This document shows positions 1 through 64,000 of a stretch of DNA of 64,000 nt, in pieces. Within the stretch, counting starts at the first letter, position 1; each line of letters opens with the position of its first letter. The position numbers were made by a program, and so were the translations under genes. The notes under the pieces were generated by a model that was not told the DNA's origin, searched no databases, and saw nothing but the letters and a program-made list of their open reading frames with translations. Origin of the DNA: Chiloscyllium plagiosum (taxonomy: Eukaryota). The DNA lies in contig NC_057719.1 of NCBI RefSeq assembly GCF_004010195.1, positions 16,853,177 through 16,917,176 on the forward strand. The letters are read 5' to 3'.

Positions 1-165
1 CTTGCCCATGTCCACAGAACCGCCTGTCCGTCCCTCTAACTAGAGAGTCCCCTATAACTAGCGCTCTCCTCCTCTCCCCCTTTCCCTTCTGAGTCTCAGA
101 GCCACAGACCCCTTCACTGCAGCTTACACCTGCAACGCTGTCCCCCCCAACAGTTTCCAAAGCTG
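1..165 (-). mobile_element. 5'-truncated end of a CR1 LINE (ORF1 esterase region), continuing left of the window
   Basis: The reverse complement of 1-60 encodes VIGDSLVRGTDRRFCGHG (GDSL esterase motif), homologous to the ORF1 segment at 33388-33445. Confidence 0.75.
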
Positions 166-588
166 ATCGGGGGAAAAAGCCCAACACACCTCAACTAATA
201 AAAGCAAGCACTCTTACATTTAGGTGGCGCTCTCCTTGTCTTTCCCCCGATCAGCTTTGGAAACTGTTGGGGGGGACAGCGTTGCAGGTGTAAGCTGCAG
301 TGAAGGGGTCTGTGGCTCTGAGACTCAAACTTGTCTTTACATGCATACTCTTTCACAATCATGTCAAAGTGACTACTGGGCATTTAAACCACTGGGAATG
401 GTGGTCACTGTTGGAAAAGGTTGCATAGTTTTTGATGATCTTCACTACTGGCTGTGATGATTTCTGGACCGGTCTCCAATGTTTTGTAACAGGAGGCTCT
501 TGCCCAGAAATTTCCAGTGGAAGCCACCTAAATGTAAGAGTGCTTGCTTTTATTAGTTGAGGTGTGTTGGGCTTTTTCCCCCGATCAG
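91..588. repeat. Two overlapping perfect inverted duplications (91-176/241-326 and 163-228/523-588)
   Basis: Base-by-base comparison shows exact reverse complements of 86 bp and 66 bp. Confidence 0.9.
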
Positions 589-1424
589 AATTTCTTGATC
601 ACAGTTTTGACGTTCTGATATATTTTGTTTTGTGTCCAATTTTTCTTTCACATTCATCTCATCAGTTAGTCCACCTATATCTAATTTCAGTGAACTTCAC
701 TGCTCATTTCATATGTTGTTATTTGATTAATATTTACACCTGACAAGGTAGCATTCTGGGAGGCAGCTTTGCTTTATTCAATCTAAGCAGGTTTTTAGCA
801 TTCTTGTGATCCACAGGCATATATACCATTTTCTACAATTTGTAGAATTTCAGTGTTTTATGGTTATATCTATAGCAGATTGTGGCCTTGAAGTCATAGA
901 CTGTTTGTTTTTTTTGAGTAAAACTTTTACATTCTCTACATCTTTTTTTAAATGTATACTTTTGTCACTTGCATACCCTAATGGCTGGTTTAGGCACAAA
1001 GACATTAAGAATGAAATGAGGCATTTATTAAAATAGTACATCCAGGTGCACTAACTTCTGGCTTTAACCAGCACATAGGTCATTCATAAAATTGTAGGTG
1101 CTAAAATGTTGCAGTGGGACACTAAGCACTTCAGTGACTTTCACCAGTCTTCAACTTCACAGCAGTGAGACCGAATGATCTTTAAAAGCATAAACTTCGC
1201 TTAAGTGCAGTGGTAAATAAAATGTTATGTGGTCTAGCACTCTCTGTCCTTCCAGAACAGAAAAACTTCATGTGAACAACGTCCATTTCTTTTATATGCA
1301 TGTTAAAGCAATTTGTTACGTTTCATAATGCAATTTCAAGCCTTCTAAGGGTTGTTTCTATAATCTTAGTGTTCTAGTAATGTTGGTTTTCATTTTTAAT
1401 TTCGATCCTTTTAATTTTCTTTCT

Positions 1425-1780
1425 TTGTATTCACTCGTGGGATGAGCATGTTGCTGGCTTGGCCAGCATTTATTGCCCATTCCTAATTGCCCACAGGGCA
1501 GTTAAGAGTCAAACATATTGCTGTGGGTCTGGAGTCAAATGTAGGCCGGACCAGGTAAGGATGGCAGTTTCCTTTTCTAACAGACATTAGTAAACCAGAT
1601 GGGTTTTTTCTGACAATCAACAATAAATTCATAGTAATCTTTCGACTCTTAGTTCCAGATATTTTTATTGAATTCAAATTTCACCATCTGCTGTGACAGG
1701 ATTCAAACCCAGGTCCCCAGAACATTATCTATGTCACTGGATTAACAGTTGAGCGATAATATCACTAAGTCATCGCCTTG
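1425..1780 (-). mobile_element. tRNA-derived SINE whose 3' tail is shared with an L2/CR1-group LINE
   Basis: Reverse-complement homologue of 59763-60112. It has B-box-like ggattcaaaccc and tail gcatttattgcccat.cctaattgccc. Confidence 0.7.
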
Positions 1781-2229
1781 CCCTGTTGTTTTGTTTAATA
1801 TCTTGACCATTCTGTTCTGTACAAGTCTTTACTGTAGTAGTGGCTATTGTGATATTAGCTTAAAAGACCATCATTTGCAAACTTAATTCGAAAATGTTAA
1901 AAGATTATCATCTGATGATTTCATCCTTTTGATGTATAACCTTTCCCAATTATTTCAATCTGTAGTCTTAATTTGTTCCTATTTCGTTACCACCCACATA
2001 ACCAATATTATAGCTTATTAACCACTTCTTTATCAGAAAGTTTTCTGGGGAATTATCTGATTTAGACAATTCTTAAGACTGCAATCCCTTGCGAGTGACT
2101 TATTGCCCCTGCATAAAGGGCGTAATGAGTTACCTTTTTGAAGTGTTGCAGTCCATGGGCTAAATGTACTCCCATAAATGTTGTTAAGATGGGAGTTCAA
2201 GGACTTTGACCCAGTAATGATAAAGATTG

Positions 2230-2600
2230 GAGCTGAGGGGTGACCTTATAGAGGTTTATAAAATCGTGAGGGGCATAGATAGGATAAAATAAGCAAGGTC
2301 TTTTCCCTGGGGTAGGGGAGCCCAGAACTAGAGGGCATAGATTTAGGGACCCAAATATAAAAGGGACCTAAGGGGCAACATTTTCATGCAGAGGGTGGTG
2401 TGTGTATGGAATGAGCTGTGAGAGGAAGTGGTGGAGGCTGGTACAATGACAACATTTAAAAGACATCATGAATAGGAAGGTTTGGAGGGATATGGGCCAA
2501 GTGCTGGCAAATGGGACCAGATTCGATTGGGAAATCTGGTTTCCATGGATGAGTTGGACCGAAGGTTCTGTTTCCGTGCTGTACATCTCTATGATTCTAA
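2230..2600 (+). mobile_element. CR1 (HER1-like) LINE 3' fragment
   Basis: LRGDLIEVYKI-coding segment and conserved 3' end ...ctgtacatctctatgattcta. Confidence 0.85.
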
Positions 2601-2699
2601 GTAACTGAGTATGATTGCGTTCGAATATATCTGCTACTCTTTCCTTTCAGGATGGTAGAGTTTATGATTTTAAGACAATGGCATGTAGGAGCATCTAAG

Positions 2700-3900
2700 C
2701 CTAGTACACACTTAATGACCTAGTCTTAACACCACTCCAGCAGGTTAGAATTCCACAGATTCCTCACCTTCTGAGATTATGCCCTCTTCCACAAGAGGAA
2801 ACACCCACTCTGCATTTGTCCTATCAAGTCCCCTAAGAATCTTGCATGTTTTAATAAGGCCAACTGACTCAACTTCTCATAAGATCCCTCCAAACCCAGG
2901 ATGAACCTAGTGAACATTCACTGGATTGTCTGCAGTGCCAGTACATCATTGCTTAGATAAGGGGACCAGAACTGTTCACAGTATTCCAGCTTGCGGTCCG
3001 ACAAATACCCTGTATAGTTTTCGCAAAACCTTCCTATTATTTTACTGTATTCCCTTAGAAATAAAGGCTGTCATTCCATTTCCTCCCCAAATACTATCTG
3101 AGCTTGATGTGATTCAGGTGCTAGGACTCCTAAATCCACCTGTGTGCCACTTTCTGCAATCTTTCCCCATTTAAAATAATATTCAACTCTTGTATTCTTC
3201 CTACCAATGTGCATGATGTCACATGTTCCCACATTATGTTCCATCTGCCAAGTTTTTGCCCTCTCACATAGCATATGTCCTTCTGTGGACTTCTTGAGTC
3301 ATTCCCACAAGGGATTTATAAAATCATGAGGGGCATGGATAGGGTGAATAGCTAAGGTCTGTTGCCCAGAGTGGTGGAATCCAAATCTAGAGGTTATAGG
3401 TTTAAGATGAGAGGGCAACTTCGTTATTCAAAGGATGGTGCTTGCTTGAATGAACTGCCAGAGGAAATGGTGAAGGCAGGTACAATTGCAACATTTGAAA
3501 GGCACCTGGATGGGTGTATGAATAGGAAGGTTTTAGAGGGATATGGGCCAAATACTGGCAAATGGGACTAGATTAATTTAGGACATCTGGTCAGCATGGA
3601 AGAGATGGACTGAAGGGTCTGTTTCCATGTTGTACATCTCTATGACTGTAAAACCTGTCTTCCCATCTATTTTTTTTATGTCATCCACATACTTGGCAAT
3701 AGTACATTACTTTATTTTTCAAGTCATAAGTATATATGTATGTAGTAAATAATGGTGGCCCAAGCCTTAATCCCTGTGGTAGTCCATTAGTTACAGGAAA
3801 ATGCCCCCTCTATCCATGCTAATGTACTACTCCCAATAACATGGACTCTTATTAAGTAGCCTTATGTGTGGTACCTTGCTGAATTCCTTTTGGAAATAGA
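2700..3900. mobile_element. Old minus-strand CR1 fragment interrupted by a plus-strand CR1 3' end (3310-3650)
   Basis: Minus-strand WQMEHNV..C.IMHIGRKN peptide; plus-strand RT C-terminus and 3' tail. Confidence 0.75.
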
Positions 3901-4494
3901 GGTATTGCAAGAGTATGGATAGGACTTAGACATTTTAAATCTACCGAAAATCTAGTCCTGTTCTTTACAGATCTGTATTTGATTAATTTGAACTCCTGAT
4001 ATCTTTTATAATCTTGAGTATCTTGCTTTGAAAATAATCAGAATCCTTCCACTCATTTTGTTGTAGAGGATGATTGCATACGCTCCAGTGCATAATTAAA
4101 AAATTAAGTTTGAAATTGTTGGAAATTTCTACTGAAGGGTAAAAACCAAAATTTAAATGAGTGTTTAAATTTTAGAACCTATTGACTACTATATAACTTG
4201 AGTAAAGGATATACACCAATCCAGACAATTGATTTGGTAACAGAATTTTACGCAAATCAGTTACCAAGAAAACTATAATTCATTCCAAACCCCAATGCCT
4301 GTTTAAATATTTACTGAATAGTTTCTTGTGCCATGCTGATCGAAAATGTAAACTCTCACTTAACTCTTGTAGTCCCACATATAGGCTCATATGTTTCTTG
4401 ATTTTTATCACCAAGACAACAAAATTAAGTAATTAGCAGACTTTTCCAAATACACTGCTTCCCTATTCCAGCAGTTTAAATTGCAATAGGGGCA

Positions 4495-5390
4495 CAGAGT
4501 CATTAGAGTTGTACAGCAGGGAAACAGACCCTTTGGTTCAATTCATCTAAACTGACCAGATATCCTAAATTGATCTCGTCCCATTTGCCAGCATTTTGCC
4601 TGTATCCCTTTAAACAATTCCTATTCATGTACCCATCCTTTTAAATGTGGTAATTGTACCCACCTCCACCACTTCCTTGGCAGCTCATTCCATGCATCCA
4701 TCATCTCTGTGTGAAAAAGTTGTCCTTCAGGTTCCTTTTAAATCTTTCCCCTCTCACCTTAAACCTATGCCCTCTTGTTTTGGACTCCCCTAACTTGGGG
4801 GAAAAAGATTTTGGCTATTCACCATATCCTTGCCCTTCACGATTTTATAAACCTCTATCAGGTTACCTCTCAGCTTTCAACACTCCAGGGAGAAAAGCCC
4901 CAGACTTACTCATCTTCTATAGCTCAAACACTCCAATCTTGGCAATATCCTTGTAAATCTTTTCTGAATCTTTTCAAGTTTAACAGCATCTTTCCTATAG
5001 CAAGGAGACCAGAATTAAATGCAGTATTCTAAAACTGGCCTCACCAATGTCCTGTATATCCACAACATGATATCCCAACTCATATACTCAATGAACTGAC
5101 TAATGAAGGCAAGCATGCCGTACACCTTCTTTGCCACCCCTGTCTACCTGTGATTCCATTTTCAAGGAAAAGAACAAAGAAGTGTACAGCACAGGAACAG
5201 GACCTTTGGTCCACTAAGACTGCACTGACACATGATCCTGTTCTAAACAAAAAACCTTTTGCCTCCACGTGGTCCGTAACCCTCTATTTCCTGCCTATTC
5301 ATATATCTTTCAAGATGCTGCTTAGATGTTGCTATTGTATCCACCTACAACATCTCCGCTGGCAGCATATTCCAGGTACTTGACATCCTG
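4495..5390 (-). mobile_element. Two adjacent CR1 3' fragments
   Basis: Reverse complement of the CR1 3' end and RT C-terminal region (4495-5165), plus a second tail type (5170-5390). Confidence 0.8.
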
Positions 5391-6224
5391 TGTTGCAATG
5401 CCGTTGTCACTTTGCTTGCCTGCTTTATAAACTTTTCCCATACTGACAAAGCATTGCATTAGATGTAGGCTTGGTAAAATACTTTGGTTCACAGTGCTCT
5501 GAAATAAGCACTAAAGCGTCAGTGTTTTGTCATTTTCCTCTATTTGGTTGGCAATGTGTTTATTTCTGTTACCAGACACCTATATCAAAAATTAGTAATT
5601 AGGATTTTAAAACACAACAATTTATGGTAGTTCCAACGCTTTTGTATGCCAGATTAGAATATTACACTCAATTGTCAGAGTCTATCAAGATCATAAAACG
5701 AAATGTGAAGTTACACCAGAACTATAACTAACTTGCTGAATTGGGTAGTTTGCCTGCTATTTGATTTTGATAGGAAGTGGTGCTATTGACAAAATTATTA
5801 AGCGTTGCGCAGTTTTCCGAAAGAAAGCTCTTGCCAGCTTTTAGTTGAATTAAGTCTTTTCCCATCTCGTCTCCACTCCTTAATTTGACTTTGAATACAA
5901 TCATTTACATTTTTGTCTCTTACACAGTTAAGGTGACAGGACTGTAAATGGAAGGAAAGATTAGAAAATGATTTTTAAAAAGTACAAAACGCTGTAGCTA
6001 CTGCTACTTGACATTCTCAATTGTTGTATATGTAATTATCTTGATGGGAACTAATTCTGCATCCTTTCTATAATCCAAGTTGAATTTCTGTTCCAATCAG
6101 GCAATGAGAGTCGCTTCCTCTACTCTGGAAGTGATCAGAATTTTTACTAAGTGGATTGTTACTACTCTTCGGGATTCTATTTAATCAGAACAGAATATGG
6201 TGACCTGTTACTTTGCGTTTTTAG

Positions 6225-6297
6225 GCAGAAGAACTTTTTCTGTGGATCCCCAGAAAAATGCTCATGACTGTTGAATCTGCCAAAAATTCTGTGTTGG
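6225..6297 (+). CDS. SETD3: SETD3 internal coding exon (73 nt; AEELFLWIPRKMLMTVESAKNSVL-G), equivalent to human exon 5
   Basis: Acceptor ctttgcgtttttag| and donor |gtaagt. The translation is nearly identical to recalled vertebrate SETD3 (AEELFLWVPRKLLMTVESAKNSVLG). It ends in phase 1, matching the next exon. It is too short to appear in the ORF track. Confidence 0.95.
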
Positions 6298-6554
6298 GTA
6301 AGTAATGAATTCCCATGTAAATATAAATTCTTTGAAGTTGTCTGCAATCGTTATGGGTTCACTCTCAAATATTTAATATTTTCTATAAAGTTTAGAATCC
6401 ATGGACTTTAGTTTACATTGAGCTTTTTATTTTGGTCGTGGAGTGGAAAAAGATAAATGTGTTCATCAAGTTTAAACACCACATTCAATGTTGCAATCCA
6501 TACTGCCACAAAGATTAACAACAGATTTTACAGTCTGTGTTGCTGCAAGATAGA

Positions 6555-8035
6555 TAGATAGGGTAGTTAAAAAGGCATTTAGCACACTTACTTGCATTGC
6601 TCAGATCTTTGAGTACAGGAGTTGGGACATCAGGGAGAATGTGCAAACTCCACACAGACAGTCACCCGAGGTATAGGACGTTGGTGAAGCCTCTTCAGGA
6701 GTACTTTATGCAGTTCTAGTCGTCTTGCATGGAGGAATGGAGTGGTTAATGATATAAAAATAGGGCTGATAGGCTGTGACTTTTTTCACTTGAGCATAAG
6801 AGGTTGAGGGGTGACCATAATGAGGGTTATAAAATCACCAGAGATATAGATAAGGTGAATAGCAAGGGACTTTTCCCTAGAGTGGGTAGTTCAAAACTAG
6901 GGGCTCTATTTTTAAGGTGAGAGGAGGAAGTTTTAAAAGGATGCGAGGGGCAACTTTTTTTTTTGAAACACAGAGACTAGTTAGTGTGTGGAGTGAACTG
7001 CCAGAGGAAGTGGTGGATGCAGGTACAGTTGCAATGTTTCAAAGGCACTTGAATAAGTACATAAATAGGAAAGGTTTGGAGGGATATGGGCCAAACGCTA
7101 GCAATTAGGACTAGTTTAGTTTGGGAACATGGTCAGTGTGGATTAATAAGACTGGAGGATCTGTTTCCATGCCGTTTGACTATGAAGGTTATCTCAGAGT
7201 ACCATGAGACCTTCGTCAGAAAGGCCAATGGGCTGAAGAGTCGCAGATTAGAATTTAATTTAGATAAATATGAGGTGCTGCATTTTGGGAAGGCAAAACA
7301 AGGCAGGACTTATATACTTAAAGGTAAGGTCCTGGGGAATGTTGCCCAACAAAAAGACCTTGGGGTGCAGATTCACAGTTCCTTGAAGGTGGAGTTATAA
7401 GTAGACAGGGTAGTGTAGAAGACATTTGGTACACTTGCCTTTATTAGTGAGTGCATTGAGAATAGGAATTGGGATGTAATGTTTCAGCTGTACAGGATAT
7501 TGGTTAGACCATTTTTAGAATACTGCGTTCATTCTGGTCTCCCTGCTGTAGGAAAGATGCTGTAAAGCTTGAAAAGGTTCAGAAAAGATTTACAAGAATG
7601 TTGGAGGGTTTGAGCTATACTATGAGGCTGAATAGTCTGGGGCTGTTGTCCCTGGAGGTTGAGGGGTGACTTGATTAAGGTTTATAAAATCATGAGGGAT
7701 ATGGATAGGGTGAATTGCCAAGATCTTTTTCCCAGGGTAGGGCACTCCAAAACTAGAGGGCATAGGTGAGAGGGGAAAGATTTAAAAGGAACCTTAAGGG
7801 ACAACTTTTTCGCACAGAGGGTGGTGCATGTATTGAATGAGCTGCCTGAGCAGGTGGTGGAGGTGAATACATTACAACATTTGAAAGGCGTCTGGATAGG
7901 TGCATGAATCGGAAGGATTTAGAGGAAGATATGGCCAAATGCTGGCAAATGGGACTAGATTAATTTAGAATATTTGGTTGGCATAGATGTGTTGGACTGA
8001 AGGGTCTGTTTCTGTGCTGTACAATTCTGACTCTA
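6555..8035 (+). mobile_element. Two tandem CR1 3' fragments (6555-7180 and 7185-8035), with a short V-SINE piece near 6630-6670
   Basis: EFNLDKYEVLHFGK..DLGVQIHSSLKV peptide and two CR1 3' tails. Confidence 0.85.
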
Positions 8036-8152
8036 TAAGATATGACATAAATGAAAGTTCCAACTTTCTAAATGTTTTCATGCAGAATTATACATCTGAT
8101 TGATTGAGTGATGGGAAAGCTAATCAGCCATTTATCTTTCAAACTTATTTAT

Positions 8153-8422
8153 TTAGATTAGATTTCCTACAGTGTGGAAACAGGCCCTTTGGCCCAACAA
8201 CTCCAAATTGACTGTCTGAAGAGTAACCCACCCAGACTCATTTTTCCTACATTTACCCCTGACTAATGCGCCTAACACTATGGGCAATTTATTATGGCCA
8301 ATTCACCTGACCTCCACATCTTTTGGAATGTGGGAGGAAACCGGAGCACCTGGAGAAACCCACACAGACATGGGGAGAATATGCAAACTCCACACAGCCA
8401 GTCGCCTGAGGTGGGAATTGAA
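8153..8422 (-). mobile_element. HE1-like V-SINE
   Basis: ttagattagatt.cctacagtgtggaaacaggccc tail and V-domain ggaggaaaccggagcac...gcaaactccacacag. Confidence 0.8.
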
Positions 8423-10149
8423 TTAGATTGATAGAGATGGCAATGCAAGATTTCTATCCAAAACAAATTTTTAAAAAGGATATTAGCAGTTTCTTTTAAC
8501 ATATCAAGCTAGGAAAGACATTTCAGCCTTTTTCACAGAAAATAGGCTTTTCCAATGCTGAGTGATGCTCTTCACCTTCAAAACTATGACAGCCACTTTT
8601 TAAGAGACTCTTGAATGAAGTGGTAACTCATATTCCTAACTGTTGACTATGTGCTGGTCTACAATGATATGTGGAAGGACCACTTGGAACAATTGGCAGC
8701 AATTGGATTCTTGCCTAGAATCCTACAATTTTGTGTGGTTTCTTTTTTTTAAAAATTGAAAACTAATTGTTGAACCTCAAGGAAGCAATGTAGGGGTGGA
8801 TCTAATGACATCTGGTGTTAGTTATACTCCCCCCCCCCATTTAATCTACGTGCAACAGATATTTTAAATCAATCTTGAACTTGTGTCTAAAAAAAGTACC
8901 TCAAAGAATTATGGATGCTGGAAACCAGAAACAAAAACAGAGCTTGATGGGATGCTGCCAGGCCTGCTAAGTTTTTGATTTGGGAGCCTGGGCCTTCTGG
9001 CCCAAAGATAGAGACACTACCATTGTAGTGTCAAATTGCAATACATATTGTTTGAAATGCCAACTGATTAAGTCGCAGAGAGGAGAAACTGGGCATTTAG
9101 CTGGTAACTGAAGATGTGCAACTCCTTAATCTGGCAGCTCTTGGATTGAGAAATTAGTAATACAAGGACTGACAAAAATCTAAACTTATACATGCAATGT
9201 TAATGCCAAACAGGTACATAGAGAGAATCATGATCCTATTGAATAGCAGAGCAGCATTGAGGGGCAGAATGACCGACACCTGCTCCTAGTTCTATGTAAA
9301 AACTGGACTTTGAACTGAAAAATAGTGTCAAAGGAAAAGGTTTATGTTTAAATCTCATATGTTTAAAAGGCAAAAGGAATGAGACTTCACAATTATAGTT
9401 TATTTTTGGTGGCTGAAAGGTTCTTTGGAAATAATTAATAATTAACACATTCTAAAAGAATTACTAATAGTTTATTCAGGCCTAATTACATATGTGCCAA
9501 CTTTAAATCACTCCAAAATAGGATTCCTGGCATCACTGCAGATGGCAGTAACTTTCTGTGCTGAGTTTGATTTATTAAACATGCTGTAAATGCAATGAAG
9601 CCAGACGACTCAATGCATTTTAATAATGATACAGATAAAAAGATGCTACCGTGTAAAGCTAATGGCAAAGCAGCACATTCTGACAAAGTTTAGGATGACA
9701 CTCTTTAACTCCACAACTATCCTTGCCTGTCCTTGCTGTAGTATTTGGCTATAAATGCCAAAAAGCACAGGATCACCAATTTGATATCGCGTGGAGAGAG
9801 CCCAGTCAGGCTATTGTCTCTGTCTCTGCAGTGGCTTTCTGAATGAGAATTTCACCTGCTGCCATTCTCCTGTCTCCTCTTCACCAGCCCTTCAGCAGAA
9901 GCTGAACTGAACTTGTCACTTTATACTGTGGATACATGAGTAGGTCGGGGACTAGACATTCTGTGGTGATTAGCTCACCTTCTCTTTCCCCAATGTCTGT
10001 CACCATCTACAAGCCACAAGTCAGGAACATGATGGAATACTTTCCACTTGCCTGGAAGATTAGTGCAGATCAACTGGCACTTGACAAACTCGACACCATT
10101 CAAAACAAAACAGTCCAGTTTTCTTTCGAATCTGTGTCCACATGAAATT

Positions 10150-11450
10150 GTAGTTGCTGGTAGTATGTGGATTCAAGACAGCTAAAGAGTCTCATTAGAC
10201 TTAAATTGAGTAAGAGAATTCATGTGCCATTATTCAGGAGAGTGCACATCCCAGAAAGTCCACCTAAATCTGGTTTGGAACAGTTAAGTAGCTTAACAAC
10301 ATGCAGGTCAGAACCAATCAAAATAAATGTTTGGTTAAATGGTTACCCAGTTCTAATGGCAGTAGGTACTAAATAAAAACTGAAAGAACCATGGATGCTA
10401 TAAATTAGAAACAAAAACAGAAGTTGCTGGAAAAACTCAGCTGGTCTGGCAGCATTTGGGAACAGAAAGTAAACGTAATGTTTTGGGCCTGGTGACCCTT
10501 TCTCAGAACTGAAGAACTTGACCTGAAATGTTAACTTTGATTTCTCTTCACAAATGTTGCCAGACCAGCTGAGCTTTGCCAAGCAACTTCTGTTTTGTTT
10601 TTAATGGCAGTAGATACTGATGTGGCCTTTTCAGTGATTGCAGCTCCAGTTTTTAACAGAATCCACTCTGGCCTTCAATGCTTAAGTTTGGGCAAGACCT
10701 TGGCTAGACTGAGAGCTTATACACAGACCACTTTACAGATTAAGGATGCAACTTCGTTTCTTGTCTGTTATGAGAAGCAGCTGGTTCAGTTACCACTGAT
10801 TGTAGCAAAAGGCTCAGGCCCAAGCTTGATGGGGTGAAATTGGTTGGGAATAATTCACCAGATTGGCTTAATATTTTTCGATTAGAAAATGGCTGCCTGA
10901 TTGAAGTTCTAATTAAATACCTGGAAGTTTATCATGAAAGTCTAGGGACAGTCAAAGGAGTCAAGGCATCTTGCATAGTGATCAAGAAGCAATTCCATGA
11001 TTCTGCTGGCCCACCCAGGACTATTAATCCTATGGCAAAAGTAGAGGCAGAAACCAGAAAGCTGGAAAGCAAAGAATCTTTAAACCAGTCCAGTTTACAG
11101 ATTGGGTAGCAATCCTTAGCAGACAATTATGGGAAGCAAGAGTGATTGTCCCAAGCAAAGATCACCACCAGTTATTGGCTGAACTCCACCAGCATCATCC
11201 AGTAGTTTCCAAAATGGAAATGCTGGCAAGAAGTTATTTCCAGGATTGGATACAGACATAGTTGCAATGGTGGGCCAGTGCCCAGAGTTCCATCAAGGAC
11301 AAAGATTACAGCCAATAGCTTCTCCACATTTGTGGGAATGGCCAGGTAAACCCTGGACTCAGTCACACGTCGACTGTGCAATTCTTTCATCGGATCAGTG
11401 TTCTTTAAACATTCTAGCCACCCGCTCAAAGTGGCTGGATGTGCATAGAA
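10150..11450 (+). mobile_element. Degenerate, internally deleted Gypsy/Ty3 internal region (protease, start of RT region, integrase N-part)
   Basis: PIKINVWLNGYPVLMAVDTD.AFSVI (aspartic protease DTG-like), LGTVKG, KVEAE, then DTDIVAMVGQC and LWEWPGKPW..SHVD (integrase zinc finger and core start). Confidence 0.7.
10371..10601. mobile_element. Fold-back PLE-derived insertion (family B) with decayed hammerhead remnants
   Basis: Inverted arms aaacaaaaacagaagttgct.../...agcaacttctgttttgtttt. TSD taatggcagtag(g/a)tact at 10354-10370 and 10602-10618. Homologous to the 3' end of the PLE at 46085-46190. Confidence 0.75.
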
Positions 11451-11699
11451 TGTCAGACATCAGGCTCGGTTTGGGAGATGGCTCTGAGGGAGCTGGATCA
11501 GTGTCACGGACTCTCCACATTTAAACAGGAGGTGTCATGGTAATGAGATACCAGCCTCTGTGGAGTTATTTCAGAGGGATAAGGGTCAAATGCTGGCAGA
11601 TGGGACTAGGTCAGATTGGATGAATTGGACGAGTTGGACTGAAGCGTCTGTTTCTGTGTTATATGACTATGACTCTATGTCTAGGACAGATGCATGTCA

Positions 11700-11930
11700 A
11701 TTCTGCCATCATCTGTGAATTTCCCTCCAAAATCCATATCATTCTGACTTAAAATTACATTGCTGTTCTTACATGGTCACTGAGTCAAATCCTGGACTCG
11801 TCTTGTTTGCAGTACAATGGGTGTCCGTTCATCCCAACGGTGATTTAAGAAGACAGCTTACCATCCCCTTCTCCAGGGCAACTAGGAATGGGCAGTAAAT
11901 GCTGGCCTAGTTAGTAACATTCTATGAATG
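11700..11930 (+). mobile_element. 3' end of an L2/CR1-group LINE (partner of the tRNA-SINE)
   Basis: Tail gggcaactaggaatgggcagtaaatgctggcc, shared with the SINE copies. Confidence 0.55.
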
Positions 11931-12080
11931 GTTTAAAATTTAAAAGTTATAGGTCAACATTTAGTATGGGACATACTGAAGCTGCAGATTTCTGACATTT
12001 TCTACACTATTGAGATAAAGTTAATTTCTTTTAATATGTTAGTGACGTTTGTACGGACACAGAAATCTGTAGCTTACATA

Positions 12081-12094
12081 GCACCATCTAGTGG
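12081..12094 (-). promoter_or_regulatory. Candidate CTCF site
   Basis: The reverse complement CCACTAGATGGTGC matches the CTCF core consensus. Motif only. Confidence 0.5.
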
Positions 12095-14939
12095 GAGATA
12101 TTCTACTGTGTTGTGTGAGGTAACTTTTTTTTAATGGGACAATCCCTTTGACATTATTTGAAGAAATGACAGACTACTGATGATAAATGAGAGTTCAATG
12201 TGCATTGTGTACTTAATGTATTAAGATCTTGAAATCTATGCAAATATTAACTACATTCAGGAAGTTGGATTGATGAGTGTATACATTTCAATAATTTTCT
12301 TATGATAGTTTTAGTCAGATTACATGAAAAACATCAAATTGTACTTTAAATTTAATATTTTTCTTGTAGGTATAGCATTGTGGATTAACTATGTAATTTT
12401 CTATTTTAAGATTCAAAATAACCTATCATTTGCCAGTTTTCACTAGTTCTTTCTTTCCTTTCCCACCCAAGAAAATCAAGCAAATTTTATTTCTTGATAT
12501 CTAGAAACCAATTAATTGAGGTCACAGGATGGCTCGTGTTAGAAGTAGGAAACACCATTCTCGTGTAATCTGAAGGTGCTCATCTGAGGTTAGGCATTTT
12601 GGTGACATAGTGACAGCCACATCATTGACAACTGTAAGGAAACTTTCTTTGGATGTGTGATGGCTGAGATATGTGGGGAGAACACAATGCAATATTCAAA
12701 GAACATGGTGTTACAGATCCACGTGTTGAAATTTGAAGCAGCTCCAATCTATTTATGAATGTTTAATTCTCCTCTATTTCCTTTATCTGTAAAGGAATAT
12801 AATGGTTCCTTCTCCCTCTCCCTTTTCCCATTTACCCTCTCATTCCAATAGCCTATTTAATAATAGAACTAAGAACTGATAAAACCCTATTCTATACAAT
12901 GAGGGAATCTGTTACTTTGGGTTTGAGCTCTGTATTTTCTAGTCTGAGGACAACAACTTGCAGTATGTCATGAGCTCTTACACAAGCATAGAGAGCAGCC
13001 AGGGGACAGAGTGAGCTGCACAAAAGGTAGAATAAAGCATTTACTTAACAAAAATCTGACCATGAGACCAGAAATTGGGTGCAGGAAGCTGCCTACTTGA
13101 CAAGGTATATGGCATGAAAACCAGGCCAGGGAACCTGGAGTGGCAAAAAAAAGCCCAAGTGATAAGACTATTCCACAGCCGAAGAGGCAGTAGAAGGTTG
13201 CTAGTTCTGTGGAGCTGAAGTTCTGTCATTAGTTTTGTGCTGTTAGGGCTCCGATGCAATGGGATGATTCATTGCTCAGTTTAGCCAGCTGCAGACAGTG
13301 AGAGTCTGTGGAGAAGAGATTGAACAACTGAGAAGTAAGCAGTCACTGGGGCAATCTTACGGGAGTTGTCTAAGTTGGAATAGCTATTGAAGAAAATCAG
13401 AAGTGATTTTCCTTGAAGTGAGTTGAAATCCCTCACAAGGCAGACAGTTTAAAGAATTTTCTGTGACTCAGTTTTCACTAAGATCTGGGTGAGTTTCTGA
13501 GAGAACTTGTGGAATTTGTCTCTGTGGTGTCTGCCATTTAATGTCCAGCTTTGTGTATTTGAACACATGTTGTCTGTTGATTCAAATTTATCTTGTGTTC
13601 TAGATATTAGAACACAAACATAATGCTTTCTTGACTGTTGTATAGTAAATTTCTTCTGCTTGTCTAAAATATAAATTCTTAGGGCTTCATACTCTGAGTA
13701 AATATCTGGGATTTCACATTTTGTCAGTTTTACAAAAACTTACTGATTCCCAAATGGATCACAAGAGAATTGTTGCGTCATCTGCAATCATAATAAATTT
13801 CCAGGTCTCAACAGAAATTGTATAAATATTTTAAGATGAGTTACAAATTTGGGAGCAGCGATACTCAATCTACTTTAACCACCAACTGGACATTCAGACC
13901 TCCTTCAAATCTGAATAAAATTCAAATTCTCTTCATTCCTTTTGCTCGAACTTCTTATAACTTTGGGTCAAATTATGCTAATGTGAAACAGTCCTGGTGG
14001 AGGCACAGTATGTTTTATCAAAGTATATTTTCCTTTTGAAAGGCTTTGAACCTTGCAGAGCCTGATCACATCAAAACAATTGTCTCCCTTTCTTAGTGAG
14101 CTGTTTTATAATTATTTCATGTATTATTGCTTCAGTTTATATATAGGGCAACTGGTGAAGGAAAACTGCATACAAATACTAGACTAATATTAGTTTTAGC
14201 CAGATCTGCATCCTCAACTGCTGAGACCTCTGTGAAAATGTGGAAATATGTCAAATGCACAAAGCTCAGCTTATGTGGAAATATAAGGTTGTTAAGGAGA
14301 ATGAGAAAGAAGAATATTTATATTTTCTTCCTGGCTATAGAATATAATTTTTGGGAATACAAGTTGAAGTCTTCTGTTGATGGGCGTTCTTGCATTTCAA
14401 AACCACCTGCTGCATTAATCTCATTAGATTCCCTGATTACACCTGAGGGTGGTGGAGGTCAGAACCTTTAAGACATGTAAGAATTATTGACATGAGCATT
14501 TGAAACACCATAGCAAACCAAATGAGAGAATAAATGCTGGAAACAGGATTAGAACAGATAAGCAATTCATGTGTGGCATGGACAGAATGTGCTGAAAGGC
14601 TTCCTTCTGTGCTGTAAAAACTCTGATTCTATGATCACCATAATAAAATAGTTCTTTAAAAACATTTGAAACATTGTAGGATATATTCTACTTGGTTTCA
14701 ATTTTTAAGCATATTGTTTTTCTCCACTAACTTTCTTTCAAAATCAATACTTACAGTGAAGTAATCTGATGTTTTCAGTAATCTTTAATACTGTCATGTT
14801 TGAGTAATTCTCTTTGAAAGCTAAGTACCTTACAAAGGCAAAAGTTTCTTAGCTTTGTGATAATAATAGTGGTTAATTAATTGTTTCTCTTATACTGTTA
14901 TTAATGCCAGACTAAAATCTGTACCTTTGAAAAATCTAG

Positions 14940-15196
14940 GTCCAGTTTATGCCCAGGACCGGATTCTACAAGCCATGGGAAATATTACCCTTGCGTTTCA
15001 CCTGCTTTGTGAACGTTTGAATCCCAATTCCTTCTGGTTACCTTACATTAAGACATTACCTATGGAGTATCATACTCCTTTGTATTTTGAAGAGGAAGAA
15101 GTACACTACCTCCAGTCAACACAAGCCATCCACGATGTTTTCAGTCAGTATAAAAACACCGCTCGCCAGTACGCTTACTTCTATAAACTTATCCAG
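14940..15196 (+). CDS. SETD3: SETD3 internal coding exon (257 nt; GPVYAQDRILQAMGNITLAFHLLCER...QYAYFYKLIQ), SET-domain region, equivalent to human exon 6
   Basis: Lies within ORF 14927..15319, bounded by aaaatctag| and |gtaggt. The peptide matches recalled SETD3 (QDRILQAMGN, NSFW.PYI.TLP, LQSTQAIHDVFSQYKNTARQYAYFYK). It joins in frame with 6225-6297. Confidence 0.96.
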
Positions 15197-16424
15197 GTAG
15201 GTTTACAGAGGTCCCTATTTCCAAGAAATCAACCAGCATTGTTTTCAGTTTCTTTAAAACTTTATTATCAAATTCAGTTTGGCCTTGAACACATTTTTAA
15301 TATTGTAGATAACTGTTGACTGTATCACAGCATGATGCGCATTCTAAAATGTTTTGTTTAAGACAATGTATTCTAATACCTGTCTGGTTTAATGTTTGTT
15401 TCTGCTGCTAAAGTAGGACTGTTCCTTCAGGATGTTAAAATTTAATTCATGTAAAATACAATTAGAAGTCAATTAGACGTCAGCTGCTTGGGTGAGGAAA
15501 GGAATAAATTGTAGATATATTTAATTAATCTGTTTGGGCATCTTATGACAAACCTTTGGAGCAGTTCGGACTTGAACACAGGCCTTTTGGCCCAGCTCTT
15601 CCTTTATTTTTTGCAGTGGGATGTGAAATTGAGGTTCCAGAATGATTAAATAACCAGCGTTAGATCATCTACGTGTTATGTGAATATTTTAATCTTTTAA
15701 AATCAATCTGAAAGAAAAATCCCATACCATTCACATCTTTTTTTAAAAATTTATCCTCAGCGGTTGGTGACGTGTTTATTGCTCGTCCTTTGTTGCCTAG
15801 AAAAGGTCTTGGCGATTTGTCTCTGAACTACTACAGTACTTGTGATAATGGCGTTTCTTCACTGATGTTACATAAGAAATACCAGGTCATTGTTTGTGCC
15901 AAAGCTATAAATCTCTGCCTTGGGCTAACTTACCTAGTTCAACTGCATTTCTTTTCAGATTGTTTGTTGCAGTTTTAATAATTCAGTGGAACTACACAGA
16001 AATTTTAACTGAGACTACAGTGCCCAATTTCTAATCTTTTTTTGTTACAGCACAGGTTTAAGAACTCCTATTACTGGTTGAGCAATTTTGCTGTTACCAG
16101 ATTGGAGAAACTTTTCCATCTTTTAACTTTTATGTTGGTTAGAATCAGTAATTTAATCACTCATCTCCAGAGTGAATTAGAGTTAACACTCAAAAGAATA
16201 AAGATCTTGTGTTTTGCCAATTTATGGCCATTTCTATTTGGAAGGTGTTTTTTTAAAAAGGTTATTTTAAAATGCTTTTTTAAGCAGTATGTATTCGTGC
16301 AAATTTTTCTGAATTAAGGATTACTGGCTAGCAGATTCTTGTTCTCAAGTAAATCAAACAATAAACAATTCAGTATAAAAGACATCAAAGGAAACAATAC
16401 AATGAGGGTATTAAGGAGGGATCG

Positions 16425-17815
16425 AGTCATAGAGATGTATGGCACCTAAGCGGACCCTTCAGTCCAACTCGTCCATGCCGACCAGATATCCTGACTCAAT
16501 CTAGTTCCACCTGCCAGCACCTGGTCCATATCCATCCAAACCCTTCCTATTCATATACCCATCCAGATGCCTTTTAAATGTTGCAATTTTACTAGCCTCC
16601 ATCATTTCCTCTGGCAGCTCAGTCCATACACACAACACCCTCTGCGTGAAAAAGTTGCCCCTTAGGTCTCTTTTATATCTTTACCCTCTCACCCTAAACC
16701 TATGCGGTCTAGTTCTGGACTCCTCCACCCTAGGGAAGAGACTTTGTCTATTTATTCCATCCATCCCCATCATGATTTTATAAACCTCTATAAGGTCACC
16801 CCTCAGACTCTGACGCTCCAGGGAAAACAGCCCCAGCCTGTTCAGCCCTTTCCCTATAGCTCAAATCCTCTAACCCTTTGAAGTTTCACAACATCTTTCC
16901 AATAGGAAGGAGACCAGAATTGCACGCAGTATTCCACAAGTGACCTAAGCAATGTCTTGTACAGCCGCAACATGACCTCCCAACCCCTGTACTCAATACT
17001 CTGACCAATAAAGGAAAGCATACCAAATGCCTTCTTCACTAACCTATCTACCTGCGACTCCACTTTCAGGGAGCTATGAACCTGCACTCCAAGGTCTCTT
17101 TGTTCAGCAACACTCCCTAGGACCTTACCATTAAGTGTAAAAGTCCTGCAAAGTATGCTTTCCCAAAACTATTAACTATACCTCTTATGCTCATATCCAA
17201 ATCATTTATATAAATGATGAAAAGTAGTGGACCCAGCACAATCCTTGTGGCACTTCACTAGTCACAGGCCTCCAGTCTGAAAAAACAACCCTCCATCATC
17301 ACCCTCTGTCTCCTACCTTTGAACCAGTTCCATATCCAAGTGGTTAGTTCTCCCCGTATTCCTTGAGATCTATCCTTGCCAACCAGTCTCCCATAAGGAA
17401 CCTTGTTGAACACCTTACTGAAATGCATTTAGATCATGTCCACGGTTCGGACCTCATTAATCCTCTTTGTTACTCCTTCAAAAAACTCAATCAAGTTTAA
17501 GCCATGTTGACTATCCCTAATCAGTCCTTGCCTTTCCAAATACATGTACATCCTATCCCTCAAGTTTCCCTCCAACAATTTGCCCACCACCATCAGGCTC
17601 ACTGACCTGTAGTTCCCTGGCTTCTCCTTACCACTCCTGGCACCACGTTAGCCAACCTCCAGTCTTCTGGCACCTCACCTGTGATTATTGATGATAATAT
17701 CTCAGCGAGGGACCCAGCAATCACTTCCCTAGCTTCCCACAGAGTTCTAGAGTACACCTGATCAGGTCCTGGGGACATATCCACTTTTATGTGTTTCAAG
17801 ACATCCAGCACTTCC
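16425..17815 (-). mobile_element. CR1 LINE, RT region to 3' end, with internal deletions
   Basis: Minus-strand ORFs SPGPDQVY..LWEARE and LVEYCVQFWSP, plus the CR1 tail. Confidence 0.9.
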
Positions 17816-18129
17816 TGCAGAGGATGTCAAAGGTAAAAGCAGAAGTTTTTATAAACTTTTGTGTCAATTTGGGATGTACTACTGTGAATGAACCTGTAAC
17901 ATGAAATAGACTATTCGTTAAATTCGTTATTTTTATACAATTTCATAGTTTAGGAAGAAGACAAATTACCAGTGGTGCAAGAGAAATCAGTAGTAGGGAT
18001 TTTGTGGATTTCATATGTTTCAGAGGGAAAAGGAGAATGTAAGAGGACTTCAAATAGATTAATATTCCTAAAATTCTAGGTGCATGAGTTGCGTTTCCAA
18101 CAGTTTGAACATGTAGAAATCCTACCTCG

Positions 18130-19785
18130 AAAGTACAGCACAGAACAGGCCCTTTGGTCCATGATGTTGTGCTGAGGTTTAATCCTAATATAAAATATAG
18201 TAACTTAACCTACGCACCCCTCAACTCACTGATATCTATGTGTATGTCCAGCAGTCGCTTAAATGTCCCCAATGACTCTGCTTCCACCACCACAGCTGGC
18301 AACGCATTCCATGCATTCACAACTCTCTGCGTAAAGAACCTACCTCTGACATTTCCTTTATACCTTCCTCCTAATATCTTCAAACTATGACTCCTTGTAC
18401 CAGTCAATCCTGCTCTGGGGAAAAGTCTCTGGCTATTGACTCTATCTATTCCACTCATTGTTTTGTATACCTCGATCAGGTCTCCTCTCTTCCTCCTTCT
18501 CTCCAGAGAGAAAAGTCCAAGCTTATTCAACCTTTCTTCATAAGGCAAGCCCTCCAGTCCAGGCAGCATCCTGGTAAACCTTCTTTGCACCCTCTCCAAA
18601 GTCTCTGTATCTTTCCTATAGTAGGGCGACCAGAACTGGACACAATGTTCCAAGTGTGGTCTCACCAGGGTGTTGTAGAGCTGCAGTAACACCTCGCAGC
18701 TCTTAAACTCGCTCCCCTTGTTAATGAAAGCCAAAACACCATATGCTTTCTTAACAACCCTATCCACTTGGGTGGCAACTTTGAGGGACCTATGTACTTG
18801 CACACCCAGATCCCTCTGTTCCTCCACACTGCCAAGAAACCTGTCTTTAATCTTATATTCAGAGTTCGTGTTTGACCTTCCAAATGCATCACTTCGCATT
18901 TATCCAGGTTGTACTCCATCTACCATTTCTCAGCCCAGCTCTGCATTCTGTCTATGTCACACTGCAGCCTGCAGTATATTATCGACAACACCTCCAATCT
19001 TTGTGTCATCTGCAAATTTACTAACCCACCCCTCAACCTCCTCATCCAAGTCATGTATAAAAACTACAAAGAGCAGAGACCCAAGAACAGAGCCCTGCGG
19101 GACTCCACTCAACACTGACCTCCAGGCAGAATATATTCCATCTACAACCACTCTCTGCCTTATGTCAGCCAGCCAATTCTGAATCCAGATTGACAAATCT
19201 CCTTGGATCCCATACTTCCTGACTTTATGAATGAGCCTACCATGGGGAACCTTATCAAATGCCTTGCTGAAGTCCATATACACCACATCCACTGCTCGAC
19301 CTTCGTCGACCTGTCTTGACACCTCCTCAAAGAACTCAATAAGCTTTGTGAGGCATGACCTGCCCCTCACAAAGCCATGCTGACTGCCTTTAATCACACT
19401 ATGCTTTGCCAAATAGTCATAAATCCTATCCCTCAGAATTTTTTCCAAAACTTTGCTGACCATAGACATGAGACTGACAGGTCTGTAATTGCCAGGGAAC
19501 AACATTCGCCTCCATCCAATCCTCCGGTAGGACTCCCGTGGAGAGTGAGGAGACAAATATCCTCGCCAGCGGCTCAGCAACCTCCTTTCTCGTTTCGCGG
19601 AGCAGCCAAGTATAAATTTGGTCTGGCCCTGGGGACTTATCAATTTTAATGTTTTCCAAAATTTCCAGCACATCAACTTCATCAATCTTGATCTGGTCAA
19701 GACTGTATCCCAGCTCCTCAAAGTTTCATTCACAACAAGTTCCCTTTCCTTGGTGAAAACCAAAGCAAAAAACTCATTTAGTTAC
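18130..19785 (-). mobile_element. Relatively young CR1 LINE (RT domain to 3' end)
   Basis: ORFs 18957..19763 and 18210..18899 contain [31 protein letters not shown] and FADD. Confidence 0.93.
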
Positions 19786-21140
19786 AAATGAATCTCGGAG
19801 GGTAAAGACTAGCCAGTTTAACGTCAGTTATGCAGTAGTAACTGGAATGCTTAAATGGAAAAGGACAGCATCGTTATTTGAGACCTCAGGAGAAGAGAAG
19901 TGGTTGACTCTGAGTTACATGAGGTAACTTTCCAACGTTTGGGATTTTGAGCAATGGCCACTGTTCAGTGCCAAATCTATTGAATTTTTAGTGGCAATGA
20001 TTGAAAAGTTAGAGTCTTGACATACAACTGATTACAGACAAAAGATCCTTCAGGAAAAAAAGCTTGTTTTTCTTTTGAGCACAGGTGAAGAAAGCAATGG
20101 CTCCTGAGTCATATTGCTTATTGAATTGAAAATTGGAGCTCCTACAATCCGCTGTTCAGAAAGGACAAGATAATGAAGTGTAGAGAAATATGCAGTCCTT
20201 GAATAGATCTGATCAAGATCCTGTTATAAAGAGAATATTCTTGAATTGACAGGCTATGACAAGTGATGATTCTCAGGTATTTATCCTGGGCTTCATCTTT
20301 TCACTCTGTATTTTAGTGACTTAGCTGAAGGAATTAAGAGTGATCTATCTAAATTTGCTGATAATGCTAAGCCAGGCTACACAGCAAGTTGGATGTTATG
20401 GATTGAAGCTTGAGTACAAAACAGTAAACTAAAAATGATATAGACCAACTAAGTGCGTGGACAAGGCTATGCTAGATGGACCTTAATGTGAGAAATGTGA
20501 GGGCACCTACTTTGTTTCTGAGAAAGATAAATCAGATCATTTTATTAATTGATCGAGACTAGGAATTGTAAAACAGAAAAGGAACTTAGATGTCCATGTA
20601 TGTGAATGAATAAAAGGTACACAGATACAAAAACTGATCAGAGAGGCCACTGAAATGTTGATCTTCCAGTTTGGTTGATGCCCTCAGTAAAGATGTAGCA
20701 GCTTTAGAAGTGGGTACTTTACATTTTCCCGAATTATTTGATATCTTAACATGCTAAATTATGAGGATGCGTTGCATAAGCCTGGCTTGTATTTCCTTAG
20801 TTTGAAATTGAAGGATGGTCTAATTGACATTTTAGAATGATATAGGGATTAAACAGGATAAATACGGAAAACGCTATTTTGCCTAATGGTGGCACCCTGA
20901 ATGGAGCATATGGTAAACCTTCAGCTAGGCAGATTAGGATTAAAATAAAGGAAGCAGGTTCTTCATGTGAAAGGCAATTGAAATCTGGAATTCTTTCCTC
21001 CTGCAGGGTCATTTAAGATTTTTAGGAGCTTGATTGATAGTTAAGAGTATCAAGCAGTTGGAATCGATGGAATTGAGATGTAGGTCTAATTAATTCATGT
21101 GACAAACTCGAGTGAATGAATAGCCTGCTTCTGTTCCTAT
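19785..21140 (+). mobile_element. Old, highly diverged CR1 RT fragment
   Basis: Remnants of YRPVSL, SKFAD and the CR1 tail (gcctgcttctgttcctatgtt), with many stops. Confidence 0.6.
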
Positions 21141-22449
21141 GTTCACATCCATTGTGTTGGAAAACATTGGAACAACGTATATAATTTTATCGTTCTCTGT
21201 TTGAGATAGGGTTGTAAATGAGAAAACTAAGGCTTTCACAATTGATAGAACTGCTGGAGGACAGTTAGTCATTTTGTCAAAGTCGTAAAGTGATGTAGGA
21301 AGTGTGTGTTCTTTATTTTTTAGTATTACACAGAATTAAGCCACATTAATTGAATTAAGTGCATCTATTATCGAGTGCAGTTCTTGTATTTGCTGTGAAG
21401 TACAGCACCTTATTAATATGTGTAAAACCTGACTTACTATGCCCATATTTTAAGAAATTGAAGAGGTGCATGTAAAAAGGATATCAATGCAGTATTTGCT
21501 TTGGATTATGTGGGGATCTTATTACCATGCAATTAACATGCTTAAATTGCTTGTAGGAGCAACTCTGAGCACTGAATTTGCAGAGGTTTCTCTGTTTATT
21601 CTTTCATGAGCGTGAAGAGGTATATTTGCAGGAACAGCACCGGACATAAATAAAAATGAGGTGTCAAACTGGTGAAGCTATAATACACATTTTTTCGCTT
21701 CAATGTTGTTCAGTTACTGAAATATCATTGAGTTTTGCAAGATATTTTTCATTTTATTTTCACTGTAGTATCTGACCTGATTAGCACCATTTTGGAGTGA
21801 CCTGTTCCACTCCAACCTGAGGCCACTCCTGCACCACGAAGCCCCCAACCACTGGGCCCCAAACTGATTGTCACCAACCCTGGCGCACTGCTGCCACATC
21901 ATGAGACAATTCCTACCTTCCCTCCCACCCCAAATGCTGCTACCACACTCAGCACCCACCAAGACGCGACAGAACTTTCCTTGCCAGCCACGGACCATGG
22001 TATCCATTACCCTGCCGGAGGTAGACGGCCCACTGGCTCCAATCATGGGCCTCCCACAACAGACCACAGCCAGTAGAACATTGAAACACGCATACACATT
22101 GCATTGCTTTGCTTTGCTTTGCTTTGCTTTGCCAGCTGCAAGCCACAATCACACAGCCCTGCCCATCACCTCAGAAAGAAAGAGGAGGAAAGGCCACTGA
22201 ACCCAGCCATAACTCTACAGCCTGCTGGCCGGTGAGGCTGGAGAAATGCCAGGACCTACTGCCAGCCAAAAGGCACAGTCCCATGCAGCGAGAGGCCGAG
22301 AGAACCTGAAGTGGTGGAATCCGTAACACAGCTAGATAAAAGCAATGACTCCGAAAGGCAACCTGGAGCCCATTGAACAAAGGTCCCTCGTGTAATCCTT
22401 GGGCTCCACTATAGGAGAATCCACTATGGGAATTTCTGATCAGAGACCG

Positions 22450-23170
22450 AGGGAGTGTTGCTGAACAAAGAGGCCTTGGAGTGCAGGTTCATTGCTCCTT
22501 GAAAGTACAGTCATAGTTGATAGGATAGTGAAGAAGACATTTGATATGCTTTCCTTTGTTGGTCAGAGTATTGAGTACAGGAGTTGGGAGGTCATGTTGT
22601 GGCTGTGCAGAACGTTGGTTAGGCCACTTTTGGAATATTGAGTGCAATTCTGGTCTCCTTCCTATCAGAAGGATGTCGTGAAACTTGGAACGGTTCAGAA
22701 AAGATTTCCAAGGATGGTGCCAGAGTTGGAGGATTTGACCTGTAGGGGGAGGTTGAATAGGCTTGATCTGTTTTCCCTGGAGCATCGGAGGCTGAGGGGT
22801 GACCTTATAGAGGTATATAAAATCATGAAGGGCATGGATAGGGTAAATAGACAAGGTCCTTTCTCTGGGGTGTGGGACTCTTGAACTAGAGGCCATAGGT
22901 TTAGGGTGAGAGGGATAAGATATATAAGAGACCTCAGGGGCAACTTTTTCACGCAGAGGGTGGTACGCATTTGGAATGAGCTGCCAGAGGATGTGGTGGA
23001 GGCTGGTACAATTGCAATATTTAAAAGGCATCTGGGTGGGTACATGAATAGGAAGGGTTTGGAGGGATGTGTTGCTGGCAGGTGGGACAAGATTGGGTTG
23101 GGATATCTGGTCGGCGTGGACAAGTTGGACCGAAGGGTCTGTTTCCGTGCAATACATCTCTGACTCTGAT
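22450..23170 (+). mobile_element. CR1 3' fragment
   Basis: QFWSP, LRGDLIEVYKI and FFTQRVV peptides, plus tail. Confidence 0.9.
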
Positions 23171-23489
23171 GTTATATTTTCCTTTATTTTTAATTTGAGT
23201 TATTTAATTTACTGACATAAGAATTTAACCATTTAAAGTTATGTATTTCAACTCAGAGGGTACAGTACTGGCATTTAATTTTTTGTTTTGTTGAGGAAGA
23301 CATAAAAAAACCTAACACCATTTTTAACATTAAGTGCTTCACTTAACCGTTTCACTTCAAAGTTGTGATTTTCGCGAATGCAACCTCAACTTAAGTGGAG
23401 ATGTCTTGTACGTGCATGCCCAAACAGCCCAGAATCAGCATGCAATAGACAGCAAAGTGGTCCCACAACCAATGAATCCTATCGAAACT

Positions 23490-24130
23490 CTGCAGTTTTG
23501 CCACATCCAGTCATGAATAGTGGTGAGCAAATAAAGGACTCACGAGAGGAGGAGGCTCCACTGACATCCCAACTTTCAACGAGTCGTGAAAATACAAAGC
23601 TGAAGTATTTGCATCCACCTTCAGTCAGATGTGCTAAATGCATAATCTACCTCTGCTTCTTTCTGAGGTCCCCAATATTACAGATGCCACTCTTCAATCA
23701 ATTTGATTAATGCCACATGATGCAAAGAAATGACTGGAAGATAGCGGATACTGCAAAATCTATGGGTCCTGACAACATTCCAGCAACAGTACTAAAGGTT
23801 GATCTTCCAGAACAAGCTGCACCCCTAGGTGTGCTGTCCCTGTACTATGATAAAACTGGCATCTGCCTGACAATGTGGAAAATTGTCCAGGTATGTTTTG
23901 ACCATAAAGATTCAGCCCAGTTACTGCCCCCTCAAACTACCCTTGATTGTCAACAATGGAATGGAATGGGTTGTCCAACCATGCTATTAAGTGACACTTT
24001 TCTTGCATTTGCAGATGCTCAGTTTAGATTCTGCCAGACCCACTAAGTTCCTGAACTCAATACAATCTTCGTCCAAACATCTATAAAAGACCTGAACTCT
24101 AGAGGTGTGATGAGAGTGGCTGCATTTTCA
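23490..24130 (+). mobile_element. Degenerate L2/CR1-group LINE RT fragment
   Basis: KSMGPDNIPATVLK...WKIVQV and DAQFRF peptides. Confidence 0.6.
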
Positions 24131-25309
24131 TCAGATGATGGGTTTTTACAACAATTGAAGATTGGTGTCATGGCTCCCATTATTGAGACTAGCTTTATAT
24201 TCTGGATTTAATTAACAGAATTTCAATTCCTACAGGTTTCAGGGGAGGCGTTTGAATCTGTGTCACCAGAGTGTTAACGTGGTATTCTGGATTACTATTG
24301 CAGTGACATTGCCACACCACCATCTCCACTACAAAAGAGAGAAATTTGTAACAGATCATGCAGTTAACAAAGTAATGGTAAACATTAATGGTTTGCTTCC
24401 TAGTGAAGAGTGGAAAGATTTGATATATAGCTATTGTGATATTGATATTATGTGTTTGATTAGCTGTGTTCTATAGATGTATGTCCAGAGTTTGATTTAT
24501 TTCATCAGAAGTTTAAAACTTTGGCCAGCTGTAAATGGGATTTCAAAGGGCAGTCATAACTACATACAACAATTGAGGTCAAACAACACAAATATCTGTA
24601 TTTTCACATTTTGTGTTTCAGGGCTCAAGGGATTCATTGGTCTGTCTCCATTTCTGCCTTGAGTGCTTGCACGTATTTCAGTATATAACACAATTACAGT
24701 TGTAATTTCCAGCAAGCCAACAGTGAAATCACCTGAATCCCATATTATCTAATTCAATTAACCAGTTTGTGTATCATTATGGACTTTGCAAGGCCAATTA
24801 ATGAAGTAATAATGAAGTCAAATACTATAGGTGTCTTGCATAATAATGTAAAAGGTAAGCAGCTAAAGGCAAGAATGGAGAGAAGGTCCATATAAAAACT
24901 GAAATTCTCATGATAAATTGTACACATTTATTACTCTTCTGCCTTGACTGCCATCTTATTTTTGCTAGGTAGCCTTTGCTATTCCAAATGCAAACATTTT
25001 ATTAGTAAATGCTTGAAATATAATAATTAACAAAATTATTGCAAAACACTGCAATTTTTGACTCATTCTGTAGGCTCTGGAAAATCCTAAGGACGCTACA
25101 GCCTTGTTTCCATTGTTTCCAGGTGTAGACAGAAAAAGAATGTAGCCCTGAATAGCAAGGCAAAGTATTGGTGCAAACAAGTAATTCCAACTGGAAAGTA
25201 TGCTGGTATTGTTGAGAATGTGACTAGGCCTCGCTGCCCTACCTCCCTGCTTAGTCAGATGGGCTTCTGGCCCCTTCAACAGAAGAGTGAAGACATGGAT
25301 CAAGTTTTT

Positions 25310-26015
25310 TTTATCCAATCACAGGATGTGGATGTCACTGACTAGGTCAGCATTTCTTTCCCATCTATAATTGCCCAGAGGGCAGTTAAGATTCAACCTG
25401 GAGTCGCATATACGACAAACTAGGTACAGGTGGCAGTTTCCATCCCTTAGGGGCATGAGTGAACCAAATTGTTTATTATTGGAAAAAAATCCATGTTCAT
25501 CATTAGATTTTTAATTCCAGATTTTGTTGAATTCAGATTTCACTAACTGCCTTAGTTGGATTGAAACCCAGGCTCCCAGAATGCTATCAGGTCTCTGGGT
25601 TAATAATCTAGAGATCACTTCCCTCGAATATTGTATTTTATTGCAAGGTCACGTTCACATCCTTTTTTCTTTTATTCATTCATGGGATGTGGGTAGTTCT
25701 GCTGGACCCTATTTATTGCCTATCCCTATTTAACCAGAGGACAGTTGAGAGTCATCCAGATTGTCATGGGTCTGGAGTCACGTGTAGGTCAGACCAAGCA
25801 AGGATGGCAGATTCCTTCCCTACAGAACTAGATGTTCTGGATGAACTAGTGAACAGGGTTTTTTCCTGACAGTCGGCAATGGTTTCATGGTCATCATTAA
25901 ACTCTTATTTCCAGATTATTATTGAATTGGAATTCCACCATCTGGCATGGCGGGATTTGAACCCAGGTCCCCAGAATATTACCTAGGTCTCTCAATTATT
26001 ACCAATGGGCCATGG
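25310..26015 (-). mobile_element. Two tandem tRNA-derived SINE copies (25310-25620 and 25672-26015)
   Basis: Homologous to 1425-1780 and 59763-60112. Confidence 0.7.
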
Positions 26016-26129
26016 CATACCCTTGCTGCGTATGGACATAGACTGCTTCACGACCTGAGGAATCATGAATAGTGCTGGATATGGAGCAATTATCAGCAAA
26101 CATCTCCACTTCTGATTTTATCATTGGAG

Positions 26130-27970
26130 AACAAAGAAATAGCTGATGAACTAAGTGTATACTTTTCTTCTGTCTTCACAAAGGAGGGCTAAAATAAGAT
26201 ATCAAAAATGAAGGAAAACACAGGGTTTACTGAGAGGGAGAACTGAAGCAAATCTCTATTAGTAGAGAAATTGTGTGGAGAAATTGATGAGATTAAAAGC
26301 TGATAAATCCCCAGGGCCTGATAATCTAGAACGCAGAGTATTTGAGAGTGTTTCCCTAATAATAGTGGATGCATTGGTGGTCATCTTCCAAGATTCTTTA
26401 GACTCTGAAATGGTTCCTACAGATTGGAGGATAGATAATGTAATCCTACTATTTAAAAGGGTAATTAGAATGAACATGGAGTTATAGGTTAATGAGTCTG
26501 ACATTGGTCGTGCACAATATAAAAGAGTCCATTATCAAGGGTTTTATGGCAGAACATGTAGAAAACAATGCTAGAATCAGACACAGTCAGCATGTATCTA
26601 CAAAAGGAAAAACATGCTTGACATATCTGTTGGAGTTCTTCAAGATATAACTAGTAAAGTTGGTTGGGGGAGCCAGTGGATGAGGTTTATTTGGATTTTC
26701 ATGAGGCTTTCAACAAAGTTCAACAAATATTAATGTATAATATTAAAGTGCTTGGGTTTGGTGGTGGTGTATTGAGGTGGATGGAAAATTCATTAGCAGA
26801 CAGAAACAAAGAATAGGAATAAATTAGTCTTTTTCTGAATGGCAGTGATCGGTACTGGGGCACCATAGGGATCGGTACTAGGATTCCAACTATTCACAAT
26901 ATTTGATTTAGTTGAGGAAATTAGGTGTAATGCCTCAAAATTTGCAGATGACACAAAGTTTGGTAGAAGCATGGATTGTGAGGAGAAAGCAAAGATGTTG
27001 CAGTGTGATTTGGATAGGCTGAATGAGTGGGCAAATACATGGCAGATGCAGTTTAATATGGATAGATGCAAGGTTATCCACATTTTTAGCAAAAATTGGA
27101 AGGCAGATTATTATTTGAATGGCTGTAAATTGAGTGAGGGGAATTTTCAATGAGACCTAGGTGTCTTTGTGCATCAGTCATTGAAAGTAAGTGTACAGAT
27201 GCAGTAGGCAGAAATGAATGCAAACTGTATGTTGGCCTTCATAGCAAGAAGATTCCAGTACAGGAGCAAGAATATCTTGCTGCAGTCATACAGGACAATG
27301 GTGAGATCATCAAACGGGGAGAATGCGGGTAAGTGGAGTTGAAATGCCCATCAGCCATGATTGAATGGCGGAGTGGACTCGATGGGCCGAATGGCCTTAC
27401 TTCCTCTCCTATGTCTTATGGTCTTATATCTGGAATGTTATGTGAAGTTTTGTTCTCTTGATATGACAAAGGATGTTCTTGCTATAGAGTGGGTGCAGCA
27501 AATGTTTACTAAATTAATTCCTGGGATGGCAGGACCGACTTATGAGGAGACATTGAATTGGTTGGGATTGCGTTCACTGGAGTTTAGAAGAATGACGGGA
27601 GTGGAGGTGGTGATGATCTTGTATCATAAAATTCTCACAGGATTAGACAGGTTAAATGCAGGAAAGATGTTCCCGTTGGTTAGGAAGTCCAGAACCAGGG
27701 GGCATTGTTTATGGATAAGGGGTAAACATTTTAGGACTGAGATGAGAAATTTCTTCATCCAGAGAGTGGTGAGCCTATGGATTCACTAACACAGAACATG
27801 GTTGCAACCAAAACATTGTGTTTTCAAGAAGGGAGGTAGACATAGCTTTTGTGGCTGAAGAGATCAAGGGGTATGGGGAGGACAGGATTAGGGTGTTAGG
27901 TTTGATGATCAACTTGATCATATTGAGTGGCTGAGCAGGCTCAATGACCTACTCTTGCTCCTATTTTCTA
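26130..27970 (+). mobile_element. CR1 LINE RT region to 3' end, with a nested short CR1 tail near 27310-27425
   Basis: KSPGPD, VPTDWR, KFADD and LQCDLDRLNEWA..WQM peptides. Confidence 0.85.
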
Positions 27971-28666
27971 TGATTCTATGTGCTGTATCACGCCCATTTA
28001 AAAAAAAATTGTGATATAGTATTTCTAATTGAACAATGCTTTGTTCTTAGTTACTGTTTTATTTCTGTGAATCTATTGAGGCATTTGTTTAGCTTTGTAA
28101 GAATACATTGTCTTGGGTGGCAACATAAAAGTGGCAAAACTAGGTCAGACCTCTGTTTGAATTCCACTGGCCTTTCCTTTTACATGGAACAAGATGGGTA
28201 TAATGTGAAACTGTCTGCCCATTTACTACTGTTCTCCTTGTAAAAAGCCACCCAAAGAGAATTTGCATCCCATTGTGTATTTTAAAAACTCTTTAAGTTT
28301 AGCAATTTGTCACCTTTGTCCAACCTTTTCCCTAGAATATAAATTTTTTTTTTGCTCAAGGAAGCTGAGCTAATTTCTTGATTTAATTCAATATAGCACT
28401 CCATAAATAAGACAAAAATAACATGTCTCTTAAATCAACAGTTTATATTACTTGTAAATTCCTTGCATTAATGCCTTGCATTAATTCTAATAATCTCAAG
28501 CTGATTCCAGTATTGAGAAAGTATCATTCTAAAGTGGTAACACATTTGGTCTACTGTTTGTAGTTGTCATTTTCCCAATGAACATTGTAACTTTATTCCT
28601 CGCCCTGCACTCTGAATTAATATCGAGCTGCTGATCTACCTTTGAAATTGGCTACCTCTAAAACTC

Positions 28667-28694
28667 CTGAAGAAGGGCTTATGCCCGAAACGTC
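28667..28694 (+). ncRNA. Minimal hammerhead ribozyme core (helix I mostly lost)
   Basis: CTGAAGA-A-GGGC-TTAT-GCCC-GAAAC-GTC. Confidence 0.6.
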
Positions 28695-28751
28695 GATTCT
28701 CCTGTTCCCTGGATGCTGCCTGACCTGCTGCGCTTTTCCAGCAACACATTT
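28667..28751 (+). mobile_element. 85-bp PLE terminal-repeat insertion (family A) that starts at a hammerhead core
   Basis: Perfect 15-bp TSD ctacctctaaaactc (28652-28666 and 28752-28766). Homologous to 52059-52147. Confidence 0.85.
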
Positions 28752-28769
28752 CTACCTCTAAAACTCAGC

Positions 28770-29085
28770 AAGGAGGCATATTCCAAAGCCTTCCAACCAA
28801 ATATGAATGTTTGTGAGAAACAGCTGAGACGTGAAGGGAGAAATCTCTTCACCAAGAGAGTGCTGAGCCAATAGAATTCTCTGTGTTAGAAAGCACTTGA
28901 GGCCAAAACATTGAATATTTTTAAGAAGGAGTGAGATGTAGTTCCTAGGGCTAAACAAATCACAGAGTATGGGGTGAAAGTAGGAATAGGGTACTAAGTT
29001 GGATGGTCAAGCATGATCATATTGGATAGTAGACCAGATTTGAAGGAACAAATGACCTACTCTTGCTTCTCCTATTTTCTGTGTC
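28770..29085 (+). mobile_element. Old CR1 3' fragment
   Basis: Similar to 27700-27970, including the tail. Confidence 0.6.
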
Positions 29086-29853
29086 TCTCTGATAGCGTCT
29101 TTGTATTTTTCCCAATTACCATGTGTAATGGTCTAATTTAAGTACATCATTTCTAAATGCTTGCACCTTTTTTTAAAACACTGCAAATTCAGTATATTTC
29201 AAAATCCCAGGAACATTCTTCCAGTTCCTTTCTGTGGAGGGACAGATAATGGTAAAAACGGTTCCACTTCCGCTGCAATTGTATGATTTATTTTCAGGGC
29301 ATTCAGAGGTAGGGAATGGTATAATGCGCAAAATAGTGTATCATTTCATCTCAACAGTGAGCAACCTAAGAAAACCCACTTTTAATATAAAAATGTTTGA
29401 TTATAGTGCACCTATAATCAAACATTATAGTCTGTCATTCTACCAGTGTCACAGTGTTTGTGGAGTAAAAAGCCAGTATGAACTGCTAATTGCACCTGTT
29501 TAAACCGATTAGCTGACAAATGCATAGAAAGTATCTTTATAATTAACCTAAGAGTGATACAGTATAATCTTTGATTCATTTACAAAAGACACAGTAGTTA
29601 AACCCTGTAACCTCAAAAGTTGCACACAGAATAATGTTTTTTACATTGCATGATACACCTCACCTCTGTTCAGAAAACATATTCTGCCCTGGCATGGGCA
29701 ATGTCGTGGAGGTGCTCTTAAAATGCTCTTATAATACGACACCTTGATTATAACTTATTAAGACCAGGAGGTATTTGAGTTGTCCTGCCCAATAGCTGAT
29801 TGGTGGGTTGGACACATAACAAAGTCCTAATGTCTTCCCAGTGGCATTTCAGA

Positions 29854-30055
29854 GTCGAGGGTGTGGTGCTAGAAAAGCACAGCAGGTCAGGCAGCATCTG
29901 AGGAGCAGGAAAATCGATGTTTCGTCCGCATTCCTAATGAAGGGCTTTTGTCCAAAACATCGATTTTCCTGTTCCTTGGATGCTGCCTGACTTGCTGTGC
30001 TTTTCCAGCGCCACATTCTTAACACTGGTCTCCAGCATCCGCAATCCTCACTGTC
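29854..30055. mobile_element. Fold-back PLE-derived insertion (family A) with a decayed hammerhead
   Basis: An inverted copy followed by a sense copy of the PLE terminal repeat. Perfect 18-bp TSD tcccagtggcatttcaga (29836-29853 and 30056-30073). Confidence 0.85.
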
Positions 30056-31104
30056 TCCCAGTGGCATTTCAGATCTGACTAGTAAAACTGGAGCATGAGA
30101 GTGAGTTTTGTCTTTCCCATTGTCTGTACCTCACTGGAAAGGAAGTGCCTCTCCTCAGTACTGTAACTCATTTTGATAACCTATCTAACTTGGGAACTCC
30201 ACTTTCTCCTCTGCTGTTATGACTCCAGCCTCAGAAAACTTCACCATTATATATCTATGGTTCTCTGTATGTGAGATTGATGTTTTGTCTGTGGATTCAC
30301 ATTCACCAAACTCATTTTATCATTGAACATATACAGCAGCAGAGAAATGGTCCTCCAATCCATTGGAATCCTCATTTGAATTGATTTGTTAACAGTCTTT
30401 TATTTTCACGTTTTAAGTTATGGTACTGATCTGTGTTTTTTAAATGAGACTTGGAAGAAGTCAATACAAAAGCAAATAACCAGTTCTACTCTTAAAGGTC
30501 ATTAGACCCATCATTACTTTGATAGGAAATGGGAGCAAAATCTTTAAATTTACTTCAAGTTATAAATCATGGGGTCAGATTTTCAAATGTTTTCCATTTT
30601 GAATAGCAGTTGCTAAAGATTTTATATAATTTTACCACCATTCGGGGATTGTATAGCTCTTGTATTGTTCCCATCTGTTTGAATTTTATTGTGCTCTTTT
30701 ATATTTGTAGCAATAGCCTGATGATGATTGTTTTATTATCAAGCCCTAGTTAAGTTCAAATGTTGCATCTCAAAGGAAGAAATATGGAACAAAATACCTA
30801 GCTGAAAGAGTTTGGGTAGCATTTGACTTATAGGCAAAATGCATTACAAAATAAAATTATGTAGACTTTATGCACCTAAGTAGTCCATTCTATTTAACTG
30901 CTCAATTCTAGCATTCATGTGTCACGTGACCCACCTCCACCCAGCTCATGTTACCTTATTAGTATCATTGACTTATCCTGTTCTTTTCTTTTGTGTTTAT
31001 GCTCACATGCATCTGTATTATTGACCTCAACTTCTTGCAGCATTCTTGCTGCTTTTTCAGTATGAAGGAGCTTTTCCTGTTGGACTATAACTTGGGGTTG
31101 GCTG

Positions 31105-31208
31105 ATTCCTGATGAAGGGCTTATGCCTGAAATGTCGATTCTCCTGTTCCTTGGATGCTGCCTGACCTGCTGTGCTTTACCAGCAACACATTTTCAGCAC
31201 TGATTTTC
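31105..31208 (+). mobile_element. PLE terminal-repeat fragment with a hammerhead variant (31109-31136)
   Basis: CTGATGA-A-GGGC-TTAT-GCCT-GAAA-TGTC followed by the family A tail. Confidence 0.75.
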
Positions 31209-34200
31209 AAACTTGTCCACACCGGCATCTCCACATGTATAAATTCAAGACCAGCTTGAATATGTTAGCTACTCTATGGAGTAGCTCTGGGGATAAGGAA
31301 AATAAGCTGTAACTCATGAGAGTTTCCTGAAATGTAGTTTATTGAACATTCAGTGAACAGTTTGAAACTATTCTTCATCATTTTCCTCTTATTTCATTTC
31401 CCCTGAAGTTTCAACAACACACAGAGAAGCCACATGCTCAGAACTCATTTGGGCTTTGTCACATGCAGTATTGTACAAACCTGCAATAACTGGAGCAGTT
31501 TGAAGAATGGATATTGGAGCTGCTTTTATTAACCTTACACTCCCTTTAGTTCCATTGGTTGTCCAACATGTTAGTGAGTCGTGTGATGAAATCTCCAAGA
31601 CTATGCTTCAACCAGAATTGGCAATATTCAAAATTTTGTCATTACTTCAGAACTGTTTGGGATGTCCTGAGAGTGGAAAAAAGCTTACATAAATATCTTA
31701 TTTTTTTTTTTCAATTCATCTTTGGGATATGAATGTCACTGGCAAGACCAACATTTATTACTAATCTTTAATTGCTATTGAGAAGGTATTTTGCTTCAGC
31801 AGAGTTGTGTTTAGATTATTCACAGCCTCGATGTGCTTCTTTAAAGACAGCAAGGTCTTATTGCAGTAAATAGGAAAGTTCCAAATTCAATTAAAGGGTA
31901 ATTGAATTTTTTAAGTGCTTGTAGATTACCGGCTGTTCGCCAAAGTCAGAAGAACCAGCTGTAAATGACTGTCTTTCTCTCAAATACTTCTGACACTTAG
32001 AAGTGTGAAAGTGAGAATTGTTTTCTTTATTCACATAACAGTGTTTACTTTACAATATATTACTGCTGTCCATGCATCTTTCCATCCTAGCAGTGTTGTT
32101 GATTTTTCCTTTAAAGTAGAAGCAGAATACAGAGTACAGAATAGCCACATTACCAGGACTTAGTATCTCTGCACAGTGCTTCGCACAAAATGAGTCCAAT
32201 CTCTGTTAGAATGTGTTTTTTTTATACTTTTTAACCTCAAGATTTAAACACTTTGCTATTTTCAGGTTTTTAATCTACCCAAACATGTAGTTACCAAGTC
32301 TGTTTGCAAGGATTCTGGGTAATCCAAGATGAAAGATGGGGAAAAAATTATGGTTGTAAGAGCTGCTCCTTTTTTGAGGTATTTTAGATGTTGGAGCTGA
32401 TTTCTTTGAATTCTAGGAGCGGTAATTACTGCTTTATAAACTGTTGCGTTGTTTTGGAATTTTGGGGAAAGAATGATTAAAACAACAATTTTAAAAAGAA
32501 GGAAGCTAGACAAAGGCAGAGACCACATGGTCAGTGTATCAAACGAGAAAGAAACCTACACTGCTGTCTGACACAGCAGTGAATCTGCACAGCTACTGCC
32601 TTTGCTGTTGGAGTTCAAGCATCTCTGGACATCAGAGCACATCTAAGAAAAATCAAACAACAGCAAAATTCACAGCTGCCCTTGGAGGGCCGCGTTGGGG
32701 GGAGCTCACAGCACAGGAGCAGCTAAGTGCATAATTTTTAAGTGAAATCTTGCTGTTCATTTTTTTTTGTAAATCAATAATAGTGAGTAGAGTGGATTCT
32801 TTTTTTTTGATTATTTGTTTTATTGAGATCTATCTCTTAATTAAATTTTTAAAATATAAAACATAGGTGCTAAGTTAGCCTGGAACAGTGTTTTTTAGAG
32901 CAGTAGGGCTGTGCTATTTTCTGGGTCTTTGGATTGTTAAGGTGAAAAGGTGGCCTTTAGTAGAGTGATGTGCTCTTCTTGTTGGTTGTGGGAGGCTAGG
33001 AAGAGTTTCCATGTTACTGATGATTATGTATGCAGTAAGTGTGTTTGGTTGTTAATCCTATCCGATCCTATGGATCGGTTGGAGCAGCAGTTAGAGGCAA
33101 TGAGAAATTTACAGGAGCTTAGGGATATGATCGATGGCAGTTATAGGAAGAGAGAAAAACCACAGATACAATCCGGTAGATGGTTACCTCCAGGAAGGAT
33201 AGAAAAAGGAGGCAGATGTTGCAGGAGTCACCTGTGGCTATCCCCATCTCAAAACAAGTAAGCTGTTTTGGAAAATGTAGGGCGTGATGGAATCGCAGGG
33301 GAATGTAGCATGAACAGCCAAGTTTCTGGTACCAAGACTGGCTCTAATGTAACAAGAGGTAAGTCAGGTTCCAATCAATCGATTATGATAGGGGAATGTC
33401 TAGTCAGAAGCACAGACAGAGGTTTCTGCGGCCAACAGCAAGAAATCAGAATGGTGTGTTGCCTCCCTGGTTCCAGGATTAGGGATATCTCGGACTGTGT
33501 ACAGAATATTTTTAAAGGAGAGGGGGGCCAGCAGGAGGTCAGTGTATACATTGAAACTAATGACATAGAAAGGGAAAAAGATGAGATTCTGAAGTGAAAA
33601 TGTAGGAACTTTGGCAAAGATTTAAAAAGGAGGTCCTTGAGGGTTGTAATATCTGGATACTCCCCGTGCTACGAGCTAGTGAGGTTCGGAATAGGAGGAT
33701 AGAACAGTTGAATGCGTGGCTAAGGAGCTGGTGCAGGGCAGAGGCGTTCATACTTTTGGATCATTGAAATTTCTTCTGGGGTAGAAGTGACCTGAACAAG
33801 AAGGACGGATTGCACCTGAATAGGAAGGGGACTAATAGACTGGGAGGGAGACTTGCTACAGCTGCTCAGAAGGATTTTAACTAGTAAGGTGGGAGGATGG
33901 AACCCAGGAAGGTAATGAGGAAAGAGAACAGTCTGAGACTGGTACAGTAGGAAAAGGAGCAAGTCAAACAGTGAAGGCACGCAGGAACAAAACAGAGATC
34001 AAGGTTGGACTGATAAATGAAGTTTAACTTATTTCAATGCAAGAAGCCTAACTAGAAAGGTAAATGAATTCTGGGCATGTTTAGAAACTTGGGACTGGGA
34101 TATCTTAACAATTACAGAGACATGCCTGAGGGATGGACGGAACTGGCAGCTTAATGTTCTGGGATACAAATGCTATAGGACAGATAGAAAGGGAGACGAG

Positions 34201-34649
34201 AGGAGGGGAGTGGCATTTTTAATAAAGGATAACATTACAGCTGTACTGAGGGAGGATATTCCTGGAAATATATCCAGGGAAGTTATTTGGGCGGAACTGA
34301 GAAATAAGAAAGTGATGATCACCTCATTGGAATTGTATTATAAATCCCCGAATAGTCAGTGGGAAATTGAGAAACAAATTTGTAAAGAGATTTCAGTTAT
34401 CTGTAAGAATAATAGGGTGGTTATGGTAGGGGATTTTAACTTTCCAAACATAGACTGGGACCGCCATAGTGTTAAGAGTTTAGATGGAGAGGAATTTGTT
34501 AAGTGTGTACAAGACCATTTTCTGATAGTGTGTGGATGTCCTTTCTATAGAAGGTGCAAAACATGACCTACTCTTGCGAAATAAGGTAGGGCAAGTGACT
34601 GAGGTGTCTGTGGTTTGGGGCCAGTGACCATAATTTTATGAGTTCCAAA

Positions 34650-34871
34650 ATAGTGATGGAAATGGATAGACCGGATCTAAAAGTTGATGTTCTAAATTGG
34701 AGGAAGGCCAATTTTGATGGTATTTCTTTTGTTGGAATATCCTCTCCTGCTGAAACCTATCACATTTCCAACGCCCCTCCTCCAAGTCCCTCCATAGTGA
34801 TGGAAATGGATAGACCGGATCTAAAAGTTGATGTTCTAAATTGGAGGAAGGCCAATTTTGATGGTATTTCT
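34650..34871 (+). repeat. Perfect 78-bp direct duplication (34650-34727 and 34794-34871) around a 66-bp PLE-derived filler
   Basis: Direct comparison; also visible as a repeated peptide in ORF 34638..34955. Confidence 0.9.
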
Positions 34872-35219
34872 CTAGAACTTTCAAAAATTGATTGGGGGGG
34901 CAGACGTTTGCAGATAAAGGGACAGTTGGAAAGTGGGAAGCCTTCAAAAAAATGAGTTAATGAAAGTCCAGAGACCGTATATTCCTATTAGGGTGAAATG
35001 CAAGACTGGTAAGTGTAGGGAATGTTGGATGACTAGAGAAATTGATGTTTTAGTCAACAAAAAAAAGGAAACCAATGTCAGGTTATGGACCACAGAGATC
35101 AAGTGAATCCTAAGAGTATAAAGGCAGTAGGTGTATGCTTAGGAGGGAAATCAGGAGGGCAGCTGAAACTTTATTGCTGGAACAGCACAGCAGGTCAGGC
35201 AGCATCTAGGGAACAGAAG

Positions 35220-35255
35220 ATTCGACGTTTCGGGCACATGCCCTTCTTCAGGAAT
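35220..35255 (-). ncRNA. Minimal type-I hammerhead ribozyme motif, intact
   Basis: Reverse complement reads ATTC-CTGAAGA-A-GGGC-ATGT-GCCC-GAAAC-GTC-GAAT. Confidence 0.72.
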
Positions 35256-35352
35256 GAGCAGAGAGTGTTCAGCAGGAGAAGATAAAAGGTAGGGAGGAGG
35301 GACTTGGAGGAGGGGCGTTGGAATATCCTCTCCTGCTGAACACTCTCTGCTC

Positions 35353-35388
35353 ATTCCTGAAGAAGGGCATGTGCCCAAAACGTCGAAT
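35353..35388 (+). ncRNA. Hammerhead motif with GAAA changed to AAAA (likely inactive)
   Basis: ATTC-CTGAAGA-A-GGGC-ATGT-GCCC-AAAAC-GTC-GAAT. Confidence 0.55.
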
Positions 35389-36469
35389 CTTCTGTTCCCT
35401 AGATGCTGCCTGACCTGCTGTGCTGTTCCAGCAATAAAGTTTCAGCTTTGATCTCCAGCGTCTGCAGACCTCACTTTCTCCCCAAATCAGGAGGGCAAAA
35501 AAGGCATGAGATAGCTTTGGCAAATAAGGTTAGGGAGAATTCAAAGGAATTTTATAAATACATTAAGGACAAAAGGGTAACTAGGGAGAGAATAGTGCCC
35601 CTCCAACATCAGCAAGGCAGCCTATGTCTGGAACCACAGGAGATGGGGGAGATATTAAAAGAGTATTTTGCATCGGTGTTTACTGTGGAGAAGGACATGG
35701 AAAATTTAGAATGTGGGGAAATAGATGGTGACATCTTGAAAAATGTCTGTATTACAGGGGAGGATGTTTTATGATGCATAAAGGTAGATAAATCCCCAGG
35801 ACTTAATCAGGCATACCCTGGAACTCTGTGAGAAGTTAGAGATATGATAGCTGCATCCTTCACATGGAATACAGGGAGAACTAGCCATTTGGATACAGAA
35901 CCAGCACAAAGGTAGACGACAGAGGGTGGTGGTGAAGAGTTGCTTTTCAAACTGGAAGCCTGTGACCAGTGGTGTGCCACAAGGATTGGTGTTGGGTCCA
36001 CTACTTTTCATCATTTTATGTAAATGATTTAGATATGAACATAGCAGATATAGTTAGTAAGTTTGCAGATGACATCAAAATTAGAGGTGTAGTGGACAGC
36101 GAAGAAGGTTACCTCAGAGTACAATGGGATCTTGATCAGATGGGCCAATGGGCTGAGGAGTGGCATATGGAATTTAATTTAAATAAATGTAGGGTGTGGC
36201 ATTTTAGAAAGGAAAATCAGGGCAGGGTTTATATACTCAATGGTAAGGTCCTAGGGAGTGTTGCTGAACAAAGAGATCTTGGAGTGCAAGTTCATCATTC
36301 CTTAAAAGTGGAGTCCCAGGTAGATAGGATAGTGAAGAAGGCATTTGGTATGCTTTCCTTTATTGGTCAGTACATTGAGTATAGGAGTTGGGAGGTCATG
36401 TTGTGGATGGTTATGCCATTTTTGGAATATTGTGTGCAAGCCTGATTTCTTTCCTATAGGAAGGATATG

Positions 36470-37065
36470 TAAATGACAAACAATAGAGGACCCAGCACCG
36501 ATCCTTGTGGCACTCGACTGGTCACAGGCCTCCAGTCTGAAAAACAATCTTCCACCACAACCCTCTGTCTTCTACCTTTGAGCCAGTTCTGTATCCAAAT
36601 GGGCTGTTCTCCCTGTATTCAATGAGATCTAACCTTGTTAGTCAGTCTCCCATGGGGAACCTTGTCGAACGCCTTACTGAAGTCCATATAGATCACAACT
36701 GCCCTCATCAATCTTCTTTGTTACTTCTTCAGAAAACTTAATCAAGTTTGTGAGACATGATTTCCCATGCACAAAGCCATGTTGACTGTCCCTAATCAGT
36801 CCTTGCCTTTCCAAATACCTGTACATCCTGTCCCTCAGCATTCCCTCCAACAGCTTGCCCACCACTGAGGTCAGGCTCACCGGTCTATAGTTCCCTGGCT
36901 TGTCTTTACTGCCGTTCTTAAACAGTGGCACCACGTTTGCCAACCTCCATGTCTTCCGGCACCTCACCTGTGACTATCGGTAATATAAATATCTCAGCAA
37001 GAGGCCCAGCAATCACTTCTCTAGCTTCCCACAGAGTTCTCGGGTACACCTGATCAGGTCCTGGG
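36470..37065 (-). mobile_element. CR1 RT fragment, inverted relative to its neighbours
   Basis: ORF 36674..36967 contains WRLANVVPLFK, NYRPVSL and QHGF. Confidence 0.88.
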
Positions 37066-37074
37066 AATTTCTAC

Positions 37075-37775
37075 CCAGAGGGTAGTACGTGTATGGAATG
37101 AGCTGCCAGAGGATGTGGTGGAGGCTGGTACAATTGCAACATTTAATGGGTATATGAATAGGAAGGGTTTGGAGGGATATGGACTGGGTGCTGGCAGATG
37201 AGTCTAGATTGGGTTGGGATATCTGATCGGCATGGACAGGTTGGACTGAAGGGTCTGTTTCCATGCTGTACATCTCTATGACCTGATGATATTGTGAAAC
37301 TTGAAATGTTTTAGAGAAGACTTACAAGAATGTTGCCAGGGTTGGAGGTTTGAGCCTGAATTGGCTGGGTTTGTTTTCCCTGGAGCGTCGGAGGTTCAGG
37401 GATGACCTTATAGAGGCTTATAAAATCATGAGGGGCATGGCTAGGGTAAAAGAGTGGGTCTTTTCTCTGGGGTGGAGAGTCCAGAACTGGATAGCATAGG
37501 TTTAGGGTGAGACGGGTAAGATTTGAAAAGGACCCGGGGTAATTTTTTTCATGCAGAGGGTAGTGTGTGTGTGAAATGAGCTGCCAGAGGAGGTGGTGGA
37601 GGCTGGTACAACTACAACATTTAAGGCATCTAGATGGGTATATGAATAGGAAGGGTTTAGAGTGATATGGGCCAAATTTTGGCAAATGGGAGGACATTCA
37701 TTTGGGATATATGGTCAACGTGGATGAGTTGGACCAACGGGTCTGTTTCCATGCTCTACATATCTGACTCTATGA
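37075..37775 (+). mobile_element. Two CR1 3' fragments
   Basis: Two CR1 tails, at about 37285 and 37775. Confidence 0.85.
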
Positions 37776-38469
37776 TGTTCATAAGGTATTTTGCCAGAAG
37801 CTTTGCTGAGTAATTATCTGGAGAATCCTGGAATATATCCTACACTAAAGTATTCCAGATACTTAAATCATCTATTTATTTGCAAGTTAATCTTTAAAGA
37901 GGCTTTCTGTATGGATATGTCATGACCAGCTCTGAGGTGGAAATGCTCTGTGAATGGTGAACATCAGATGTGCATATGCTTGCCACTGTCTGCCTCGAGA
38001 CGTGAAAAGAGCCAATATTTTGTGGTTATTTAACTCTGTCAGTTTTATAAAATGGTGGTAAATAATCCTGGACAGAGTCCAGATGTTCTTATAGCTCTGA
38101 TGGTATCTAAACATCATGGAAATCCCCTTGTCACTTATCTACTGGAATTAATGTGAATGGAGTTGGTCTGTTTCCAGATTTCTTAGGAGCCCTTTTCTTT
38201 TTAAAAACTTGATCCATGCCAAGTTAACCACTCAGTTTACTCATGAACAACTGTATCTAATCATTCAAAAGAGATGAACTGTATTCTTATCAGTAATGTG
38301 TGATAGATGTATCCTGTGGGAATCTCGGGATGCCAGATAAATTGCTGTTTCCTGTCCTCTGTGTGTTCTTCATGCCCAGTCTCTAAGGAAATAAAGATTT
38401 GTACTTTATGACTAGATAACGTCTTCAAGATTAAGTATGCAAAAGTTAATACTGGTGCAAATTAAATGA

Positions 38470-38650
38470 AAATAGATGCTGGAAATGCACAATAGGATAG
38501 GCAGCATCTGTGGAGGGAGAAAAGTTCCATGTTTTAGGTCCTTGACCTTTATCAGGACCAATTGTCTTGAGGCATTAACTCTCTTTCTCATTTCCCAGAT
38601 GCAGACTTATTTGCTGAGTATTTCCAGCACTTACTGTTTGTTATTTCATA
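38470..38650. mobile_element. Old fold-back PLE-derived element with a hammerhead remnant
   Basis: Arms tgctggaaat.../...atttccagca. The minus strand reads CTGATAA-AGGTC-AAG-GACCT-AAAAC. Confidence 0.55.
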
Positions 38651-38908
38651 TTCCCTGTGACCTACTAATTTTGCTTTTGTAGTGATACAGCTAAGTCGAT
38701 CATTATTTGTATTCAGCTGTGAGATATGAGAATTGCTAATGAGACCAGCATTAGTTGCTTATCGCTAATTGCCCCAAAGATGTGGTGCTGAGCTGCCTTC
38801 TTAAACCACTACCATCTGATTTAGGTATGGCTCGGGTGCTGTGGATAAGGACTTTCAGGATTTTTAACGAGCAATGGTGGCGCAACAGCAATACCCTTCC
38901 AAGTTGAG

Positions 38909-39408
38909 NNNNNNNNNNNNNNNNNNNNNNNNNNNNNNNNNNNNNNNNNNNNNNNNNNNNNNNNNNNNNNNNNNNNNNNNNNNNNNNNNNNNNNNNNNNN
39001 NNNNNNNNNNNNNNNNNNNNNNNNNNNNNNNNNNNNNNNNNNNNNNNNNNNNNNNNNNNNNNNNNNNNNNNNNNNNNNNNNNNNNNNNNNNNNNNNNNNN
39101 NNNNNNNNNNNNNNNNNNNNNNNNNNNNNNNNNNNNNNNNNNNNNNNNNNNNNNNNNNNNNNNNNNNNNNNNNNNNNNNNNNNNNNNNNNNNNNNNNNNN
39201 NNNNNNNNNNNNNNNNNNNNNNNNNNNNNNNNNNNNNNNNNNNNNNNNNNNNNNNNNNNNNNNNNNNNNNNNNNNNNNNNNNNNNNNNNNNNNNNNNNNN
39301 NNNNNNNNNNNNNNNNNNNNNNNNNNNNNNNNNNNNNNNNNNNNNNNNNNNNNNNNNNNNNNNNNNNNNNNNNNNNNNNNNNNNNNNNNNNNNNNNNNNN
39401 NNNNNNNN
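38909..39408. other. Assembly gap (500 N)
   Basis: Run of exactly 500 N; the round number suggests a placeholder of unknown true size. Confidence 0.99.
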
Positions 39409-40110
39409 GAGAAAGTGGTGGAGACTGGTACAATTGCAACATTCAAGAGGCATTTGGATGGGTATATGAATAGGAAGGGTTTGGAGGGATATGGGCTGGG
39501 TGCTGGCAGGTGGGACTAGATTGGGTTGGGATATCTGATCGGCATGTACGAGTTGGACCAAAGGTTCTGTTTCACTGCTGTACATCTCTATGACTATGCA
39601 GATTATATCAAGATGGACAGCAAGACGTTTAAATATGCTGAATGAAAAGATATACACACTTTGGAGGCAGTCCAGAGAAGATTCACTAAGTTGATCCTGC
39701 ATATGGAAGGAATGTATTGCGAGGAGAGGTTGAGTTGGTTAGGTCTGTACTCAGTGGAGTTTAGAAGAATGAGAGGTGACCTTATTGGAACAATCAAGAT
39801 TCTTAGGGTGCTTGACAGAGATTATTCCTCCTTGTGGGAGAGTCTTGGGTCACTGAGCATAATCTCAGAGTAAGGGGATGCTCTTAGGACAAATGACAAT
39901 GAATCTGTGGAATTCTTTACTGCTGAGGGCTGTAGAGGCTGCGGTGTTAAGTATATTCAGGCCTGAGAGAGACAGAGTTTTAATCTGTGCAAGAAACGAG
40001 GATAATGAAAAAAGGCAATAAAGTAAAGTTGAGGATCAGTTATGACCTCATTGAATGGCAGATCAGATTCAATGACTGAATGGCCTCCTTCCGTTCCTTC
40101 ACCTATGGTC
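39409..40110 (+). mobile_element. Two CR1 3' fragments
   Basis: CR1 tail, and LEAVQRRFTKLI...RRMRGDLI peptide. Confidence 0.8.
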
Positions 40111-41038
40111 TTGTTTTTTTTAAAAGAAAGCCCATTTGCCTTTGTTATAGTACATGCTAGAAGAATATCGAGACAAATTGCATGGTTGGTTGGGCCAAGT
40201 CGTCCAATTCCATCACCCTCCATTTGAGCACTTGTTTTAGCCAATAGTCTGACTTCATCCCCTTTCGATCCCTTTCCTTTTAACTTTAGTCAATCTAACT
40301 GTATTCTTGATTGGATATCAACCTCGAATCCAACCAGCTGATTAAAAAAACGTGAATTGATTAACTATTTTAGGCAAGCCCTTTTAGCATCATGAATTTT
40401 TCTTTTTCTGGAACTGTTTGGCAGTTACCATACATAGAACGTGATTTCCATGCCACTATATATAATAACACACATTCTTGCACTAACATTTCAAAAGTGC
40501 AATTCGATATTTCTTAACCCTTTAATTGAGTTCCTACCAAATAACTGACCGAGTTTTTGCTTTTCATGGATTGCTTTTTCACTCTTAGTTTTCACTGAAT
40601 TCTGTTAGTTCTGTAATCTTGCATTTGTTTTTGTGTTCTGTTTCTGCTTTGATTTGTTTCTCTTAATAAAATAAGCATCACTCAAAAATACAGCACCTTG
40701 ATTTCTCAGCTGGGTAAATTAATATTCATTAGGCTTTTTTTTGTAATCTGCTTTTAATTTCCTTTTAATAAACAACATACTGGATCAACACTTTAAAGCT
40801 GTCTTTATTAGAACAGAGGATTCCGGTAGTTTTTCCCCAGATGCAGTTCTTTATCTAGGTCATATCCTTTTTAGCATCAGCCAAAAACGTAACAAGGCAG
40901 TCCCTTAGATTCAGTGACTTTGAATAATGGTTGTGTGTATTTTTTATTTATGTGAATTCCATATATGAAGTGTTTCAAAAGCAGCTCCTCTTAAATGCAT
41001 ATCTAATCCAGGGCTGTTTTCCACTTGCCATAATTTGG

Positions 41039-41352
41039 GGTGACACAGTGGTTTGTAGTGCCAGGGACTTGGGTTCAATCCCAGCCTTCGGTGACTCTGC
41101 AAACTCTACAGACATTCTCCCATTGTCTGCATGGGCTTGGTCCAGGTGCTCTGGTTCCCCCCACTGTGTAGATTAGGTGGATCGGTTAATCCCTGTAAAG
41201 TCCAGGGATGTGCAGGCTAAGTGGATTATTCATGGTAAATGTGGGATTACAGGAAAAGGTTTTAGGGTCTGGGTTTGGGTGGGATGCTCTTTAGACATCG
41301 GTGCAGACTGAATGGACCAAATGTAGGGATTTCCGCACTGTAGGGATTCTAT
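41039..41352 (+). mobile_element. HE1-like V-SINE, diverged
   Basis: tRNA-like head (gggttcaatccc B box) and gtgcagg.taagtggatt...tgtagggattcta tail. Confidence 0.7.
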
Positions 41353-42479
41353 AATTGATTTCAAATTGGGCAGAACTAGATTGAATCATTCACATTTTTA
41401 CATCCACAACAAAATTGGGACTTCTGCTCCAAACTATAATTTAATTAGTTCATTCCTTTCAGAGCATGTCACAAATCCAGTTTTCAGATTGTGCCCTCCT
41501 TTTCTCACATTCAATCAGTTCTGACTACATTTTGTGATGTAATTTTTGTTTTTGCTGCTTTCTGGAAAATGATGTATCCAAGCCATGTTACACGTATCTG
41601 CTACGCATTCTTATAAAGTCAAAAGCTTACATGGGCATGTTGGTTCATGAAACATGTCACTTCTATCATGACCTATTTGGTACACTTTGGACAAAGAAAC
41701 TGAATAGGTTTAGAGCCATGTGTTGTCATGTTTGAATGATGTGATCTGACCTTTTTGGGTTTTCACTGCATTTATAAAATGGTCCAATGCTGTCAGCCTG
41801 TGTGTTTTTCATAAATGAAAAGTGCAAATGCACCCTTCCATTCCAAGTTTTTATCCAGGCTGTTATTTCTATGAAAGGCTATTACCATGAGTTAGAACTA
41901 AATATTGTAAGTCATTGGTACAAACATTGTATAACCTCTAGACAAGTTATGCCTTATTTCACAATCTTTCAATTTTTGAGAATTTCTAGCAATACTCACT
42001 CTTCTTCCTGTTACTTTCAAGTGAAGTAGAGTTTAGTTCTGTAGGATATATTTTTAATGTACTCTCCTCTTTTATTGCCTGTGTTAAAAGCAGTGTTCTG
42101 GTTCTTATGAAAACTTGGGCTTTAGACCAATTCATCGAATTTACCACTGCCTGAAGCAATATGTGCTGAAAATGTATTTTCGGTCAATAAATTTCAGTAA
42201 GTAGACCAGCATCTGAGCAGTGATAAATGACATTTTCAAATGTAGGTTTTGTTGGAGAGAATGACAGGCATGTTGTCATGCTGCAGTTTGAAGATGCAAA
42301 GGATGATGTAATGCACACTGGCATCATGTTGTCCCTTTTCAGGTATTTATATTTTTGTTTTTTAAAATGTGTTCTTGAACAGTAGGTGGGAAAACATTTA
42401 AAAACTGAATATGCTATAGTGACAATGTAGAAGATCATTTTGTCAGATTTTGATTTTTCACGAAAACTGTCTGTCTCTC

Positions 42480-42690
42480 AGGGGAGCGCTGTTTCTGAAA
42501 GGATGGTGGAAGCATAGTGCTTGAATATTTTTAAGGCAGTGGTAGATATATTCCTGTTGAACAAGGGGTTGAAAGGCTATCAGGGATAAGTAAAAATGAA
42601 GATTTGAGGTTGCAATCAGACCAGTCAGGATCTTATTAAATGGCAGAGCAAACTCAAGGAACTGAATAGCCTTCTCTCGCTCCTACTTCA
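42480..42690 (+). mobile_element. CR1 3' tail fragment
   Basis: Similar to the tail type at 39930-40110 and 27800-27970. Confidence 0.6.
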
Positions 42691-42985
42691 CATTTTTGCA
42701 ATTGGTGGAATTTTAATGATTTCAGAAAGACTGTGAAACTTTGGACAATTCTGACTTTAAGCAGCTACAGCACAAATACAGACTTTGGCTGACCAAAGTT
42801 AGATTGATCATTTTTGATGAATGTAACACTTCAATGAGGTTCTGATGTTGGCAATAATTTGAAGTACCACACAAGAAAAATATCAACCAAACCATTATGG
42901 ATATCAATTTAATTGCTATTCTTTCCACAACCTCAACACTCTTTGCCATTAACTTAGACTTGATGTTTGCACTAATCAGTTTATA

Positions 42986-43709
42986 TTAATATTTATCCAT
43001 GTATCCTTCAAAATCTATAATAAAACTTTCTGATTATTATTATGATCCTGCTTTTAGGAGCTTGTTGTACATTATAGCACTGACTACACTTCAAAAGTAC
43101 TTTATTGACTGTAGAGTACTTGGGGTGTCTGGGGGTGAGGAAAGAATCCACATAAATGCACATCCTTTCAATTTTCTTTGGAAAAATATCAAAGATATGA
43201 ATCATACCTCCATGTATTTAGTGATATCTCATAAAATGCTGTCCATTACATACTTTAGATTACTGGAGATGTATTCAGTTGAGTGATTATTTGTTGATGC
43301 TGAACAGAAATGCTATGAAAAATTGAGGGAGGCAAACATAAGAGTCAAAAAAGTTTTATAAATGCATGAACTTCTCCATTTGTGTTATTACAATGTTATG
43401 CCAAAATAACTGACATGTGGTCACTTATAGGTATTCATGGTCCTCTTTCTGATAGTGGTTCTCCTTTGTTGGTGGAATCGCATGGAGGTATGATTCATAT
43501 CTTTGACATTTTACCAAAGAAAATTGAAAGGATGTGCATTTATGTGGCATCTTTCCTCACCCCCAGACACCCCAAGTACTCCACAGTCAATAAAGTACTT
43601 TTGAAGCGTAGAAATTGCTGTAATGTACAACAAGCTCTTAAAAATAGCATCATAATAATAATCAGAAAGTTTTATTACAGATTTTGAAGGATAGATGGAT
43701 AAATATTAA
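42986..43709. repeat. 229-bp inverted duplication (42986-43214 and 43481-43709) of a DeuSINE remnant plus unique flank
   Basis: Reverse-complement alignment, roughly 90% identical by eye; the two peptides in ORFs 43008..43205(-) and 43382..43687(+) also match. Confidence 0.9.
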
Positions 43710-44129
43710 CCCAAACACTAGGATCTTCCCTGCTGGGCTCAACTCCCTGAAATGGGATTTGAATACATTCTGGCTGTGGAAGCAAGTGCTACCAGTTGAG
43801 GTATGGCTGATTTTGATGCTGTTGAAATATTTGGTGTATGTTTTCTGTCTACACCTTGACTCAAGTTGTAGCACTCTGGTCCCTCTGAGGTTCATGCATG
43901 CAATCCCTTGAAGCAATTTTAATATTGTGGCCAAAGCCGATGATCCACTGTAGTGTTGTTCAATACATTGTCGTTCAGATAAGAATATCATTCCCATAAT
44001 CCAATATTTGCTCTTAAGAGACAACCTGGTATTAGTGGGTATTGGCCAAACATGAGTAGTTAGCTCTCCCTATGCCTGTATCAACAGATAGATTGTATGT
44101 CATCATGGACCCAAGATAGCAGAACTTGC

Positions 44130-44825
44130 CAACTATTTCCTGCAAAATGTTATTTCAAGTTATCAAGTGTTGAGTGGGATCCCAAGTTCCAGAAAAATTG
44201 TTTTCTTAATTTTTGGCAGAACTAGATGCAAACATGAGAGAGACAATCCATGTTGTAGCTATCAAGAAAAGAAGCTTAATACTGTTCATCTTTGCCGTTC
44301 TGTCATCTCATGGAAAGACAAAATCACATCTTGAAGACAAATCTCACAATTACGTTGGCACTCATCAGGCAGAGGTGATTTTATTGACTTGAGCACATTC
44401 GCAACCTGGAAGACTGTGACATATCCACACAGTTTTTCTGTTTGGCATGGCAATTGGGGTCAGAAGATTCACAGGGTACCCCATGCTCCACGTCAAGAAA
44501 TCTTGCAAGTGTGACATGATGACCCTCACCATCAAATTCCTCACCTGACAGCTGAATGAAATGGCAGCATCACCTTTGGACTGTGGGGCATCGACATGAT
44601 GATCACTGGATGCAATGACTCAGTAATAGACACCAACACAATAAAACCAATGACAATGACACCTGATCACCACTTCATACACCACACCTGGGGCAGAATC
44701 TACTTCTTACAGATCGGCCTCTTGTATCCATCAGCAAAAGTGCATCATGTGAAGCTGCCCCATTGTCAATGAATTTGTTTAGCTGTATTGTCAATCATCA
44801 TCTGTAGATGGAAAGATGCTGATAG
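44130..44825 (+). mobile_element. Degenerate RTE-clade LINE 3' fragment
   Basis: GRI...IGL..HQQKC-like C-terminus and an atcatcatctgtagatggaaagatgc tail, resembling RTE 3' ends. Confidence 0.45.
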
Positions 44826-45719
44826 CACTGTTCTTCAGATATAATGTAGAACCAGGACCTTGTTCAACCACCAACTCCAAAGATTCCATGAGAAATTGAA
44901 GCTGGTCTTCTTGTGGCCTCACCACCATTTTTCTTTGACTAATTAACACCAAAAAATAAACCGTTTAACAGGTTCTTCATCTCATTGCTCTTGTCGTACT
45001 TGCTGCTACAGAATAACATTTTGATTGCATTTGCCACTGTAATAATAGTCAACTGCACTTCATAAGTAATTCATCGTGTGAAATGCTTTGCAACATTTCA
45101 ACCTGACACTTTTACATATTCATTTATAGTGATAAAAGTAAATGTGAAGATAGTAGTGTTTTGATCTCTTGCGGAAAATGGCAAATAGCAAATTCACTCC
45201 TTGATATTAGCTGCCATTTTAGAAGAAGTGGAAAATTTGTTTTTTTCTCTGAAATTTTGTGCTTCTAGAAGGGTTAATATAATTAAACTCATTAATTTTT
45301 TCTTAATGATTTTTCCACTTGACTGGAATTGTTAATCTGTACAACACAGCAGTTGTCTGTCTGCTGTGTACATAACTTGTGTCTGGAGATACAAGACAAT
45401 TTGGTGAAGTCTCAATTGCTTCCCCACTTGACTTGACACAATTAGCTGAGTGCATGATATGTTGATTGCTGATAGTCTCAACTGCAGTACTGCTAAACTG
45501 TCATATTCAGTGGGCAATTTGAAATATTCTTAAATATTTGCTTGACCTTGTAATTTTTAATTTTTAGTAAGGAGGGGGAGAACAGTAAGAAAAATTACGG
45601 GATCGTTTCAATTCCGCTTATTTGTTTCTTTTACCAAGGACATCAAACCTGTATATAATAGGGAGCATGTTTGTTTTTCGGATCAAAATATTGCTTTATG
45701 CCTGGGTCATGTTGTTACG

Positions 45720-45930
45720 TACAAGCAAAATAGCACAGATGCTGGAAGTCTGAAACAAACATAGAAAATGCTGGAGCAACTCAGTACATCTAGCAGCACC
45801 TGTAGAAAAAGAAACAGAGTTAACTCTTCTGAAGAAGAGAAATACTCGACTTCACACTGTTAACTCTGTTTTCTTTCCACAGATGCTGCCAAACCTGGTG
45901 GGTTTCTCCAGCATTTTGTGTTTGTTTCAT
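45720..45930. mobile_element. Fold-back PLE-derived element (family B)
   Basis: Inverted arms tgaaacaaacatagaaaatgctggag.../...ctccagcattttgtgtttgtttca, centred on a ctgaagaa remnant. Confidence 0.7.
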
Positions 45931-46084
45931 TGTAATTAATTATTAATCTTATTCCACTCTACTACAAACTGGGATAAGAGATTTTAGATAATTGTAATGG
46001 CAATCTATCCATCTCTGAACATTCTTGGCATTTGCCAGTTTAAAATTGCTCCACCAGATTTGAATGAAACTTCATAAATCTTCC

Positions 46085-47305
46085 AAACAGAAACACACAT
46101 TGCTGGAAAACACAGCAGGTCTGACAGCATCTGTAGAGAGAAAGCAGAGTTAACATTTCGGGTCCAGTGACCCTTCTTCGGAACTAATTGTAGCTTGGAA
46201 AATGTTGGTATATGTGCTGGAAATGGGGTGGAGGGAGTGGGAGGAGTGTACAAGAGGTGGAGGTGGAGCCGAGAGAGAGCATCAGTGGGAGAGACAAAGG
46301 AATGCATAATTATCAATCTGGAGAATCAATGCAATGGTTTGCTTGTGGTAGCAGACCATGGGATGGTAAGGTCTGATGCGTGAGATTGGGTTAAAGACAT
46401 GGGAGAAGCTGCTCAGGCCCTTAAGTTATTGAACTCAATATTAAGTTCTGAAGGCTGCAGGGTCCCCAAGCAGAAAATGAGATGCTGTTCTTCCAGATTG
46501 TGCTGAATTTTGCTGGTGCACTGCAACAAGCCTGAGACCAAGATGTTGACCAAGGAACACAGTGGTGTGTTGAAGTAGCAAGCAATAGGAAGATCAGGAT
46601 TATTTTTGCTGACAAAGCATAGAGTTTCTGCAAAGTGATCATCCATTCTGTTGTTTGTCTCCCCAGTATTGAGCAAACCACATTGTGCGCGGTGAATACA
46701 ATAAACTAGATTGAGTGAAGTGGAGGTAAATTATTGCTTTACCCAGAAGGTTTGCTTGGGACCTTGAATAATGAGGAAGGAGGAAGTAAAATGGCAGGTG
46801 TTACACCTTCTGTGATTGCATGGGAAGGTACCATGAGGGAGTAAGAAGGTTTTGGGAGTGGAGGGGTGGACCAAGGTGTCCCGGAGGAAACAGTCTCTGC
46901 GGAAAGCTGACAAGGGAGAGGAAGGGAATGTGCGTTAGGTGGTGGCATCCTGCTGAAAGTGTCAGAAATGGCAGCTAATGGTTCTTTGGATTTGGAAATG
47001 GAGTGTTAAGTTTGGACCAGGGGGACTCTATCGCTGTTGTTGGAGGGAAGAGTGGGGTGAGGTCTGAAGTATGGGAGATGGGTTGGAAACAGCAGAGTGC
47101 CTTGTCAACTGCAGTGCTGGGGAATTCTCGGTTGAGGAAGAATGTAGATACTTCGGAGGCCCCGTTATAGAAGCTGGTATCATCAGAATAGATGTAATGG
47201 AGGCGGAGGAGTTGGGAGAATGGAATAGAATCTTTACAACAAGCAGGGGTGAGGATATATATAGTCAAGGTAACGGTGAGAGTTGATGGGTTTGCAATGG
47301 GTAAA
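46085..47305 (-). mobile_element. Degenerate Penelope-like element (probably Neptune-type): RT C-terminus, Cys linker, GIY-YIG endonuclease, 3' repeat with hammerhead
   Basis: KDSIPFSQLLRL..IYSD, FLNREFP, TFPCNHRRCNTC, GET..RM.DHFAE and LEEQHLIFCLGTLQPSELNIEF. Confidence 0.85.
46148..46185 (-). ncRNA. Hammerhead motif, family B, with core substitutions
   Basis: Reverse complement reads AGTT-CCGAAGA-A-GGGTC-ACTG-GACCC-GAAAT-GTT-AACT. Confidence 0.55.
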
Positions 47306-48005
47306 TGTTCTGTTACAGGAAGCCCAATTTGAAATAGGATTCCTCACCACATATGACATTTGACTTTAGTTTTGTTCAGGTTATTAATTAGTAGGAGAAG
47401 CCTGTTCACATCAAAACATGAAAATTTACTTGAGGCGTCACTAATATATGTAGGGAAAGCCAAATGACGTGGTCTGGAACACAAACCAGAGAATTTAATG
47501 CACACACAGCAAGGATTTAATGTTTCTTTTTAAAGTAGATGGTGAAACTATTTCACAGTGAACCAGTTTCCGTAGTCTCCTGCCCAACAATCTTGTTTTC
47601 TTAGTTTTTACTCCTGCTGCTTTTGCATTGAATTTTGTTGCTATGTCTATAAGTATTTAAAATATCCTTTTACAAATGTTATTAGCCAAATAGCTGTACT
47701 TAGTGATGATGCACATCAAATGTCTAAAGGGGTTGAGATTTTCCATTGGGACAATGATGTTGAAGAATTTTTAGAATAAATTAACAGCCAAAGCAAATTA
47801 TTAACTGATTAGGTAGATAAATCTAGCTTTGAAAAACGATTAAATGAACGTAACCCAGCAGTTGTTTCTACCTGTGGAAAACTTGTAAGTCTCTGCCTAC
47901 AGGAAATGCCTGGAGCTATTGCCTTTCCACTGAAGAATATCAGGTGCAATATCTAAAACTTTCAAAAATATCTTTCTTAGTCATATTTTCTCTGGTACGT
48001 CACTG

Positions 48006-48120
48006 GAAAAGCACAGCAGGCCAGGCAGCATCCGAGGGCTTATGCCCGAAATGTCGATTTTCCAGCACCACACTCTCGATTCTGATCTCCAGCATCATCC
48101 AGTGCAGTCCTCACTTTCTC
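48006..48120. mobile_element. Short fold-back PLE-derived insertion (family A) with a partial hammerhead
   Basis: 16-bp TSD with one mismatch, ctctggta(c/g)gtcactg (47990-48005 and 48121-48136). Contains gggcttatgcccgaaatgtc. Confidence 0.75.
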
Positions 48121-49439
48121 CTCTGGTAGGTCACTGCTTGTTTCATTTAGAACAGGAGAAGAGAGAGAAAATGTTCTGAAAGTAAAAGCAAGTGTATTGT
48201 TTGTATGGAGGATTATTTGCTTTGATTTTAACATTGTGGCTTTAAGTTTGTGATGACATATACATAAGAATGCCCAGGTGCTCCCAGTATTGCAGTAAAA
48301 TTTTATACTGCTTCCTATGAATTATATTTTCCCCTGTTAAAATTAATTCACTTTGATGCACAGACAAATATTAAATTACATTTCGGATGTATTAGACAAA
48401 GACCCTGTTATTATTTGGAAAGACTGCTTCACAAGGCTATTTATTTTAATTGACTCTGTCAGGAAAACTTTTAACCTCTTTACTTATTACATATTTACAA
48501 ATTCATTCTGGTTGGCTCTAGGCCCAAAAAGATCAACAAATTCATTTTTCTTTAATTGAGGAGTAATAAAAGGAATGCATATTTTCTTGAAGATTAAGAC
48601 AAGTCATGACTTGTACAGATGTCTGAAATGATCAGAAATAGTATTCAAGAAAATGTCATTTGTCCGTTGGTTTGATTGGTGAAGCTAATTAACTGAAAAT
48701 ATCAGAACTATAATTTATTAAAAGGCGTGTTAGGTTTGTTTTATTAAGTAACAACTTATAAATATTAAGCATTTGTTGTACTGTCGTGTGAACATTGTCT
48801 TCATAGATATGTATCTGTATTGGGAGTTAGAAACAACATTTATTTATGTCAGTTTATTTAGGCATATAATAATGTTTTACAAATTTTGGAGGAGCAAGTA
48901 ACTCTAGAGTTTAATACATAATAATTAGCTAAGATTGATGAGGAGTCTTCTGCTTTTATACAAGAAAAGAATAGTTTATCGCAACACCAATAAGGCCTCG
49001 GGTTGTGGCAACCAGTTTGACCTCAGACTGAAGGTAATCTCAGAATTACTGAGGGCCAGGTATTGGTTGTGTTCTAATCATGCAGTGAGTGAGAAGTGCA
49101 AAATAATGATTTGGCCATGCAAGTTTCTCCCCTCTGTCTCTCTAAGGAAGTGTCCATACTGTGCTTGCCGGTGGAAGTGTTAAGAATTTTCATTTGCCAT
49201 CTGGGAAATTTTGACTCCAATTCATGCTGTATTATTTGGGAATTGCACATCAATAGTTGGAGAGCAAGATTAGGGTTGATGCCTCAGAGGGTACACACAT
49301 GGCCAAGTAACTACCTACTATGCTGCAGATTGCTATGATTCAAGTACGCTGACTTTGTTTGGGTTTCTCAAATATTAATCTATTCTCCTTGTCATTTTTA
49401 AATTAGTTTTATCTTCATTTTATCCTCTCTGTTTCAGTC

Positions 49440-49945
49440 AGTTTCCTCTGACTCTTTTCTAATTCTGTTCATCGGTCATTTTTTTCTCCTTTTTTTAACT
49501 TTTTTTCACTTTTTTTTCTTGCTCTCTCTCCCCTTCTCTTTCTCTCTTACGCTTCTGTTCCACCACCCTCTCCTTCTCTCTTTATTAATGGTCTCACCCC
49601 ACTTTATTTCTCTCGTGTTCTCGCTCATTCTCTCTTGCTCGTTTTCTCTCTCTCGCTCATTTTATCTCTCATTCATTGTCTCTTGCTCGTTCTCTCTCAT
49701 GCTCGTCTTCTCTCTTTTGCTCATTCCTTTCTCTCGCTCATTCTCTCTTGTTCGTTCTCCCGCTTGCTCTCACTGTTTTTTGCCCTTGCTCTCCCTCTTT
49801 CTTGCTCTCTCTCTCTCTGTTTCATTCTCTCTCTCACTCTCTCTCACTCTCTCTAAATCTCTCTCTCTCTGTTTCATTCTCTCTTTCACTCACTCACTCA
49901 CACTCACACTCACACTCTCCACCCTCACCTTCTCCTCTCTCTAGA
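49440..49945 (+). repeat. CT-rich low-complexity / degenerate (CT)n microsatellite
   Basis: About 500 bp dominated by C/T, with (ct)n, ctca and ctcg units. Confidence 0.9.
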
Positions 49946-51734
49946 GTCCTGCATCAACTCTTTAATGAAAGCTTTCAGCATTAAGTCACAGCCCAGATCA
50001 AGGACTGGGAAAAAGAGTCCCGCTACGGGGAGCAGTTGGCCACTCCTGTACCAACAACAACTCTATTGAATAGTCATGTCACCAGTGAGGCAGTAGGTGC
50101 TGCTTGTGAAACAGTCACTTGAGTCCAAGGTCCTTAACCAGAGCTGGCATGGGTCATCCTTATCTTTCGATGAAGGCATCATAAGTGACACTATGCTAGA
50201 TACTATTCTCGACTGAAACTTAATTAAGTTATACACTGCATTTTAGACTTGTCTATGGGTATGCTGCAGCTCATCTGAGTATGTGCCTCATGAGAAGTGC
50301 CTTTTAATTGCTATTCTTGGTTTGTTTTGAACACCCCCAAAGTAGACTCCTGTATTAATACTCATTGGGGTGTTAGCAAGTGCTGATATGAATGTTCAAA
50401 AACAATCAGACACCGTTATTTTGTTGAGGACTGAATAGCACACTGAATTATAATAAAGGAATAATCAAGAAGGAGAAACCCATTCTCTTGCTAAGGGCAT
50501 GGAATCCTGTGCTTCACCTCACTTAGGGTCTTGCCTTGGGTGTAAAGTTATGATGTGCAAAGATAAATAATCAGTAATTTTGTTTTTAAACTGTATACGT
50601 GGTGTACAAGGCAAGCTATTTTACTGAATGTATTTTATTTTATGAAATAGTTGTACCATTTCACCCTCTGGAAGTTTGGAACAACTTGGTTTCTTTCTAA
50701 TACCATTGCAGGAATACACCACGGAGTGCATAAAAACTGTTGTAGTTATATTGATGTTTATCGTTGACATTCTTTTATCAGATGGTTTATTGCAACTAGT
50801 TTCTTGATTTATACAAGGAAAAATAGACAGCATAGAAACTAAAAGATTGGGTATGATTGTATAAGGAGATACACCAGCAATTGAGAAGACCTCTTGAGTG
50901 TCAACTTGAAAGTGGCACAGGTGAAACCAGCATTCATCCCTCTACATCCCCAACTGCCAACAAACCAGAGTGAAGCATCTGTCAATCAGCAAAACCGAAA
51001 ATGGAGTAACCACCACCCAAGTAATCAATTTACACCAAAACATTCTTGACAATGAAATCCTTATTGTGCGCTATTTTCCCCGTTTTGCTTATTGTCCATT
51101 TTTCATTGCCTTGAGAAGGTAGTGCTAAACTGCCTTCTTGAAATGCTGCAGTGCAAAGATCTGCAGGTTAGGTGGATTGGCCAGGATAAATGTGGAATTA
51201 AGAGGATATGGTAGGGGCTAGGTCCGGCTAAGATGTTCTTTGGATGGTCGGTGCAGTGTTGATGGGCCAAATGGCCTCTTTCTGCATTGTAAACCTACAA
51301 TGCTGATGAGAAGGGAGTAACTAGTGACAGTGAAGGAACGATAATATAGTTACAAGTCAGGATGGTGTGTGACTTGGATGGAAACTTGCAGGTGATGATT
51401 TGCTCATGCATTTGCTACCCTTGTTCTAAGAGTTAGAGGCACCTTTTGGAAGGTGCTGTTGAAGGCAAGTTCGCATGTCCCTGCAGTGCCTTTTATAAAT
51501 GATACACAATGCTACTTCTATGCACAGGTGGTGAATGGAGTACTATTCAAGAGGATTACATTGTCCTGAACGGTGTTAAGCTTTTTGAGTGTTGTTCGAG
51601 TTGCACCCATCTAGGCAGGATTATCGTTACATTCCTTATGTCCTTTGGTGGTTGACTGCCTTTGAGGTGAGTTGCTCAATCTCTGATCTGCTTTTGCAGC
51701 CAAGTATTTCTATTGCTAGGCCAGTTCAATTTCT

Positions 51735-52147
51735 CATCCACCGCCAAACCACAACAACGGTACGGTCGGAGGAGGAGCGTCTTATCTTCCGACTGGGAAC
51801 CCTCCAACCACAGGGGATGAACTTGGACTTCACCAGTTTCTTCATCCCCCCTCCCCCCACCTTGTCTCAGCCGAATCCCTCCAGCCCGGCACCGCCTTCC
51901 TGACCTGCAGTCTTCTTCTTGACCTCTCCGCCTCCATCCTACTCCGACCTATCACCCTCACCTTGACCTCTTTCCACCTATCACATTTCCAACGTCCCTC
52001 CTCCAAGTCCCTCCTCCCTACCTTTTATCTTCTCCTGCTGAACACTCTCTGCTCATTCCTGAAGAAGGGCCTGTGCCCGAAACGTCGAATCTTCTGTTCC
52101 CTGGATGCTGCCTGACCTGCTGTGCTGTTCCAGCAATAAAGTTTCAA
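51735..52147 (+). mobile_element. Young 5'-truncated Penelope-like element (GIY-YIG C-terminus plus 3' repeat)
   Basis: EEERLIFRLGTLQPQGMNLDF peptide. Perfect 13-bp TSD cagttcaatttct (51722-51734 and 52148-52160). AATAAA near the end, and CpGs are retained. Confidence 0.9.
52055..52090 (+). ncRNA. Minimal type-I hammerhead ribozyme motif, intact, sense to SETD3
   Basis: ATTC-CTGAAGA-A-GGGC-CTGT-GCCC-GAAAC-GTC-GAAT; predicted cleavage after 52086. Confidence 0.75.
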
Positions 52148-53103
52148 CAGTTCAATTTCTGGTTAATACTAATTTCCAAGATGTTGGTAGGAAATGATTT
52201 AACAATAGTAATGAGACACGGTTAGATCCTCTCCTTGGGAATTGCAATGCTTGACACTTAGGTGGCATGAATGCTCCTGTTAGCTATCAACACAAAGCTT
52301 CATGTTGTCCAAGTCTTAATGCAAGTGGACATGGACTGTTTTAGTATCTGAGGCAGCAGAAATGCTTCTGAATACTGTGCAATCATCAATGAATATCCCC
52401 ACTCTAACCTTGTGTCAGAGGGAAGGTCATTGGCGAAGCTAGCTAAAAATGTTGGGCTTAGGACACTACCCTAAAAAAACTCCAATCATTCTCTGTTGTG
52501 TTAGGTTTGGCATCAATTATTGTAGAGTCTTTCCCCCTGATTTCCTGTGATGTCAATTTTGCTAGGATTCCTGACTGCTGTACCAGGTAAAATGCTGCTT
52601 TGCTGGGAAGAATAGTCATAACCACCTCTTGAATTCAGCTCTTTTGTCCATGTTTGAGCTGTGACTGCAATGAAGCCAGGAGCTGAGTGACCCTAGTGGT
52701 ATCCAAACTCAGCATCTGTGAACAGGGAAGTAGAGGAAATACAGGAAGTACCCAATTTGCATTCAGCAAGCTTTGGCAAGTAGCGCATAAGTGATAGTGA
52801 CTCAATAATCTGTCTTAGTGATCTGAGTTAGCCTGCTCCTCTTCAAGGTAATGTCATGAAATTATTTATATCCAGCTGACATGGCAACAAGAATTTGCAA
52901 TATGTTTTATCACTGTGCTTCAAACCCAGTTGGTTATCTTCTGAGGTATGGGTATGTAGAAAGAAGTGACCAGAAAGTTACTCAAACATCAAATAAATTA
53001 TTGTCTCAGTTAATTGGGTAATTCTGGATTCTGTTCAAAGTATTAGATTGGACATGGATGATGTAACCTCAGTTTTCCTCAAGAAAAACTGATGCTCAGT
53101 ATT

Positions 53104-53117
53104 GTGCCATTTGGTGG
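53104..53117 (-). promoter_or_regulatory. Candidate CTCF site (reverse)
   Basis: Reverse complement CCACCAAATGGCAC. Motif only. Confidence 0.4.
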
Positions 53118-53349
53118 TCAAAGTTAACATGATGAGCCTTTTAATGGGGCTTGAACCTACAATCTGGTCACTTCAGTAGTGCCACAAACTTAACCAAAAT
53201 GAAATTAGTGTAACAGAGTCCTGCCCCAGTGCCTTCTGCTGACCATCTTCGTGTAAAAGCATAGCTCCCCTGTGAAATAAAATTTGGGCAAAGGTTGCAA
53301 AAGATGCCAAAGTGTAAAAGAATTCAATTGCTTGCAGAATTTTAAGTTG

Positions 53350-53365
53350 CCAGCAGATGGTAGCA
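53350..53365 (+). promoter_or_regulatory. Candidate CTCF site (forward)
   Basis: CCAGCAGATGGTAGCA with an upstream TGCAG. Motif only. Confidence 0.45.
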
Positions 53366-54269
53366 CTTGCATGTTGTTTAATATTACAAAATAGCATCAG
53401 TGGATTAAAGTGAATTTTGGAATTTTTTTTAATACAAAATTGATTTTTTTTCCTGTAGCAATAAACATAATGTTCTTAGAGAGATAAAATCAATAAGAAA
53501 TTAATTTAACCTTTTCTTTCCTCTGAAGAAATAGGATTTTACAAATATTTGAACCCACTGAACTCTTGCAATTTTAATCTTTCTCAGCACCCAAGGTTGT
53601 GTTATTTTAAATCACTGATAATTGAAAAAAACGGTAAAGTGTTTAAACTTGGGATTCATTTAAAAAGGAAAAGCTGCAATATTAATCTGAAGAAGTACAA
53701 TCAATATCTCTAGCGTTTTTCTTTAAAAGTATATGATATGTCAGTATAGAATAAAAGTAGATTTACTTTTTATTACCAAGCTAGTACTCATTTTGCAACA
53801 GTGTGCTTATGAGTACAGGAGTCAATAAAAATGGGCTTCTACATGAAACTATTTTGGTATCCGTCAGTACATATCTAAGGGATTTGGTCGTCTGTAATTA
53901 TTTTCTCCTCTTTATAATGCAGTCGACATTGAAAGCTGATAGACTTGTCTAACATTCAAGCTGGGGGTTTTATTGAAGCCAGCTGCCTGTTAATGCATGC
54001 TGTTGCCTTGATGCTGAGAGCAGGCATCTTTCATAGAACAAAAAAAACTGCTATGGTTTATGATCCTGTATTTTTCTTTCTCCATAAACTACTATCCCTT
54101 TTACCCCATCTCTACATCACCCAATCTCATACCTTTGATTTTTCTTCATTCCCCACATCTAAAGGTGTTGACTACTTGCTTGTGTTCAGTTCCACTGTTG
54201 CCCATCAATACCAAAAGTTTTTATTTGAGAGGGAAGTCTGACATTTAATGTCCCAAGCTTAATCATCTT

Positions 54270-54465
54270 CATGCTACATACACAGCAAGAGGAGCTCCTG
54301 AAAAGCAGTCTATGGCAGGCTTTTTGCTTAGTCAGAGTTTGCTGTGGGAAAATTGACTTGTGTTTCCTATACTACAACAGTGACCAGAAGTATCTCATTT
54401 GCTGTAAAGTGCTTTTGTTTATGCCCTGAGGCTATAAAAGGTGCCGGACAAATGAAAGTTCTTTG
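54270..54465 (+). mobile_element. DeuSINE (SacSINE1/AmnSINE1-like) 3' remnant
   Basis: tgtttcctat..tacaacagtgac...gctgtaaagtgcttt...ctgagg..aaaggtgc resembles the recalled Deu-domain tail. Confidence 0.55.
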
Positions 54466-54479
54466 TGTCCATGGCTTTG

Positions 54480-54810
54480 GTCAGATATCTTTTCCCTATG
54501 GTGGGGGTGGGTTTCAAGACTCAGAGGCATATTTTTAAGGCGAGTTGAAAAAGGTTTTGAAAATCAATGGTGGGCAGTTTACTTTTCACACAGACTGGTT
54601 CAAGTGTGGAATGATCTTCCACAGGAAGTGGTGGATATGGATACAGTTAGTGTTTAAAAGGCATTTCGGTAAGTGCATAAATAAGAAATGTTTGGAGGGA
54701 TATGGGCCAAGTGTAGGCAGGTGGGACTAGTTTAGTTTGGGATTATGGTCAGCATGGACTGGTTGAACCGAAGGGTCTGTTTCTGGGCTGTACGATTCTG
54801 AGTCTATGAA
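54480..54810 (+). mobile_element. CR1 3' fragment
   Basis: VWNDLPQEVV peptide and tail. Confidence 0.8.
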
Positions 54811-55419
54811 ATGAACTTCTGTAGGGTTTTTTTGGGTATTACAAATGTGGATACAGTTAGCCCTGATTCTGTAGATCAAAAGACTTCACCTCTAGTTTGA
54901 ATTTGATGCTACAGACATCTATTGTGGTAGCTGTTTATATTTTTCTCCTTTGCTAGATCAACATGATTATGGAGGTGAGCTGCATTACTGTTTTCTCCAG
55001 AATGAGTTTGGCTTGCTGTTAGCAAATAATAGTGGGACAATTTGGATGGTATGTTTCATACAATGATCCACCTTCTAAAAGAAAAATTCCTATTCGGTTG
55101 GTAGAATGGAAATATGCATTGATATTTATTTCCCAATCAAAGCCAAATATTTGCCTGGAGGAGTAAAATTGGGTCAAATTACACTTCCAAATAATTGAAT
55201 ATAGAGCATCATTTGAATAAGTCTGGGTGCAGATCAGCTTGTATCTACTTTCATAAATAGTGAATGACATAAAACTGAACAGGGTAGGAATGTCTTTCTT
55301 AAGTGAAGATTAAACAGCATGAATCTTTACACTGTTGTCTGTGTTGCTTATGCTGACTAGAAAGTGATTTATTTTCGTATATGTGAAACTTCTTGGTAGT
55401 ATGCATTTTAAGACAGAAA

Positions 55420-55910
55420 GAGAAGAATGCTTATATAGAACTTTTCAGATATTCCATAGCCTACCACAGCTAAATTGTACAGGGCAAAGTCCCACAAACC
55501 AAGATAAATAAACAGATAATCTTTTGAAGGATATTGGTTATGAGCACACAAATCAGTACAGGAATTGGGCCTTCAACTCCTTGACCCTTCAATAATATCA
55601 TGGCTCATCTGATTGTAACCTCAAATCCTCATTTCTACTGCCCCCGTTAACCTTTCAGTTAAAGGGTGGTCAAGATTCTGAACTTCCCTGTTCTTCTGTA
55701 AACATTGCTGTCTTCTCATAACCCCCGTAGTAGTAGACAGTGCATCAATTTAATCTCTTTTCTGAAAAGTTGCATCTCTGATAATGCAGCACTCATTATT
55801 AGATTAGATTAGATTCCCTACAGTGTGGAAACAGGCCCTTCGGCCCAACCAGTCCACACCGACCCTCCGAATAGTAACCCACCCAGACCCATTTAACCCA
55901 CCCAGACTTC
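55420..55910 (-). mobile_element. DeuSINE remnant followed by an HE1/V-SINE tail (55797-55910)
   Basis: Reverse-complement similarity to 57125-57320; ttagattagattccctacagtgtggaaacagg tail. Confidence 0.55.
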
Positions 55911-56179
55911 TCTGAACTGTAGATTTTTCACTGTTCCTAATTGCACCCTGAATGTTCTAGTGCTACGTCAGCCTTTACAGTTTTACCATAAACATTGCAT
56001 TTCATTTAGTAGTTAATTCCTCAAATAGATCCTTATTAACTCTAAAATGTGAATATTAAGATCATTTCTGATGAATTGTAAAGGTTACACAGGTGCATCT
56101 ATGTGAGGCTCAGATGGAAAACAAACAAAGTATGCAGGATAAAAGTTTCCATTGGGTTTCACTTTTTATAGGCATAATA

Positions 56180-56620
56180 TTTGAGCTACAGGGAGAGGCT
56201 GAACAGGCTGCGGCTGTTTTCCCTGGAGCGTCGGAGGCTGAGGGGTGACCTTCTAGTGGTTTACAAAATTATGAGGGGCATGGATAGGATAAATAGACAA
56301 AGTCTTTTCCCTGGGGTCAGGGAGTCCAGAACTAGAGGACATAGGTTTAGGGTGAGAGAGAAAAGATATAAAAGAGACCGAAGGGGCAACTTTTTCACAC
56401 AGAGGATGGCACGTGTATGGAATGAGCTGCCAGGGGATGTGGTGGAGGCTGTACAATTGCAACATTTAAGAGGCATTTGGATGGGTATATGAATAGGAAG
56501 GGTTTGGAGGGATATGGGCCGGATGCTGGCAGGTGGGACTAGATTGGGTTGGGATAGCTGGTCGGCATGGACAGGTTGGACCGAAGGTTCTGTTTCCATA
56601 CTGTACATCTCTATGACTCT
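56180..56620 (+). mobile_element. Young CR1 3' fragment
   Basis: ORF 56181..56492 (LSYRERL...LRGDL..VYKI...FFTQR) and tail. Confidence 0.92.
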
Positions 56621-57124
56621 ATATATAAAGTCCATCAGGTCAATGCAGACAATTGTGGAATTTTACCAGTGAAAATTGAGTTTGTGATCTTTTCTACTAG
56701 TTTAAAAGCCAGGATACAAAATATTGGCTCTACCCATAAAATGAGACATAACTCCAAGCTGAAACTTGGGAAGTTTTGCTTTTGGAAGCAATGCAATTTT
56801 GAGCAATGCAAATCTTCGCCTGAAAGCCAGCGCACTTTGTGCTTCGATTGCCATTTGCACTTGAAATGAGCTTCTTGGCCACGGTGTACAAGCTGAAACC
56901 ACTCCTAACAGTTGAGCGGAAATTAATTTATGCTATGTTCAAAATATTCATGCTGCGGTTTAGATTCCTTGTATGTCAACCAAAATCAATGGTGCACAGC
57001 ACGCTGGAAGACAATATTTACATTTAATGTACCAACTGCAGTTGTCCAAGGTCGAAATCTGAAGAAACTTCATGAAGAAAATTAACAGTATACGTTTTAT
57101 ATTAGGGTGGTACAACCTAGGTTG

Positions 57125-57320
57125 ACATTTCAGTTCAATAGTGAGGGGTATAGCACTGTTGGAGGTGCTGCCTTTCGGCTGAGGTGTTAAGCCAAGGTCC
57201 CGTCTGTCAGTTCAGACAGATGTTTTGACATTGTTTCTTTTACATAAGAGTGGAGTTATTGTGACCAAAAATAGAATATCTGTTCACTGATCCTTTGCTG
57301 CTTGTGTGAGCTTAAATGAT
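57125..57320 (+). mobile_element. DeuSINE central (Deu) domain remnant
   Basis: gcactgttggaggtgctgcctttcggctgaggtgttaagccaaggtcccgtctg matches the recalled Deu domain. Confidence 0.65.
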
Positions 57321-59762
57321 TCTTTTTCCACTATAGCAGCAACCCGAGAGGCCTTTTAAAATGCAAATTAGCTGTTTGATTCTTTTGTGTTTCAAATAAT
57401 TTAATCTTGTGGTTTTGGATGAATGTAATAAACCATTTTGAACTACACTGATAGTCCAAAATGTTATGTGAGCACCTTGATTAGATTGCTGCCTTATAAT
57501 CACTGCTAGATATCTATTTTGTGTATGGCACTATGTTGCTAAGTTAATAGGCTTATTTTGTTTGTGGGACACTTCAGATTCATAAAGGCTATTTCATATT
57601 TCTCTAAGTCCTAGTACTGCACTACCGGTGCTTTATTTTGTAATTCTGAGTACATGCAGTGAAAATATTTTATGCAATCAGATTTACATTGCAAATGGAC
57701 TGTTAAGTTGTGATTAAATTTGCACACTTTAAAGGAGTGTGCCGTTCATTCAACTTATTGAACCTGTTTTGAAAATAGGGGTGGAAATTAATGCCCTCCC
57801 CCATATTTGAGGAGTAGGATGAGGAGGGGCTTTTATTCAAGATGGAGGGGACGTTAATGTCTTCTTGCCTTCATCACAATTGAGCTTGGAATGGGACTTC
57901 ATTTCCAGTCTGCTAGTTGAGGCTCTGAAGTGGGCAATCTAAGAGCCTCATCCTACAACCAATAGTATTAACTTAGTGGCAGATTGACCACCCAACAAGT
58001 ATGACCCCATGCATCTCCATTAAATACTGTCCTAAATTTTTGGGGTCAGTTCTATTAAGTTACAGTAACCAATTTTAGTTGAAATTTGTTGTTGTAGATT
58101 TTTAATTAATGGTGATTGAACAAAGAAAATCTAAATAAATAATGCAATAATGAGGTTAGCTTTATGTCATTGGAAAAAAAGCTATGATCAGCTCGAGTGA
58201 TCCTGGACAAGTGGGTCCTTACAGGCTGATATGTAATTCTGGCAGGGATTGGTCAGTCCTCTGGCACAAGCATCAAATTAGTAATCTCTGCAGTCATTTT
58301 CTGCTACTTTTCACCTTTGGAGAAATTTGAAACCTATACACTGTGTAGTGGTTTACTGGGAAAGTACAAATGACATAAAATCAGTATTAGAAATTAAGAA
58401 ATAAGTTAAATTGTGGATGCAGGTAAAGAATGGAGATCAGAAGTGGAGCACTATCATGAACAGCAGAAAGGTAGATTGTCTATTGCAGTGAAAAAAATAG
58501 AAATTGACAGTAGACCATGGGAATAAGTTTTCTTTTCTGGTGCAAATAATTAGATCAGCTTGTGGCTGAACATATTATATTCCCATTGTACATTCAAACA
58601 AAAATGTATATACCAGAGTTCTGTGCGCACAGTCGAGTTCTTTTTGAGATTAAGTTCGGAGGTTCCAAGACTCATAGGGTCAGTAGTTATGCACAGACAC
58701 TTGAAGCTGAATTTTCATGTCCTGATAGGGGACTGAATTGCATCTGATATATGACACTGTGGCTTTACAAATGTGGTCAGAACCATTTTCATGGAGTTCC
58801 TACATCCATTTCTGGCACTGGCAATTTTCAGTGGCACATGATAAAGGAAGAAGTCACACATGTTATGTCCCACTTTTGCCGGAGCCACTGTTGCTATATT
58901 TAAGTATTACATGATGCAGAATAACACTGTCAGAAGTGAATATTTCAGGCCATCTACAGTTTTCATTGTGGGGCTGGTTTTAGAAGTTGGTGCTTTTCAT
59001 GCCAGGACTTTGTAAAGCTATGTTTTAAAGTTGGGAACTGTCAATGCAAAAAAAGTTACCAATTTTACATATGAAATGCTGTATACAAATTCTATGGTTT
59101 AATATGGTGACTGATGATGGAGTTTTGATTTGAAAATTAAGTAACAACTGAATAAAATTTAATGTTTTCCAGGTTGTCACTTCTAGCATTTGGAAAGCTG
59201 TTGAGGGATTGGACAGTATTGCAAAAGTAGAAAATCCTTAAATGCATTAGAGTACATCATCCACTGAAAAACTTTCTATTTTGTATTATTTCTACATTTC
59301 ATTGCCATACAATGGTGTGTAGTGCCCAAACCTTTTTTCCCCCATGGAGATTCGGCTTAACCATCTGTTTGGCTAATTCAAAGGTTCAACAGATGTCTTA
59401 CATTTTGATTATTTTGAACAGTGTCTGTTGACAGCTACCAAGGGAAATGTCAAGTTTGCTTATTTGGACAAATCTGTGGTCTGTTAAGATTTATTGATAG
59501 ATTTATGAGCTCTTCCGAAACGCTTACATTTTAATATAGGGTTTATGAGTTCAGTTTATAATGGATACTGAGTGAATGGGTTGGGAGGGCAGAGGGGACG
59601 CATGGAGGAATTAGTGCTTATGGATGGGTATGAGTGGTGTAGTTATGGGCCTCGCTGTCATCTCCTGAACTGGCATAATGTCCCAGTGAACAAAGGGCAG
59701 CCTTTAACCCAAATGCCTTAGCATCGATGTGCCTCTGGCAGCAGGCTTTGCTCCAACTCAAG

Positions 59763-60112
59763 GAAGCGATGGCCTGATGGTATTATCGCTGGATTATTAA
59801 TCCGAGACCCAGATAATGTCCTGGGGACCTGGGTTTGAACCCTGCCTTGGCAGCTTTTGGAATTTGAATTCAATAAAAATCTGGAATTAAAAGTCAAATG
59901 ATGACCGTGAAACTATTGTTGAATGTCGGAAAAAGAAAACCCGTCTGGTTCACTAATGCCCTTCAAAGAAGAAAGCTGCTGTCATTACCTGGTCTGACCT
60001 ACATATGACACCAGACCCACAGCAATCTGGTTGACTCTCAATTACCCTCTGGGCAATTAGGGGTGTGCAATCAATGTTGTCATAGCGAACAATGCTGACA
60101 TCCTGTGAATAA
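59763..60112 (+). mobile_element. Full-length tRNA-derived SINE
   Basis: A-box-like tggcctgatgg, B-box-like ggtttgaaccc and a LINE-derived tail. A related copy lies at about 60430-60750. Confidence 0.72.
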
Positions 60113-61234
60113 ATTTTTAAAAAGCCCATTCTCAACACTCCACTGTAAAAGCAGTATGGGTGGGTACTTCCAGCCTGGAAGCAATAGTGCAACACTTGGG
60201 ACATCTCCCAGTGCCAGCTGCCTGCTTTCAAGATGAAAAGCTGGCCATGAAATGGAGTTAATGCACTGATAAAAGAGGGAAGATAAAGGAGCCTCATCAT
60301 TATAATATGTCTGTGATAAGAGGAACATTGGTCATGTGATAGTGATAATTAGCTGCTGCAGTGTTCATAAAATATCATTTGGGGCAGAATTTATACCAAG
60401 AATGATTTCTGTATAAGCACTGGCTGGTCACCCAGGTTAAATCTATAATGGAAAGCTAGTCTCCATAATTATACCATGAAACTATCAATGGCAGTCATTA
60501 AAAACCCTCACCTTGTTCACTATTGTTCTTTAGGGGGCATGTTTTTCTTTATCTGCTCTGACTTGCATGTTACTCCAGACCCCGGAAATTTGGTGGACCT
60601 CCCTCCGAAATGACCCTGCAATTCAGTTGTACCAAACCACTACAAAGAAGTTGACTGTAGTGGTTCAAGAAGGTACTCACTACAATCCTTGTGAAGGCAG
60701 GATGGACACCAAATATTGACCTTACCATTGGAAGGTCTGGTAAGCAAGACAATAATAGAAGGGTCAGTGAGACAAGTACAAGGACTGGCGAAGGAAATGG
60801 GGCAATGAAGACCGGCCTGTTAGTGTTTTAAGGAACAAAATTGTGAATTGCAAGGAAAGGAATAATTTGGATGAGTCAGCAAGCTGGAGTATCAGGAGCA
60901 GAAATTGAACATGAGGATAGATGAGCAGAAGGGTCACTATGGGGGGGGGGAGGGGGGTACGGTCTGACCAGCAGAAGGGTGAAGGAAGCATTGGATGGAT
61001 TTGGGAGAGTCGAGAAGGGAAGCCCCCAGTGGAAGAGTCAGGGAAAGAACTGTCAGAGGAGAAGAAATCAGTTTGCATTTTAAAATAAAACAAACTTGCT
61101 GAGTTATTTACCAAGAGGAATTTTATAGCAGTATTATTGGGGAATGCCTCTAATTTACCGACTAAAAAGCAAACGTTTTTTAAATGGGAGACACTTGATT
61201 GATTTTTATTGTTGTCACATTCAGTAAGATTAGG

Positions 61235-61440
61235 GAAGGTGGTCAAAAAGGCGGTGGGGGGGGGTGGCGTTGCTAATTAGAAATGGTATAACAGCTGCAG
61301 AAAGGCAGTTCGAGGGGGATCTGCCTTTGGAGGTAGTATGGGTTGAAGTCAGAAATAGGAAAGGAGCAGTCACCTTGTTGGGTGTTTACTATAGGCCCCC
61401 AAATAGCAGCAGAGATGTGGAGAAACAGATTGGGAAACAG
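61235..61440 (+). mobile_element. CR1 endonuclease fragment
   Basis: GGGVALLIR...VWVEVRN...GVYYRPPN. Confidence 0.8.
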
Positions 61441-61813
61441 GGCCCAGTCTTTGATGGCAGGATCAAACAGGTCAAGCTTCCCAAATAATAGAATGACGCC
61501 AGAAATGCTTACCTCAACTCAAAGCAGACTGTGTTGAGCATGTTTCTTCAGGTATGTGCATTACTCTTGTCGCCACTGAAATAACTCTACGGAGGCCAGC
61601 ATCCTGCCAACATGTCACCCTTTATTAACACGTGCAAAGTCCTCGACACCAGTCCAGTTTCCTCAGAACCAGTTCACAGAGTGTCAGATTGTCTGAACAC
61701 TCCTTTTTTGTGTGTGTCAGCCAGGGCTCCCTGATTGGACCAGATTAACAGCCCCAGTCAGGGAATTTGTATTCTATGCAGTCCACCCATCTGACCTCAT
61801 TACAATCACCACA
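61441..61813 (-). mobile_element. Gypsy-type 5' LTR (61577-61813) with PBS and gag start
   Basis: The minus strand starts TGT and ends TTCA, and contains CCAAT and AATAAA. It is followed by PBS-like GTGGCGAC and a gag-like LFGKLDLFDPAIKDW peptide. Confidence 0.7.
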
Positions 61814-61814
61814 T

Positions 61815-62105
61815 TGAGGGTCATGGATTTAGAAAGTGCTGCCTTAAGGAGTCTTGGTGAGTTTATGGAGTGCATGTCGTGAGTAGTACAGACTGCTGTC
61901 ATTGATTGTTGGTATTGAAAGGTGTGAATGTTGAAAGTGTTGGATGGCGTACCAATCAAGTGCTTCATCTTGGATGGTGTTAGGTTTCTTGAGTGTTGTT
62001 GGAGCTGAACTCATCCAGGCAAATGGGGAGTATTCCATCACACTCCTGACCTGTGCCTTGTAAGTGTCGGACAGACTTTGGGGAATCAAAAAGTCACTCA
62101 CCTCC
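61815..62105 (-). mobile_element. L2/CR1-group LINE RT C-terminal fragment
   Basis: YKAQVRSVMEYSPFAW peptide, homologous to 9975-10120 (YKPQVRNMMEYFPLAW). Confidence 0.7.
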
Positions 62106-62699
62106 TAGCGTCAAAATTGCTCTTTGTTGCCACAAACTGGCACTTACTGTATGAAACAGTGAGCAAAGTGCCATGGCATTACAGCACCTGTGAGCATGTA
62201 TCGCAGCATTAATCAGCACCTTCAGATAAAGAGGGAAGAACGTGGGGCAAACGTTCTGTGAAAACGTAGAAGTGAGTGTTGAGTTTGTACACAAGTGTGA
62301 AACACAGGCATCCAGTACCTAAGGAAAATAAACACAAAGAGTAGAATAGTTGTTCACAGATTGTGCCAATACAATGCAGTAATTAGACTCTCTAAACTCA
62401 GTCGTCAACAGGAAATGAGCAGTAGGGCTCTGCACATTTAAAATCCAATGCTGCACATTGAGTTTCTATGGAAACGTAACACACTCTTTTACAGAGTGTT
62501 TAATTTCTTACAGACGGCAGAGAGAGTCTGCTCATTTATGTTAGCGCTTCTTAATGGTCAAAATGATTGACCTTTGAGAAGGTATGCTAAGAATCTGTGT
62601 TAATGTGACCATTATTCCTTTAATAAATTATAAACTAATTATGGTAGTGACAAATACAATTGATCTCATAGAAAAGCTGAAGTATATGTGATTAATGAA

Positions 62700-63860
62700 G
62701 CAATGGCTGTACACAACATTGGTGAGGCCACTTTTAGAATACCGTCTCCAATTCTGGTCACCCTTCTATAGGAAAAATGTTGTTAAACTTGAGAGGGTGC
62801 AGAAAAGATTTACACAGATGTTGCCAGGACTGGAGGTGTTTTGTTATAGGGAGAGGCTGAATAGGCTGGGGCTACTTTCCCTGGAGTGTTGGAGGCTGTG
62901 GTGACTTTATAGAGGTTTATAAAATCATGAGGGGCATGGATAGGGTGAAAAGCCAAGGTCTTTATCCCCAGGGTAGGGGAATCTAAAACTAAAAGGCATA
63001 GGTTAAGGTGAGAGAGTGGTGGTAGATGGTAAATATTCAGCCTGGGGCCCAGTTACAAGTGGAGTTCCGCAGGGATCAGTTCTGGGTCCTCTGCTGTTTG
63101 TAATTTTTATTAATGACTTGGAAGAGGGAGTCGAAGGGTGGGTCAGTAAATTTGCAGATGATACGAAGATTGGTGGAGTCGTGGATAGTGAGGAGGGCTA
63201 TTGTCGGCTGCAAAGAGACTTCGATATGATGCAGAGCTGGGCTGAGGAATGGCAGATGGAGTTCAACCCTGTCAAGTGTGAGGTTGTCCATTTTGGAAGG
63301 ACAAATAAGAATGTGGAATACAGGGTTAACGGTAGGGTTCTTAGTAAGGTGGAGGAGCAGAGGGATCATGGGGTCTATGTTCATAGATCTTTGAAAGTTG
63401 CCACTCAGGTGGATAGAGCTTGTAAGAGGACCTATGGTGTATTAGCGTTCATTAGCAGTGGGATTGAATTCAAGAGTCATGAAGTGATGTTGCAGCTATA
63501 AAGGACCTTGGTTAGGCCACATTTTGAGTACTGTGTGCAGTTCTGGTTGCCTCACTTTAGGGAAGATGTGGAAGCTTTGGAGAGAGTGCAGAGAAGATTT
63601 ACCAGGATGTTGCCTGGAATGGAGAATAGGTCGTACGAGGATAGGTTGAGAGTGCTAGGCCTTTTCTCTTTGGAACGGCGAAGGATGAGGGGTGACTTGA
63701 TAGAGGTTTATAAGATGATCAGAGGAATAGATGATCAGAGTAGACACTCAAACTTTTTTTCCCGGGTACAACAGAGTGCTTAAGCTAGGACAGATGTTCG
63801 GCACAACATCGTGGGCCAAAGGGCCTGTTCTGTGCTGTATTGTTCTATGTTCTATGTACT
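62700..63860 (+). mobile_element. Two CR1 fragments; the second (63016-63860) is a young RT-to-3'-end copy similar to 18130-19785
   Basis: [14 protein letters not shown] and LERVQRRFTRM peptides; tail ttctatgttctatg. Confidence 0.92.
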
Positions 63861-64000
63861 GAGATAGAGTAAAAAGGGTTGTTTTGCATGCTATACAGGC
63901 AGATTGTACCATACAAAGTGCATCAGGGTAACTGAACAGAGTGCAGAATACAGTCGTACAGCTGCAGAGACGGTGCAGAGAGAGATCAGAATTAACATTT

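Follow-up and report, generated by a model that had tools for sequence, protein, structure and literature searches.

The stretch of DNA considered here, a 64,000-nucleotide window of the genome of the shark Chiloscyllium plagiosum, carries on its forward strand a short motif (52055..52090) that an earlier note, made from the letters alone, had described as a minimal hammerhead ribozyme of a Penelope-like element (PLE) in an intron of SETD3. The locus raises three questions: whether the motif is a ribozyme, whether it does anything to its host gene, and what a ribozyme is for in the element that brought it there. Taken overall, there is good reason to think that it is the hammerhead of a truncated PLE, that it lies inert in SETD3, and that the element’s RNA starts at helix I and is copied mostly uncut.

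Letter for letter, the motif is as first described. Its CUGAAGA box occupies 52059-65 and is followed by an extra A (52066), a 4-bp helix II (52067-70/52075-78), GAAAC (52079-83), and a GUC triplet (52084-86). Helix I, as read off the sequence, has 4 bp (52055-58/52087-90), helix III is the palindrome ACGU, and the cut is predicted at 52086/52087. The isolated motif folds as drawn (−7.1 kcal/mol), while the longer piece 52040-52110 prefers an alternative fold (−9.7 kcal/mol). A strict descriptor finds two motifs in the 64-kb window, 52059 on the plus strand and 35251 on the minus strand, and none in 100 order-1 shuffles or in the reversed window; Rfam returned no hammerhead match in the window up to an E-value of 10. 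On the strength of letters, descriptor, and folding, the motif is a genuine minimal hammerhead of a PLE terminal repeat, predicted to be a self-cutting RNA.

Ribozymes of this kind (min-HHRs) occur in the pseudo-LTRs of metazoan PLEs, including Xena, Poseidon, and Neptune of fish, and are described as cutting weakly as dimers (Cervera & De la Peña 2014, PMC4209133). The focal motif resembles them in its type-I layout, in both boxes (CUGANGA and GAAA) with U16.1 and H17, in the extra base between positions 9 and 10.1, in the G10.1-C11.1 pair, and in a palindromic 15.2-16.2 without a loop III (PMC4209133). Copies in both cases are mostly dispersed singles from truncated elements, whereas helix II measures 4 bp in the shark motif and 7–8 bp in Schistosoma (PMC4209133). 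A literature search of main texts found no report of sharks with Penelope hammerheads; supplements, which may list sharks, lay outside its scope.

The motif sits within a 413-bp, 5′-truncated insertion of a Neptune-type PLE, family F1a (51736..52148, plus strand), recognized by sequence comparison and bounded by 12-bp target-site duplications (51723..51734 and 52149..52160). From left to right it comprises the end of a GIY-YIG ORF, the pseudo-LTR, the hammerhead, and 62 nt to the first 3′-end site. DNA-like contigs contain both junctions in run X15 and the left junction in X17. Where the earlier note placed a GIY-YIG ORF upstream of the motif, an ORF end is present, but only its last ~56 codons remain (51736..51903, plus strand: GIY-YIG end, proline-rich tail, stop), as identified by homology to the ORF of copy L040. 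Pfam gave no match on five window fragments, including this ORF end. Copy L040, 97% identical to the focal insertion, does carry GIY-YIG (PF01541, E 1e-4, above the cut-off), preceded by the Cys linker CNRRRCNTC (CxxxxCxxC). A CX2-5CxxC linker between RT and EN is described for Neptune PLEs and for Nematis too (PMC8557442), and by the GIY-YIG and Cys linker of L040 the focal element would be Neptune-type, with the linker shared by Nematis.

More generally, F1 copies combine 5′ truncation, an inverted pseudo-LTR, a 30–40-bp tail, and target duplication, which is the insertion architecture of EN+ PLEs. The Penelope elements of Adineta vaga likewise show head-to-head inverted repeats, a tail at one end, and target duplications (Arkhipova et al. 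2013, PMC3846280). No intact full-length element was found among 14 regions near close motif pairs and 20 RT-like loci. Non-LTR retrozymes also have type-I hammerheads, are related to PLE pseudo-LTRs, and have been reported in one chondrichthyan (PMC7229834; bioRxiv 10.64898/2026.07.22.740005). As described there, they form head-to-tail tandem arrays with mostly canonical ribozymes, in contrast to the dispersed single or inverted shark copies with PLE coding remnants; the window copies are single or head-to-head, unlike retrozyme units.

The further motifs listed in the earlier note all prove to be PLE remnants, but most have broken cores. A short F1b copy with a 15-bp target duplication and an intact core (28665..28750, plus strand) begins at about the inferred RNA start; helix I of its motif, at 28667, has only 2 bp, and the 5′ strand of that helix is partly target duplication. 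Another short F1b copy, beginning G-ATTC (31104..31200, plus strand), has two CpG changes in its ribozyme at 31109 and is hosted by an F3 remnant (31070-31240). An F1a head-to-head pair occupies both strands at 35161..35483. Its antisense arm, listed earlier as 35220 on the minus strand, exists and is intact, but its CUGA sits at 35251; the sense arm (35357, plus strand) has G12>A and a tail. In RNA the pair would form a long hairpin, predicted at −250 kcal/mol for 35161-35447. Together with 51987-52146, which lies 17 kb away and is complementary at 98%, this hairpin could form dsRNA in SETD3 pre-mRNA, a possible editing substrate.

Decayed head-to-head F1 pairs are found at 29860..30059, where the sense arm begins at helix I and the ribozyme at 29933 has lost both G5 and G12, and at 48003..48120, where the motif at 48038 is without its CUGA box. 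An old Neptune-type F2 element (46085..47343, minus strand) retains RT-thumb and GIY-YIG remnants, a pseudo-LTR, and a mutated antisense hammerhead core at ~46148-46185 (U4>C). F2 is also represented by decayed head-to-head pairs on both strands at 10404..10605, within the SETD3 intron that comes before the one holding the focal motif, and at 45751..45929, and a strongly decayed head-to-head remnant at 38477..38605 is F2-like. Elsewhere in the window, two perfect 78-bp direct repeats in a LINE remnant enclose 39 bp of the focal PLE family (34650-34871), a 500-N assembly gap falls inside a LINE remnant (38909-39408), and a long CT-rich low-complexity tract spans 49400-49950.

Protein homology places SETD3 on the plus strand (E 1e-48), with sharks as the closest homologues. 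Coding exons lie at 6225..6299 and ~14940..15199, and the intron that follows, ~52 kb long, spans 15200 to ~67360, beyond the window end. All copies from 28667 to 52059 are within this single intron, and the earlier assignment to a SETD3 intron is thus borne out by the exons at 14940-15199 and beyond the window. A further suggestion, that sense copies might dimerize within one SETD3 pre-mRNA, cut the intron, and thereby affect the host gene, appears extremely improbable. It has in its favor that 52059 is intact and sense to SETD3, that 28667 keeps its core in the same intron, and that weak cutting in vitro is reported for such motifs as dimers (PMC4209133). Yet only 52059 passes the strict descriptor as a sense motif; its nearest sense partner with an intact core, 28667, is 23 kb away with the 2-bp helix I already noted, the ACGU palindrome contributes a duplex of only −3.1 kcal/mol, and the predicted dimer fold of the focal motif is not the hammerhead. 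An antisense copy 17 kb upstream (35164-35323, 98% match) has a predicted pairing energy of −337 kcal/mol with the 52055 copy and would sequester it, and copies decay at the CpG rate, as described below.

RNA reads provide a weak further test. In run X20, a poly(A) single-cell library of which about 2 in 100 reads were sampled, the family is hit by 1,287 reads on both strands, and those crossing the cut site (330 sense, 268 antisense) show no pile of ends there, in a fragmented poly(A) library that is poor for 5′-OH ends. No X20 reads fell on the unique flanks of this SETD3 intron, and the reads are family-wide; run X21 gave no reads. Since exact F1 cores occur about once per 55 kb of the genome, the SETD3 locus is an ordinary site. 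Amniote hammerheads of RECK and DTNB are likewise found in host introns, but each of those is a canonical ribozyme at one locus, with conservation between species, whereas the shark motif belongs to a young repeat with a minimal helix III and an unselected G12 (PMC6155905). Retrozymes are reported to be under-represented in Xenopus introns (bioRxiv 10.64898/2026.07.22.740005), and by analogy mild selection against such intronic insertions is possible. The focal motif is likely an inert passenger in SETD3, and very probably a passenger of a known kind.

What the element does with its ribozyme is better asked of the family as a whole. In the 3.56-Gb genome, the F1 core pattern has 65,182 exact matches and its reversed control none, compared with ~4,000 copies in coelacanth and ~9,000 in Xenopus (PMC4209133). 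A 32-nt word just downstream of the F1 ribozyme occurs in 185,911 exact copies, and the older F2 motif in only 124. Four families were found, three Neptune-type (F1, F2, F3) and one Poseidon-type (F4); F3 and F4 we take to be Neptune-like and Poseidon-like, respectively, by their EN motifs. The earlier proposal of two PLE lineages with hammerheads therefore stands as a minimum; the GUC triplet ascribed to them holds for the first lineage, but the second (F2) has GUU. In some F4a loci (L136, L140, L147, L162), helix I apparently extends past an internal loop, nearer to the canonical type-I form. A tandem array of ~47-bp units derived from sequence just 3′ of the cut site is also present (G000:C16:42817619-42818026).

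Constraint on the fold was examined in eight family or subfamily majorities of 3–169 rows each, with helix pairs counted by structure in a script; a MAFFT alignment of eight copies misplaced two F4 rows. Both catalytic boxes are invariant in the eight majorities, all catalytic residues and the U16.1/H17 rule hold in every one, and helix III is self-complementary (ACGU or AGCU) and loopless throughout, as the earlier note had said of PLE terminal repeats with minimal type-I hammerheads and in agreement with PMC4209133. The extra base between 9 and 10.1 is present, as in min-HHRs, and the G10.1-C11.1 pair is found in seven of eight, being G.U in F4b (3 rows). Helix II varies in length and sequence, the first pair of helix I is C-G, U-A, or A-U with both strands changing, and N7, loop II, and N17 are unconstrained. 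Covariation of the stems alongside a variable loop II, claimed earlier among copies, is accordingly seen between families but not between copies within one family.

Within F1 the picture is one of decay. In 115 F1 copies picked without regard to the motif, G12 is changed in 20, compared with 12–24 at each of five other CpG positions; the core, helix II, and ACGUC are all kept in 46, and helix I has four Watson-Crick pairs in 11. Since G12 is lost at the ordinary CpG rate, selection would have acted on the transposing parents. The earlier note’s selection on RNA structure thus applies to active parent elements but not to inserted copies, which, from their sequences, show no sign of being kept active. 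Divergence at non-CpG core positions is 2.9% versus 5.5% downstream (p 0.002), where the downstream set mixes subfamilies; the lower core value fits selection on the parent element, confounded by the subfamily differences.

The two commonest subfamilies, F1b and F1c, have a U.U mismatch in helix I. Along with the GUU triplet of F2 and the report of no RNA ends at the cut site in Anolis (PMC11167929), matched by the shark reads, this would suit a fold that is retained because it binds protein or serves as a promoter element, and that catalyzes little or nothing in vivo. Such a role in place of cutting seems distinctly unlikely, given that the catalytic residues, U16.1/H17, and a self-complementary helix III are retained in all eight majorities, and that the Anolis motif cuts in the presence of the element’s protein and shows C3/G8 rescue (PMC11167929).

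Evidence on how the ribozyme-bearing RNA is made and copied comes from the ends of the copies. For the 5′ ends, 220 copies were anchored on a word that lies 17 nt past the cut, at loci picked by that word in contig C1 and 20 arbitrary 10-kb regions and excluding those picked by motif; dropping nine with N left 211. Junctions pile up at −28 to −34 (56 of 211); on this scale helix I opens with an A at −32. The others are distributed as 8 at −35 to −60, 74 further upstream, 45 within the ribozyme, 13 at 0 to +2, and 15 below. Reads and contigs also show loose ends at 52054-55. At the focal locus a TATA-like word (52023..52029, plus strand), the inferred promoter part, precedes the inferred start by ~31 nt, and TCATTC (52053..52058, plus strand), which we take to resemble the initiator consensus, would place the capped start at A 52055, the first base of helix I. 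In F2 and F3 the 5′ ends step at the matching structural place, 29–33 nt after TATA-like words, with TATAAA at −29 to −32, and long F1 copies match the focal offset; the F2 and F3 steps and TATA offsets come from a crude long/short split that includes motif-selected loci. The pseudo-LTR of Adineta vaga likewise has a predicted TATA and initiator (PMC3846280), whereas the promoter of Poseidon_Ac is placed loosely in the pseudo-LTR (PMC11167929).

A pile of 5′ ends at helix I could instead reflect an RT stop or a repair preference, for example at the edge of a pyrimidine tract or by microhomology with the opposite arm. Inverted pairs account for 25 of the 56 junctions at −28 to −34, and in D. 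virilis the Penelope start lies ahead of an intron, ~120 nt 5′ of helix I (PMC2377424, PMC4209133). We consider this explanation unlikely: the remaining 31 junctions are not inverted, and the same structural step recurs in F1, F2, and F3 at the same distance from TATA-like words.

The base preceding the start argues further for a true RNA end at helix I. Genome-wide, among starts with a non-templated base one position further out, the helix I A is preceded by G in 1833 cases, A in 876, and T in 505, which puts G 4.6–6.9 fold over background. In F3 the counts are 460 G versus 194 A/T, ~6 fold by the F1 background. In two copies (L235 and L236), the G sits between the target duplication and the element, that is, untemplated in duplication-flanked copies. 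Some Gs do come from the target or the other arm, as the repair explanation would have it: in L212 and L214-L217 the G is a target base beside microhomology, and of 30 G loci inspected, 19 are fused to a second arm of the element; judged by eye, that arm supplies the G in ~4 of the 30 (~4 of 12 in F3). A sample-level test was not significant (20/65, p 0.15, templated C/T included). At a −8 control G is also common, but 30 of 30 inspected loci there are element-joined, and this control is no test of non-specific G addition; at a +6 control, G precedes 12 of 100 starts, by eye, among the matches listed.

In full-length L1 insertions, an extra G is described as the mark of a copied cap (PMC11702581). 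An extra G on the sense strand points to a capped sense template. That the element RNA is capped and starts at the first base of helix I is fairly likely, and reverse transcription likely uses this capped sense RNA in its uncut form. The Adineta vaga study favored an antisense template while leaving the matter undecided; the shark G points to a capped sense one (PMC3846280). A literature search for a PLE start site or an untemplated G found none, with most subscription journals and supplements outside its scope.

It has been proposed that dimeric cleavage produces unit-length, possibly circular PLE RNA as the main insertion template (PMC4209133), and the fold is kept in all families examined. 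A cut linear template predicts starts at +1, but there are 152 starts at the precise cut position, compared with 182 at −8 and 143 at +6, and most of the 152 are second arms of inverted pairs. Among simple insertions, those at the cut site are slightly commoner (5 of 30, versus 0 of 30 at −8 and 2 of 30 at +6, or 2 of 60 together), which leaves room for cleavage in a few percent of templates. A circle has neither an end at −32 nor a cap, yet ends and the extra G pile up there. In vitro, cleavage-dead mutants of the Anolis Poseidon element inserted equally well (PMC11167929). The shark copy ends thus argue against cut or circular RNA as the main template, which we hold to be improbable in that role, and for the uncut one. 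For Poseidon_Ac of Anolis carolinensis, uncut RNA is likewise the RT substrate in vitro, and cutting needs the element’s protein (Frangieh et al. 2024, PMC11167929).

At the other end, copies stop in two clusters, +61..65 and +97..101 after the cut. Poseidon_Ac similarly has two adjacent 3′-end sites ~36 nt apart (the tail) and, like F1, a hammerhead at the junction of pseudo-LTR and ORF, whereas the shark protein is Neptune-type with a Cys linker (PMC11167929). Four of 239 tail-bearing copies continue into shared sequence, and one (L165) runs on into a long ORF starting ~39 nt past the tail. The main ORF would start ~139 nt after the cut site, in contrast to that of Poseidon_Ac, which starts inside the ribozyme (PMC11167929). 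The ATG at 52105..52107 (plus strand; L165 and long copies) was rejected as the main start, its frame stopping after 42 codons in long copies. It opens a short upstream ORF just 3′ of the hammerhead that overlaps the main ATG out of frame (L165, tail end 648; L207; L316; L330).

Several signal-like words lie in the same region. AATAAA (52135..52140, plus strand), a possible poly(A) signal fixed in F1a (38 of 39 rows), lies 49 nt after the cut, and a sense copy could present a cryptic intronic poly(A) site; F3 alternates between AATAAA and ATTAAA 10–12 nt after the cut, and F1b, F1c, and F2 are without a poly(A)-like word. In F2 (46100-46150 on the minus strand; L101-L130), an order like that of a splice acceptor comes after the cut site: UAAC, similar to a branch point, then a pyrimidine tract and a CAG that directly abuts an ATG. 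Within a host intron, a sense F2 copy could be used as a cryptic acceptor. In most F1 subfamilies GG stands in place of the AG of this stretch. A lariat branch point at 52055 was rejected because a pyrimidine tract and AG are absent at the normal distance.

These observations suggest a life cycle along the following lines. The active element would be transcribed from a TATA-like/initiator promoter within the pseudo-LTR, and the capped RNA would begin on the first base of helix I. The element’s RT would then prime at two internal sites, ~95 or 131 nt from the cap, and copy toward the 5′ end of a mostly uncut template. When primed in the 5′ repeat, it would run off at the cap and add a C that templates the G, yielding the hammerhead-only copies of 90–135 bp with which the genome is littered; longer copies, such as 51736-52148, would result when it primed in a 3′ repeat reached by read-through. 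Internal priming 95–131 nt from the cap would thus explain hundreds of thousands of copies that are little more than a ribozyme. Inverted arms might arise by fold-back of cDNA ends on short complements or by copying onto both strands. For the ribozyme to cut, a dimer would be required, probably with help from the element’s protein, and its two motifs would most plausibly come from the 5′ repeat and the 3′ repeat of a single element transcript. Cleavage would then come late or lie off the pathway, and would take away the first 32 nt with their cap.

From this follows a broader and more tentative reading, somewhat more apt to be wrong than right: that the vertebrate PLE hammerhead is cap-proximal, that the template is capped, sense, and uncut, and that cleavage is a self-decapping off-switch and not a step of insertion. 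A start at helix I in at least three shark families, as inferred from their sequences, is part of this reading.

The kind of ribozyme found at this locus is already known; the lead on start site and template taken from the copy ends is new. A hammerhead is expected in PLEs, and the one examined here seems not to matter for SETD3. This one genome preserves over 185,000 element ends, and their junction statistics can be used to test open PLE questions, including the template strand, left open in PMC3846280, and the purpose of the hammerhead, described as unclear in PMC8557442. What the end counts suggest is a template in the sense orientation that carries a cap, begins at the ribozyme, and is copied uncut.
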